Part shown: in pieces, positions 1 through 60,981 of the stretch
Layout: every line of letters begins with the position of its first letter
Position numbering within the stretch: the stretch's first letter is position 1
Assembly (NCBI GenBank): GCA_903876625.1
Contig: CAIRAO010000330.1
Span: forward strand, 1 to 60,981
Direction: 5' to 3'
DNA length: 60,981 nt
Origin: an uncultured Gallionellaceae bacterium
GTDB taxonomy: Bacteria > Pseudomonadota > Gammaproteobacteria > Burkholderiales > Gallionellaceae
Translations under genes and position numbers: made by a program
Notes under the pieces: model-generated
What the model was told of the DNA's origin: nothing
The model's database searches: none
The model's input: the letters and a program-made list of their open reading frames with translations, nothing else

Positions 1-27
1 GGGTGGAGCGAAGCGGAGGGGGATTTG
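1..27. repeat. Partial REP-like element, an inverted copy of the core of the element at 44512-44572
   Basis: nt 1-20 (gggtggagcgaagcggaggg) are the exact reverse complement of 44521-44540 (ccctccgcttcgctccaccc). The flanking ggatttg resembles caaatca at 44514-44520. Confidence 0.6.
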
Positions 28-99
28 TTTTTTGTTTCATCGTTCTGAGTGGCAAAATTGCCATGCCCGTTAGGATAGATTATTTCCTAACAAATTTGA

Positions 100-663
100 C
101 TAAAATCGATAGATCAACAATGCAGAGCTATTCATGTTGATCCTGTTCGTAAATGTTCCGCCCAAGACAGAGCTTTTATAACGATCCCAGGATAAACGGA
201 GGCTTGCGTTAGGCGCTACATCAGCTTGAATGCCGTAACCCAAGGTCACACCGACAACTGTATCCGAGAGCGGAAGTGGCGCCGTCGAACCTGCGAGTGG
301 AATTACTGTTGTTTCAACTCTGGCAAGTCCGCCTCTTCCATAAATTGAAAACATTCCGGAAACAGGCAGGGTGATCACACCTGAAGCGCCCAAGCCTTTG
401 GCGGATACGTTAGAGGTTGCATCAGTAAATTGCCCCAGGTCAACATACTCTGCCTCGATTGAAAGCATCGGGTTGAGTTGGCTTCCTGCAACAATGCGAT
501 ACCCGGCTCCGGAAGCAGTTACCTGTCCAGAAGAGCCTGCTACCTCAGCGGTCGTATTTCCTAAACCAAGCCCCACGTAATTCGTCAATCCAACGGCAAA
601 AGTCGGCTGAGCAATCAAACAAGATAGTACTGCGAATGCTAGCCTCAATTGAGCAATGCCCAT
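100..663 (-). CDS. Outer-membrane beta-barrel protein (OmpA-TM/OmpW-like small porin family)
   Basis: Track ORF 100..714. Start moved to the internal ATG at 661-663, which is preceded by GGAGA. Signal peptide MGIAQLRLAFAVLSCLIAQPTFA. Gly/aromatic-rich alternating strands. C-terminal ...LLIYRF aromatic terminus typical of BAM substrates. Confidence 0.75.
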   Translation of the reverse strand: MGIAQLRLAFAVLSCLIAQPTFAVGLTNYVGLGLGNTTAEVAGSSGQVTASGAGYRIVAGSQLNPMLSIEAEYVDLGQFTDATSNVSAKGLGASGVITLPVSGMFSIYGRGGLARVETTVIPLAGSTAPLPLSDTVVGVTLGYGIQADVAPNASLRLSWDRYKSSVLGGTFTNRINMNSSALLIYRF

Positions 664-889
664 TTCTATGTCTCCAGTATTTTTAAGGTGAATTGTTGCC
701 GACAACAAAGTCATATTCTAACTGCACCGGCTTTACTACGCCTAATTTACCCCGACTCCAAAAATAGATACTCTCTATGTTACTCATGTGGATATTTTTA
801 ATAGGTTGTTATTTATTAACATTGTGTAAATATTCCAAGAAATTGGGTGTCACTCCTCGGCAGATTAAAACCATAATTTATATTCGCTA

Positions 890-935
890 TTGACAATAGT
901 CCACCCCGTCAAATAAGATGCATTTTGCGTACATT
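890..935 (+). promoter_or_regulatory. Candidate sigma70 promoter (TTGACA-N18-TAAGAT) overlapped by an NsrR-like inverted repeat, upstream of glbN
   Basis: TTGACA lies at 890-895 and TAAGAT at 914-919. AAGATGCATTTTGCGTACATT at 915-935 fits ATGyAT-N5-ATrCAT with a perfect left half and 5 of 6 positions in the right half. Confidence 0.3.
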
Positions 936-1053
936 ATTTAATTTTCGTCTATCTCAATGACGAATCACTAGAGTTGAAAGCAATATTTCTCTGGCAAATG
1001 ATGTCTGCATACCAGTGGCAATTTATAACTAATCAAGACGAGGGGGTAAGATC

Positions 1054-1419
1054 ATGAGCAGCTTGTATGACAAAATCGGCGGTGAAGGGGCGGTTAATGC
1101 AGCAGTAGACATTTTCTACCGCAAAGTTCTAAAAGACGACCGTATCAAACATTTCTTTGATGGCGTTGACATGGCTAAACAATCCGCCAAGCAAAAGGCT
1201 TTCCTAACAGTGGCCTTCGGCGGACCCAATAAATACAGCGGAGAAGACATGAGAAAAGGCCATGCACACCTGGTCAAAAAAGGTCTAAACGATTCACACT
1301 TCGATGCAGTCATGGAACATCTTGGCGCAACATTGAAAGAACTCAATGTACCGGGCGATTTGATAGGCCAAGCAGCTGCAATCGCTGAAAGCACACGCAA
1401 GGACGTTTTAGGTCAATAA
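1054..1419 (+). CDS. glbN: Group I truncated haemoglobin (trHbN, 2-on-2 globin)
   Basis: 121 aa. B9-B10 Phe-Tyr in DIFYRKV and proximal His in RKGHAHL. N-terminus SLYDKIGG is typical of trHbN. SD GAGGGGG lies 8 nt upstream. Confidence 0.9.
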   Translation: MSSLYDKIGGEGAVNAAVDIFYRKVLKDDRIKHFFDGVDMAKQSAKQKAFLTVAFGGPNKYSGEDMRKGHAHLVKKGLNDSHFDAVMEHLGATLKELNVPGDLIGQAAAIAESTRKDVLGQ

Positions 1420-1434
1420 GTAAAAGTTCACATC

Positions 1435-2415
1435 ATGCCCGGCATTACTTGTGGAGGGCAGTTATATCAGTGTAAAGAGCAAGAATCTGTGCTCGACTGC
1501 TTGACTGCCCATGATGTGGAAATTCCGTCTTCATGCCGATCCGGAATTTGTCAGACCTGTTTGATGCGCGCAACCAAAGGCAAAGTGCCAGCATCCGCAC
1601 AATCCGGTTTAAAAAATACGCTTGTTGCTCAGAATTATTTTCTTGCTTGTTCGTGTTACCCCAATGTAGATCTTGAAGTTACTCTTCCGGCTCAAGGGAC
1701 GATTAAATTTTCCGCTGTTGTTGTTGAATTGAATCCACTAAGCACCGAAGTTGTCTGTCTCAAACTCAGTCTTGATAAAGATCTTGAATACAAAGCCGGT
1801 CAATTCATCAACCTGTTTAAGGACAAAAATACTTCCCGTCCATACTCCTTGGCGAGCGTGCCTGAAATCGATGAACATCTTCAATTGCATGTCAGAAAAC
1901 TGCCTGATGGATTAGTCAGCCAGTGGGTACACGGTGAGCTAAAGGTTGGTGACGTCGTGGAAATATCGGCGGCAGCCGGTGATTGTTTTTACGTGCCTGA
2001 CATTTCAAACAACAACTTGTTACTCATGGCAACGGGAACCGGATTGGCTCCTTTATATGGAATCATTCGTGATGCGCTCCTGCAAGGCCATAAAGGCGGC
2101 ATCAAGCTCTATCACGGAAGCAACACTGCCGAGTCCATCTACTTTAAAGAAGAACTGGTCAGCTTATCAAACCAACATAAAAATTTCATTTATAAACCCT
2201 GCGTTTCAGGGAATAATGTCCCGAAGGGTTTTTCTGCAGGCAGAGTGAATGAAGTAGCGCTCAATGAAAATCAGGATCTGGCAGGATGGAGTGTTTTTCT
2301 GTGCGGGCATCCTGAAATGGTTGCGAACGCGAAAAGAGATTCTTACCTTGCCGGAGCTTCAATGAACAATATTTATGCCGATCCATTTGTGATTTCTGCA
2401 AGAGCGAACACTTAA
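1435..2415 (+). CDS. 2Fe-2S ferredoxin / FAD / NAD(P)H oxidoreductase (Fd-FNR fusion of the BenC/AscD architecture)
   Basis: Plant-type cluster Cys pattern SSCRSGICQTC...ACSC. FAD motif RPYSLAS. NAD(P) motif MATGTGLAPL. Starts 15 nt after the glbN stop. Confidence 0.85.
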   Translation: MPGITCGGQLYQCKEQESVLDCLTAHDVEIPSSCRSGICQTCLMRATKGKVPASAQSGLKNTLVAQNYFLACSCYPNVDLEVTLPAQGTIKFSAVVVELNPLSTEVVCLKLSLDKDLEYKAGQFINLFKDKNTSRPYSLASVPEIDEHLQLHVRKLPDGLVSQWVHGELKVGDVVEISAAAGDCFYVPDISNNNLLLMATGTGLAPLYGIIRDALLQGHKGGIKLYHGSNTAESIYFKEELVSLSNQHKNFIYKPCVSGNNVPKGFSAGRVNEVALNENQDLAGWSVFLCGHPEMVANAKRDSYLAGASMNNIYADPFVISARANT

Positions 2416-2597
2416 CTATAAATATCAAACCGCTACAGCCCACCCTTTTGTGATAATAACTATCTGACTTAAACGCCTTAAAATAAACCGGGCTTTCCCT
2501 TGCGCACCTCTTTACCCCGTTGCAATACTGACCTGAACTTATTTCTTGTGAAAGAGTCAGTGGCCTAAAATTTAGTCATTCGAGAAGGAATGCAGGT

Positions 2598-3299
2598 ATG
2601 AAAATTCAAGAAATTATCCGGTCATTCATCCCCTACATAGCGAAGGTTCCTCTATCCGAAAAAATTCTCAGCGGCCTCGCAGGTGGAATAGCAATTTCAC
2701 TACTTGCGCTAGCTCTGCAATACTTTCCGCAAAGTACTTACCTGCTAATGCTGCCAGCTTCAATGGCCGCATCAGCTCTTTTACTTTTTGCCATACCTCA
2801 TAGCCCGCTCGCCCAACCTTGGAATCTGGTTGGCGGACACTTCATTTCCGCGCTCGCGGGCTGGTGCAGTATTTTATGTATCCACGACCCTTGGCTGTCT
2901 GCCGGGGTGGGAGTGGGCGCCGCGATCTTTCTGATGCACTATTTGAATTGTCTGCATCCACCAGGGGCTGCGACGACTTTATTAGTGGTGCTCAATAGAG
3001 TGCAATTTCAAACTATCGGATTTCCGGGATTAATGGATATTGTCATAATCAATTCTATTTGCTTACTGCTGCTTGCATTGATAATCAATAATATTATTCC
3101 CGGCAGAAAGTATCCGATACGCAATATTCCCCAACCTCTGCCCAAACCCGGCCTTTTCATTTCGCTTGAACAACAGGACCTCGAACTGGCACTGGAGCAA
3201 ATGGGGAGCGTGATTGATGTAAGCGATGAAGATCTGGCACAAATCTACCAATTTGCAGTTAACAATGCTCAAGCTCGCAATGACAAATTACCTACTTGA
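2598..3299 (+). CDS. HPP-family integral membrane protein
   Basis: Family-defining LHPPGAATTLL motif and 4-5 hydrophobic helices. SD GAAGGAA upstream. Short soluble acidic C-terminal tail. Confidence 0.85.
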   Translation: MKIQEIIRSFIPYIAKVPLSEKILSGLAGGIAISLLALALQYFPQSTYLLMLPASMAASALLLFAIPHSPLAQPWNLVGGHFISALAGWCSILCIHDPWLSAGVGVGAAIFLMHYLNCLHPPGAATTLLVVLNRVQFQTIGFPGLMDIVIINSICLLLLALIINNIIPGRKYPIRNIPQPLPKPGLFISLEQQDLELALEQMGSVIDVSDEDLAQIYQFAVNNAQARNDKLPT

Positions 3300-3329
3300 G
3301 AAGATACCCGCTAAATTCCGTTCATCTCT

Positions 3330-4763
3330 CTAGTTGGCTTCTTGCCAACCACCGCCCAGCGCTTTAAGCAAGCTCACTGCAGAAAGAAACTGACCGCCAC
3401 GAAGTTGTGATTGAACACGCAACGCTGATAATTGATTTTGTTGAACGGTTGCGAGCGTCAAGGCATTGTCTACACCTTCTTTATATCGCAATAAGGTTAA
3501 TTCGTACGCTCTGTTTTGGTTACGAACCGCTTCGTCCTGTTGCTTGCGCGCAACTTCCAATCCTTGCAGGTTGCTCAGTGCATCCTGTGCCTCCTGAATT
3601 GCCACCAGTACGGACTGCCGGTAGAGAGCTAGTGCGGCAACATATCCGGCTTGTGCAAAATTGACGCCTGCACGATTCCTTCCTCCATCAAACAAGGTTT
3701 GCGTGGCCTGAACCCCGACAGACCAAACGAGCGAAGGTGCGGAAAACAAATTGGAAAGTCCGTTTGATTCGTATCCACCGAATGTGGGCGTCAAACTTAG
3801 TGACGGAAAGTATGCCGCCTTGGCTACACCTATCTGAGCATTCGCTACCGCCATCGCGCGCTCGGCAGATGCAATATCCGGACGTCGTTCCAGCAATTTT
3901 GCCGGAACTCCAAGAGGAATCACCGGCGTTTTCGACGGCAATGTGCCGGAAGACAAATTGAAGTTGGGGGCTGGCACACCTGTTAGCGTGGCAAGTAAAT
4001 CCTCAGTTTGCTTTCGTTGGTTTATCAATAGCTGGAGTTGTACTTTGCTAGATTTAACCAAGGCACTTTGAAAAACCACGTCGTTCTCTGCCGAGACACC
4101 ATACTCATGGCGAACTTTCGTTAATTCAAGTACTTTTTCCTGCGACGCTACCGAGCCTGAAACGAAACTTATTTCCTCATCAAGCTGACGCAATTGAAAA
4201 TAGGCTGAAGCGACTTGAGCCGTTAAAATTAAACGTACATTTTCGTTATCCGCGGCAGCTTGCTCAGCGCTGGCCCGGGCGCTTTCTACATCGCGGCGTA
4301 CGCGTCCCAGCCAGTCTACTTCATAACTCACACTCACATTAGGTTTGAAATCGTTCTGCACTGTGCTGCTGTTCGGCACACTGTAATTGCCCAAGGGTCT
4401 GTTCGCTGAAGTTTGGCTTCGCGTTGCACTGGCATTGAGCGCTACGGTCGGCATGGTAGCCGCGCCATGTGCATTGCTTTGTGCAAGCGCCTGATCGAGA
4501 CGCACCACTGCGACCTTTAAACTCAAATTATCCTTGAGACAATTCGCTTCGAGTTCGTCGAGTTGTTTATCGCCAAAAGCTTTCCACCACTCTTTTTTTG
4601 GACTGGCATCAGCCGGAGTGGCGGGCTGCCAATCTGAGTCAGTTTTCCATCCGCTTGGTACATCTGTTATGTCTGGGCGTTTATAATCGAGTCCGACAGA
4701 ACTACAGGCAGCAGCCAAAAGAGCAACGCCTAAAAGCAACGCAATTTGGCGCATGGTTTTCAT
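3330..4763 (-). CDS. RND efflux outer-membrane factor lipoprotein (NodT/OprM family)
   Basis: Lipobox LLAAAC-SS and a 477-aa TolC-like repeat architecture. Its start overlaps the stop of the adaptor gene by 4 nt. Confidence 0.9.
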   Translation of the reverse strand: MKTMRQIALLLGVALLAAACSSVGLDYKRPDITDVPSGWKTDSDWQPATPADASPKKEWWKAFGDKQLDELEANCLKDNLSLKVAVVRLDQALAQSNAHGAATMPTVALNASATRSQTSANRPLGNYSVPNSSTVQNDFKPNVSVSYEVDWLGRVRRDVESARASAEQAAADNENVRLILTAQVASAYFQLRQLDEEISFVSGSVASQEKVLELTKVRHEYGVSAENDVVFQSALVKSSKVQLQLLINQRKQTEDLLATLTGVPAPNFNLSSGTLPSKTPVIPLGVPAKLLERRPDIASAERAMAVANAQIGVAKAAYFPSLSLTPTFGGYESNGLSNLFSAPSLVWSVGVQATQTLFDGGRNRAGVNFAQAGYVAALALYRQSVLVAIQEAQDALSNLQGLEVARKQQDEAVRNQNRAYELTLLRYKEGVDNALTLATVQQNQLSALRVQSQLRGGQFLSAVSLLKALGGGWQEAN

Positions 4764-5935
4764 TTTCCCTTGGGGGCCTCAGGAGATATTTCAACCGCCT
4801 GTCCGTCACTGATCGAATCCGGAGGATTCATCACTACTTTATCGTCCGGCTTCAAACCATTCTTGATCTCGACATCGCGTCCGAAATCAGTACCCAAACT
4901 AACGACTTGCATCTTGATCTTGTTGTCCGACTGAACAAGGGCAACTCTGCTTCCGGCTGAATTAAACATCAGTGCATTGGTCGGCAATATCAAACTTCCT
5001 TCTGATTTAAAAGTGAGCGCGACATCGACATAGGCTCCCGGTATCAAACTATGATCCTCGTTCGGTATCTGAATTTCTATTTGCAATGTTCTTGTGGCTG
5101 GATCAATTGCCCCTGCAGTGCGAACGATCTTCCCTTTTGTTTGCTTGTCAGTCGCTACTGTCTGCACAATATCCACGCTGTCACCGACATGTATCTGTGC
5201 TGCACGATTCTGCGGCACATAGGCATACAAGCGTAACTTATCTATTTGAGCCATAGAGAACAGCGCCTGCCCGTTACCACCATTTCCTGCATTCACCAGA
5301 TCGCCGGTATCAATGCTGCGTTTAGTCACAATACCGGCGAAGGGAGCCACTACTTTTCCGAAATCCTGCTGATCCCGCAAACGCTTAAGCACAGCCTCGG
5401 TTTGCTTATAGGCACCTATCTTGTCATCATATTCCTGCTGCGAGACTGCATCATGCTCACGCAGTCTGCCCCAGCGCTCGTAGGCAATTTTCGCCAGTTC
5501 AAAATTAGCTTTAGCTTCTTCGACTTGCTTGTTGACATCGGGAATATCCAGCGTCGCCAGAAGTTCACCTTTTTTAACCGATTGTCCAATATCCGTAAAC
5601 CATTGCTTAACATAGCCGTTGGTACGTGCATAAATCTGTGCTTGATTAATGCCCTGCAAACTGCTCGGCAAGGTGAGTTTATTCTCATAATTGCTAATGC
5701 TTGGCTGAACAACTCGCACCTGCAAGATTGCACTTTCTGCGGCACGTGCCGCCAAAATATCAGCGTTTGCATGACGGACAAAGACAGCACGACCCAAGCC
5801 GATCAAAAGCAGTAAAACAATAGCCGCTGCAATCAGCAACGCATTGCGTGCCACTTTGCTGCGATGACTTTCCTGATGGAATCCGTGAAGGTGAAATTCC
5901 GGTAATCCCTGATTTAAGTGGCGTTGATCAGTCAT
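4760..5935 (-). CDS. RND efflux periplasmic adaptor (membrane fusion protein, HlyD/AcrA family)
   Basis: N-terminal TM anchor ALLIAAAIVLLLLIGLG rather than a lipobox. Lipoyl/barrel-sandwich motifs (VKKGELLATLD). Lies between the RND pump and OMF genes. Confidence 0.9.
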   Translation of the reverse strand: MTDQRHLNQGLPEFHLHGFHQESHRSKVARNALLIAAAIVLLLLIGLGRAVFVRHANADILAARAAESAILQVRVVQPSISNYENKLTLPSSLQGINQAQIYARTNGYVKQWFTDIGQSVKKGELLATLDIPDVNKQVEEAKANFELAKIAYERWGRLREHDAVSQQEYDDKIGAYKQTEAVLKRLRDQQDFGKVVAPFAGIVTKRSIDTGDLVNAGNGGNGQALFSMAQIDKLRLYAYVPQNRAAQIHVGDSVDIVQTVATDKQTKGKIVRTAGAIDPATRTLQIEIQIPNEDHSLIPGAYVDVALTFKSEGSLILPTNALMFNSAGSRVALVQSDNKIKMQVVSLGTDFGRDVEIKNGLKPDDKVVMNPPDSISDGQAVEISPEAPKGK

Positions 5936-5945
5936 AATTTATGTC

Positions 5946-8900
5946 CTATACAGAAGCGGAAGTTGTTACGGGTGCGTCGTCACCTTGCTTGCGCGCTTTG
6001 CGATTAGCAATCCACTGATGAAATGTGGCAAACACGATCGGCACGAAGACAAGTGTAGAAACAGTTGCAAACACAAGGCCACCGATCACTGCGCGTCCGA
6101 GTGGCGCATTCTGCTCTGACCCTTCTCCGATTCCGATCGCCATTGGGATCATGCCAAGGATCATCGCCAATGCCGTCATCAATACTGGACGCAAACGCGT
6201 TGCACCAGCCTCTAGCGCCGCCGACAAAGGTGGCAGGCCGGCATCGAGCCTTTGCCTGGCAAAGGCGATGACAAGAATACTGTTGGCCGTCGCCACGCCC
6301 ATGGTCATGATCGCGCCAATTAGTGCCGGCACGCTCAAGTCTGTGCCGGTCAAGATCAGTATCCACGCAATACCCGCCAAAGCAGCCGGTAAGGCAGAAA
6401 TAATGATGAGCGGATCGAGCCACGATTGAAAATTAACCACGATCAGCAGATAAACCAAAACGATGGCGCCAAGTATCCCAGTCCCGAGGCCAATGTAGGA
6501 TGACTGCATTGTCTGCACTTGACCCTTCATGGCTATTCGGCTTCCCTTGGGCAAATCGGGTTTTGCCTCGTCAATTAAAGCCTGAATTTCTTTAGCGACT
6601 GACCCCAGGTCACGTCCTCTCACATTCGAGAAAATATCGATTGATGTCATAATGTTGTAGTGCGACACGATGGCAGCTTCTCTGGTGGTGGCGACCTTCA
6701 CCAAATTTCCCAGTGTCTGCGTGCCATTTCCCCTCGCCGCCGGAACATTAACCGGCAGATGCAAAATATCATCAAGAGAATTAATTTTATATTGCGGAGT
6801 CTGCGCTGCCAGGCTGTAAATAACGCTATTTGCCGGGTTGAGCCAGAATACCGGTTGAGTCTGCATACTTCCGGAAAGCGGAAGCAAGATATTCTGCGCA
6901 ACATCCAGCGGGCTGATACCAATGCTCTGCAACCTTGGTCTATCAACATTGAGCGAAATTACCGGCGCGTCTAAACGCTGATGCACATGCACATCTACTG
7001 TGCCACTGATTGACTTGATCCGTCTCATCAATTTTCCGGCAAAGGCAGAATTTTCAGACGTATTGCTGCCGTATATCTGCACATCGATTGCGGCCGGAAT
7101 ACCAAAATTAAGAATTTGCGCCACAATATCTGCCGGCTGAAAAAAGAACTCTACACCGGGAAATCGTTTCTCAAGTTCTGCTGGAATCTTGTCGATATAT
7201 TCACTGCTTGGTCGATGATCAGGTTTGAGTGAAATCAGGATTTCCGCATCCAATGTGCCGATCGTGCCCGAGTTGCTGTAGGAAAGATTAATTCCGCTAT
7301 AAGGTAAACCGATATTGTCAATGATCGATGCGATCTCATTCTCTGGAATAATTTGCCTTATTGCTTTATCGACCTGGTCGGAAATCAGCGCAGTATTCTC
7401 TATTCTCGTCCCTGTCGGTGCGCGCATGTGCAACTTAATTTGACCCGTATCGACAGTTGGAAAAAGATCACGGCCCAATAAAAGATATAAGCCACATGAC
7501 ACAAGACAAAAACCAAAAAAACCCGCAATAAAACTTTTACGATGGGTCAGCAAATGGCTTAGCAGCAGAATGTATGTATTGCGCAATTTTTCGAATTGGT
7601 GGTTAAACGACTCATGTACACCATGTATCCATTGATCAATTTTTCCTGCGCGTTTTTGATGTCCCATCAATAACAGCGCCAATGTTGGCACCAGTGTGCG
7701 TGAGAGCAAATACGATGCAAGCATCGCAAAAACGACTGCTTCAGCCAAGGGCACGAAAAGAAAACGTGCAACGCCTTCAAGAAAGAACATCGGCACGAAC
7801 ACGATACAAATACACAACGTGGATACCAGTGCGGGAATTGCAATTTCACCCGCACCTTCAAGAATCGCGGTATATAGCTCTGAGCCCATATGCAAATGAC
7901 GTTCTATATTCTCAATCGTCACCGTCGCATCATCCACCAAAATACCGACGGCCAGCGCCAGCCCTCCAAGGGTCATGATGTTGATGGTCTCTCCCACCGC
8001 ATGTAACAGCACAATGGAAGAAAATATAGAGAGTGGAATTGATATGGCAATGATCGAAGTCGTGCGCCAATTCCCCAAAAACAACAACAGCATTATTGCT
8101 GTCAGACCCGCGGCAATAAGAGCTTCGTGGATTACACCTGTTATTGCTGTTTTAACGAAAATGGACTGGTCGGCCAAGAGCGAAACTTCGACGTTTGTTG
8201 GCAACAGCGCTATAAGTGTGGGTAATTTTGCCTTTAGATCATTAACCACATCGATGGTCGACGCACCGCCATTTTTATATACTGAAAGCAGCAAGCCACG
8301 CTGGCCGTTCTGTTTGACAATATTGGTCTGCGGTGAGAATCCATCACGCACATGAGCAACTTCTCGCAAAAATATCGTCGCCCCATTCACCGTTTTTACC
8401 GGAATGTTATTCAACCCTGCAAGTGTCGAGGGAGAGCTATTCAGACTGATGTTATATTCAGTATCAAATAATTTTGCGGTTCCGGAAGGCAATATCAAAT
8501 TTTGCGTACTGATCGCATTGATCACATCCGTTGGTGTCATGCCTTTTGCCTGAATCATATTTGCATCCAGGTCTACCGATATCAAACGCTGTTTCCCGCC
8601 GTAGGGAAAGGGAATTGCAACCCCCGGAATGGTCACCAACTGCGGCCTCAAGGTATTGACAGCCAGATCAAAAATATCCTGTTCAGTAATTTCTTTGCTC
8701 GACATTCCAATTTGAATCACGGGTACACTTGAAGCGGTGTACTTGATGATTAAGGGTGCTGTGACTCCCGCTGGCATCTGGCGCAGCACCGTCTGGGATA
8801 CTGCGACAGTTTGCGCAATGGCCGTCTGAATATTTGCGTTTGGCTGAAAATATATTTTAACTACTGAAATACCATTCAGTGATTGGGATTCGACATGTTC

Positions 8901-9134
8901 AATGTCATTCACGGTCGTCGTCAAAATACGTTCATGCATTTGCGTAATCCGGTCTGCCATTTCCTGCGGCCGCAGTCCGGTATAGTTCCAAATTACGCTG
9001 ATAACAGGAATATCTATTTCAGGAAGAATATCAACCGGCGTGCGTGAAATGGCAAGCGGAGTGGCAAGCACGATCAGTATCGCCATCACAATAAATGTGT
9101 AAGACCGCCGTAATGCCAGTTCAACAATCCACAT
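5946..9134 (-). CDS. RND efflux permease (AcrB/AcrD/AcrF superfamily)
   Basis: 1062 aa. Two large periplasmic loops and 12 TM segments. Conserved LGGLALAVGILVDDA TM4 motif. Confidence 0.95.
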   Translation of the reverse strand: MWIVELALRRSYTFIVMAILIVLATPLAISRTPVDILPEIDIPVISVIWNYTGLRPQEMADRITQMHERILTTTVNDIEHVESQSLNGISVVKIYFQPNANIQTAIAQTVAVSQTVLRQMPAGVTAPLIIKYTASSVPVIQIGMSSKEITEQDIFDLAVNTLRPQLVTIPGVAIPFPYGGKQRLISVDLDANMIQAKGMTPTDVINAISTQNLILPSGTAKLFDTEYNISLNSSPSTLAGLNNIPVKTVNGATIFLREVAHVRDGFSPQTNIVKQNGQRGLLLSVYKNGGASTIDVVNDLKAKLPTLIALLPTNVEVSLLADQSIFVKTAITGVIHEALIAAGLTAIMLLLFLGNWRTTSIIAISIPLSIFSSIVLLHAVGETINIMTLGGLALAVGILVDDATVTIENIERHLHMGSELYTAILEGAGEIAIPALVSTLCICIVFVPMFFLEGVARFLFVPLAEAVVFAMLASYLLSRTLVPTLALLLMGHQKRAGKIDQWIHGVHESFNHQFEKLRNTYILLLSHLLTHRKSFIAGFFGFCLVSCGLYLLLGRDLFPTVDTGQIKLHMRAPTGTRIENTALISDQVDKAIRQIIPENEIASIIDNIGLPYSGINLSYSNSGTIGTLDAEILISLKPDHRPSSEYIDKIPAELEKRFPGVEFFFQPADIVAQILNFGIPAAIDVQIYGSNTSENSAFAGKLMRRIKSISGTVDVHVHQRLDAPVISLNVDRPRLQSIGISPLDVAQNILLPLSGSMQTQPVFWLNPANSVIYSLAAQTPQYKINSLDDILHLPVNVPAARGNGTQTLGNLVKVATTREAAIVSHYNIMTSIDIFSNVRGRDLGSVAKEIQALIDEAKPDLPKGSRIAMKGQVQTMQSSYIGLGTGILGAIVLVYLLIVVNFQSWLDPLIIISALPAALAGIAWILILTGTDLSVPALIGAIMTMGVATANSILVIAFARQRLDAGLPPLSAALEAGATRLRPVLMTALAMILGMIPMAIGIGEGSEQNAPLGRAVIGGLVFATVSTLVFVPIVFATFHQWIANRKARKQGDDAPVTTSASV

Positions 9135-9182
9135 ATCCCGGACTTACCGTTTAAAAATCACACAATAATATTCAATAATGAA

Positions 9183-10172
<990 letters not shown>

Positions 10173-10208
10173 ATTCTCCTTTTCATAAGCGAATTCTTCA
10201 TAGTATGT

Positions 10209-10523
10209 TTAAAGTTCAATTTTGATTCGATGCAAAAACTTTTCGATCAATACTTCGTTGCGGGAGTAATAAATCCATTGTCCTACTTTATTGGATTTAA
10301 TAAGTCCCGCTCGCTGCAAATTTGCCAAGTGAGCTGAAATGGTTGATTGGGAAAGATTCGATTTTTCAAAAATCTTACCAGCGCAAACACCTAATTCAAA
10401 AGTATGCACCTGAGAATGAAATGACTTCTTTGGTTCTTTTAGCCACCCAAGAATTTCTCTACGCACAGGGTGTGCCAACGCCTTAATGATGTCGTCGATA
10501 TCAGGTGCCGCAGGTCTTGCCAT
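10209..10523 (-). CDS. ArsR/SmtB-family winged-HTH transcriptional regulator
   Basis: ALAHPVRREIL...LSQSTISAHLANLQRAGLI motif. Start moved from the TTG at 10553 to the ATG at 10521-10523 (MARPAAP). Confidence 0.8.
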   Translation of the reverse strand: MARPAAPDIDDIIKALAHPVRREILGWLKEPKKSFHSQVHTFELGVCAGKIFEKSNLSQSTISAHLANLQRAGLIKSNKVGQWIYYSRNEVLIEKFLHRIKIEL

Positions 10524-10556
10524 AATAGTGAAATTGATTGGCCAAGCATACAAGTT

Positions 10557-10590
10557 ATTTCGAAACCCAACGAATTATAATTCGCGAAAT
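10557..10590. promoter_or_regulatory. Candidate ArsR operator/promoter: perfect 14-bp palindrome CGAATTATAATTCG inside a longer inverted repeat
   Basis: The palindrome at 10571-10584 reads TATAAT on both strands. Outer arms are atttcg (10557-62) and cgaaat (10585-90). It lies 48 nt upstream of the arsR-like ATG. Confidence 0.35.
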
Positions 10591-10924
10591 ATAGAAATAC
10601 AAATATCTCTACCATTTCAGAATTTATTCAACGAACAAGCGTGCTAGTCGGCAAGGATATCTAACTAATAACCTTCTATGATATTAGTCGTTTGAACAGT
10701 TATGCACAAAGTAACTTTGCAGATATACAAAGAAGATTTTTGAAATATACGAAAGATTCAGCAGAATCATATCTAATTGACTGGTATATCAATATTTCTT
10801 TTACGATTTTTTACAGATATACAGCTTAAAACTCGCCCGATAGAAAAAGCTGGTAGCATGATTGCCGCTTTTTAAAACACGTAATAACCAGGCCAACTTG
10901 TAATCAAATTGAAATATTTACTCT

Positions 10925-11935
10925 ATGACTAAACTAGGTGAACTAAGAGAACTGGAACATATTATTGAGCTGGGTCACAGACACTTTGAATCACGTACCG
11001 CGTGTGAAGTAACTGCCGATAACATCAAGTTTCCGGTATACCAAATGACATTGGGAAACCCCGATCCCGCATTACCTGCTATTGGTTTTTTTGGTGGAAT
11101 ACACGGCCTGGAGAGAATAGGCACCCATGTTTTGCTATACTTTTTGCGTAGCTTGATTTCGCGTCTTGAGTGGGACAAAAGTCTGCATCTTTTGCTGCAA
11201 GATGTAAGGCTGATATTTATGCCATTAATTAATCCCGGGGGTATGTGGCAATCAACTCGCTGTAATCCAAGCGGAGTTGACCTGATGCGCAATGCACCTA
11301 TTGAGGCCGAGGACAGTGTGCCCTTCTTGCTTGGCGGGCAGCGCATCAGTCGGCATCTACCCTGGTATCGCGGCAAGGCGGGCGCTGAGGTCGAACTTGA
11401 AAATCAAGCCTTATTCCGCTTTGTTCATGAAGAATTGCTTTCACGGCCTTTCAGTATTGCAGTGGACTGCCATTCCGGTTTTGGATCGCGTGACCGGGTG
11501 TGGTTTCCGCATGCACATACTGTTCATCCGATTGATAACCTTGCAGACATCATCCGTCTGGAAGACCTGTATCAACAAACTCATCCCAACAACAGATACC
11601 TGTTCGAACCGCAGAGCCTGCATTACCGCACTCACGGTGACGTATGGGATTACCTTTATCTGCAAGCACAGCCAGATAAAAGTAAAATTTTCTTACCCCT
11701 GACACTGGAGATGGGCTCTTGGTTATGGGTAAAGAAAAATCCGCGCCAGTTTTTTTCACGTCATGGTTTGTTCAATCCCTCGGTTGAACACCGTCTGCAT
11801 AGAGTGTTGCACAGGCATTCTGTCTGGTTCGATTTTCTCATGCGTGCTACCAGCGGTCACAACAACTGGCTGGCGAAAGGTCCCAGCAGACTTCGCTTGC
11901 AAGAACGCGCGGTCGCTCGCTGGTATAGGCGATGA
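10925..11935 (+). CDS. M14-family zinc carboxypeptidase-like protein (cytosolic, DUF2817-like)
   Basis: GGIHGLE (HxxE zinc motif), NPGG and DLMRN (the DLNRN-like motif). No signal peptide. Confidence 0.6.
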   Translation: MTKLGELRELEHIIELGHRHFESRTACEVTADNIKFPVYQMTLGNPDPALPAIGFFGGIHGLERIGTHVLLYFLRSLISRLEWDKSLHLLLQDVRLIFMPLINPGGMWQSTRCNPSGVDLMRNAPIEAEDSVPFLLGGQRISRHLPWYRGKAGAEVELENQALFRFVHEELLSRPFSIAVDCHSGFGSRDRVWFPHAHTVHPIDNLADIIRLEDLYQQTHPNNRYLFEPQSLHYRTHGDVWDYLYLQAQPDKSKIFLPLTLEMGSWLWVKKNPRQFFSRHGLFNPSVEHRLHRVLHRHSVWFDFLMRATSGHNNWLAKGPSRLRLQERAVARWYRR

Positions 11936-12693
11936 CCACTTGGATATTGCTAAGAGGGTTGATGCGTGAATCGCGCCACTGGGGCGACTTTCCCAAACAA
12001 TTTCGAAATGTCATTAGCGCCGATCAAGTTATCACTTTGGATTTTCCAGGTAATGGCAGCTTGTTTGTAAAAGACAGTTTTGGCAGCGTTGCAGAGATGG
12101 CGAACTATTGCAGAACACATCTCAAACAAATGGGCATTCAACCGCCTTATCACGTGCTCGCTTTATCACTGGGCGCGATGGTTGCTATCGAATGGAGTGA
12201 ACAATATCCAGGTGATTTTGAAAGACTCGTTTTAATCAATACCAGTCTGGCACCGCATAATCCGTTTTATCATCGCTTACGTCCTGAAAATTATCCCGCT
12301 CTATTTAGATTTTTAATCCGGGGCTCTATCATTCAACGCGAGCGTTTGATTTTGCAGCTTACCAGTGCAGAAAAGCGTACTTCACTGCAGCAACATTCTT
12401 TGCTGGAAAAGTGGGCCTCTTACGCTCAAGATTGTCCTGTCTCACGCGCTAATATACTGCGCCAACTTCGCGCCGCTATCACCTATCGTGCAAAGCCGAA
12501 TCGACCTCAAATACCCTTGCTATTGCTCGCCGGTCAGCAAGACCGTCTAGTTAATGTTAAATGCTCACTTTATCTGGCAGAACGCTGGAGTATTCCAATC
12601 AAACTTCATCCGACCGCGGGACATGACTTGCCTTTGGATGACGGTGAGTGGGTGTCATGTCAAACAAAAATGTGGCTTGATCAAATTGAGTGA
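11932..12693 (+). CDS. Alpha/beta-fold hydrolase
   Basis: Nucleophile elbow ALSLGAM and C-terminal HPTAGHD catalytic His region. ATGA overlap with the upstream gene. Confidence 0.7.
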   Translation: MTTWILLRGLMRESRHWGDFPKQFRNVISADQVITLDFPGNGSLFVKDSFGSVAEMANYCRTHLKQMGIQPPYHVLALSLGAMVAIEWSEQYPGDFERLVLINTSLAPHNPFYHRLRPENYPALFRFLIRGSIIQRERLILQLTSAEKRTSLQQHSLLEKWASYAQDCPVSRANILRQLRAAITYRAKPNRPQIPLLLLAGQQDRLVNVKCSLYLAERWSIPIKLHPTAGHDLPLDDGEWVSCQTKMWLDQIE

Positions 12694-13391
12694 TGTTCGT
12701 TCGAATGAAGATTTAAAGCGTGCAACAATCGACTTCCAAATTCAGCGGGTGATGCTGAAATAACCTCTGTGGGAACTTTAAATTTTTGCGTCAGGCGAGC
12801 ATTATCTTCAAAACCATAAGACACAACGAAGGGATACATTCCGGAACTGATTGCTGCCTGATAGTCGCTATACTCGTCTCCGCAGGCAAAGGAACACGCC
12901 GGATTAATGGCAAATAATTGCCGCGCGCGTTTCATGAAATCGGTCTTATTCTCTTTTAATCGGATGCAGGCAAAATAATCGAATTGTTCAGTATCAATTC
13001 CATGGCGTTCAAAAAGAAATTTCAGTGTTTCCCTTGGTTCTATCGTCACATTGCGGGTGATGAGGCCCACGCGAATGTCGGGTGTCTCCAGCAACGTCTT
13101 TAACAGCTTTTCGATACCCGGAAATAAACAGGCTTCGTGGCGATAAACTTCTGTCAATGTTTCGCGCAATTGTTTACGGCTTTGTTTGCCAAACTGGTGG
13201 CGCAGATTTGTTGGAAATTCTCGCAGTCCGCCCAGAAACTTTAGCAACTTGCGGCGTTTTTGAAAACGGTCAATATCGCCGATATCCATCCCGTGGCGCA
13301 AGAATGCCAATTCGATTGCATGAAAAGCATCGACAGTTGTGCCATCTGCATCAAAGATTACCAACCGTTCCGCTTTTTTGAACTGAACCAT
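12681..13391 (-). CDS. HAD-superfamily hydrolase (phosphoglycolate phosphatase-like)
   Basis: Motif I VIFDADGTTVD, motif II LITRN and motif IV GDEYSD. Confidence 0.8.
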   Translation of the reverse strand: MVQFKKAERLVIFDADGTTVDAFHAIELAFLRHGMDIGDIDRFQKRRKLLKFLGGLREFPTNLRHQFGKQSRKQLRETLTEVYRHEACLFPGIEKLLKTLLETPDIRVGLITRNVTIEPRETLKFLFERHGIDTEQFDYFACIRLKENKTDFMKRARQLFAINPACSFACGDEYSDYQAAISSGMYPFVVSYGFEDNARLTQKFKVPTEVISASPAEFGSRLLHALNLHSNEHHSI

Positions 13392-13446
13392 ATCGACAAT
13401 ATTAAGTCAGTAATATGACAATAATGTGAATTGTATTCAGACGGAC

Positions 13447-14082
13447 TCAGGCTCCATAATTAACTACTGCCAAAAAGTGACATGCTGTGCCGAGAATGAC
13501 GAAGCAGTGCCAAACCGTGTGAGCGTACTTTAAACGTGAATCTAAAATATAGAATATTACACCCACTGAATATGAGACCCCGCCTGAAATCAACCATACT
13601 TTAACTTGTTCAGGCATGCGCTCAATTATCGGCAAAGTTGCAATTAATGCGAGCCATCCCATCAACACATAAAGTCCTGTTGAAAGCCAGGATTGAGACA
13701 GCTTATCGAATACCTTAAGCGTTGCACCCAAAATTGCAAGCGACCACACCAGCACGAACAGTGCCCAACTCATCGTGTCAGTCGTCGCAGAAAGTGCAAA
13801 TGGCGTGTAACTGCCGGCGATGAACAAATAAATCGCCCCATGATCCAGCCTGAGTACAATGCGTTTGGCTCGACTTATCGGTAATGCATGGTAAAGAGTT
13901 GAAGTCAGATAAAGCATCACCATTGTTGCGGCAAATACACCGGTGCCTATGATGCATGAAACGCTTAGATGGCTTGCCGTAGCCATGAGGAAAGGCAGCG
14001 TGACAATGGCAGCAAGCAACGCCACGCCATGGCTAACGCTGTTGGCGATTTCTTCTCCCAAGGTTTGGCTTGTTTCGTTCAT
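13447..14082 (-). CDS. Hemolysin III / PAQR-family membrane protein
   Basis: 7-TM protein with EEIANSVSHG, LYLTSTLYH and HTVWHCFV motifs. Confidence 0.85.
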   Translation of the reverse strand: MNETSQTLGEEIANSVSHGVALLAAIVTLPFLMATASHLSVSCIIGTGVFAATMVMLYLTSTLYHALPISRAKRIVLRLDHGAIYLFIAGSYTPFALSATTDTMSWALFVLVWSLAILGATLKVFDKLSQSWLSTGLYVLMGWLALIATLPIIERMPEQVKVWLISGGVSYSVGVIFYILDSRLKYAHTVWHCFVILGTACHFLAVVNYGA

Positions 14083-14183
14083 TAATGTTGGTTAACGCTC
14101 TCTATTTACAAGATTCTCACGCTCTCCTTAAACTGTAACCGTAATAGATTACGATAAGATTACCGGTGGAATGCCGTCACGCC

Positions 14184-16364
14184 TTAAAAATCCAACGGAT
14201 CAATGTCCAGCGACCAACGGAGCTTTTGCGCGGGTAAGCCATCCAGCTTCGGGCGCCATGTCCGCAAGAATTGTTGCAATTCTTTTCGTGTAGCGCTCTG
14301 TACAAGCAGTTGGGCGCGAAAATGGTTGGCTCGCTTAGCCATTGTTGCTGCGACAACGCCGTAAACTTCTACTGCATAAGTTAATTCCACAGCAAATTTT
14401 CGGGCTTGATTTAAAAATGCATATACTTCGCTTTCTTGTTTGCCTTCTGCGCGCAAAAGCACTTGAAAAACGTAGGGTGGAAAACCGGCTTGCTCGCGTT
14501 CCTTCAAAAGTATTTGAGCCCAGGCATCATAGTCATGTGCGCGAAGTGCCCTGTATATCGGGTGATCGGGAAAGGCAGTTTGAATCAGCACTTCCCCGGG
14601 CTTGTCGGCACGTCCTGCACGCCCGGCCACTTGGGCAAGTTGCGCAAATAGTTTTTCAGAAGCCCTGAAATCGGTGCTGTATAAGGCGCTGTCCGGGCTT
14701 AAAACCCCGACTAAAGTCAAATTTGGGAAATCATGCCCCTTCGCTAAAATCTGCGTACCCACCAACATGTCTACCGCATCATCCTGAATCTGTTTGCGCA
14801 TCTTCAGCCAACTGCCTTTGTTGCGGGTACTGTCCCGATCAACACGTAAAATTCGCGCAACTGGAAAATGTGACTGCAATGCTTCCTCAATGCGCTGCGT
14901 GCCAATCCCGACCGGCTGTAAATCTGTATTTCCACAACTCGGACAAGCGTGAGGTACACGTTCCTGATGGCCGCAGTGATGACAGCGCAGACGGCGATCC
15001 TTCAAATGTAGCACAAGTTTACCCGCGCAATTTGAGCAGCCCGATAACCAACCGCACGCAGAACACATCAATACGGGTGCATAGCCGCGACGGTTGATAA
15101 AAATCAGACTTTGTTCCTTGCGCTCTAAACGCTCAGTCAAGGCTACAAGCATTGCCGGACTCAATCCTTCTTGCATTGGTGTATTAGCAGTATTAATGCA
15201 GCGCACTTGAGGCAACTGTGCTTGTTCAACTGCACGCTGAGTAAGTTTCAATAACTGATAACGCCCGGTTTGAGCGTTGTAGTAACTTTCAAGCGAGGGA
15301 GTGGCTGAACCAAGCACGATAGGCACGCTGCGCTGATTGGCGCGAAATATTGCGACATCTCGGGCGGAATATCGCAAGTAGTCTTGCTGCTTGAACGAAG
15401 AATCATGTTCTTCATCCACCAGAATCAAGCCAAGTTGAGGCAGCGGCGTAAAAACGGCCAGACGTGTTCCCAGCACAATTCGCGCTTGTCCTGACTGTGC
15501 GCTAAGCCATTTGCTCAAGCGCTCACCGTCGCTCATACCGCTATGAAGACTGACTAATTCGGTGTCTGAAAAACGACTGCGGAAATAATTCTCCAACTGG
15601 GGAGTCAGATTGATCTCGGGCACCAACAACAAAATTTGTTTGCCTTGTTGCAAGGCCTGATTCATCAAATGCACATAGACTTCTGTTTTGCCGCTACCAG
15701 TAATTCCATGTAGGAGAAAGCTGCGATACCCTTGGGTTTGGGTGACTGTGTCAATAGCTTGCTGTTGCGCTACTGTAGGTGTATTCACTGCATTAAATGT
15801 ATGTGCTACTGAAGTAGCCGGGGGTGATGTGGTCGACTCTATCCAACCTTGCTCAATCATCATTTTCAGATTGGCCGGTGCGCTTGGAGACAGAGCACGA
15901 ATCTGAGCCCCGCTCAAGCCACCGTTCTGCAATGCCTGCAAGATGCGATGCTGAATTACCCGGCGTTTGGGTATTTGCGCCTGATTGAGTTCTTTCCCGA
16001 GCTCGGACAAAGAAAAACATAATTCCTGTTTGATCGTAACCGGTTCTTGCGCACGTAATCGAGCCGGTAATGCCGACATGATGGTCATGCCCAGCGGATA
16101 GTGGTAATAGTCGCTACAGAATCGCAGTAGCGTCAATAATTCGGCAGGTAGTGGCGGCGTGTCAGCTAATATTTGCACTAACGATTTGATTCGCTCAGTC
16201 GCCAGGTCAGAGCTTTCAGCCAATTCAACCACAATGCCGACAACGTTTTTGCGCCCGAACGGAACGAGAACGCGCTGACCGATTTCGATGGGCAAATCGG
16301 CATTTAAAAAATAATCAAAAAGTGTTGACAGCGGCACATCTATCGCAACTCGAACTACACGCAT
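14184..16364 (-). CDS. priA: Primosomal replication-restart helicase PriA
   Basis: Walker A GITGSGKTEVY, DEEH box and the Cys-rich zinc module CSACGW..CSNC..CHHCG..CPSCG. Confidence 0.95.
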   Translation of the reverse strand: MRVVRVAIDVPLSTLFDYFLNADLPIEIGQRVLVPFGRKNVVGIVVELAESSDLATERIKSLVQILADTPPLPAELLTLLRFCSDYYHYPLGMTIMSALPARLRAQEPVTIKQELCFSLSELGKELNQAQIPKRRVIQHRILQALQNGGLSGAQIRALSPSAPANLKMMIEQGWIESTTSPPATSVAHTFNAVNTPTVAQQQAIDTVTQTQGYRSFLLHGITGSGKTEVYVHLMNQALQQGKQILLLVPEINLTPQLENYFRSRFSDTELVSLHSGMSDGERLSKWLSAQSGQARIVLGTRLAVFTPLPQLGLILVDEEHDSSFKQQDYLRYSARDVAIFRANQRSVPIVLGSATPSLESYYNAQTGRYQLLKLTQRAVEQAQLPQVRCINTANTPMQEGLSPAMLVALTERLERKEQSLIFINRRGYAPVLMCSACGWLSGCSNCAGKLVLHLKDRRLRCHHCGHQERVPHACPSCGNTDLQPVGIGTQRIEEALQSHFPVARILRVDRDSTRNKGSWLKMRKQIQDDAVDMLVGTQILAKGHDFPNLTLVGVLSPDSALYSTDFRASEKLFAQLAQVAGRAGRADKPGEVLIQTAFPDHPIYRALRAHDYDAWAQILLKEREQAGFPPYVFQVLLRAEGKQESEVYAFLNQARKFAVELTYAVEVYGVVAATMAKRANHFRAQLLVQSATRKELQQFLRTWRPKLDGLPAQKLRWSLDIDPLDF

Positions 16365-16435
16365 TTTATTGAATAATTCTCCGGTAATTTCTGTGAAATA
16401 AAGCTAACGCTCTTGAAGAATATGAAGAATTTTTC

Positions 16436-16470
16436 TTATACACAAATCCTGTGGATAACTATGTGCATAA
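16436..16470. promoter_or_regulatory. Cluster of three DnaA boxes
   Basis: TTATACACA (16436-44), TGTGGATAA (16450-58, a perfect TTATCCACA on the minus strand) and TGTGCATAA (16462-70). All fit TTATNCACA. They are followed by a roughly 90-bp tract that is very AT-rich by eye. Confidence 0.6.
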
Positions 16471-16570
16471 CGTAATAACAAATAAGCTAACTACTAATTA
16501 TATATACGGTTTTTTCTTTAGCCTAAATTAAGAGCTAATAATTAAACTCTTAAAAACAATAAGTTGCAAT

Positions 16571-16604
16571 AAATACAAAGGCCGCAAGAAATAATCCGGC
16601 GGCC
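16571..16604 (-). terminator. Intrinsic terminator downstream of hemE
   Basis: Minus-strand hairpin GGCCGC-N13-GCGGCC (16580-16604) followed by TTTGTATTT. Confidence 0.55.
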
Positions 16605-16664
16605 TCTGTCTGACAAATTATGAATTTGATGCCTGTTCATAACCTTAGCGGTTGTCAAGTAGTT

Positions 16665-17729
16665 TTAATGATACTTTTTACTTAATTCATGAACGGCTTT
16701 AACCAGAGCGGCAGCGTTATCCGGATTGGTAAATTGTGAAATTCCATGGCCCAAATTGAAAACGTGACCACTACCATAACCGTAACTGGTCAATACTTTT
16801 TCAACCTCGGTTCGGATCACTTCCGGCGTTGCAAAAAGTACTGTTGGATCAATATTGCCTTGCAGTGCGACTTTGTCGCCGACCTTCTGCCGGGCTATAC
16901 CGATGTCCATTGTCCAGTCGAGGCCGACAGCATCACAACCGATGTTGGCGATACTCTCTATCCACAGGCCTCCGCCCTTGGTAAACACGATGGAAGGTAT
17001 ACGTGCACCATCTTTTTCTTTAATAAGCCCGTCTACAATGCTCTGCAAATAAGGCAACGAGAAGTCGTGGTAGGCATCATGCGATAAAGCACCTCCCCAG
17101 GAATCAAAAATCATCACTGCCTGAGCGCCGGCTTCTATTTGAGCATTCAGGTAGTCAGTCACAGCCTGAGCGGTCACTTGCAGAATGTGGTGCATCAGCA
17201 TTGGTTCTTTATACATCAGGGTTTTAACCTTGGCGTAGTCATCGCTGCCGCCGCCCTCCACCATGTAACAAGACAAGGTCCACGGGCTTCCGGAGAAACC
17301 GATCAATGGAACTCGACCATCCAGCGCCTTGCGAATCTGCGAAACGGCGTCTGTTACATATTTCAAGTCTTTGCCGATGTCTGGCACTCTTAACGCCTTG
17401 ATCGCTGCTTCATCGCGCAACGGGCGTTCAAATTTTGGACCTTCGCCTTCGGCAAAATATAAGCCCAAACCCATTGCATCGGGGACAGTGAGAATATCGG
17501 AAAAGAGAATGGCTGCGTCCAGAGGAAAACGATCCAGCGGCTGTAAAGTAACTTCTGTAGCCATGTCCGGACTTTTGCAAAGATTAAGAAAGCTGCCGGC
17601 ACGCTTGCGTGTGGCGCAATATTCAGGCAGATAGCGGCCCGCCTGGCGCATCATCCACACAGGCGTATATTCAGTCGGCTGGCGCAACAGAGCTCGCAGA
17701 AAGGTGTCGTTCTTTACATTGAAGTTCAT
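16665..17729 (-). CDS. hemE: Uroporphyrinogen decarboxylase
   Basis: [15 protein letters not shown] signature and 354 aa length. Confidence 0.95.
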
Positions 17730-17919
17730 TGGGTTCTCTTTTTAATTATTTAAGTTACATCCGCCTGTTGGTCGGGTACTGCAAGTGCGTTCCCTCACCC
17801 TAGCCCTCTGGATAAAACAACTAGCCATTCGACTAAGCACGTTAAACTGTGCAAGTACACCCGCAAGGGGTACGCCGTGGTTGTAAGGGGCTGAGCCCCA
17901 ACAACACTCGCAGGCTGGT

Positions 17920-17963
17920 TCTCCCCGAGGGAGAGGGGATTTACTCCCTTCCCCTCGGGGAGA
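17920..17963. repeat. REP-like palindrome (CTCCCCGAGGGAGAGGG class)
   Basis: Arms tctccccgagggagaggg and cccttcccctcggggaga around tttact. A related half-site ccctcaccctagccctctgg lies at about 17791. Confidence 0.6.
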
Positions 17964-17987
17964 AGGGCTGGTGATGAGTGTATTGGG

Positions 17988-19451
17988 TTAGCGTGGCAGC
18001 ACCGAACTGCCCATTAAAAACTCATCCACCGCACGGGCTGCCTGACGTCCTTCACGAATCGCCCACACGATAAGCGATTGCCCGCGACGCATATCACCCG
18101 CAGCAAATACTTTTTTCACATTGGTTTGATAGCAACCTGCGCCTTCGGTGCCTGCTTTCGCATTGCCGCGAGCATCTTTTTCTACACCGAATGCATCCAA
18201 CACTTGTTGCAACGGGTTAGTGAATCCCATGGCAAGTAATACGAAATCGGCCTTGAGTTCGAATTCGCTTCCCGCAATTTCGATCATCTTGCCGTCCTTG
18301 AATTCAACACGTACTGCTTTGATCGCCTTGAGTAAACCATTTTCTCCAACGAACTCTTTGGTAGCGATCGCCCAATCGCGCTCACAACCTTCTTCATGCG
18401 AACTTGAGGTGCGCAATTTGAGCGGCCAGTACGGCCAAATCAGTGGTTTATTCTCTTGATCGGGTGCGCGCGGCATTACTTCGATCTGAGTTACTGAAGC
18501 GGCGCCCTGACGATTAGATGTACCGACACAATCCGAACCTGTATCACCGCCACCTATGACAATTACGTGCTTGCCGGATACATTGATTGTGTTTTTCGCA
18601 TCACCGGCTATTTCCTTGTTCTGCGGAATCAGGAATTCCAAAGCGAAGTAGGCACCTTTCAATTCACGACCTGGAACCGGCAAGTCACGCGGTTGTTCAG
18701 CCCCACCAGTTAGAATCACTGCATCAAATTTCTTGTCTAGCTCTGCCGGACTGATGATTTTTTTTGCATCATTCGCAATGCCTTTACCCGGAGCCTCTTT
18801 CCCGACAAAAGTATTGGTACGAAACTCAACCCCTTCCGCAGCCATCTGTGCCATGCGCCAATCGATCAGGCGTTTGTCCAGTTTAAAGTCGGGTATACCA
18901 TAGCGCATCAGTCCACCGATGCGGCTGTTCTTTTCAAACACGGTTACACTATGACCAACGCGCGCCAATTGCTGAGCCGCAGCCAAGCCGGCAGGCCCAG
19001 AACCGACAATGGCGATTTTTTTACCCGTTTTTTTCTTGGCGGGTTGGGGCACAACCCAACCATTCTCACCGCCTTTATCGATGATGGCATGTTCGATCGA
19101 TTTAATTCCTACCGCGTCATTATTAATATTTAGCGTACAAGCTGCCTCACACGGTGCAGGACAAATACGCCCAGTCACTTCAGGGAAATTGTTGGTAGAG
19201 TGCAAAACATCCAGCGCTTGTTTCCAATTGCCGCGATACACCAAATCATTCCAATCGGGAATGATGTTGTTAACAGGGCAGCCGTTGTTACAAAACGGGA
19301 TTCCGCAATCCATACAGCGTGCGCCTTGTTGCTTGGCTTCGGCATCGGTCAAATGCGCGACAAACTCGTGATAATTTTTTAGCCGCAACTCAACCGGGGC
19401 GTAGCCTTCGTTGACGCGATCAAATTCCATGAATCCGGTTGGCTTGCCCAT
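17988..19451 (-). CDS. gltD: Glutamate synthase (NADPH) small subunit
   Basis: N-terminal 4Fe-4S Cys motifs (CMDCGIPFC) and FAD/NAD motif [11 protein letters not shown]. The start overlaps the gltB stop by 1 nt. Confidence 0.95.
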
Positions 19452-22400
19452 TATGCGGCCTCCTTCTGCTGTGCCGCGATCTCAAGCAATGCGCGACGAT
19501 ATTCTGTCGGCATCACCTTCACGAACTTGGGTAAATAAGTATTCCAGTTATCCAGAATCAAGCGCGCTCTTGCACTGTCAGTGTAGCGCAGATGCTTTTC
19601 GATCTTGCCGCGCAACACCGCCTCATCCGCTTTATTCAAATGATTAAAATGCACACGGCCGTGTGTATCAACTTCACCGGTTTCGCTGGCTGCCACTTCT
19701 TCAGGAACGGCCTCCAGCTCGACCATAGACAAATTGCAGCGCTTACTGAAAGTACCGTCTTCATCCAGCACATACGCAACACCACCAGACATCCCCGCCG
19801 CAAAATTGCGCCCGGTTTGACCCAGCACCACAACCATTCCCCCGGTCATGTATTCACAGCCATGATCGCCAAGGCCCTCAACAATTGCGGTTGCACCCGA
19901 ATTTCTTACCGCAAAACGTTCGCCTGCCACGCCACGGAAATAACATTCGCCGGAAGTTGCCCCATACATCACGGTGTTACCCACGATAATGTTTTCTTCC
20001 GCAACAATCTTGCAATCCCCGGCTGGTTTTACGATGATACGTCCGCCGCACAAACCCTTGCCGACATAGTCGTTGCCTTCGCCAGTCAATTCGAAACTGA
20101 TTCCGCGCGCCAGGAATGCGCCAAAACTTTGACCCGCCGTACCGGTTAACTTAACCGTTATCGTCTCCTCAGGCAGGCCAGCCTGTCCAAAGCGTTTGGC
20201 AACTTCGTGAGAAAGCATCGTACCCACGGTGCGATTAGAATTACCAATATCGCATTCGATCGTTACCACACGCTTTCCATCCAAAGCCTCCTTAGCGTGG
20301 GCGATAAGGATGTTGTCCAGCGCTTTACCAAGTTCATGGTCCTGCTCTTCAGAATGACGGCGAGCAACATTGGGGGCCACTTTGGGCTGATAGAATATTT
20401 TTGAGAAATCCAGACCCTGCGATTTCCAGTGCGCAATGCTATGTTTAACCTCCAGCAGATCACTGCGTCCGATCAGATCGTCAAACTTGCGTATGCCGAT
20501 CTGAGCCATCAACTCTCGTACCTCTTCAGCCACAAAGAAGAAGTAATTCACCACATGCTCTGGCTGACCGGTAAATTTTTTGCGCAATGCCGGATCTTGC
20601 GTGGCAACTCCCACCGGGCAAGTATTCAGATGACACTTGCGCATCATAATGCACCCTTCCACCACCAACGGTGCGGTAGCAAAGCCGAATTCATCCGCAC
20701 CGAGCAGCGCACCGATCAACACATCGCGCCCGGTCTTTAATTGACCATCGACTTGCAAACCAACGCGACCGCGCAGCTTGTTCATCACCAGTGTTTGTTG
20801 CGCTTCGGCCAAGCCCAGCTCCCAAGGCGTACCGGCATGCTTGATGGAGGACAGCGGCGATGCACCGGTTCCCCCGTCATAGCCCGACACAACGATATGA
20901 TCGGCTTTTGCTTTGGATACCCCCGCCGCAACGGTACCCACACCAACTTCTGACACCAGCTTGACAGAAATCGACGCAGACGGATTTGAGTTTTTCAAAT
21001 CATGGATGAGTTGCGCCAAGTCTTCGATTGAGTAAATATCGTGGTGCGGCGGAGGCGAGATCAATCCCACACCGGGAACGGAGAAACGCAACTTGGCAAT
21101 ATATTCAGAGACTTTTCCACCGGGTAACTGCCCTCCTTCACCTGGTTTCGCTCCCTGTGCCATCTTAATCTGAATTTGATCGGCGCTGCTCAAATACTCT
21201 GCCGTAACGCCAAAGCGACCCGAGGCAACTTGCTTGATGCGAGAACGCAAAGAGTCTCCCTCGCGCATCACAAAATCTGCCTCGATACGATTTTTACCGA
21301 TGATCTCGGAAAGTTTTTCCCCCGCTTTTAAGGTGCGGAACCGATTTGAATCTTCCCCTCCTTCGCCGGTATTCGACTTGCCACCGATTCGGTTCATGGC
21401 AATCGCCAAGGTGGTGTGCGCTTCGGTAGAAATTGAACCGAGCGACATGGCGCCGGTGACAAAACGTTTGACGATCTCTTTGGCAGACTCGACTTCATCC
21501 AGCGGTATTGCAGCACCCGCCGATTTGATCTCAAACAGGCCGCGCAATGTTTTCAGTTTATGCGCCTGATCATTGATGAGCTTGGCGTATTCTTTGTAAG
21601 TATTGAAATTATTCGTGCGCGTCGCATGTTGCAGTTTGGCGATGGAATCGGAGGTCCACATGTGTTCTTCGCCACGCACGCGAACCGCATATTCCCCGCC
21701 CGCGTCCAGCATATTTGCCAAAACCGGATCGTTGCCGAAAGCTTCAAGATGCGTGCGTACCGCTTCCTCGGCCACTTCGGCTAAGCCTATGCCTTCTATC
21801 TGGGTCGCAGTACCGGTGAAATATTCCGTCACAAAATTAGCATTCAAACCGATAGCTTCAAATATCTGTGCGCCGCAATAGGACTGGTAGGTTGAAATGC
21901 CCATTTTGGACATCACTTTCAACAAACCTTTGTCAATTGCCTTGACGAATCGCTTCTTGGCTTCTTTGGCTTCAATATTGCCAGGCAACTGGTCAGCAAT
22001 AGAGGCGATGGTATCAAAGGCAAGCCAAGGGCATATCGCCTCTGCGCCATACGCCGCGAGTAAGGCAATGTGGTGTGTCTCGCGGGCTGAGCCTGTGTCA
22101 ACCACCAAGCCTGTACTGGTGCGCAAGCCTGCACTGACCAGATGATGATGAATACCCGAAGTCGCCAGCAAGGCTGGAATGGCAACTCGCTCACTTGAAA
22201 CATTGCGATCCGACAAGATCAGAATATTGTAGCCATCGACAACCGATTGACTGGCCGCCTTGCGCAAAGCTTTAAGCGCCGCAGCACTGCCTTTGGCACC
22301 TAGATTGGCAGGATAGGTGATATCCAAAACAAGCGATTTGAAATGGCCTTTAGTTGTTTTATGAATATTGCGCAACTTGGCTATATCGTCATTGGTGAGA

Positions 22401-24160
22401 ACAGGTTGATGCGCCTCGAGGCGGAACGGTGGATCAGTTTCATCGACGCCCAACAGATTGGGTTTGGGGCCGATAAACGTTGTCAGCGACATGACAATTT
22501 CTTCACGGATCGGATCGATAGGCGGATTGGTCACCTGAGCGAACAATTGTTTAAAGTAGTTATACAGAACTTTATTTTTGTTGGACAGAACCGGTAGCGC
22601 GGCATCGTTGCCCATCGAACCGGTTGCTTCTTCACCAGACGCTGCCATAGGTGCAATCAGAAATTTCACATCCTCTTGCGTATAGCCGAAGGCTTGCTGT
22701 ATATCGAGAAGCGAAGCTTGAGGTATGGCTTTATCTTTGACTTCGGGCAGCTCTGCCAAAAAGTAACGGGATTCTTCGATCCATTTACGATAAGGCTTTG
22801 CGTTGGCAAGCTGAGTTTTTAATTCGGCATCATCCACAATACGTCCGGCTTGCATATCGATGAGAAACATCTTGCCCGGTTGCAAGCGCCATTTTTTCAC
22901 GATCTTGTTTTGCGGAATTGGCAACACGCCCATTTCCGAGGCCATCAATACCAGATCATCTTCTGTGATGAGATAGCGCGCGGGGCGTAAACCATTGCGA
23001 TCCAGCGTTGCGCCGATCATGCGGCCATCCGTAAAAGCCACGGCTGCCGGACCGTCCCAAGGCTCCATCAATGCCGCGTGGTATTCGTAGAAGGCGCGAC
23101 GCTCTTCATCCATTAGAGGGTTGCCTGCCCACGCTTCGGGTATCAGCAGCATCATTGCATGGGGCAAGGTATAACCACCTGCCACCAGCAATTCCAATGC
23201 ATTGTCGAAACAGGCAGAATCAGATTGGCCTTCAATGATCAATGGCCAAAGTTTGTCCAGATCTTCACCCAAAAATTTGGACGACATTGCCGCATGGCGT
23301 GCGGCCATCCAATTCACGTTGCCGCGCACTGTATTGATCTCGCCGTTGTGTGCGATCATGCGGAACGGATGCGCCAGATTCCAGGTCGGAAATGTATTGG
23401 TAGAAAAGCGCTGGTGTACCAGTGCCAATGCACTCGCTACGCGTGAGTCTTGCAGGTCAATGAAATATTTCCCGACTTGATCCGCAAGCAACATGCCTTT
23501 ATACACGATGGTACGCGATGACATTGAAGGAACATAAAATCCTTTCCCTTGTCCATTTGCCAAAGCCCGAACCGCATGTTCGGCTGTTTTGCGGATCACA
23601 AATAACTTGCGTTCAAAACTATCCTGATCTTTTGTTTTACTTCCGCGTCCGATAAACACCTGGCGCACCACAGGTTCAAGAAGTTTTACGCTTTCTCCCA
23701 AACCGTTTTTATTGACTGGCACATCGCGCCAGCCGATCAGCGTTTGTCCTTCAGCCGCAATTTTCTTTGCGATCACTTTTTCACATGCGCTGCGCGCAGC
23801 GTCTTCGCGCGGCAGAAATATCATCCCTATTCCATACTCACCTGCCGGTGGCAATTGAATGCCGCCCCAGTTCAATTCATCGCGCAAAAACTTGTCCGGT
23901 ATTTGAATCAAAATACCTGCGCCGTCACCAGTCAGCGGATCAGCGCCCACAGCGCCGCGATGAGTCAGGTTTTCTAATATTTGCAGGCCCTGGCTGACGA
24001 TCTCATGGCTTGGGATACCCTTGATGTGTGCCACAAATCCGACACCGCAAGAATCGTGCTCCTGGCTTGGATCGTATAAACCTTGCTGTGCTGGCATTCC
24101 GTGCGGCACGGTTGACCCGGGATTTTTTTGCAACGAAGAATTGCTCACGTTGTTCCTCAT
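19451..24160 (-). CDS. gltB: Glutamate synthase large subunit
   Basis: Ntn amidotransferase Cys in EHDSCGVGF, plus FMN/3Fe-4S and GXGXG domains. The track ORF extends to 24256. The real start is probably Met33 (24160) or Met54 (24097) and remains ambiguous. Confidence 0.93.
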
Positions 24161-24324
24161 TAAAACTTGACAACAAAATACGGTAACACACGCTACCGCT
24201 GCTAAATTCAAAAGCGAAAGGGCGAGAATGTTACCCTGTCTCGCAGCTATCAGCAATATCGTATTTTTGTGTCAGGTGCGATTCAAGCTGATGTGGAAGT
24301 CATGCCGCCAGCCATACAGATGTC

Positions 24325-24359
24325 GTAGCCTGGATTTCGCTGCGCTTCGTCCAGGCTAC
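24325..24359. repeat. REP-like palindrome (GTAGCCTGGA...TCCAGGCTAC class)
   Basis: 10-bp perfect arms at 24325-34 and 24350-59 around ttcgctgcgcttcg. Confidence 0.6.
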
Positions 24360-24554
24360 AATCTACGTAAACTAAGCATCCAGGTGTAACCCACTGTGCC
24401 GGCCAAATGAACTGTTATATATAAAAAATGACCGTTGTGGCATTTGGTGCGGGTTGTTTGTGAACAAATGGCGCTAACCTATTGTGTTGAGTGTACTTTT
24501 GCTGTAGTGTTCAGGTTCTGAAAATTGCGCAGGTCGCGAAAAAAGGAAAATCCG

Positions 24555-26528
24555 ATGATACGTTTGATCAAACAAAATTCTTCTGGCGTCATTTTAGCTT
24601 TATTGGCGGCAACTATGACTTTTACGTTGGGTGGTTGCGGTAGTAATGGAAACGCTGCATCAACATCAACAACAACCCCAACCACAGTTACGGCTACCGT
24701 CGCGTCGCTTTCTCTTTCTGCAACGCCACTTTCTGTCAAATCTGATAATTCAACTTCCTCTACTCTCACAGTAACTGCGGTTGATGCGAGCAATGCTGCC
24801 GTATCTGGTGCAGTTGTGAGTTTATCTGCTGATACTGGTTTTCTAAGTAACAATTCAGTTACAACTAGTGCATCAGGAACAGCTACGTTTACCTTCAGTT
24901 CTGGCACTTCATCCAGCGCAAATCGTACTGCAACTATTACCGCTTCTTCTGGTGCAGTTTCCAAAATTTTCGCGATCCAAATCGTCGGATCAACTGTAAC
25001 GGTTTCTTCTACCGCCAATACGTTGCCGGATAATGGAACGATTCCTTCAACGTTTACTGTTACTGCCAACGACTTCGCGGGAAATTTTGTACCTAACACC
25101 AGCGTAACGTTATCTCAATCAGGGCCTGGTAAGGTGACATTCACTCCCGCATCTGGGCTAACAGACGCAAATGGTGTATTTACAAGTACTGTTGCAGGTG
25201 CGACTGCAGGGGCTACAGTTGTAACTGCTACAGCAGTTGGAGCAACTGCAACTAACAATTTTACTGTCTCACCAACTAGCGCCACCTTCCAAATATCTAG
25301 TACTACAAATGGCGGAACTACGATTTCGTTCCCGCTTCAAGTTTCTATGAAGATCGGTGATTCACTTGTTGTTAGTGTGAATGCACCAGGTGCTGCAAAT
25401 GTCCGTTTTGTAAGTTCGATGGGCGTATGGAACGGTGGAACGCTAACGGCGACAGTGCCTGTCTCTGCTGGTGTGGCTTCAGCCACCCTGACCACTACCA
25501 AAGCTGGTATTGCATCTGTTTATGTAGACAATCCTGCGGCAACATCTTCTAACGCAAGTTTAGTTGTGGCTATGACAGCAACAACTGCATATCAGATCAC
25601 ACTTCAGGCCAATCCCAGTCTAATTTCCAAGAGTGTGGGCACAACCAAAGGCGTTTCGACATTGTTAGCTACCGTTACCGATTCTATTGGTCAGCCTGTG
25701 GGTGACGCACCCATTGCTTTCAGCATCGTCAATCCTACTGGCGGAGGTGAATCTGTATCTCCTGCATTTGCACTTTCTGCCTCGACGACGACAGCCAGTC
25801 TCGGTCTTGGTCAAGCTGTCACTAGTTTTACATCTGGATCTCTTTCATCAATTCAATCGGGAATTCAAGTTCGAGCACAAGTTCTCGGAACTACTGTTTC
25901 AACGCAAACCCCACCATCAGGTAACGACGCCAGTATTATTATCGGCGGCACCGCAGCGTCTATCGCCTATGGTTCTGCGACAGTACTTAAAGAAAATCAA
26001 AATGCTTCTGGTTATATTCTCTCCATGTCGGTCACAGTTGCTGACTCTAACGGCAACCCGGCCCCGCTCGGGACTGTAGTAAATTTGAGCATATGGCCAG
26101 TAGCTTGGAGCACAGGCGCTATATGTAAGTTCGATGCAGACGGCCCTACCGCGGGGACATTTTTAAACGAAGATGCTAATGAGAATCTTTTTCTTGACCC
26201 CGTTGAGGACGGAACTCGTACCTTTTACGCTGACCTTCCAGCGATTGTAGCAGCCAGTGGTGTTGGAACCACCGATGGATTGATAACTCCTTCCAGTTCG
26301 GCTGCAGGAACAGTACCCGCATCAGTTATAACTGATGCGACGGGTACTGGATATTTTGATCTTAATTACGGAAAAAATAGTGCGCTCTGGATTATTGCTC
26401 GACTGAGAGCAAGAACTGTAGTGCAAGGTTCATCTGCCATGAACGAGCTCGATTTCAGACTTCCTGCACTTGCATCTGATGTTACTTCTGGGGCTTGCAA
26501 GTTGCCCGATAGTCCATATAAATTTTAA
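24555..26528 (+). CDS. Large surface lipoprotein with tandem bacterial Ig-like (Big_1/invasin-type) domains
   Basis: Start set at ATG 24555 behind AAGGAAAA. Lipobox TLGGC. At least 5 repeats of about 95 aa of the type SLSxxP..V.ADGSSTSTxTVTAxD..GN.V....V.xS (Thr/Ser/Ala-rich). Distinct C-terminal domain of about 190 aa with 2 Cys. Confidence 0.7.
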   Translation: MIRLIKQNSSGVILALLAATMTFTLGGCGSNGNAASTSTTTPTTVTATVASLSLSATPLSVKSDNSTSSTLTVTAVDASNAAVSGAVVSLSADTGFLSNNSVTTSASGTATFTFSSGTSSSANRTATITASSGAVSKIFAIQIVGSTVTVSSTANTLPDNGTIPSTFTVTANDFAGNFVPNTSVTLSQSGPGKVTFTPASGLTDANGVFTSTVAGATAGATVVTATAVGATATNNFTVSPTSATFQISSTTNGGTTISFPLQVSMKIGDSLVVSVNAPGAANVRFVSSMGVWNGGTLTATVPVSAGVASATLTTTKAGIASVYVDNPAATSSNASLVVAMTATTAYQITLQANPSLISKSVGTTKGVSTLLATVTDSIGQPVGDAPIAFSIVNPTGGGESVSPAFALSASTTTASLGLGQAVTSFTSGSLSSIQSGIQVRAQVLGTTVSTQTPPSGNDASIIIGGTAASIAYGSATVLKENQNASGYILSMSVTVADSNGNPAPLGTVVNLSIWPVAWSTGAICKFDADGPTAGTFLNEDANENLFLDPVEDGTRTFYADLPAIVAASGVGTTDGLITPSSSAAGTVPASVITDATGTGYFDLNYGKNSALWIIARLRARTVVQGSSAMNELDFRLPALASDVTSGACKLPDSPYKF

Positions 26529-26548
26529 TTCTGCATTTCCAAATAAGT

Positions 26549-26576
26549 GGGCGTCGAAATTGGACGCCCTTTTTAT
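26549..26576 (+). terminator. Intrinsic terminator between the convergent Ig-like lipoprotein and dgt genes
   Basis: gggcgtc-gaaattg-gacgccc followed by TTTTTA. Located in the 49-bp convergent gap. Confidence 0.7.
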
Positions 26577-26577
26577 T

Positions 26578-27705
26578 CTAAATTTCTTCCACTGCAAAGA
26601 TTCGTCTGTGTTCGCGTATGGCGTAACGATCAGTCATGCCCGCAATATAATCAGCTACTGAGCGTGCGTGCTCTTTCTCAGCAGCTTGCAAAAACTGGGG
26701 TGGCAGTAATCTGCGGTCTTCCATGAAGGCATTAAATAACTCACTAATGATGCGGTGTGCTTTTGCGCTCATGCGCATGACGCGGTAATGGCGGTATAAG
26801 TGCAGGCGCAAGAACGTTTTGAGTTCACGATTTAACGCTAGCATGGGTTCACTAAAAGCCACCAAATTGGGCGCATTGCGCACATCGTCCACATTATTAA
26901 GTGTTTGTGCCGCTATATTTTTCTCGGTCTGATTGATCACGTCGCTCACCAGCGTGTTGATCATGCGCCGGATAGTTTCGTGAATCACGCGACGTTCTGC
27001 CAAGGCGGGATAAATGTTCCGTACTTCGGTTAGATGATTGGAAAATAATCGAACCGGGCCAAGCTGCTCGAGCGTGATCAGGCCGGAGCGCAGGCCGTCA
27101 TCTACGTCATGATTGTTATAGGCAATCTCATCGGACAGATTGGCTATTTGCGCTTCCAGCGCGGGTCTCTGGTTAGTTAGAAAGCGGCTGCCCACTTCGC
27201 CCAGTTGCGCTGCATGTTCGGGCGAGCAGTGCTTGAGTATCCCTTCCCGGGTCTCAAAACACAGATTCAAACCATCGAAGTCAGCATAACGCTCTTCCAA
27301 TACATCCACCACTCGCAACGATTGCAGATTATGTTCAAAACCGCCGTATTCCTTCATGCAGGCATTCAGCGCATCTTGCCCGGCGTGACCGAAGGGCGTA
27401 TGGCCCAGATCGTGAGCCAGTGAAATAGCTTCCACGAGGTCTTCGTTCAACATCAACCGACGCGCAATCGAGCGACCGATCTGTGCGACTTCAATACTAT
27501 GTGTCAGACGGGTGCGAAACAGATCACCTTCGTGATTTACAAAGACCTGGGTTTTATATTCGAGGCGGCGAAACGCGCTGGAGTGGATAATGCGGTCGCG
27601 GTCGCGTTGAAATTCACTTCTGCCAAGTGGCGCATCCTCATGTACTTTTCGACCCCGCGTTACCGCCGGATTTGAAGCATAAGGCGCTAGCCGGATATCA
27701 GGCAC
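26578..27705 (-). CDS. dgt: dGTP triphosphohydrolase-like HD-domain protein
   Basis: HSxxFRRLxxKTQV and [10 protein letters not shown] motifs. The start overlaps the aroKB stop region by 8 nt. Confidence 0.85.
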
Positions 27706-29350
27706 TGCACAACTCCAAAGTTTGCTTTAATAATTCGGCAGGCACTTCGTCGGAAATGACGGCTTGTCCCAGTTGTTTTAACAATACGAATCTGATCTTG
27801 CCGTCTGCCACTTTCTTATCCAACCCCATTAATTGAATATATTTTTCATTACCCAAATGCGGGCCTTTAACCGGCAATCCTGCTGCAAGAAATAGTGCTT
27901 TTGTGCGTTCGACATCTTGTTCAGTCAACCAACCCAGTCTTCCGGATAAATCCGTTGCCATCATTGTGCCTGCAGCAACCGCCTCACCATGCAACCAAAC
28001 GCCATAGCCCATCGCATTTTCGATTGCGTGACCAAAGGTGTGTCCAAGATTTAACAGCGCGCGCTCACCGCTTTCCCGCTCGTCATTGCCGACAACTTCA
28101 GCTTTGTTCCGGCAACTGCGCACAATGGCATATTGCAGTGCCTCGGGATCGCGTTGCAGTAATTTTTCCATGTTGAGTTCCAGCCATTCAAGGAAAGGCA
28201 GATCGCGAATCAAGCCGTATTTGATTACCTCGGCAATTCCGGCCCGCAATTCCTTGTTGGATAACGTATTAAGCGTGGCGACATCGGCAATCACAACTCG
28301 CGGTTGATAGAATGCCCCGATCATATTTTTGCCCAAGGGGTGATTGATGCCTGTCTTGCCGCCGACGGAGGAATCCACCTGGGCCAGCAACGTTGTCGGA
28401 ATCTGAATAAAGGGAACACCGCGCAAATAGGTTGCAGCGGCAAAGCCGGTCAAATCACCGATGACCCCCCCGCCCAAGGCGATCAGCGGCGTGGTGCGTT
28501 CACTTCGATTGCCAAGCAACTCATCAAAAATATGATTAAGCGATGCCGAGTTTTTGTATTGTTCGCCATCAGGCAGGATGATTGATTGAATCTGAATGCC
28601 ATTGCTTGCCAAAGTGTTGGACAATTTTTCCAAATACAAGGGAGCAACCGTTGTATTGCTGACTACAACCGCCCGTTTATGCGGAATGTGTTTCAACAAC
28701 AATTCTGCCTGATTCATCAACTCTTGGCCGATGTGAATTTGATAACTTCTTTCGTCAAGACCCAAGTCTAAAGTTTGCATGTTATGTATTGAAGGAATAT
28801 CAGTCACAGGTGTATTCAATTTTTTAATCAACCGGGCAATCAGCGTCTGTACGCTTTGTTTACCAGTATGCACGATATGATCTGCAACAGCCGTATATAG
28901 CGAATCCCGCTGTTCAAATATCTCCTGCAGTTTGGCCCGCGGATTAGCCGTTTGCAGCAATGGACGATTATGGTCATGGCGCGTGCGTTGCCACAGATCA
29001 TGCACGCCGCTTTTCAAATAAATAACAACTCCATTTTTTTTCAGGATGTCACGATTGTCCGGTTTAAGTACTGCACCGCCACCGGTAGCCAAAATAATGT
29101 TATCAAGTTTTATCAGCTCGTGAATGACCGCACTTTCCCGCACACGAAAACCCTCTTCGCCCTCAACGTCAAAAATATGTGATATTTTTACGCCGGTACG
29201 TTTTTGTATTTCTTCATCGCAGTCGATGAAAGTTTTACCCAATTGTCTGGCCAACATTTTACCGACTGTCGTTTTGCCGGCTCCCATCATTCCGACTAAA
29301 ATAATGTTTCCGGATGGACGTTTATTTTGTGTCATTAAATTATTTGTCAT
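27698..29350 (-). CDS. aroKB: Bifunctional shikimate kinase / 3-dehydroquinate synthase (in-frame AroK-AroB fusion)
   Basis: Residues 1-~185 are AroK (Walker [12 protein letters not shown]). Residues ~191-550 are AroB (starting [18 protein letters not shown], with [13 protein letters not shown] and HTFGHA). There is no stop between the two parts. An internal Met191 codon lies at 28778-28780. Confidence 0.9.
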
Positions 29351-29395
29351 GAGTCAGAATTGTAGCCGAATTACGTTTGCTTAGACGTGCCTAAA

Positions 29396-29425
29396 ATGCA
29401 AAAGCCCGGTTAACCCGGGCTTTTA
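29396..29425 (-). terminator. Hairpin terminator downstream of pilQ (bidirectional shape)
   Basis: aaaagcccgg-ttaa-cccgggctttt, with T-rich flanks on both strands. Confidence 0.6.
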
Positions 29426-29441
29426 TTTTGAGTTATTTCAA

Positions 29442-31568
29442 TCAATTCAGATTCAAGCTGTCTTGCAGGATTTTGGGGGTGATAAACACCAGGAGTTCAG
29501 ATTTCGAATCGGCTTTCACATCATTTTTGAACAACCAGCCAAGAATCGGGATGTCTCCCAACAGGGGTACCTTTTCCTCTTTGTCCTGTGAGCCTTGGGA
29601 GTAGACACCGCCAATCACAACTGTTCCTCCATTTTCTACCAATACCGTCGTGGATACGTTTTTAGTATTAATACTCGGCCCGGCAGTGGTTGGGGAACCC
29701 ACTGTATCCTGGGTCAGTTCCAAAACCATTGATACCCGATCATCCGGCGTGATCTTGGGTGTAACAGTCAGACTTAGCGTTGCATCTTTGAATTGAGTTT
29801 GTGTACCTGACATGGAAACAGTCTGATATGGTATTTGTTGACCCGACTTGATCGTTGCCGGTGTCGAGTCACCTGTCATGATGCGAGGGCTGGCAATCGA
29901 CTTCGTCGTGCCATCTATTTCGGATGCATTCAGTTCCAAACTTAGCGTCTTGGTAGCCAGCGCATTGAACAGCGATAAATTTACACTACCTCCCTGGCCT
30001 GATACAAAGGTTGAATTGTTGACTCCCGCGGCGGTTATTAGGCCATTGACGCCCAAGACTGGCGAACCCGCTCCTGCTGCTACCGCCGGCCCCGTATAAC
30101 CCAATTTGCCACCAAGTTGCGCGTTGTAGGAGGTCGTGGCTTCTACAAATCTGGCTTCAATGAGTACCTGCCGTACCGGAACATCAAGTCTTTTTATAAT
30201 TTCACGAACCTCGGCCAATTTAGATTGCGTTGCCGTGACATACATGGTGTTTGTGCGGGTATCGAAGGCAACACTTTCAGCCTTGCTGCCGGCAGATTTG
30301 GATGGATCGGCAGTTGCCGGCGCCCCGGTTGTTGTGCCCAGACTGAGTGTGCTTGCCAGAACACTTTTAACGTCGGCAACCTTGGCGTAACTCAAAGGGA
30401 ATGCCTCAGTTTTCATGGGTTCCAAATCACTGATGAGTTTTTGAGTTGTTAGTGTGTCTTTTTGCCTGGCGGATATTTCTTCACGCGGCGCAACCATGAT
30501 CACGTTGCCTTCTTTTTGCTGCAACAGGCCGCGCGAATCAAGAATAATTTGCAGTGCCTGATCCCAGGGAACCTCTTTCAAACGTAAAGTCAAATTACCG
30601 GTAACGGTGTCACTGATGACCATGTTCAAGTTTGTAAAATCGGCAATGACGCTCAACGCTTCCCGGGTAGAAATATTTTGGAAGTTCAAACTTAATTTCT
30701 CGCCGGCGTAGGTGTAACGACTTCCCTTTGTCAGCTTGCTTGCGTCCTCGACCACCGCCTTAACTTCAATAATAAACTTGGTGTCTGTTTGATAGGCCGA
30801 ATATTCCCAATTCCCTTTTGGCTCAATCTGCAGGCGCGTACTTTCACCCTGAGTGAAAGCATCCACCAGTTGTACCGGTGTCCCAAAATCAACCACATCC
30901 AGTTTGCGTTGCAAATTTCTGGGTAAATTAGTTTGGGCAAAATCGACTACCAAGGTCTTGCCTTGTTGCTTAATGTCTATTCCTATCCCCGCATCGGACA
31001 GATCGACCTGAACTCTGCCTTCTCCATTGGAGCCGCGTCTGAAATCAACATCCCTCAAACTATGTGCCTGATTACCCGGTTTGGCCTCGGCAAAGCGTGT
31101 CGTTGTTACAGACCCGGTTCCATTGCTTGCACTTTTCCCCTGAAAGGAAATTAAAACGTTGTTTCCATCGATCTGCGTGTCGTAAGTAAGCATTTGATTC
31201 AAGTTCACAACCAGTCTGGTTCGACTGCCTGCTTGTACGATATTTACTCCGCGTAAATCTCCCTCGGCAAATTCCTGGGTTGATTTACCCAATTCATTTG
31301 CAGTATTCGGAAAATCAAACGCAATGCGCGGCGGTGTATTTATCGTAAATGCAGCAGGTTGATTGGTCAGCGCATTTTTCAAACCGATCTTGAGAACGAT
31401 TTTCCCGCCTACTGCGGGTGCTACGCTAATCGACTGTATGCTATTTAAATCGCCCACAGGGACCTCAGCGCCGGCTCCAAAAGCCCACAATGAAACTGTG
31501 ACGCAGACCAAACGAAGAATGTTTGGGGCTAGATTAATAAGCTGTTTCATAAATTTACTCCTAATCAC
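29442..31568 (-). CDS. pilQ: Type IV pilus secretin
   Basis: Signal peptide, two AMIN-like N-terminal domains and a secretin C-domain (VPLLGDIPILGWLF). Confidence 0.95.
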   Translation of the reverse strand: MIRSKFMKQLINLAPNILRLVCVTVSLWAFGAGAEVPVGDLNSIQSISVAPAVGGKIVLKIGLKNALTNQPAAFTINTPPRIAFDFPNTANELGKSTQEFAEGDLRGVNIVQAGSRTRLVVNLNQMLTYDTQIDGNNVLISFQGKSASNGTGSVTTTRFAEAKPGNQAHSLRDVDFRRGSNGEGRVQVDLSDAGIGIDIKQQGKTLVVDFAQTNLPRNLQRKLDVVDFGTPVQLVDAFTQGESTRLQIEPKGNWEYSAYQTDTKFIIEVKAVVEDASKLTKGSRYTYAGEKLSLNFQNISTREALSVIADFTNLNMVISDTVTGNLTLRLKEVPWDQALQIILDSRGLLQQKEGNVIMVAPREEISARQKDTLTTQKLISDLEPMKTEAFPLSYAKVADVKSVLASTLSLGTTTGAPATADPSKSAGSKAESVAFDTRTNTMYVTATQSKLAEVREIIKRLDVPVRQVLIEARFVEATTSYNAQLGGKLGYTGPAVAAGAGSPVLGVNGLITAAGVNNSTFVSGQGGSVNLSLFNALATKTLSLELNASEIDGTTKSIASPRIMTGDSTPATIKSGQQIPYQTVSMSGTQTQFKDATLSLTVTPKITPDDRVSMVLELTQDTVGSPTTAGPSINTKNVSTTVLVENGGTVVIGGVYSQGSQDKEEKVPLLGDIPILGWLFKNDVKADSKSELLVFITPKILQDSLNLN

Positions 31569-32077
31569 TCAACCAACTGCAAACTGCTTTCGCGCTCAGA
31601 CCAATCGCCAGCACTGTCTTGCACCATTTCTTTTATCTTTACTTCGGTGTCTGAAACCGAAATTACCTGCCCGAAATTCATACCAACGTAATTTCCTATC
31701 TTGATGCGATGAAGTTTTCCATCTGTAGACCGGATAACGCCATAGCCAACGTTTGCCTGTTGCAGGTAGCCAACCATTTTCAAGCTTTCAAGAGGGAAGT
31801 CTTCCAACTCTTCCTTTGGCCGATCCAGATTGGGTTGATTTTGACCGGAACGATTTGAATTTCTAGCTTCAGCCTTGCGCGGTTTAAACGGGTCTGGTAT
31901 TGCCGTTGAGTTGTCGTAGCTAAAAGGCTCATAAGGCTTGATTTCCGGCGGAGGCGCCACTTTGCCACGCATGTCTGCACCCGAGTCTCTTACAAAATCT
32001 TTCAGATCCTGGAACTCCTCACCACCGCAGCCAACAAGTGCCAGGGTTGCAATCAGCATTACCGACGCGCCTCTCAT
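31565..32077 (-). CDS. pilP: Type IV pilus assembly lipoprotein PilP
   Basis: Lipobox LALVGC. Position between pilO and pilQ with 4-nt overlaps. Confidence 0.85.
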   Translation of the reverse strand: MRGASVMLIATLALVGCGGEEFQDLKDFVRDSGADMRGKVAPPPEIKPYEPFSYDNSTAIPDPFKPRKAEARNSNRSGQNQPNLDRPKEELEDFPLESLKMVGYLQQANVGYGVIRSTDGKLHRIKIGNYVGMNFGQVISVSDTEVKIKEMVQDSAGDWSERESSLQLVE

Positions 32078-32697
32078 TTCTTTGCTCCTGGTTTCGCTGC
32101 CTTTTTCAGTGCAGCCAACTCATCATCGTCAAGATAGCGGTAAGTTTTTGCAGTCGCATCCATACTCAATCCGCCCGCGACTGGCGCAATAGTTATATCA
32201 TTTAAAGTGACGATACGGGGCAATTGTGAAATATCGCTGGTGAACTTGCCCAAGTCATCATAATTTCCAGTAACACGAATCGCAATAGGTTGCTCGGTAA
32301 ACACGCCCGTTGCCGCTTCCGCGCTCGGCCTGAAAAGATCGAATTGCAATCCGCGCCCCAGTCCGGCTTGATTAATATCCGTCAACAACGCATCCATTTC
32401 AGATTTACTCGGCAACTGTTTAAGCAACGCGCCAAAAGACTGCTGCGTTTCAATCAATTGCTTCTTGATGATATCTAAATTGATCGCTTCTTTCTTTTTA
32501 GTCAAGAATGTCTCTCTCAACTTTGATTCTTCTTCCTTGGCTGTTTTATAGGTGGACCACTGCCCTTGCCAGTCAGCTATCGCTCCCAATACCAGAACTC
32601 CAAGAAAAATTGCAATGAAAGCGCTAATCTTGATTAGCCAAGGCCAATTACCGGGAGTTTTTGGATCAACGTTTTTTAATTCTTCCAGCAGATTCAT
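32074..32697 (-). CDS. pilO: Type IV pilus assembly protein PilO
   Basis: Single N-terminal TM, coiled coil and a ferredoxin-like C-domain. Operon position. Confidence 0.85.
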   Translation of the reverse strand: MNLLEELKNVDPKTPGNWPWLIKISAFIAIFLGVLVLGAIADWQGQWSTYKTAKEEESKLRETFLTKKKEAINLDIIKKQLIETQQSFGALLKQLPSKSEMDALLTDINQAGLGRGLQFDLFRPSAEAATGVFTEQPIAIRVTGNYDDLGKFTSDISQLPRIVTLNDITIAPVAGGLSMDATAKTYRYLDDDELAALKKAAKPGAKK

Positions 32698-32705
32698 TGC
32701 TATCC

Positions 32706-33296
32706 CTAACCTTTCGAGCCGACTTGCTTGGTCGTTGCCGGAACTGCAACGGCCTCCAGCTTTGTCATGTAAAAGTTTAATGAGAACTCGCTCAGCCGTG
32801 CACCGGCAGCTGAAGAAGCATGAATTTCTATCAACGTGGGTGAATTTATCCAGGGCGAATCTTCAATTGAACGCATCAAAGTTGAAACTCGTGCATTCGA
32901 TTGAGCCAATCCAACAATGCTGATTTTATCGCCAGTTTGTTTTAGACTTTTCAGATAAACGCCATCCGGAAGTATACGAAGTATTTGATCCAGCAGATGA
33001 ACAACGCTAGAGCGGGTACTTTGCAGATTCTCTACCACATTTTTGCGCGCCAACAAAGATTGTGTTTGCTCACGCAGTTTTTTGATTTCTGCAATCTCCT
33101 TGTCCAAAACACCAATTTGCTGTTTCAGGTAATCATTTCGGCGTGATTGATAAGAAATTTGCGTATCGATAGCAACATGCACAAAGCCGATAATCACAAT
33201 ACCCGCGATCAAAGAGATTCCGCTTAGAATTGCAAATTGTATTTGTTTTGCGCGTCGTTTTTCAGCACGATGCGGAAGTAAATTTATACGTATCAT
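32706..33296 (-). CDS. pilN: Type IV pilus assembly protein PilN
   Basis: Hallmark MIRINLLPHR N-terminus. Start moved to the ATG at 33294-33296, which forms an ATGA overlap with the pilM stop. Confidence 0.85.
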   Translation of the reverse strand: MIRINLLPHRAEKRRAKQIQFAILSGISLIAGIVIIGFVHVAIDTQISYQSRRNDYLKQQIGVLDKEIAEIKKLREQTQSLLARKNVVENLQSTRSSVVHLLDQILRILPDGVYLKSLKQTGDKISIVGLAQSNARVSTLMRSIEDSPWINSPTLIEIHASSAAGARLSEFSLNFYMTKLEAVAVPATTKQVGSKG

Positions 33297-34393
33297 GATG
33301 GATCGAATCTCCGCATTGCCAAACCGCAAGCAATCATCAAGGCAGGTGCATCCGTTTGAAGTTGTCTGGGCTTGATCCGGCTTGACAAACTCATCTGGGC
33401 AAAGGGATTGGCCACCAAAGTGCTGACTTGTGTTCGCGTTGCAACCGCATCATCCAACCCGGATATAGACGCGCATCCGCCTGCCAAAACGATATAGTTA
33501 ACTTCATTGTACTGGGTTGAAGTAAAGAAAAATTGCAGAGCCCGTGTGATTTCCGTTGCCACGCTCTCCCGGAATGGAAGAAGCACATCATTTTCGTAAT
33601 TATCCGGTAATCCGCCATTTCTCTTGGCAGCTTCAGCATCATCCGCAGACAAACCAAAAGTGTTTTGGATCATTTGGGTCAATTGCACACCGCCGATTTG
33701 CTGATCCCGGGTATAGACCGATTGATCATTCCGCATCACATTTACATTCATCACGGTTGCGCCGATATCGATCAATGCAACGCACTGATCAACCCCTCCT
33801 CCGGGTAACTGGGATCGAACCTGTTCAAAGGCAGCCTCGGCTGCGTAGGGCTCCACATCAACTATGATTGTTTTAAGTCCTGCAACTTGTGCCGCAGCAA
33901 CGCGGTCTTCCACATTTGCTTTTCGTGATGCCGCCAGTAGAACTTCTACTTCCTCGGGACTGGCAATGGACGGGCCGATAACTTGAAAATCCAGATTCAC
34001 TTCTTCAAGGGCAAAGGGTATGTATTGATTGGCTTCAGCCTCGACTTGAAGCTCCAGATCCTCATCTCGCAATCCGCTCGGCAATAATATTTTTTTACTG
34101 ATCACAGCTGCAGCAGGCAAGGCCAGACTGATATTTTTGATACGTGTACCCATGCGCTTCCAGGCACGGCGCATTGCGTCTGAAACCGCATCAAGATTGT
34201 TGATGTTGCCATCACTCACTGCATCTTGAGGCAGCGCTTCAATCGTATAGCGTTCAATAATATAACCGGCCTTCTTGGGTGCCTCGCTTAACTCAACCAT
34301 TTTGATTGAGGACGAACTGATATCCACCCCGATCAAAGGGGGTGTCGAGGTGCTTAAGAAATCCAATGGGATATCAAAATTTCCTTTAATCAT
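33293..34393 (-). CDS. pilM: Type IV pilus assembly ATPase-fold protein PilM
   Basis: Actin/FtsA-like fold. IGVDISSSSIKMVEL N-terminal motif. Confidence 0.9.
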   Translation of the reverse strand: MIKGNFDIPLDFLSTSTPPLIGVDISSSSIKMVELSEAPKKAGYIIERYTIEALPQDAVSDGNINNLDAVSDAMRRAWKRMGTRIKNISLALPAAAVISKKILLPSGLRDEDLELQVEAEANQYIPFALEEVNLDFQVIGPSIASPEEVEVLLAASRKANVEDRVAAAQVAGLKTIIVDVEPYAAEAAFEQVRSQLPGGGVDQCVALIDIGATVMNVNVMRNDQSVYTRDQQIGGVQLTQMIQNTFGLSADDAEAAKRNGGLPDNYENDVLLPFRESVATEITRALQFFFTSTQYNEVNYIVLAGGCASISGLDDAVATRTQVSTLVANPFAQMSLSSRIKPRQLQTDAPALMIACGLAMRRFDPS

Positions 34394-34533
34394 AGGCCAG
34401 TTAGAGATTTTCCGTACAAAGTGGTTTAAATCCTAGCAATAACATCCAACGCTGTAAAGTATTTTTTTTATAGCCCTTATTTCCGGGAGCCAGAATCGAT
34501 ATAATGAAATATGTCAATTTTTAACATTTAAAC

Positions 34534-36843
34534 ATGACTTCAAGATGGTGGTTTCTCCCGGCACTCACGTTTTTCGCTTTGCCGATTTTGCTTGTTTTGC
34601 TGCTTGTCTTTGCTGCGGTATTGACCTATCCGACCTTGCCTTCATTGGAGTCCCTCACTGTTTATCACCCAAAAGTTCCTTTGCGTGTATTCAGTGCCGA
34701 AGGGTTGCTGATTGGCGAATTTGGTGAAGAGCGTCGCGAACTTGTCAATATAAGTGACGTGCCGGATTTGATGAAAAAAGCGATTCTGGCAGCCGAAGAC
34801 GATCGTTTTTATGAGCACGGAGGCGTCGATTATGTCGGCGCGGTGCGTGCGGCGTTATCCAATATTGCCTCCGGAAGCAAGCGTCAGGGGTCTTCCACGA
34901 TTACAATGCAGGTAGCGCGTAATTTCTTTCTTTCATCCGAAAAGGCATGGACACGCAAGTTTAACGAAGTGTTGCTGGCATTCAAGATCGAACACAATCT
35001 GAGCAAAGATGAAATATTGCAGCTTTACATCAATCAGATTTATTTGGGTCAACGCGCATATGGTTTTGCTGCCGCCTCACTCGTCTATTACGGAAAGCCT
35101 CTAAATCAACTTACCATTGCAGAAACGGCGATGCTTGCCGGTCTACCCAAGGCGCCTTCCTCTTACAACCCTGTAGTAAACCCTAAACGCGCCAAATTGC
35201 GCCAATTGTATGTTCTGCGTCGTATGCATGACCTGGGTTATATCAATACCGTGGAATTCGATGCAGCCCAACTCGCACCCTTGGTGACAAAAAGAGGGAG
35301 TCAGGAATTCGTTGTTAAAGCGGATTTTCTTGCAGAAATGGTTAGACAGGTAATGTATGACCGTTATCAGGAAGATGCCTACACGCAAGGTTATAACGTT
35401 TACACCACGATTCGGCAGCAAGATCAGGCTGCCGCTTACACCGCGGTTCGCAATGGCGTTCTTGAATACGACACTCGACATGGCTACAGAGGTCCAGAGG
35501 GTTATATTGATTTGCGCAACGATAAAAGTGAGGAATTTCTCGAAGATGCGTTGCAAGATGTTTCAGATAGTGATGATTTAATACCGGCAGTTGTTCTCTC
35601 TGTCAGCACCAAAGAAATAAAGGCTTACGGCAAGGGCGGGCTCTCAATAGAAATCAGCGGAGAAGGGTTACGCTTTGCCCAGCGAGCCATTGGAGACAAA
35701 CTTGCGCTAAACCAGCGTATTCGAGTTGGCTCTTTGATTCGCGCGCAAAAGAATGAGAAAGGCGTTTGGCAAATTACTCAGCTTCCTCAGGTCGAGTCGG
35801 CTTTTGTTTCAGGTAACCCGCGCAATGGAGAGATATATTCTTTAATCGGCGGATTTGATTTCAATCACAGCCAATTTAATCATGTCACCCAAGCCTGGCG
35901 TCAACCTGGGTCCGGTTTCAAACCATTTATTTATTCCGCTGCTCTTGAAAAAGGATTTACGCCGGCATCGATCATAAATGATGCACCGCTTGTTTTTGAT
36001 GCTTCCCAGACGGGCGATCAACCCTGGCAACCCAAAAATTTCGAAGACAAATTTGAGGGCCCCATGCGCATGCGCCTGGGTTTGATGAAATCCAAAAATC
36101 TGGTGTCAATTCGGATTCTGCAGGCTATCAATCCGGAATATGCACAAGACTACATTACCAAATTTGGATTTGATAAAGATAAACATCCCCCCTATCTGAC
36201 CATGGCGCTAGGTGCGGGTTCGGTCACTCCATTGCAGTTATTAACGGGGTATTCTGTATTTGCCAATGGTGGGTTCCGCATCACGCCCTTCTTCATTCAG
36301 CGCATCGAGGATGCGCAAGGAAAGGTACTCAGTCAATCAACTCCCGTTGTGGCGGGAGATGGTGCCGAACAAGTCATTGATGTCCGCAACGCTTTCACCA
36401 TGGTCAACATGATGCAGGATGTTGTTCGGCACGGCACTGCGATGCGCGCCATGACACTTGGACGACAAGATCTTGCGGGTAAAACAGGAACCACCAGCGA
36501 TTCGATGGATGCATGGTTCTGCGGTTTTCAACCGACCATTGTCGGCATTTCCTGGATTGGGTTTGATACTCCGCGTAGTTTGGGCGATAAAGAAACAGGC
36601 GGGGGTGCAGCGCTCCCTATTTGGATGAGCTATATGGAAAAAGTGCTGAAAGATACTCCGGAAGCCGTTTACACCATGCCTGACAATATGGTTGCCGCTC
36701 GTATCAATGATAACGGACTGCGCGACCCGAGTGGCGAGCATGTTGAATATTTTTACCAGGAAAACATTCCGCCCGCCGTGGGAGAATCATTACCCGGCGA
36801 AAACGGTGAACGGATAGATTCTGTAAAAGACCAGTTGTTTTAA
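34534..36843 (+). CDS. mrcA: Penicillin-binding protein 1A (bifunctional glycosyltransferase/transpeptidase)
   Basis: GT51 motif AAEDDRFYEHGG. Transpeptidase motifs SGFKP and KTGTT. Divergent from pilM, as in many proteobacteria. Confidence 0.95.
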   Translation: MTSRWWFLPALTFFALPILLVLLLVFAAVLTYPTLPSLESLTVYHPKVPLRVFSAEGLLIGEFGEERRELVNISDVPDLMKKAILAAEDDRFYEHGGVDYVGAVRAALSNIASGSKRQGSSTITMQVARNFFLSSEKAWTRKFNEVLLAFKIEHNLSKDEILQLYINQIYLGQRAYGFAAASLVYYGKPLNQLTIAETAMLAGLPKAPSSYNPVVNPKRAKLRQLYVLRRMHDLGYINTVEFDAAQLAPLVTKRGSQEFVVKADFLAEMVRQVMYDRYQEDAYTQGYNVYTTIRQQDQAAAYTAVRNGVLEYDTRHGYRGPEGYIDLRNDKSEEFLEDALQDVSDSDDLIPAVVLSVSTKEIKAYGKGGLSIEISGEGLRFAQRAIGDKLALNQRIRVGSLIRAQKNEKGVWQITQLPQVESAFVSGNPRNGEIYSLIGGFDFNHSQFNHVTQAWRQPGSGFKPFIYSAALEKGFTPASIINDAPLVFDASQTGDQPWQPKNFEDKFEGPMRMRLGLMKSKNLVSIRILQAINPEYAQDYITKFGFDKDKHPPYLTMALGAGSVTPLQLLTGYSVFANGGFRITPFFIQRIEDAQGKVLSQSTPVVAGDGAEQVIDVRNAFTMVNMMQDVVRHGTAMRAMTLGRQDLAGKTGTTSDSMDAWFCGFQPTIVGISWIGFDTPRSLGDKETGGGAALPIWMSYMEKVLKDTPEAVYTMPDNMVAARINDNGLRDPSGEHVEYFYQENIPPAVGESLPGENGERIDSVKDQLF

Positions 36844-36868
36844 TGGATAAATAGTCAGAGACACCCCT

Positions 36869-37462
36869 ATGAGTAAACCCCACCCTCAACGCCGCGATCT
36901 AATGCGCGAACAACTTGCACACCAAACTGCCCGCATCATCGCAGAGGACGGCATTGTCGATTTTGCTTTTGCAAAACGCAAAGCCGCTCGGCAACTGGGT
37001 GCCGCAGATACACAACATCTCCCAAGCAATCAGGAAATTGAAGAAGCATTACATAGCTATAGAGCTCTCTACCGGAAGGAAAACCACCCCAACATCTTGT
37101 ATCAACTGCGCGAAGAAGCCTTGGCAGCAATGCAATTGTTGGAGCTGTTTCATCCCTACCTCACCGGCTCAGTGTTGAATGGAACTGCGGGGGAAAGATC
37201 CGACATCAACCTCATGTTATTCAGTGATGATGTCAAAGCCGTTTTGTTATTTCTGCTGAAGGAAAATCTTGATTTTGATGATGGTGAATGGAAAGTGCGC
37301 ATTGGAGGACATGAAGAAAGTGTGCCGAGTTACACCCTGACCGGTGAATCAGGCACGCAGATTCATATTATCGTATTACCGGAAAATGCGCGCCATAACG
37401 GTACTCGTCATCCCGAAAGGCATGCCGATATTGCGGCAGTGGAAGCATTGTTGGCAGGTTGA
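36869..37462 (+). CDS. Conserved hypothetical protein (possible nucleotidyltransferase-fold)
   Basis: 197 aa. TGSVLNGTAGERSDINLMLF resembles the GS...D-x-D minimal NTase motif. No other recognisable signature. Confidence 0.5.
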   Translation: MSKPHPQRRDLMREQLAHQTARIIAEDGIVDFAFAKRKAARQLGAADTQHLPSNQEIEEALHSYRALYRKENHPNILYQLREEALAAMQLLELFHPYLTGSVLNGTAGERSDINLMLFSDDVKAVLLFLLKENLDFDDGEWKVRIGGHEESVPSYTLTGESGTQIHIIVLPENARHNGTRHPERHADIAAVEALLAG

Positions 37463-37501
37463 TTTAAAACTATTGCCGCCAAAAACCATGCAAACGTCAC
37501 A

Positions 37502-38557
<1,056 letters not shown>

Positions 38558-38559
38558 TT

Positions 38560-38673
38560 AGCATACAGATGATGTAAGTCATCTCCTGTTTCTCCTCCCT
38601 GAGCAGGTGTCTTAACCCCCTAATTGTTAAGACTTTGCCCCTGACCTCCCCTTTGGTTCAGGGGCATTTTTTT
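38560..38673 (+). ncRNA. Candidate small RNA with C/U-rich motifs and a strong intrinsic terminator (5' end undefined)
   Basis: Hairpin gtcttaac-N9-gttaagac (38609-38633). Terminator gcccctga-N13-tcaggggc followed by A and T7 (38637-38673). C-rich motifs CUCCUCCC (38592-99), ACCCCC (38615-20) and CCUCCCC (38645-51). No plus-strand gene upstream, and both flanking genes are on the minus strand. Confidence 0.35.
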
Positions 38674-38682
38674 GGATAAAAT

Positions 38683-38791
38683 CCAAATGCCATTGCCATA
38701 CGGCGTTGCAATTCAAAAAACCTTGCTTGCATACATGAGTATGCGGCGCGGCGATTTTTTGAATTGCGCCTTGTCTGGCTTAGGCATTTGA
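38683..38791. repeat. Imperfect nested palindromic element of about 109 bp (MITE/ERIC-like), immediately downstream of engB
   Basis: Nested arms: ccaaatgcc/ggcatttg (outer), ggcgttgcaattcaaaaaa/ttttttgaattgcgcc (38702-20 / 38755-70) and gcatac/gtatgc (38729-34 / 38739-44). Confidence 0.55.
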
Positions 38792-38807
38792 ATTTTATCG
38801 CTCCACA

Positions 38808-39407
38808 CTATTCCTGAACTGCCAACCAGCCCGCTATTACCGCTTCTGCTTCATCCGTTCCCTGTTTCTTCAAACTGGAAAATAGTTGCACTGTACAAAA
38901 GGGGAAGTGTTCTTTCAAGTAAGCCGTCACTTCGCGTAGCGTCTTGGTAGCTTGTTGCCGACTTAGTTTATCGGACTTGGTGAGCAGAATGTGCACCGGT
39001 TTGCCGGTTTCGGAGAACCATTCCAACATCTGTTCATCCAGCGGCTGCAAAGGATGACGCGAGTCCATAATAACGACCAAACCACAAAGCGCCTCACGGG
39101 TTTGCAGGTACTCATTTAGCAGCGCTTCCCAATGCTGCTGTACATCCGGCGGTACTTTGGCGTAGCCATATCCGGGCAGATCGACAATGAAATTATTATC
39201 ACCCAGGGAAAAATAATTGAGGTGCTGAGTCCGACCCGGCGTTTTACTCGTGTAGGCAAGCCGAACATGGTTGGCAAGTGTATTGATAGCGCTCGATTTG
39301 CCCGCATTGGATCGCCCCACAAATGCGACTTCCTTGCCGCCATGTAGCGGCAGGTCACGTATGTGATTGACCGTGGTGAAAAAGGCCGCTTGGGAAAATA
39401 ATCCCAT
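38808..39407 (-). CDS. engB: Ribosome-biogenesis GTPase YihA/YsxC
   Basis: G1 [10 protein letters not shown]3 DLPGYG and G4 TKSD. The start shares 1 nt with the hemL stop (TAATG). Confidence 0.9.
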
Positions 39408-40708
39408 TACTTCCAGGCCGCGAAGATTTTGTCAGCGGCTGAGATGGTCGCGGAGATGTCAGCATCGGAATGTGCGGCAGAAACGAAACCCGCCTCAAAC
39501 GCGGATGGTGCAAGATACACGCCTTCATTCAGCATGGCGTGAAAGAAGCGATTAAATGCCTCTTTGTCACACCGCATCACTTCGGCATAGCTGGTTGGCA
39601 GTGATTTGCTGAAATACAAACCGAACATCCCGCCAACAGATTGGGCACAAAATGCGATACCGTGCTTCTTTGCGGCTGCGGTGAGCCCTTCGGTTAATTG
39701 GGTTGCCAATTTTGACAGGCGTTCGTAGAAACCCGGTGCTTGTACTAATTTCAGGGTAGCCAAACCCGCCGCCACTGCGACCGGATTCCCTGACAGGGTT
39801 CCCGCCTGATATACCGAACCTAACGGTGCCAAGCTTTGCATGATATCGCGACGACCACCAAAAGCTGCTGCCGGCAACCCGCCGCCCATGACTTTACCCA
39901 ACGTAACCAAATCAGGTTTGATGCCGTAATAGCCCTGTGCACCTTGCAAGCTCACACGGAAACCAGTCATCACTTCGTCGATAATCAACACCGCTCCATA
40001 TTGGGTACAGAGATTCCGTAACGCTTCCAGAAATTCACGCTTGGGCGCAACCAGATTCATATTGCCTGCCACAGGTTCAACGATCACTGCGGCGATTTCT
40101 TTGCCCATTTCGGCAAACGTTTTTTCCAATCCGGCTGCATCGTTGTAATCCAGCACGGTGGTAAGCGCGGCGATTTCAGCGGGCACACCGGATGAACTGG
40201 GCTGACCAAAAGTCAACGCACCCGAGCCTGCTTTAACCAACAGACCATCCGAATGACCGTGGTAGCAACCTTCGAATTTGATGATGCGCGAACGTCCGGT
40301 AAAACCGCGTGCCAAACGAATCGCCGACATGGTTGCTTCGGTTCCAGAGCTCACCAATCGAACCATCTCGAGACTCGGCAATAATTTGCACAACAGGTTC
40401 GCCAATTCCAGTTCACTTGCTGTCGGCGCGCCGAAACCCAAGCCTTGCGCAGCCGCATCTTGTACTGCCTTCACCACATCGGGATGGCAATGACCAACGA
40501 TCATCGGTCCCCATGAGCCAACATAATCGGTATATTTTTTTCCATCGGCATCCCACACATAGGCACCCAGGCCACGTTGGAAAAACAACGGTGTGCCGCC
40601 CACCGAACGAAATGCACGCACCGGCGAATTCACGCCTCCGGGGATTACTTTCTGAGACTGTTCAAAAAGGGATTGGTTTTGGGAGGTTTTGGGATTATTA
40701 AATGTCAT
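39407..40708 (-). CDS. hemL: Glutamate-1-semialdehyde 2,1-aminomutase
   Basis: [10 protein letters not shown] motif, PLP Lys region LGKVMGGG and 433 aa length. Confidence 0.95.
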
Positions 40709-40711
40709 TGT

Positions 40712-41341
40712 TTATACCCTGCTAAAAAGAGTTGAAAATTCTTGTGCGCTAGTTTGAATATCCGGAGCGTTCCACAATGCCGAAATCACCGCCAACGAAT
40801 CGGCACCTGCGTTGATCAATGCTCCACCATTAATTTGAGTAATGCCACCAATGGCTACAATCGGTACATCCAGCTGCATGCGGGCCGCGCTGAGAAGTTT
40901 AATTTCTGCTTTCTTCGCAGCAGGTTTTGAGTTGGACACGAAGAACGCACCAAATGCGATGTAATCAGCACCTTGTCGCACCGCTTCATATGCAAGCCGG
41001 AGCTCATTATAGCAAGACACACCGATGATTTTATTTTCACCTAATACTGAGCGGGCCAATGAGACACTTCCATCATCGTTGCCCAAATGCACTCCGTCTG
41101 CATTCACTTGCAAGGCTAGGTGAGCATCGTCGTTGACAAGGTAAGTAACCTTAAACTCTTTGCACAGGTCGCTCAGCGCTTGTGCTTGAGTTAGTTTTAG
41201 TTCCGTCCCGGCTATTTTGTTGCGATATTGAAGTACGCGAGCACCACCTTGCAAGGCCAGCCTGACTTTACGCAACAATTCCTCCGTATTGGATTCATCC
41301 GGAGTAATTGCGTAGAGGCCACTAATCTGTTTTGTTGCCAT
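40712..41341 (-). CDS. thiE: Thiamine-phosphate synthase
   Basis: GLYAITPD N-terminus and the VHLG..D / AIGGI motifs. Start moved to ATG 41339-41341 (MATKQISGLY). Confidence 0.88.
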   Translation of the reverse strand: MATKQISGLYAITPDESNTEELLRKVRLALQGGARVLQYRNKIAGTELKLTQAQALSDLCKEFKVTYLVNDDAHLALQVNADGVHLGNDDGSVSLARSVLGENKIIGVSCYNELRLAYEAVRQGADYIAFGAFFVSNSKPAAKKAEIKLLSAARMQLDVPIVAIGGITQINGGALINAGADSLAVISALWNAPDIQTSAQEFSTLFSRV

Positions 41342-41378
41342 GACGGGAGAAGGGGAAAACGAGAAAGACAATTTACAT

Positions 41379-42221
41379 TCAGTGACGAGTTTCTTCCTCG
41401 TTCTCATCGTCGTCTTCGTCGCGTGCCCAGAACAACCGATCAGGAATGTGCTGTCCCATCCCGGCACGGAAACCATATTTCAGTGCTTCCCACGTGTATT
41501 CCTGGGCTTCGCGAACAGCGTCTTCGATGGGCAGGCCGTTGGCCAGTAACGCTGCAATGGCGGAAGCCAATGTGCAACCGGAACCGTGGTAAATACCCGG
41601 CAAGCGTGGCCAGTTGTCGCTACGCACCAGACCACGTTCACCATACAAGGTGTTAATCACCTTGGGTGTATGCTCGTGTGTACCTGTCACCAGAACATAT
41701 TCGCAACCCAATAATATGATGCGCTTTGCGCATTCGGCCAAAGCCGGGTCGTCCTGCTCGTTTTCCTCGTCCTGCACCAAACGCCGAGCCTCCATACTAT
41801 TAGGCGTAAGAATGGTTGTTTGTGGCAACAGTAACTCGCGCAAAGCATCAACCATATCTTCATTGGCCAACTCATCTCCTCGACCAGAGGCTAACACCGG
41901 ATCCAAAACCAAAGGAATATCGGGATAATCGGAAATGACTTCAGCAATGGCTGCAATATTTTCCACACTACCCAACAACCCGATCTTGAATGCTGCAACC
42001 GGCATATCTTCCAATACAGCACGTGCCTGATCGGCCACCAATTCGGCATCGATTGGCTCCACATCGTCCACGCCACTGGTATCCTGCACGGTGATTGCGG
42101 TCACAATGGAAAGAGGATGACATCCCATGCTGGCAATAGTCAGAATATCGGCCTGCAAGCCTGCTCCGCCACTTGGGTCGGTTGCCGCGAAGGTTAGAAC
42201 AATTGGCGGTGTATCAGACAT
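41379..42221 (-). CDS. thiD: Hydroxymethylpyrimidine/phosphomethylpyrimidine kinase
   Basis: DPSGGAGLQAD N-terminus and GSGCTLASAIAA motif. Unusual acidic C-terminal tail DEDDDENEEE. Confidence 0.9.
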   Translation of the reverse strand: MSDTPPIVLTFAATDPSGGAGLQADILTIASMGCHPLSIVTAITVQDTSGVDDVEPIDAELVADQARAVLEDMPVAAFKIGLLGSVENIAAIAEVISDYPDIPLVLDPVLASGRGDELANEDMVDALRELLLPQTTILTPNSMEARRLVQDEENEQDDPALAECAKRIILLGCEYVLVTGTHEHTPKVINTLYGERGLVRSDNWPRLPGIYHGSGCTLASAIAALLANGLPIEDAVREAQEYTWEALKYGFRAGMGQHIPDRLFWARDEDDDENEEETRH

Positions 42222-42338
42222 AGAAAAGTTGCTGTTAATTAATTACGGGGAGAGATAATAACCGAAAGCTACAACCGTCCTGCGGAAAAGCAGGGCGGAG
42301 GGCAATCAGGAATAGGGATTAAAACGCGCTTTAACTAA

Positions 42339-42518
42339 TTATTTTTTGACCATGTCACAAGGCGAATCCATGATGCTGCCTGCACCGTATCCGACCAACG
42401 AGATCGCCAAAGCCATCAAGATAACGCCACCGGCATTTACACCCACGAAGAAAGCAGTGAAATTCAATATTGCACCGACAGCAATTAGAATGGTGCCGAG
42501 TTTTACTTTCTTTTCCAT
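42339..42518 (-). CDS. Small (59 aa) two-TM membrane protein, absent from the ORF track because it is under 60 aa
   Basis: MEKKVKLGTILIAVGAILNFTAFFVGVNAGGVILMALAISLVGYGAGSIMDSPCDMVKK. SD GGGAGA lies 6 nt upstream of the ATG at 42516-42518. A hairpin at 42275-42298 lies downstream. The two overlapping track ORFs are not protein-like. Confidence 0.45.
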   Translation of the reverse strand: MEKKVKLGTILIAVGAILNFTAFFVGVNAGGVILMALAISLVGYGAGSIMDSPCDMVKK

Positions 42519-42641
42519 ATTTATTCTCCCAATGACTTTTAACCAAGGCTACTCAAGTGCGTACTTTATGACCAAACTGGCATTTTGGCAATTGCGTTGT
42601 TCAGGTGATGTAATAATGTTCCCTAATGTTAATTTTAATTT

Positions 42642-42672
42642 ACGATAAATCAACCACACGATAAATCAACCA
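42642..42672 (+). promoter_or_regulatory. Tandem direct repeat 2 x ACGATAAATCAACCA (16-bp period) just upstream of the gcv promoter
   Basis: Identical 15-mers at 42642-56 and 42658-72. TATAAT lies at 42697-42702 and there is no good -35 hexamer, which suggests an activator-dependent promoter. Confidence 0.4.
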
Positions 42673-42714
42673 TATCTACATTTCCAAATGTTCCGGTATA
42701 ATTCACCCGCCGTT

Positions 42715-42888
42715 CAAACCGACTGGGAGAGTGTGCAGTAACTTTTGCACCGCCGAAGGCGCAACACCCGTAACCGCTCAGGCTTAAGGAACCAATCGGA
42801 ACAGGCAAATCTGGAGAGCGCCGGCGCGACCGGCCACCGAAGGGGCACACGGAAAATCCGTAATCTCTCAGGTATCAAGGACAGATGG
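42715..42888 (+). promoter_or_regulatory. Tandem glycine riboswitch (two aptamers)
   Basis: Aptamer 1 is GGGAGAG...GCACCGCCGAAGGCGCAA...CUCAGGC. Aptamer 2 is CUGGAGAGCG...CCACCGAAGGGGCA...CUCUCAGG. It sits directly upstream of gcvT, the classic context. Confidence 0.85.
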
Positions 42889-42920
42889 GGCGTAGCGCGA
42901 ATTCGCGCCACGCCTTTTTT
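42889..42920 (+). terminator. Riboswitch expression-platform terminator
   Basis: ggcgtagcgcg-aatt-cgcgccacgcc (11-bp stem with one mismatch) followed by T6. Ends 18 nt before the gcvT ATG. Confidence 0.75.
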
Positions 42921-42938
42921 ATTTCCGGAAAGCCAAAA

Positions 42939-44021
42939 ATGACTCTCAAAGCAACTCCTCTAAATTCGGCGCACCGGACTATGGGCGCAAAGATGGTGGA
43001 TTTCGGCGGGTGGGATATGCCGGTAAATTACGGTTCCCAGATCGATGAACACCATCAGGTGCGCAATGATGTTGGAATGTTTGACGTGTGTCACATGCGC
43101 GTTGTGGATGCAAAAGGTGACGGAGTTCGCGCCTTTCTGCGCTACTTGCTGGCGAACAATGCCGACAAAATTACTCTTCCCGGCAAGGCACTTTACTCTG
43201 CCATGCTTAATCCAAACGGCGGGGTAATTGACGATCTCATCATTTATTTTATGACAGAACAATGGTTCCGGATTGTGGTAAATGCGGGGACGGCAGATAA
43301 AGATATTGCGTGGATGAAAGAACAAGCTTCCAAGCATGCTCCCAAATTGACCATTACTTCTCGCGATGATCTTGCGATGGTCGCCATACAAGGCCCGAAT
43401 GCACGCGCAAAAGTATGGCAAGTATTGCCGCAGACAAAGTCCGCAACTGAAGGTTTGCAAAATTTTCAAGCCTCCGACTGTGGCGAGTATTTTGTGGCGC
43501 GCACCGGTTACACTGGTGAAGATGGTTTTGAGGTAATGCTGCCAAAAGAGAAAGTAGAAGCATTCTGGTATGAGTTGAACAAAGCCGGCGTCAAACCCAT
43601 CGGGCTTGGCGCACGCGATACACTGCGTCTCGAAGCCGGCATGAACCTCTACGGGCATGACATGGACGAAACCATCAGCCCGTTGGAAGCAGGGATGGCT
43701 TGGACAGTAGACCTGAAAAGTGACCGCGATTTTATCGGCAAAGCGGCGCTGATAGCCAAACCGCCGACGCAAAAATTAGTTGGCTTGGTGTTGCTGGATC
43801 GCGGTGTCTTGCGCGACCATCAAAAAGTGCAAAGCGCTCACGGCGAAGGCGAAATAACAAGCGGGAGCTTTTCACCCACCCTGGAAAAATCGATTGCTTT
43901 AGCTCGTGTACCTCTTGGCCTACAATTCGGCGACACGGTACAAGTGGAAATACGCGATAAAAAATTGGCAGCACAAGTGGTGAAATATCCTTTTGCCCGC
44001 AATGGAAAAAGTTTGATTTAA
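42939..44021 (+). CDS. gcvT: Glycine cleavage system aminomethyltransferase (T protein)
   Basis: [15 protein letters not shown] motif. Start moved to the ATG at 42939, downstream of the riboswitch terminator. Confidence 0.95.
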
Positions 44022-44025
44022 ACAG

Positions 44026-44057
44026 GTAGGGCGGGCACGTTTTTGTGCCCGGCCTAC
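44026..44057. repeat. REP-like palindrome (GTAGGGCGGGCAC...GTGCCCGGCCTAC class) between gcvT and gcvH
   Basis: 13-bp near-perfect arms around tttt. Confidence 0.6.
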
Positions 44058-44088
44058 GAGATTCGTTCAATATTTATGGAGATACACC

Positions 44089-44478
44089 ATGAGCAATCCA
44101 AGCAACCTGAAATACACTTCATCCCACGAATGGATCAAAACCGAAGCAGATGGCACGCTCACGATCGGCATTACGCAGCACGCGCAAGAACTGTTGGGAG
44201 ACATGGTGTTCGTCGAAGCACCTGCCGTCGGGCGCAAACTCAAAGCTAAAGAAGAATGTGCAGTGGTGGAGTCGGTAAAAGCAGCTGCTGATGTATATGC
44301 GCCGGTATCCGGTGAAGTTACCGCCGTAAATAACGAACTGGATAGCGCTCCTGAGAAAATTAACAGCGACCCTTATGGCGCCTGGATTTTCAAGATGAAG
44401 CCGGAGAATGCTGCTGATGTTTCTGCACTGCTGGATGCGGCTGCCTACCAAGCTTTGGTTGATAGCGAAGCGCACTAA
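44089..44478 (+). CDS. gcvH: Glycine cleavage system H protein (lipoyl carrier)
   Basis: Lipoyl-Lys motif VESVKAA and 129 aa length. Confidence 0.95.
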
Positions 44479-44511
44479 CGGTCTTGGCAATGACCTCTTA
44501 AATGAAACAAC

Positions 44512-44572
44512 ATCAAATCACCCTCCGCTTCGCTCCACCCCCTTTTACAAAGTGGGGTTAGGGTGATTTGAT
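44512..44572. repeat. REP-like palindromic element that shares a 20-nt core with the window start
   Basis: Outer arms atcaaatcaccc / gggtgatttgat. The core ccctccgcttcgctccaccc (44521-40) is the reverse complement of nt 1-20. Confidence 0.65.
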
Positions 44573-44599
44573 TTAACCCAACCGACAAATCAAATTCCC

Positions 44600-47452
44600 A
44601 TGACCGACCAATTCGTAAATCGCCATAACGGCTCAAACGCACAAGATGTGCAAGCCATGTTGAAGAAGATCAACGCCTTGTCGCTTGATGCGCTGGTTGA
44701 TCAAACCGTTCCTGCCTCAATCCGTTTGAAATCCCCGCTGAACCTGCCTGAAGGCATGAGTGAGTACGCTTTTCTGCAACATCTGCGCGACATTGCGAAA
44801 AAAAATAAACTTTTCAAGACTTATATCGGCTTGGGTTATTACGACACCATTTTGCCCCCTGTGATCCAGCGCAATGTTCTGGAAAATCCGGGTTGGTACA
44901 CCGCCTATACACCTTACCAAGCTGAGATTGCGCAAGGCCGCCTGGAAGCGCTGCTGAATTTCCAGACCATGATTGTTGACTTGACTGGCATGGAGATCGC
45001 CAACGCATCGTTACTGGATGAAGCCACCGCGGCTGCCGAAGCAATGACCATGCTGCACGGTCTGCGTTCGCGCGATGATGTAGCTCTTGGCAAGAACAGT
45101 TTCTTTGTGTCGCACGAATGTTTTCCCCAGACGATTGAATTGCTCAGGACACGTGCCAAGCCGTTAGGCATCGAATTGGTGATTGGCGATTTTAAAACCG
45201 TTACTTTGGATGATTCGTTATACGGTGCATTGCTGCAATATCCGACTGCCGATGGCGCGGTTCATGACTACGCCGATTTCGTCTCTCACGCCAAAGCACA
45301 TGGCATGACCATCGCGGTGGCCGCTGATATTCTAAGTTTGGTATTACTTACACCGCCGGGCGAATGGGGTGCAGATGTGGTACTCGGTTCAACACAACGT
45401 TTCGGCGTGCCAATGGGTTACGGTGGCCCGCACGCTGCCTACTTTGCCTGCCGTGACGCTCATAAACGCTCGATGCCAGGGCGGATCATCGGCGTATCTG
45501 TCGATGCCGACGGGAATCCTGCATTGCGCATGGCGCTGCAAACACGCGAGCAACATATTCGCCGTGAGAAGGCGACTTCTAACATTTGCACCGCTCAAGC
45601 TTTGTTGGCGATCATGGCAAGTATGTATGCGGTGTATCACGGTGCGGAAGGTCTGCGCGACATTGCGAGGCAAGTGCATCTGTCCGCCGTATCTTTGGCC
45701 GGAGAGTTGAAAAAACTGGGTTACACCGTCTACGAAGGTGTTTACTTCGACACGCTTAAATTAAAGCACACTGACAATGCCAGGATTCTCGCGCTGGCAA
45801 CAGCCGCACAAATCAACTTCCGTTATCTCACCGACGGGCTGACCATTTCTCTGGATCAAACCACCTCGGTGGATGATCTCAACGCAATCATTTCCGTTTT
45901 CTCCCACGCAGCGGGCAGGCCGGCAACAAAGTTAACCGTAGAACAAATTACTTCCCAAACGTTGCTTGTAACACAGCGCCAATCTTCCATCTTGAGCCAC
46001 CCGATATTTAAAACCTATCATTCCGAATCAGAGATGATGCGTTACATCAAAAGGCTGGAGAATAAAGATTTGTCACTGACGCACTCTATGATTTCACTTG
46101 GTTCCTGCACGATGAAACTCAATGCCGCCTCCGAACTGCTTGCGCTGACATGGCCTGAGTTCGCCAACTTGCATCCGTTCGTGCCCTTGGAACAAGCCGA
46201 AGGATATCGGGAAGTGATTGCCGGTTTGGACGCTGCACTTTCCGAGATCACCGGCTTTGCAAAAATGAGCTTCCAACCCAACAGCGGAGCCTCAGGCGAA
46301 TACGCGGGCTTGCTTGTGATACAGGCGTATCACCATTCTCGTGGTGAATCACAACGCAACGTGGTGTTGATCCCTTCTTCGGCACACGGCACTAATCCGG
46401 CCAGTGCTGCAATGTGTGGCTTGAACATCGTGGTGGTGAAATGCGACGCCACCGGCAACATCGACGTAAGCGATCTGCGTGAAAAAACTGAACTGCATAA
46501 GGCCAATTTGTCGTGCCTGATGGTGACCTACCCCAGCACCCATGGCGTATATGAAGAAGGCATCAAGGACATCACCCGCATCATTCATGATAACGGCGGA
46601 CAGGTATACATGGACGGCGCGAACATGAATGCTCAAGTAGGCCTGACCAACCCGGGTAGCATCGGTGCAGACGTGTGTCACTTGAATCTGCACAAGACCT
46701 TTGCTATTCCGCATGGCGGCGGCGGGCCTGGTGCCGGCCCTATTGGTGTCGCCGCGCATCTCACTCCGTTCCTGCCATCGCACCCCCTAGTAAAGGTTGG
46801 CGGCGCACAAGGCATTCACGCTGTTTCCGCAGCACCTTACGGCAGCGCGCTAATCCTGTTGATCTCTTACGGCTACATCAAGATGATGGGTGGCGAGGGC
46901 CTTACCCAAGCCACCCGCATGGCGATCCTTAACGCCAACTACATCAAGGAATCGTTGAAAGATCATTACGCCACTTTGTACAGCGGCGCCAATGGTCGCT
47001 GTGCGCACGAGATGATTTTGAATTGCATTCCATTCAAAAAAGATGCCGGAATTGAAGTGGCAGATATAGCCAAACGGCTCATGGATTTTGGCTTCCACGC
47101 TCCGACCACCTCTTTCCCGGTAGTTGACACGCTGATGGTCGAACCGACTGAGAGCGAATCAAAAGCCGAGCTGGATCGTTTCTGCTTGGCAATGATCGCC
47201 ATCCGTGGTGAAATTGATGAGATCATTGCAGGCAAGGCCGACAAAAAAGATAATGTCATCAAACATGCGCCTCATACAGCAAAAGCGGTTGTGTCCGATA
47301 ATTGGGCGCGACCTTATTCAAGAGAGAAAGCGGTTTTCCCTTTATCCTGGGTACGCGATAATAAATTTTGGCCTAGCGTGGCGAGAGTGGATAATGTATA
47401 CGGGGACAAGAATCTGGTTTGTGTTTGTCCGGCGGTTACAAACCATCATTAA
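44600..47452 (+). CDS. gcvP: Glycine dehydrogenase (decarboxylating), single-chain P protein
   Basis: 950 aa. PLP Lys region [19 protein letters not shown]. Confidence 0.95.
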
Positions 47453-47461
47453 CTAGTTCGT

Positions 47462-47483
47462 CATTCCCGCCTTCGCGGGAATG
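47462..47483. repeat. REP-like hairpin (CATTCCCGC-cttc-GCGGGAATG class) downstream of gcvP
   Basis: 9-bp perfect arms. Likely also acts as a transcript-end stabiliser. Confidence 0.6.
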
Positions 47484-47513
47484 GCAAATTGCTGAAAACT
47501 CAAGGAGAACATC

Positions 47514-48035
47514 ATGACCAAAGAAACCAGCAACAACACCTCCGTCACACTCGGTGGCGCTCCAGTAACCTTGTTTGGCGCTTTTCCGACTTTGGGCCAA
47601 ATTGCTCCGCCGTTCACGTTAGTGGCTAAAGACTTGAAAGATGTGTCGCTGCAAAGTTTTGCAGGAAAACGCAAAGTGCTTAACATCGTGCCAAGCCTCG
47701 ACACCGCCGTGTGCGCCACGTCCACCCGCAAATTTAACGAAACGGCAAGCAAGCTGAGTAATACTGTCGTGCTGGTTATCTCTGCCGACTTACCCTTCGC
47801 CATGAGCCGTTTTTGTGTAGCTGAAGGATTGGAAAACGTCGTCACGCTGTCACTGATGCGTGGTCGGGATTTCATGCGTAACTACGGTGTTAAGATTGCC
47901 GACACTGCGTTAGCAGGTGTAACTGCCCGCGCCGTATTGGTATTGGATGAAAGTGACCGGATTATTCATGCTGAATTAGTTTCAGATATCAAACATGAAC
48001 CGAATTATGATGCCGCAATAGCTGTATTAAAATGA
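47514..48035 (+). CDS. tpx: Thiol peroxidase (atypical 2-Cys peroxiredoxin)
   Basis: [11 protein letters not shown] peroxidatic Cys motif and resolving Cys in FCVAEG. SD AAGGAG. Confidence 0.9.
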
Positions 48036-48058
48036 GTTCAACCAATCAATAAGGTCTT

Positions 48059-48781
48059 ATGAATGCGCCCGCGACTCCGGTAAAAAAAACCGTTTCAGCC
48101 AATTTGCTGTTTCGTTCTCGCATAGAGATTTGTCGCTTTCTGGATGTGCTGGCGCATGAGCGTTGCGCTATATCTGCTCATACTAAAAACCGTCAACCCT
48201 TTGCATCGCACCTGCTAGCGGTCAACGCGGTCACCGGACATTTCGTTATTGAATATTGCCATCACAAAACGATCAATGTGATGGTGCTCAATTCTCCATC
48301 CATGGAGTTTACGGCACTTCACCAGGATCAGCATTTCACATTCGAGGGAACCTCGCCAGAAGAAACACTATTTGAGAATCATCCGGCAATTCAATTTGAT
48401 TTGCCGAAAACGTTGCTACTGCATAACCGTCGCGAGCACCCACGCATACCCATCCCGGATAACATCTCCCTGCGCTGCATTGCAGATGAAGCAGGATTTA
48501 TTCCTTTTGAGTCGCACATCACTGACATCAGTCACGACGGTTTGGGATGCCTGATTTACGATCCAGACATCGTCCTCGAAAAAGGCAATATCCTAAAAGG
48601 CTGCCGAATTATCTTGCCAAACGGGGATGCTGTCACTGTCGATGTTGAGCTGAGATACGCTACACCTGTAACGCTCCCCGACGGCACCAAAGTGAATCGT
48701 GCCGGTTTACATTTCATTCAAACACCCGACGAAATGAGAAAGCTGATTAACTATTTCATCCAGGATTTGGATAAAAAATAA
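48059..48781 (+). CDS. YcgR-like c-di-GMP receptor (PilZN + PilZ domains)
   Basis: PilZ motifs RREHPR (RxxxR) and DISHDGLG (DxSxxG). Confidence 0.75.
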   Translation: MNAPATPVKKTVSANLLFRSRIEICRFLDVLAHERCAISAHTKNRQPFASHLLAVNAVTGHFVIEYCHHKTINVMVLNSPSMEFTALHQDQHFTFEGTSPEETLFENHPAIQFDLPKTLLLHNRREHPRIPIPDNISLRCIADEAGFIPFESHITDISHDGLGCLIYDPDIVLEKGNILKGCRIILPNGDAVTVDVELRYATPVTLPDGTKVNRAGLHFIQTPDEMRKLINYFIQDLDKK

Positions 48782-48821
48782 TATTTTATTTCCCATTAAC
48801 ATTACCAGTTTCAAACAAAAT

Positions 48822-49760
48822 ATGAATACTCTCATCTGCGGCTCCTTGGCTTACGACACTATCATGGTGTTCAAGGATAAATTCAAAAATCATATCCTCC
48901 CCGAACAACTTCATATTCTCAACGTCGCCTTTTTGGTTCCGGAAATGCGCCGCGAATATGGCGGTTGCGCAGGCAACATCGCTTACAACTTGCAACTGTT
49001 GGGAGGATATCCGCAGATCATGGCAACAGTGGGCGACGATTTTGCGCCCTACTCCACTCGCCTGGAAAAACTAGGCTTGTCGCAAAACCACATTCGAACC
49101 GTTCCCGGCAACTTTACTGGACAAGCATTCATTACAACCGACCTTGATGATAACCAGATCACTGCTTTTCATCCGGGCGCGATGAGCATGTCACATCTAA
49201 ACCATATTACTGACGCGAAAGATGTATCGCTTGGTATCGTTTCACCGGATGGCCGCGACGGTATGTTGAACCACGCACAAGAATTCGCAGAAGCCGGCAT
49301 TCCGTTCGTGTTCGATCCGGGTCAGGGTATGCCGATGTTTTCCGGGAGTGAGTTGCTCGATTTCATCGATCAGGCGAATTACATCACGGTGAACGATTAC
49401 GAAGCCAAGTTGCTACAAGATAAAACCGGCAAGACGCTCGCCGATATCGCACAGCGCGTAACAGCGCTAATCATTACCCTTGGTTCAGATGGCTCGCTGA
49501 TTTATGCTGACAATAGGCAAATAGCCATTCCTACCCCCAAACCAAAGGCTATAGTCGACCCAACTGGGTGCGGTGATGCGTATCGTGCCGGTTTGTTATA
49601 TGGAATTACCAGTGGTTGGGATTGGGAAACAACAGGGCGACTGGGTTCGCTCATGGGTTCGCTCAAAATTGCGAGTCGAGGCGGGCAGAATCATCGGTAT
49701 TCCCAAGGTGAGATCGCTGATTTGTATAAGCAGCACTTTGGACTTGCGATCAACTTGTAA
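48822..49760 (+). CDS. PfkB-family carbohydrate/nucleoside kinase
   Basis: GGCAGN N-terminal motif and the C-terminal DPTGCGDAYRAG ATP/anion-hole motif. Confidence 0.8.
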   Translation: MNTLICGSLAYDTIMVFKDKFKNHILPEQLHILNVAFLVPEMRREYGGCAGNIAYNLQLLGGYPQIMATVGDDFAPYSTRLEKLGLSQNHIRTVPGNFTGQAFITTDLDDNQITAFHPGAMSMSHLNHITDAKDVSLGIVSPDGRDGMLNHAQEFAEAGIPFVFDPGQGMPMFSGSELLDFIDQANYITVNDYEAKLLQDKTGKTLADIAQRVTALIITLGSDGSLIYADNRQIAIPTPKPKAIVDPTGCGDAYRAGLLYGITSGWDWETTGRLGSLMGSLKIASRGGQNHRYSQGEIADLYKQHFGLAINL

Positions 49761-49822
49761 TCTACTGAGCTGGTAGCGACTGAGGGTGAGGATGAGCACT
49801 CAACTCCATCCGGGAAAAAAGT

Positions 49823-50437
49823 TCACAACTCAACTCCCGTGAAATGCTTCTTCACAATGTCGCGTAACTGCGTTAATCGCCCATGAAAAAAATGTTCAGC
49901 CGCCGGTAACACGATAATGGGTAAATGCTGTGGACGCGCCCAGTCAAGCACGTCAGCAAGCGGCACTACTTCATCATTTTCTCCATGTATAACGAGCGTA
50001 TCCTTTGGAACTTGTGGCATTTCAAAACGCCCCACTGCTGGTGCGGCCAAAATCAAATGACGCGGATTCAGTTTTTCTGCCGCACGTGCGGCTACATAAC
50101 CTCCAAAAGAAAAACCTGAAAGAATGAGAGGCAATTCTCCGAATTGATCACGCGCAAAGTCTGCAACAGCGAGTGCATCCTCCAGTTCGCCATCACCTCC
50201 GGTAAATTCACCCTCGCTTGCACCCACACCACGATAATTAAATCTAAGCGAGACACATCCCAATTCACAAAAAGTCTTCGCCAGCGTCACCGCAACTTTG
50301 TTATCCATCGTACCGCCCATCGTGGGCAAAGGATGACAAATCAACGCAATAACGCTAGCTTCATCTTTTGGAATATGAACCATCCCTTCGAGATGACCTG
50401 CCTTGCCAATTGTAGAAAATGATTGCAGAACTGACAT
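49823..50437 (-). CDS. Alpha/beta hydrolase (small, 204 aa)
   Basis: GFSFGG nucleophile elbow and C-terminal AEHFFHG. The start shares 1 nt with the ferredoxin gene stop. Confidence 0.7.
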   Translation of the reverse strand: MSVLQSFSTIGKAGHLEGMVHIPKDEASVIALICHPLPTMGGTMDNKVAVTLAKTFCELGCVSLRFNYRGVGASEGEFTGGDGELEDALAVADFARDQFGELPLILSGFSFGGYVAARAAEKLNPRHLILAAPAVGRFEMPQVPKDTLVIHGENDEVVPLADVLDWARPQHLPIIVLPAAEHFFHGRLTQLRDIVKKHFTGVEL

Positions 50438-50748
50438 CAGATTTTCAGGCGCTCAACGATGCGTCCATTCTTCAAATGTGACTCAATGATCTCGTCAAGA
50501 TCCGTTTCGTCAACATAGGTATACCAAGCTCCCTCGGGATAGACCACAAGCACTGGTCCCTCATCGCAGCGGTCGAGGCAGCCAGCCGAATTGATACGGA
50601 TTTTATTGTTGCGATCTGAAATGCCCAGTTTTTTGACTTTGTCTTTCACATAATCGCGGGCTTTTTGTGCGCCGTATTTATTACAGCAATCGCTACCGTC
50701 TGCTCGCTGGTTGGTGCAAAAAAATACGTGTTTATCAAAATAGCTCAT
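50437..50748 (-). CDS. Thioredoxin-like [2Fe-2S] ferredoxin
   Basis: HVFFCTN...CC...GCLDRCDEGPVLVVYPEG pattern. Start moved to ATG 50746-50748 behind AAGGA. Confidence 0.8.
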   Translation of the reverse strand: MSYFDKHVFFCTNQRADGSDCCNKYGAQKARDYVKDKVKKLGISDRNNKIRINSAGCLDRCDEGPVLVVYPEGAWYTYVDETDLDEIIESHLKNGRIVERLKI

Positions 50749-50817
50749 AGTATTTATTTCCTTGTCTGACTGAGACTTACAACTCAAAATTCCCTCACCT
50801 CATATCCCTGCATTTTA

Positions 50818-51891
50818 CTACTCTCGTCGCATGGCGCCACGCCACAAATACCCTAGCAATAGCAAAGGAAATAGCAACACCACTGTCTGCGATAAACCAT
50901 TGTAGGTGAGCAGATGTCCGTAATGCCATTGATACAAGCGCATTGAGGCGGAAGGCGACCCGCTATGCAATATCCCATGCGCCAGTACCAAATAAATGCC
51001 TGCCACGAGAACGCCCAAGCGCATCAAATAAGGTTTTGCCAGCCAACCGGTAAGCACCATCAACAATACGCCCGCGAAGATGCCAAACACTGCTTCACCA
51101 TTCAGCCATAACAACAGCGCCCATGATTTAAGCAGAGCAACTGCTGCGATAAATTTCGTCAACGTGATCATAAACAGCACCAGTAGCAAGCCACCCACCG
51201 CATGACGACGTGACCGTAAAAGGGTCAACAATAAAATTCCGAGCATCAGCAAATTTAGCGCGACTGTCACACTCTCAAGCCAACTAAATGGTTCCACTTT
51301 CGGTGGCACAAAAGGTTGTCGCGCCATTTCGGTTATAAAAACATTTCCCAATATCGGCATAGAAGGATTGATCTGCGCGAACATCCACAACGCCACCAAC
51401 GCCAAGCCGAAGTCCACTCCTGGACCACGCTGAAATATTTTGAAACGAGCGTGCATCAAATAAAAAAACCAGGCTCTTGGCACGATACTCACTGCCAGTA
51501 AGGCACCAGACAACATGCCGATTCCATTCATCAGCAGGTCGACGTTTGAGCTGATACGACTGGGTAAATACATTTGCATGTATTCCATCAAAGCCGAAAG
51601 AAGCAACCCAATCAATGTCCCCAATACAACTGTCCACACCGCATTTACCCTCGTTCGCAGTGTCAAGCCAAGCAATAACCCGAAAGGTAAATAGGCCGAA
51701 AAATTGGTAACTGCATCGAACCATGAATAGGTCTGTTTCAGCGGGGATAGCAGTACCGCAGAGAACTCCAAACCTTGTTCCTGCCATCCGGTGAATGGTG
51801 TAAGACTCGCGTACACGATAAATAGAGCATAGCCCGCCGTTAAATAACTGCGCAGTGAAGTGTGTGAACGGTATGAGGGCGAGCGTCTCAT
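50818..51891 (-). CDS. VanZ-family membrane protein with an extended C-terminal polytopic domain
   Basis: N-terminal VanZ signatures (FIVYASLTPF, EYMQMYLPSRISSNVDLLMNGIGMLSG) and about 10 hydrophobic segments. Confidence 0.7.
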   Translation of the reverse strand: MRRSPSYRSHTSLRSYLTAGYALFIVYASLTPFTGWQEQGLEFSAVLLSPLKQTYSWFDAVTNFSAYLPFGLLLGLTLRTRVNAVWTVVLGTLIGLLLSALMEYMQMYLPSRISSNVDLLMNGIGMLSGALLAVSIVPRAWFFYLMHARFKIFQRGPGVDFGLALVALWMFAQINPSMPILGNVFITEMARQPFVPPKVEPFSWLESVTVALNLLMLGILLLTLLRSRRHAVGGLLLVLFMITLTKFIAAVALLKSWALLLWLNGEAVFGIFAGVLLMVLTGWLAKPYLMRLGVLVAGIYLVLAHGILHSGSPSASMRLYQWHYGHLLTYNGLSQTVVLLFPLLLLGYLWRGAMRRE

Positions 51892-51964
51892 TTTTCTGAT
51901 TTTACGCTACTAGCGACGATAGGATTACGGAATAGCAAATGAAGACATGATCTAATAACTCAAA

Positions 51965-52699
51965 TTAGAACCGCTCGTAAGTTGGTAAATATCGCCATTG
52001 CCCTGCTTGTAATTTTGCCATCGATACTCGCCCAATTCTAATGCGCCTCATTACCAACACGTTCAGCCCGACACTTTTGCACATGTGCGAGATCTGGCCA
52101 GGTAGCAGTCCTTTAAGAGCGAAGCGAAGATGGGTTTCGTTTTGCCAGCTTACTTTGATCGGTGGCAGCACTTTGCCGTTAAAATTGAGTTCGTGGTTGA
52201 GCAGTTTGAGACCATCAGCTGGTAGCTCGCCTGCAACCTCCACCACGTACTCTTGTTCGATAGTGGCGGCACCATCGTTCAACTTGCGCGTTATACGAAA
52301 ATCCTGGGAGAGCACCAACAGGCCGCTGGCATTCACCTCTAGTGGCAGGCATTGCGTGAGATGCGAAAAGTGATGCTTGAGTATGCGGATGCCCGAATGA
52401 TCGTCTGCGGCGCGCGAGTCGGCAGACAACATTGGCAGAGTGAAGTTTGTATCGGGCGGCTGATGAAACAGAATTGTCGCTGACTCGATCGGCGTGGGCT
52501 TGGCATTTGGGTGCAGTTCTACTCGCTGCTCCGATACCATGAACTGGGGCTCTTCCACCACTTGCGCATCGACCGATACCCAGCCGCCCGCAATATAAAG
52601 TTCAGCCTCGCGCCGAGAGCAGTTTACTAATTCGATAAGGCGTTTGGCTAAACGGACTGGACTGGTCATAACGTATTTCTTGGAGACATGTGATGCCAT
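51965..52699 (-). CDS. RsuA/RluB-family pseudouridine synthase-like protein with a degenerate active site
   Basis: S4 domain RLAKRLIEL...REAELYIAGGWVSV. The catalytic motif position reads LPLEVNASGLLVL instead of GRLDxxTxGLLLL, with a Glu codon at 52337-52339. The start may instead be Met11 (52669). Confidence 0.7.
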   Translation of the reverse strand: MASHVSKKYVMTSPVRLAKRLIELVNCSRREAELYIAGGWVSVDAQVVEEPQFMVSEQRVELHPNAKPTPIESATILFHQPPDTNFTLPMLSADSRAADDHSGIRILKHHFSHLTQCLPLEVNASGLLVLSQDFRITRKLNDGAATIEQEYVVEVAGELPADGLKLLNHELNFNGKVLPPIKVSWQNETHLRFALKGLLPGQISHMCKSVGLNVLVMRRIRIGRVSMAKLQAGQWRYLPTYERF

Positions 52700-52737
52700 T
52701 GTAAACGCTCACGCCCCAGATTCAGTAAAATGAACAC

Positions 52738-52974
52738 ATGGACTCCACAAAAAATTCCGCAAGCAGGCCCACTTTGGAAGGCATCACGCTTGAAACCATC
52801 GTGACGCAGCTTTCAGAGACTATGGGGTGGGAGGCAATGGGCAGCGCTGTACCGGTACGCTGTTTCACGCATGACCCAAGCATCAAATCCAGCTTGAAAT
52901 TCCTGCGCAGGACGCCGTGGGCACGCGAAAAAGTGGAGCAATTGTATTTGCAACAAAGTAAATCAAAACGTTAA
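52738..52974 (+). CDS. VF530/DUF2132-family small DNA-binding protein
   Basis: GITLETIVTQL...GWEAMG...RCFTHDPSIKSSLKFLRRTPWAREKVEQLY matches the family signature as I recall it. Confidence 0.75.
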   Translation: MDSTKNSASRPTLEGITLETIVTQLSETMGWEAMGSAVPVRCFTHDPSIKSSLKFLRRTPWAREKVEQLYLQQSKSKR

Positions 52975-53074
52975 TGTGTTTCGTCCCAGCTCGTACGCTA
53001 GCCAACTTTCTCGATAGCTACTTTCCGAACAATACCGAGGCAGGTTGCAACATTCCGTTTGCACTTGCGGATAG

Positions 53075-53458
53075 TGGCAAAAACCTGCGGCCTTAGTAGT
53101 CGCATCCAGCTACTTGATTTGAAACGTCATCACCGGCGCACTTGCCCGGCATGTCGTTTGAGTACACGCTTCAATGCGGCATTGAATTGCTGCTGTCGCA
53201 AATTCCGGTTTGGGGGCTCTTTTTGGACCCGGGACTGAAACTGCAACCGGCTGGAAAAAAACTCGTTTGAAACCTGAGTTTTTCCAAAAGCAGGATGAAG
53301 TCAAAAAAGTGGCAACTGAATTCAACCTGGCAGCCAACGAATTACAAAAAGTGGCTGCTACCGGCGATATTGGTGCTATCAAGACTCAATTCGGAAAGCT
53401 TGGAGAAACTTGCAAGAACTGCCACGACAGTTTCCGAATAAAGGATGATGGTAAATAA
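53075..53458 (+). pseudogene. Decayed cytochrome c' (class II c-type cytochrome) gene; only the C-terminal half is an intact ORF
   Basis: The track ORF 53210..53458 ends with the C-terminal haem motif CKNCHDSFR and contains FGPGTE..., as in the second half of cytochromes c'. The same frame upstream is broken by TAG 53072 and by TGA at 53120, 53159 and 53183. No signal peptide is present. Confidence 0.45.
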
Positions 53459-53661
53459 ATTCAGTGTTTGCACGTCCTCCGGGAGAGCATTCTGTTTCCC
53501 GAAAATATTTATTTTGAATTGCGTGCTAAATCCCGATATTCAACTTTCAGCTTAGCTTATCTTTTTTTCTTGTTTTTTGTTCTATTCAAGCAGTAATACG
53601 ATGCAACCTCATCACAATATTCGACGCTTTCGCTCGAGATGTGCCTAATGGAGAGGTTTCT

Positions 53662-54126
53662 ATGTCAATTGTAGTTGAGTCGCCAACTGAAAAATTAACC
53701 GAGTCAGAGACCATTCTGGACAATGCCCGCGAGAACGCACAGAAAATTGGGCTGCGCTATGCCGGTGATGTTGCGCCGAAAGATGCGTGGAATCTATTTG
53801 AGCAGGGTGACGCCAAATTGATTGACGTGAGAACGATTGAAGAACGTCAATCTGTCGGATACGTACCTGATTCGATCCATGTGGCATGGGCCATTGGAAA
53901 TCCAATGGTGAGCAACCCACGATTTGTGCGTGAACTCGAAAGCAAAGCAGGAAAGCTCGATGTTATTTTGCTTCTGTGCCGCAGTGGTAAACGTTCGGTC
54001 GCAGCTGCCGAAACTGTAAGCCGACTAGGTTTCAAAAATATTTTCAATGTTACTGAAGGATTTGAAGGCGAAAGTAATTTGAAAAACGGTTGGGTTAACC
54101 GCAATCTTCCTTGGGTTAAAGATTGA
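53662..54126 (+). CDS. Single-domain rhodanese (sulfurtransferase)
   Basis: Active-site loop CRSGKRS. Start moved to ATG 53662 behind GGAGAGG. Confidence 0.85.
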   Translation: MSIVVESPTEKLTESETILDNARENAQKIGLRYAGDVAPKDAWNLFEQGDAKLIDVRTIEERQSVGYVPDSIHVAWAIGNPMVSNPRFVRELESKAGKLDVILLLCRSGKRSVAAAETVSRLGFKNIFNVTEGFEGESNLKNGWVNRNLPWVKD

Positions 54127-55070
54127 TGAGCAAACATGAAATTCTTCCATTACCTGCGGATTGGGAGCTGGGTCGTGTAGTTGGCGAGTTGCGCGAAGTA
54201 CGTAGACTCTGGCGTGAATCTTGTGCGCGGAACCATGAATGCGGTGGACGTGAATTACCCGCGCCCGGACCGATTCGAGACATTGTTGACGGTCTGCGTG
54301 GAGCTTTGTTCCCGATGCGTTTGGGGCCACCTGATCTGCGCCAGGAAAGTGAAGACTTCTATGTGGCGCACACACTGGATAGCGCACTACATGCTTTGCA
54401 TCAGCAAGTTTTACTGGAGCTGCATTACACCTCGCGCCAATTGGGGCATGAACCTGATAACACCATAGAAGCTCGCGCAGTGAATATCGTTAAATCGTTT
54501 GCGGCCGCTTTACCTAAAGTGCGCAGCCTGTTGGATACGGATGTGCGCGCAGCCTATAACGGTGACCCCGCAGCTCACAGCGTTGATGAGATTTTGTTGT
54601 GCTATCCGGGAGCTCAGGCTGTCATTCATTATCGTTTGGCGCATGAACTCAACAAACTTGGCGCATCGATGATCGCGCGTATTGTTGCTGAATTGGCACA
54701 TTCAGAAACAGGCATCGACATTCATCCTGGTGCTCAAATTGGTTCTGGTTTCTTTATCGATCACGGTACGGGTGTTGTAATCGGTGAGACAGCCATCATC
54801 GGCGAACGCGTACGTATTTATCAGGCAGTCACTCTGGGTGCAAAGCGTTTTAAAGTAGGTGAAGACGGCGTGTTGGAAAAAGGCGCACCTCGCCATCCTA
54901 TTCTTGAAGATGATGTGGTTGTGTATGCGGGAGCCACGATTTTAGGTCGCGTCACTATTGGTAAAAGTTCCAGCATCGGCGGCAATGTCTGGCTCACGCG
55001 AAGCGTGCCACCGGGTAGCGTCATTACGCAGGCTAGCTCACATCATGAAGTTGCAGAAGACAAACCATGA
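54126..55070 (+). CDS. cysE: Serine O-acetyltransferase, long form (SrpH-like)
   Basis: Left-handed beta-helix hexapeptide repeats DIHPGAQIGSGFFIDHGTGVVIGETAIIGERV. N-terminal extension of about 100 aa. The ATG shares 1 nt with the rhodanese stop. Confidence 0.85.
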   Translation: MSKHEILPLPADWELGRVVGELREVRRLWRESCARNHECGGRELPAPGPIRDIVDGLRGALFPMRLGPPDLRQESEDFYVAHTLDSALHALHQQVLLELHYTSRQLGHEPDNTIEARAVNIVKSFAAALPKVRSLLDTDVRAAYNGDPAAHSVDEILLCYPGAQAVIHYRLAHELNKLGASMIARIVAELAHSETGIDIHPGAQIGSGFFIDHGTGVVIGETAIIGERVRIYQAVTLGAKRFKVGEDGVLEKGAPRHPILEDDVVVYAGATILGRVTIGKSSSIGGNVWLTRSVPPGSVITQASSHHEVAEDKP

Positions 55071-55282
55071 CCATCGAAGAATTCTCTCAAGTGCTACGCC
55101 AACTTCGCGAAGAGCGAGGCTGGTCTCAAGAGCAATTAGCTGAGCGTGCCGATCTTAATCGATCCTATTTGGGCGAAGTTGAGAGAGGACGTGCCGTACC
55201 ATCGATCATTACTGTTTCAAAGTTGGCAAGTGCCCTGAATATTCAAACGTCCACTTTGATTGCGCGCTGCGAGCATATTTAG
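55067..55282 (+). CDS. XRE-family helix-turn-helix transcriptional regulator (71 aa)
   Basis: LRQLREERGWSQEQLAERADLNRSYLGEVERGRAVPSIITVSKLASAL is a canonical HTH_3 pattern. ATGA overlap with the cysE stop. Confidence 0.8.
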   Translation: MTIEEFSQVLRQLREERGWSQEQLAERADLNRSYLGEVERGRAVPSIITVSKLASALNIQTSTLIARCEHI

Positions 55283-55302
55283 TTTTGCAGAGTCGTGGGA
55301 CT

Positions 55303-55329
55303 GTCATACCGGTGAAGGGCGGTATCCAG
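55303..55329. repeat. REP-like hairpin (ATACCGG...CGGTATCCAG class), copy 1
   Basis: gtcataccggtgaagggcggtatccag. Inverted relative to copy 2. Confidence 0.6.
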
Positions 55330-55396
55330 ATAAATAAATAGTCACTTCATAGAAGACAACACTATTCTTTTGTCCGCTGCGCGGGATTTTTTATAG

Positions 55397-55422
55397 CTGG
55401 ATACCGGCCTGCGCCGGTATAA
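55397..55422. repeat. REP-like hairpin (CTGGATACCGG...CCGGTAT class), copy 2
   Basis: ctggataccggcctgcgccggtataa. Together with copy 1 it forms a BIME-like inverted pair flanking a weak hairpin plus T6 (55372-55391). Confidence 0.6.
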
Positions 55423-55449
55423 CAAAAAGGATTTGGTGGCTATAGACGG

Positions 55450-55478
55450 TTGAATCTGAATTCAATTTGTCTGATTAT
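55450..55478 (+). promoter_or_regulatory. Candidate promoter/operator of the shell-cargo operon
   Basis: Palindrome TTGAAT-ctga-ATTCAA (55450-65) coincides with a possible -35, and GATTAT lies at 55473-78 (17-nt spacer). The 9-mer ATCTGAATT recurs at 55454-62 and 55505-13. Confidence 0.3.
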
Positions 55479-55531
55479 CGCTTAGCTAAATTTCGTATAA
55501 CTTTATCTGAATTTTTCATAAGGAGTAAACC

Positions 55532-56449
55532 ATGGCAACAGAAAGCAAAGAACAATTGGCACTAAGCGACGTCGCCGCGCGAACGCTAGCCAATGCCACC
55601 AAGACCATCCCACAACTAGACATCATCACGCCTCGCTGGTTGCCGCAGTTGCTGAGCTGGGTTCCGTTGGAAGCGGGTATTTATCGAGTCAACAAAGTTA
55701 AAGATGCTTCGCGTGTAACCGTTGCCTGCTCTCAGCGCGACGAACGTGAATTACCGCAAACCTTCGTGGACTACGAAGAGTGGGGCCGTGAATATATGCT
55801 GAGCGCCGTGAACACCGTGGTTGACGTGCATACCCGCGTGTCTGACCTGTACAGCAGCCCGCATAATCAAATTCGTGAACAATTACGCCTGACCATTGAA
55901 ACAGTCAAAGAGCGTCAAGAAAGCGAACTGATCAACAACAAAGAATACGGTCTGCTAAGCAATGTCGCCAATAGCCAGCGCATCAAAACCCGCACGGGCG
56001 CACCGACACCAGATGATCTGGATGAACTGATCACTAAAGTGTGGAAAGAACCCGGCTTCTTCCTGGCGCATCCATTAGCCATTGCTGCTTTTGGCCGTGA
56101 ATGCACCCGCCGTGGCGTACCGCCTCCCACTGTGACCATTTCCGGTTCGCCGTTCATCACTTGGCGCGGCATTCCGTTGATTCCTTCGGACAAGATTCCT
56201 TTAACTAAAGGCAAGACCAGCATCATCCTGTTGCGTACCGGAGAAAGCCGTCAGGGCGTGGTTGGTTTGTATCAGCCCAATCTGCCGGGCGAGCAAAGCA
56301 TGGGCTTGTCAGTACGCTTTATGGGCATTGACCGCAAGGCGATCGCTTCTTACCTGATTTCCTTGTATTGCTCACTCGCGGTACTGACCGACGACGCGCT
56401 TGCCGTGCTCGACGACGTCGAAGTGGGTAAGTTCCATGAGTACAAGTAA
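55532..56449 (+). CDS. Family 2A encapsulin nanocompartment shell protein (SrpI-like, HK97 fold)
   Basis: 305 aa. The N-terminal region ...DVAARTLANATKTIPQLDIITPRWLPQLLSWVPLEAGIYRVNKV... and the C-terminal ...SYLISLYCSLAVLTDDALAVLDDVEV match family 2 shells as I recall them. No cNMP-binding insertion is present. Strong SD AAGGAG. The cargo gene overlaps by 14 nt. Confidence 0.85.
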   Translation: MATESKEQLALSDVAARTLANATKTIPQLDIITPRWLPQLLSWVPLEAGIYRVNKVKDASRVTVACSQRDERELPQTFVDYEEWGREYMLSAVNTVVDVHTRVSDLYSSPHNQIREQLRLTIETVKERQESELINNKEYGLLSNVANSQRIKTRTGAPTPDDLDELITKVWKEPGFFLAHPLAIAAFGRECTRRGVPPPTVTISGSPFITWRGIPLIPSDKIPLTKGKTSIILLRTGESRQGVVGLYQPNLPGEQSMGLSVRFMGIDRKAIASYLISLYCSLAVLTDDALAVLDDVEVGKFHEYK

Positions 56450-58196
56450 TCTAAATATTCCTGACATCAGCTCGGCCAATATCCCAGTACAGGGTGATAT
56501 TGCCGCGCTGGCGGGCGGTCAAAATTTTGTGCCGGATGTTGCCATGATCGAACGTCTTGCCAACGAGCTATTTGCTGGGGTGCCAGGCAAGTTGGCAGCG
56601 TATTCCCCTTCCTTAGGTTCTGCCACACCGCCGCGAAATAATGATTTGGCTTTTCCGTTGACGGGTGGAGATCCGTTGGATCTGCATTTGGATACTCCTC
56701 ACACTCATTCGCCGCAATTGCCGGTAACGAGTGATTGGGCACCTGGTGCTGATTTTGCGTTGGCGCCTAATCTGGATGCCAGCAGTTATCCGGGTGAAGA
56801 TGTACTGCGCGATTTGTTGAAAGACAATGCCAAAGAGCACCCTAAGATGACCGGCGCGACGTTGTATTTTCTGGATGAAGCTGCGCGTTTCAATCGCAAC
56901 CCCTCGCAAGCCAGCATTCTGCAAACTGCATCAGTGAGTCAAGCTAAGGCTGCTGTCGGTCAAATTCCAACGTCAGCCCATCCGCCGTTCGATGTGCTAT
57001 CAGTGCGTCGTGACTTCCCCATCTTGAAAGAGTTGGTGAATGGACGTCCGCTGGCCTGGCTGGATAATGCCGCAACAACGCAAAAACCACAGTCTGTCAT
57101 TGATCGCTTGTCGTATTTTTATGAGCACGAGAATTCCAATATCCATCGTGCGGCACATGAAATCGCAGCCCGTGCTACCGATGCGTATGAAGGTGCGCGT
57201 GACAAGATCGCCGACTTCATCAATGCTAGTTCCAACAAAGAAATTGTATTCGTTCGGGGTACTACGGAAGCGATCAACTTGGTGGCAAAGAGTTGGGGCA
57301 AAAAACATATCGGCAAAGATGATGAGATTCTCATTACTCATCTGGAGCATCATGCCAATATCGTTCCCTGGCAAATGTTGTGTGCTGAAACCGGTGCGAA
57401 GCTGAAAGTGGCACCTGTTGATGAGGATGGTCAAATATTGCTGGAAGAGTATGAACGCCTGCTTAACTCTAAAACAAAGTTGGTTTCGTTCACGCAAGTA
57501 TCGAATGCGCTTGGCACGGTAACACCCGCCAAGCAAATGATCGAAATGGCGCATCGATACGGCGCTCGCGTTTTACTGGATGGCGCGCAATCGGTTTCTC
57601 ACATGCATGCCGATGTGCAGTATCTCGATTGTGACTTCTTCGTATTCTCCGGCCATAAAGTATTCGCTCCAACCGGTATTGGTGCTCTATACGGAAAACC
57701 GGAAGTGCTGGAAGAAATGCCCCCATGGCAAGGTGGCGGCAACATGATCGAAGATGTGACTTTCGAGAAGACACGTTACCATCCGGCTCCGTCTAAATTC
57801 GAAGCGGGAACAGGTAACATCGCCGATGCAGTCGGGCTAGGTGCTGCCATCGACTACGTGCAAAAACTCGGCATCGATAACATCAATCGTTACGAACATG
57901 AGTTGTTGGTGTATGCGATGGGCGCACTCGGCAGTATTCCCGGACTGCGCTTGGTTGGAACGGCAAAAGAAAAAACCAGCGTGTTGTCGTTTGTGTTGGA
58001 TGGTTTTCAAACTTCCGAAGTCGGCGAAGCATTGAATAAGGAAGGAATCGCTGTGCGAACGGGACACCATTGCGCACAACCCATCTTGCGCCGATTTGGA
58101 CTTGAAGCAACCGTGCGTCCATCATTGGCTTTCTACAACACCCACGAAGAGATTGACCGCTTAGTGAGCGTGGTTAGGCAATTGTCGAGAAAATAA
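56436..58196 (+). CDS. Encapsulin cargo cysteine desulfurase (SufS/CsdA-type class V aminotransferase with a disordered N-terminal loading domain)
   Basis: The C-terminal roughly 400 aa carry AWLDNAATTQKP, the PLP Lys in FSGHKVFAPTGIGALYG and the catalytic Cys loop RTGHHCAQP. The N-terminal roughly 185 aa are Pro/Ala/Ser-rich and contain IERLANELF. Start moved to the ATG at 56436. Confidence 0.9.
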   Translation: MSTSNLNIPDISSANIPVQGDIAALAGGQNFVPDVAMIERLANELFAGVPGKLAAYSPSLGSATPPRNNDLAFPLTGGDPLDLHLDTPHTHSPQLPVTSDWAPGADFALAPNLDASSYPGEDVLRDLLKDNAKEHPKMTGATLYFLDEAARFNRNPSQASILQTASVSQAKAAVGQIPTSAHPPFDVLSVRRDFPILKELVNGRPLAWLDNAATTQKPQSVIDRLSYFYEHENSNIHRAAHEIAARATDAYEGARDKIADFINASSNKEIVFVRGTTEAINLVAKSWGKKHIGKDDEILITHLEHHANIVPWQMLCAETGAKLKVAPVDEDGQILLEEYERLLNSKTKLVSFTQVSNALGTVTPAKQMIEMAHRYGARVLLDGAQSVSHMHADVQYLDCDFFVFSGHKVFAPTGIGALYGKPEVLEEMPPWQGGGNMIEDVTFEKTRYHPAPSKFEAGTGNIADAVGLGAAIDYVQKLGIDNINRYEHELLVYAMGALGSIPGLRLVGTAKEKTSVLSFVLDGFQTSEVGEALNKEGIAVRTGHHCAQPILRRFGLEATVRPSLAFYNTHEEIDRLVSVVRQLSRK

Positions 58197-58214
58197 TTAC
58201 TGTAGTTCAACCGG

Positions 58215-58249
58215 AAAAAGCCCCGACTTGGTTTGTCGGCGCTTTTTTC
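58215..58249. terminator. Bidirectional intrinsic terminator between the convergent desulfurase and GGDEF-EAL genes
   Basis: aaaaagccccgac-ttggttt-gtcggcgctttttt, with A/T runs on both sides. Confidence 0.75.
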
Positions 58250-58252
58250 TAT

Positions 58253-60526
58253 TTAACAATAACCAGACTTCCAATTAATTAGTTCATTTGCAGGCATAGG
58301 CCGGGCAATGCCATATCCCTGACCAATATCACAACCCATACTTAGTAACACTTGAAAATGCTCATTTGTTTCAATTCCCTCTGCAACAGTTTGCCGCTCA
58401 AATGCCTTTGCCAACGCAATGATGCCCTGAACGATTGCCAAATCACCTTTGTCTTCCAACATATCCCTCACGAATGATTGGTCTATCTTGAGTGTCTCCA
58501 TAGGAAGTGCGCTCAAGTAACTAAGTGAAGAATAACCTGTGCCGAAATCATCAAGTGCAAATCCGACTCCCAATTTATGACAAGATTCGATTATTTCACG
58601 CACAATTGCTATGTCGTTGAGCGCTACAGTTTCCAAAACTTCGATCTGCAGTTTTCCAAAAGGTAATTCAGGATAATATTCAAGTTGTTGTTGAAGTCTT
58701 TTAACAAAATCTGAACTTTCCAAGTGGTACCCGGATATATTGATGCTAACCTCAATGTCCATTCCGTCACTTCGCCAGCGGCTAAGTTGAGCTAACGCTG
58801 TGGCTGTTACCCACTCTCCGATCTCAATGTCAAGATATGTGTTTTCTATCGCTCGAAGAAATTCCGCTGGCGGCAGCAATCCGCGAACAGGATGATTCCA
58901 TCGAATCAACGCTTCAGCACTTACAAGTTGTCTGGTACTTAGGTTTACTTTGGGTTGGTAGAATAATTCAAACTGACCAAGTTCCAATGCTTGCTTGATA
59001 CTCTGTAGAAATTCGTGTTGGTCACGAGCCAACCGATCAAGTGCAGGATCATAAATATGGAAACGGTTTTTTCCATTCTGCTTGGCGATATACATTGCAT
59101 GATCAGCATGACGCAAAAGAGTATCCGCGTCTTCGTTATCTAATGGGAAAATGCTGACTCCAATACTGGCGCTTATCGAAACCGACTTGCTTTTAACTGA
59201 GATGGGGGCGGAAATGGCCTTGAGCAGACGATCTATCGTCGATGCACATTCCTCACCCTTCTCAATTCCCGATAGTAGAACTACAAATTCGTCACCGCCT
59301 AAACGGGCAACTGTGTCACCACCACGGATCGTGTTCCCAATTCGATGTGCAATTTCAACCAAGACTTCATCTCCTGCCGAATGCCCCATCTCATCGTTGA
59401 CTGGTTTAAATCCATCCAAGTCAAGATAACAAACCGCCAACATGTTTTTCTCGCGCGAGGTCTGGGCGATAGATTGTTTCATTCGATCCGCCAGTAAGAC
59501 ACGATTAGGAATACCCGTCAGCGCATCATAATGGGCAACTCGATTAAGTTCGGTTTCATGCTGTTTTCGTTCTGTAATATCACGAAATGCTGCCTGAACG
59601 GCTGGCTCTCCATCATAATCAATGACTGTACCTTGAATTTCTACATCAAAAACGGTCCCGTCAAGTTTGATAAATTTTTCTTCTACCAAAGGTGCCGGTA
59701 GCCCATCAATTGAATTTTTCTTTATGCGATCTAAAACGATTTGGTGATAATCCGGGTGAATCAGACTGAAAACAGATTTACCAATCAAATCTTCCGCGGC
59801 TTGAGCGGCCAGTAATTTTATTGCCGACGGATTCACGTAAATAATATTGCCTTTTCGATGTACGATGATCGAATCCGGTGTCCATTCAACTAATGTCTGG
59901 TAACGCACTTTGCTTTCAATCAACAACCTCTCTCTTTGTTCGGCTTCGAGATGCAGAGAAATATTCTCTATCAGGTTACTATTGATCTTGCGCAAAGTTG
60001 CCACCATAAAGCAAAGATAAAGAATTCCAGCTAATCCCATTGCTTGTGACAGACTATCGCCAACTATAAATAAGCGAATAGAAATTGGCAACAGTACGAA
60101 TATGGAAAACCCAATTGCACAGATTAGATCGGTTGAAAACGTGACTACCCCGCCGGCAGATAAGCCGGCCAGCATATATACCAGAAACATTTCATGCTCT
60201 GAATTGTGTTCAGGGAAAAGCAAATAACCGGAGGATCCCCATACTAATCCGACTAACAGCGTGCCGGCACGGTATATAGTTAATCGTTTACGAATTACTA
60301 AAGCATCATCAATTTGAAAACGTCTATATTGAATTACAAATAATAACCGTATGATTGCGACAAAAACAATCGAATAAAACCAATAATTAATTATCGTCGA
60401 AGAAATCACGCCAACCTGCATATAGGCGAGAGCACCTGCCAATAAAGTACTGGTCAAAATCGACACCGGACTCGCGGCAAGAAGTTGACGCAACTGTTCA
60501 ATTTCAATTGCTGACTTTTTATTCAT
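58253..60526 (-). CDS. Membrane-anchored PAS-GGDEF-EAL c-di-GMP turnover protein
   Basis: N-terminal polytopic sensor region of about 190 aa, a PAS domain, GGDEF (RLGGDEFVVLL) and EAL (EALIRWNHP ... DDFGTGYSSL). Confidence 0.9.
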   Translation of the reverse strand: MNKKSAIEIEQLRQLLAASPVSILTSTLLAGALAYMQVGVISSTIINYWFYSIVFVAIIRLLFVIQYRRFQIDDALVIRKRLTIYRAGTLLVGLVWGSSGYLLFPEHNSEHEMFLVYMLAGLSAGGVVTFSTDLICAIGFSIFVLLPISIRLFIVGDSLSQAMGLAGILYLCFMVATLRKINSNLIENISLHLEAEQRERLLIESKVRYQTLVEWTPDSIIVHRKGNIIYVNPSAIKLLAAQAAEDLIGKSVFSLIHPDYHQIVLDRIKKNSIDGLPAPLVEEKFIKLDGTVFDVEIQGTVIDYDGEPAVQAAFRDITERKQHETELNRVAHYDALTGIPNRVLLADRMKQSIAQTSREKNMLAVCYLDLDGFKPVNDEMGHSAGDEVLVEIAHRIGNTIRGGDTVARLGGDEFVVLLSGIEKGEECASTIDRLLKAISAPISVKSKSVSISASIGVSIFPLDNEDADTLLRHADHAMYIAKQNGKNRFHIYDPALDRLARDQHEFLQSIKQALELGQFELFYQPKVNLSTRQLVSAEALIRWNHPVRGLLPPAEFLRAIENTYLDIEIGEWVTATALAQLSRWRSDGMDIEVSINISGYHLESSDFVKRLQQQLEYYPELPFGKLQIEVLETVALNDIAIVREIIESCHKLGVGFALDDFGTGYSSLSYLSALPMETLKIDQSFVRDMLEDKGDLAIVQGIIALAKAFERQTVAEGIETNEHFQVLLSMGCDIGQGYGIARPMPANELINWKSGYC

Positions 60527-60722
60527 GTACCTATTGTAGTTACATTTGAGATATATTTGTTGTGTCGAAAAAACACAAAAATAGATTTGAGTTAGCGGTC
60601 ATGTAAAGTCCTGCTCGCAATATTTGGATTAGTTCACACAAAACCCATTTCAGAAATCAAATGAATGCAAAATCAAACAGGATCAATAAATGCCCGGATC
60701 GACAAGACCCGTTGATGATTGT

Positions 60723-60981
60723 TTAGCGGGGTTTTTTTATTATCTTTTCATTTTCAAATTCAAGAAATGAAGTCTTTAATTTTGCAAATGCTTTATCAGC
60801 CTCGGCTTGTGAAAATATTACAGGTTTATCAGCTATTTTATTAGCCAATATTTGTTGAATCGTATCGCCAATATGATAAATAGTATTAATTGAATTATCG
60901 GTCAACTCATTTATAGTTTGAAGTTTCTTTTCAAGCGAAATTTCAGGCTTTGCATTTGCTGCTTCAATACCTTGCCTAAAC
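60723..60981 (-). CDS. Hypothetical protein; the 5' end runs off the window edge
   Basis: The reading frame stays open from the window edge to the stop at 60723-60725 (...FRQGIEAANAKPEISLEKKLQTINELTDNSINTIY...IIKKPR). AT-rich with no recognisable motif. Confidence 0.4.
   Translation of the reverse strand, partial: FRQGIEAANAKPEISLEKKLQTINELTDNSINTIYHIGDTIQQILANKIADKPVIFSQAEADKAFAKLKTSFLEFENEKIIKKPR

Follow-up and report, generated by a model that had tools for sequence, protein, structure and literature searches.

Gene content and layout of the locus

The window analysed here, a stretch of DNA of 60,981 nucleotides, comes from a Gallionellaceae bacterium, an iron-oxidiser-type betaproteobacterium; a betaproteobacterial host had been proposed in a preliminary description made from the sequence alone, and the nearest related locus lies in a Gallionellaceae MAG (99% shell identity). 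The locus consists of five genes on the same strand, encoding a rhodanese, a serine O-acetyltransferase (SAT), an XRE protein, an encapsulin shell and a cysteine desulfurase, together with two noncoding regions and a terminal hairpin. A check of open reading frames confirmed all of those previously described, and the features are as follows.

53662-54126, + strand: rhodanese, 154 aa (PF00581)
54126-55070, + strand: long-form SAT, 314 aa from ATG (NF041874, TIGR01172, Hexapep)
55067-55282, + strand: XRE/HTH_3 DNA-binding protein, 71 aa (Pfam HTH_3)
55302-55424, + strand: structured insert, 123 nt (inverted repeat, RNA fold)
55428-55531, + strand: conserved region 5' of the shell gene, putative internal promoter/operator (invariant blocks in 10 Gallionellaceae-type loci)
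55532-56449, + strand: family 2A encapsulin shell, 305 aa (NF041162, PF19307)
56436-58196, + strand: cargo cysteine desulfurase, 586 aa (NF041166, TIGR01979)
58223-58239, strand ".": bidirectional terminator-like hairpin (terminator-like sites on both strands)

The AAGGAG site reported ahead of the 305-aa shell frame is present at 55520-55525, six bases 5' of the shell ATG, and GGAGAGG precedes the rhodanese ATG. The 14-nt overlap between the shell gene and a 586-aa SufS-type desulfurase was likewise confirmed, with the desulfurase ATG at 56436; this start and overlap recur across many relatives, and a TTG start at 56400 (598 aa) is unsupported by them. Upstream, the overlaps of 1-4 nt that had been described for the rhodanese, SAT and XRE genes also hold: the XRE and SAT genes overlap by 4 nt (ATGA), and the SAT gene overlaps the rhodanese gene by 1 nt (TGATG) from its ATG at 54126 or by 4 nt from an alternative TTG at 54123; the ATG is the likelier of the two, since alignments with relatives begin at residue 2. 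At its 3' end the operon shares the terminator-like hairpin with a convergent PAS-GGDEF-EAL gene, and DNA homology with relatives stops at this hairpin. The locus is surrounded by chromosomal housekeeping genes (for example, glycine cleavage genes), whereas SrpI, the family 2A shell of a cyanobacterium, is plasmid-borne. No flanking repeats marking a mobile cassette were found; a truncated cytochrome c' gene lies at the edge of the block.

Shell, cargo and accessory proteins

A profile-HMM search bears out the earlier recognition of the shell as a family 2A, SrpI-type encapsulin: it scores 537.3 bits on the NCBIfam family 2A equivalog NF041162 (cut-off 380), where the match spans the whole model (positions 1-295 of 295), and 359.9 bits (E=7e-108; cut-off 22.8) on the Pfam SrpI-like family PF19307. 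It aligns without gaps with the solved shells SrpI (6X8M; E=8e-161, 78% identity over 303 residues) and 8T6R of Acinetobacter baumannii (E=3e-152, 75% identity), and also matches the Mycobacterium smegmatis family 2A shell (E=1e-134). The SrpI-like domain is the sole Pfam domain in its 305 aa, and the cNMP-binding insertion, for which the preliminary description had seen no room, is absent by length and Pfam search. These comparisons support the assignment of the shell as an SrpI orthologue of family 2A.

In the structure prediction and Foldseek comparison that had been proposed earlier, family 2A shells ranked first, followed by family 2B shells and then phage HK97-fold capsids (TM about 0.49), but the model itself was of low confidence: AlphaFold reached a pLDDT of 32.3 from the single sequence, which is unusable, and 48.9 (pTM 0.50) with 69 homologues, an alignment that was too shallow because all 69 are 79-95% identical. 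It is thus from homology to solved structures, and not from the model, that the HK97 fold of the shell is predicted.

The desulfurase exceeds the cut-off of the family 2A cargo model NF041166 (884.9 bits against 800) and scores 572 bits on TIGR01979 (sufS). Its residues 174-584 match 8KG1 (E=1e-188), which among solved structures is nearest to the catalytic domain and which we infer to be the Mmp1/Enc-CD cargo desulfurase of M. smegmatis. The motifs SGHK (residues 405-408) and GHHCA (residues 543-547) line up with identical motifs in 8KG1; from established knowledge of SufS, we take the SGHK lysine to be the PLP lysine and the GHHCA cysteine to be the persulfide cysteine. The cargo is thus predicted to be a catalytically competent, SufS-like class II PLP desulfurase. 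The SufS-type domain begins at about residue 185-189, and the first 185 residues, previously noted as low in complexity, have a high content of Pro, Ala, Ser and Asp, lack Cys, and consist to 63% of P/G/S/A/T/N/Q/D (44% in the catalytic domain). Composition and motifs point to a putative disordered cargo-loading domain: IERLANELFA (residues 38-47, nt 56547-56576) and GATLYFLDEA (residues 140-149, nt 56853-56882), both kept in Gallionellaceae-type relatives, are variants of the conserved loading-domain motifs LARLANEFFS and AASPYYFLDG (defined in Nichols 2021, PMC8049743).

The rhodanese (PF00581, E=3e-14) carries the active-site loop CRSGKRS at residues 106-112 (nt 53977-53997), as first described, and is 80% identical to the syntenic gene of a related locus (L002); it is a single-domain protein and a putative sulfur acceptor or remobiliser. 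The SAT scores 162 bits on the EpsC-type model NF041874 (cut-off 150) and 168 bits on TIGR01172 (cysE) over residues 138-302, matches Pfam Hexapep, and has the motif DIHPGA at residues 198-203. Its product is O-acetylserine, a precursor of cysteine. Among the 80 closest loci, the SAT gene lies directly 5' of the shell gene in most of those that are betaproteobacterial.

Close relatives of the locus occur in more than 550 species genomes, many of them betaproteobacterial and already annotated by name, and the locus is neither rare nor unusual for Betaproteobacteria. In every one of the 79 loci (of the 80) that reach past the shell gene, shell and desulfurase genes are adjacent; since, in addition, the profile scores exceed their cut-offs, the arrangement is not a chance pattern.

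The XRE gene and the region upstream of the shell gene

The 71-aa XRE protein (Pfam HTH_3, E=1.6e-17) is presumed to be a local transcriptional regulator. Among the 80 closest loci, its gene stands between the SAT and shell genes only in eight of Gallionellaceae type (L002, L003 and L005-L010). HTH_3 genes are known companions of family 2A shells, of whose neighbourhoods 22.5% include one (aminotran_5, 94.9%; Hexapep, 56.2%; rhodanese, 48.7%); the median separation is one gene (Nichols 2021 and its supplementary file 2, PMC8049743).

Between the XRE and shell genes, the structured insert forms an inverted repeat whose 37-nt arms are 81% complementary, and holds two 20-bp palindromes (55306-55325 and 55401-55420) that are inverted about a terminator-like hairpin (55373-55385) with a T-run after it; its predicted RNA fold has an energy of -54.7 kcal/mol (z=-6.0). 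The insert occurs at the same site in L003, partially in L001 and in diverged form in L005, and is absent from L002 and L006-L010. Beyond the orthologous site in L003, neither the 61-kb window nor any of the 80 loci holds a further copy, and within this material a dispersed repeat (REP or MITE) is not supported. An Rfam scan of 52700-58400 gave no significant match; WsnRNA46, placed on the insert, was rejected as sub-threshold (23 bits, where the gathering score is 65).

The conserved region at 55428-55531 contains a TTGGTGGCTATAG..GGTTGAA box, a GCTTAGCT box and the AAGGAG site, in sequence blocks that are invariant across 10 Gallionellaceae-type loci; a box of this region was found in seven loci, and once in the window. 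We infer that the region may serve as an internal promoter/operator of the shell-desulfurase pair. On the + strand, a sigma-70 scan gave no good or strong promoter 5' of the rhodanese gene or of the shell gene. The palindrome GCTATAGC was considered as a conserved operator and set aside, being inexact in the window, where it reads GCTATAGA. No conserved RNA structure was detected 5' of the shell gene (consensus energy -1.4 kcal/mol, no covariation), and a riboswitch or leader RNA is therefore not supported.

Likely function and its alternatives

The combination of shell, desulfurase, rhodanese and SAT, earlier called the signature of family 2A operons, is indeed one of four published operon types, characterised in A. 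baumannii (PMC10836720); the window's operon is this four-component type plus an HTH_3 gene. The A. baumannii 118362 operon (J517_0525-0528; Benisch, Andreas and Giessen 2024, PMC10836720) has the same gene order and a cargo that likewise joins a long disordered N-terminal loading domain to a SufS-like catalytic domain. The window adds a gene for the 71-aa XRE protein and, between SAT and shell, an intergenic region of 250 nt; its loading domain is shorter (about 185 against about 225 aa), and its host is a betaproteobacterium, A. baumannii being a gammaproteobacterium. SrpI/CyD of Synechococcus elongatus PCC 7942 (6X8M, 6X8T; PMC8049743) shares a sulfur-metabolism neighbourhood that includes SAT. 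Mmp1/Enc-CD of M. smegmatis (8WOL, 8WON; PMC11659603) has a family 2A shell as well, but in an actinobacterial host and with a shorter disordered region (about 155 aa) whose motifs differ from those of the window. Of the desulfurase encapsulin operons, about 50% include a rhodanese gene (PMC10836720).

We conclude with high confidence that this is a desulfurase encapsulin system of family 2A whose function may be read from its orthologues and which probably has local regulation of its own; no evidence was found against family 2A membership. By analogy with S. elongatus, A. baumannii and M. smegmatis, 60 shell subunits would form a T=1 particle about 24 nm in size, with desulfurase dimers tethered in its interior via their N-terminal domains. 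Cysteine entering through the fivefold pores would be converted to alanine and persulfide sulfur, and the latter may build up in elemental form, out of reach of cytosolic reductants. In this scheme the SAT would supply cysteine synthesis, the rhodanese is a candidate acceptor for remobilising the stored sulfur, and expression probably rises when sulfur is limiting. Local anatomy further suggests that the shell-desulfurase pair has its own conserved promoter/operator region, that the terminator-like palindromic insert may separate this pair from the rhodanese-SAT-XRE genes in this genome, and that local regulation is likely to lie with the XRE protein.

The preliminary description had regarded the physiological role of such compartments as open. 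It is less so than claimed, because Benisch et al. 2024 (PMC10836720) showed that the A. baumannii system, of the same operon type, stores crystalline elemental sulfur in a desulfurase-dependent manner and that its operon is induced about 10-fold by sulfur limitation; S. elongatus and A. baumannii are the only hosts in which induction and elemental sulfur accumulation together have been demonstrated (PMC10836720). These findings weigh against the view that a family 2A encapsulin in an iron-oxidising chemolithotroph serves mainly for something other than storage, namely protection or activation of the desulfurase or the buffering of cysteine and persulfide (for example, for Fe-S supply or to limit sulfide toxicity), and we consider that view unlikely, though worth keeping in mind. 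In its favour, Tang et al. 2024 (PMC11659603) stress that the M. smegmatis shell protects its cargo against oxidation, encapsulation increases desulfurase activity and lifetime (PMC10836720), and the host lineage is Gallionellaceae, a clade for which literature searches found no physiology. The Fe-S assembly genes sufBCD, sufE and iscU were, however, not seen adjoining the locus, and storage and non-storage roles are not mutually exclusive.

A more specific proposal concerns regulation in Gallionellaceae: the operon's XRE repressor would act on the internal promoter/operator before the shell gene, with a related GCTTAGCT box before the rhodanese gene as a possible second target; the insert would uncouple shell-desulfurase from rhodanese-SAT in some genomes; and the whole 5-kb cassette, with the truncated cytochrome c' gene at its edge, would have moved between contexts. 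Taken as a whole, this scheme is quite improbable.

Two further readings are refuted and have practically no chance of being correct. The first, that the 305-aa protein is the HK97-type major capsid protein of a remnant prophage beside an unrelated housekeeping SufS, draws on the fold common to encapsulins and phage capsids and on the capsids among the weaker Foldseek matches, but fails on the absence of flanking phage genes, the shell's family 2A score and 78% identity to SrpI, the cargo's family-specific N-terminal domain and above-cut-off model score, and the conserved gene pair. The second, a family 2B encapsulin with a cNMP-binding shell and terpenoid-type cargo, draws on 432 bits for the family 2B model NF041163 (cut-off 400), a score reached only via model positions 210-449 because the HK97 core is common to 2A and 2B; the 2B chains 9BJE, 9BHU and 9BIX align only via their C-terminal 240 or so residues (from about residue 230), the 2A score is higher, the cargo is a desulfurase and not a terpene cyclase, and shell length and domain content decide the matter.

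The locus is thus a textbook copy of a described family 2A system that differs from the studied examples only in small regulatory details, and a routinely annotatable orthologue within a family of which three members have been solved and studied biochemically and over 1000 operons catalogued (1462 in the list of Benisch 2024, PMC10836720). As the preliminary description had stated, no characterised betaproteobacterial desulfurase encapsulin was found in literature searches. Since family 2A regulation has hardly been studied, the locus could be used for studying XRE control of the operon. Its value is modest, as a Gallionellaceae (iron-oxidiser-type) representative for asking whether encapsulin sulfur storage matters in sulfur-poor freshwater chemolithotrophs.

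Gene content of the family 2A operon

The locus at 53662-58196 is a typical operon for a family 2A desulfurase encapsulin, and its type has already been published. Its five genes, as laid out in the preliminary description, are all reproduced by the ORF list on the plus strand, together with the overlaps of 1-4 nt claimed among the upstream genes and of 14 nt between shell and desulfurase. For the serine O-acetyltransferase (SAT), the ATG at 54126 is the favoured start because relatives align from residue 2; the desulfurase ATG and its 14-nt overlap are found again in many related loci.

Features of the operon and its edges (positions in the window)
53185-53458, plus strand: cytochrome c' remnant, 5'-truncated (Pfam PF01322 positions 51-121 only), with a stop codon just upstream
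53662-54126, plus strand: rhodanese, 154 aa; GGAGAGG precedes the ATG
54126-55070, plus strand: SAT, 314 aa; 1-nt overlap with rhodanese (TGATG), or 4 nt from an alternative TTG at 54123
55067-55282, plus strand: XRE regulator, 71 aa; overlaps SAT by 4 nt (ATGA)
55302-55424, plus strand: palindromic insert, 123 nt; two 20-bp palindromes flanking a terminator-like hairpin
55532-56449, plus strand: shell, 305 aa; follows XRE after a 250-nt gap, with AAGGAG at 55520-55525
56436-58196, plus strand: desulfurase, 586 aa; overlaps the shell gene by 14 nt
58223-58239, both strands: bidirectional terminator-like hairpin, closing the operon against a convergent PAS-GGDEF-EAL gene

The family 2A interpretation is supported by both the shell and its cargo. 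A profile search, proposed earlier as a check, finds the SrpI-like Pfam domain in the shell (E=7e-108), and among solved structures the protein matches SrpI of Synechococcus elongatus (6X8M, E=8e-161), the Acinetobacter baumannii family 2A shell (8T6R, E=3e-152) and Mmp1 of Mycobacterium smegmatis (8WOL); the alignments are full-length and ungapped, with 78% identity to SrpI and 75% to the A. baumannii shell. The protein is thus a family 2 (SrpI-type) shell, as first recognized. Family 2B shells align to it through the C-terminal HK97 core only, and because of this and its 305-aa length it has no cNMP-binding insertion, as had been argued from size; a family 2B identity is thereby ruled out. 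The desulfurase (Aminotran_5 in Pfam) scores 885 bits against NF041166, the NCBIfam model for the family 2A encapsulin nanocompartment cargo protein cysteine desulfurase, whose cut-off is 800 bits. Its residues 174-584 match the desulfurase structure 8KG1 (E=1e-188) with the SGHK and GHHCA contexts kept, and Pro, Ala, Ser and Asp abound in residues 1-185, in agreement with the SufS-type enzyme with a low-complexity N-terminal region originally described. That domain carries IERLANELFA (38-47) and GATLYFLDEA (140-149), variants of two motifs that Nichols et al. (PMC8049743) defined in SrpI-associated desulfurases. The three upstream genes, too, are as first named, with Pfam assignments of Rhodanese, Hexapep and HTH_3, and 162 bits for the SAT against an EpsC-type SAT model (cut-off 150).

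The HK97 fold of the shell follows from its 78% identity to a cryo-EM structure. Structure prediction, which had also been proposed, was of limited help: the single-sequence model failed (pLDDT 32), and a model from 69 homologues was still poor (pLDDT 48.9), the alignment carrying little information because the homologues are all 79-95% identical. A Foldseek search with the latter model did rank family 2A shells first, followed by family 2B shells and HK97-fold phage capsids including HK97 itself, a ranking that lends weak support to the fold.

Distribution and published counterparts

Operons of this kind are common and already annotated in the host lineage, so that the rarity implied in the preliminary description was overstated. 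The shell protein search returned at least 8000 scored matches, all with E<=1e-20 (the best among the matches listed being 90-95% identical), and a scan of species genomes gave at least 558 relatives. Among the matches listed, the closest locus is from a Gallionellaceae MAG (99% identity), followed by Gallionella, Sideroxydans, Ferriphaselus and Nitrotoga, which belong to the Betaproteobacteria, order Nitrosomonadales. Across the 80 closest loci, the shell adjoins the desulfurase in all 79 that reach past the shell gene, and SAT lies directly upstream of the shell in most betaproteobacterial ones. In the Bacteroidota and Acidobacteriota loci of this set (L044-L079), the shell is 77-84% identical to that of the window, an unusual conservation across phyla also seen in the 78% identity to cyanobacterial SrpI, while the cargo protein is 54-77% identical. 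This suggests that the shell is strongly constrained or that horizontal transfer has been frequent.

Benisch et al. 2024 (PMC10836720) catalogued 1462 desulfurase encapsulin operons of four types in 11 phyla. The four-component type (rhodanese, SAT, shell and desulfurase) is the one characterized in A. baumannii; the window locus has the same four components. Sulfur limitation induces the whole A. baumannii set of four genes about 10-fold, the desulfurase is the sole cargo of a 24-nm T=1 shell, and crystalline elemental sulfur is deposited in a desulfurase-dependent manner, shielded from reductants (PMC10836720). Similar conclusions were reached for M. smegmatis by Tang et al. 2024 (PMC11659603). 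To call the function of such compartments still open was therefore to overstate the case, since sulfur storage is published. The remark that no betaproteobacterial example is characterized stands, because a literature search for encapsulins with Gallionella, Gallionellaceae or Betaproteobacteria found no linking paper. According to Nichols et al. (PMC8049743), the neighbours of family 2A shells include aminotran_5 (94.9%), Hexapep (56.2%), rhodanese (48.7%) and HTH_3 (22.5%, at a median distance of one gene); every gene of the window locus is therefore of a published neighbour type.

Lineage-specific features and block edges

Among the 80 closest loci, an XRE gene between SAT and shell occurs only in eight of Gallionellaceae type; L007, one of these, comes from Ferriphaselus sp. 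R-1, which is in culture. Sideroxydans-type relatives differ from the window in having an extra PALP-family (CysK/OASS-like) gene between rhodanese and SAT, as at 3769-4746 of the Sideroxydans locus L006; L005 and L009 have a similar-sized gap there. The window locus lacks this gene, as its rhodanese and SAT overlap directly.

In front of the shell gene, a stretch of approximately 105 nt (55428-55531) holds invariant blocks in 10 of 10 Gallionellaceae-type loci, across which no conserved RNA structure was found; this region is a putative internal promoter or operator. On the plus strand, rhodanese and shell are each preceded by a GCTTAGCT box with a T-run after it (at 53550-53575 and 55480-55496, respectively), which could perhaps be a common operator for the two genes (three matches against 0.37 expected, two of the three overlapping). 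The insert at 55302-55424 consists of the palindromes ATACCGGT-GAAG-GGCGGTAT and ATACCGGC-CTGC-GCCGGTAT around its hairpin (55373-55385), with a predicted RNA fold of -54.7 kcal/mol (z=-6). L003 carries it at the corresponding position, L001 carries a part of it, and L005 has a diverged form whose palindromes have changed in a compensatory manner; the other Gallionellaceae-type loci lack it, and no further copies occur elsewhere in the window or the compared loci. A terminator, an operator pair and a MITE remnant are candidates for its nature, and it may insulate rhodanese-SAT-XRE from shell-desulfurase.

DNA homology with relatives begins at 53185, inside the cytochrome c' gene (exactly there for the Gallionellaceae-type locus L002), and extends to about 58250. 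In L002 and L009 the cytochrome c' gene is complete and encodes a signal peptide; the gene before it is read as cytochrome b561-like from its translation. Synteny with close relatives is lost in the flanks of this block of about 5 kb (52738-53184 and 58253-60526, set against L002 8993-11181): in the window a VF530 DNA-binding gene precedes the block and the PAS-GGDEF-EAL gene follows it, whereas LpxC and FtsZ lie downstream in L002. The non-syntenic flanks therefore suggest that the cassette may have been rearranged or transferred; repeats flanking the block were looked for and none were found. Elsewhere in the window lie several long ORFs besides a very large one of 1601 aa that starts at a TTG (19451-24256, minus strand).

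What appears specific to the lineage is the local regulatory features, which are minor and putative.
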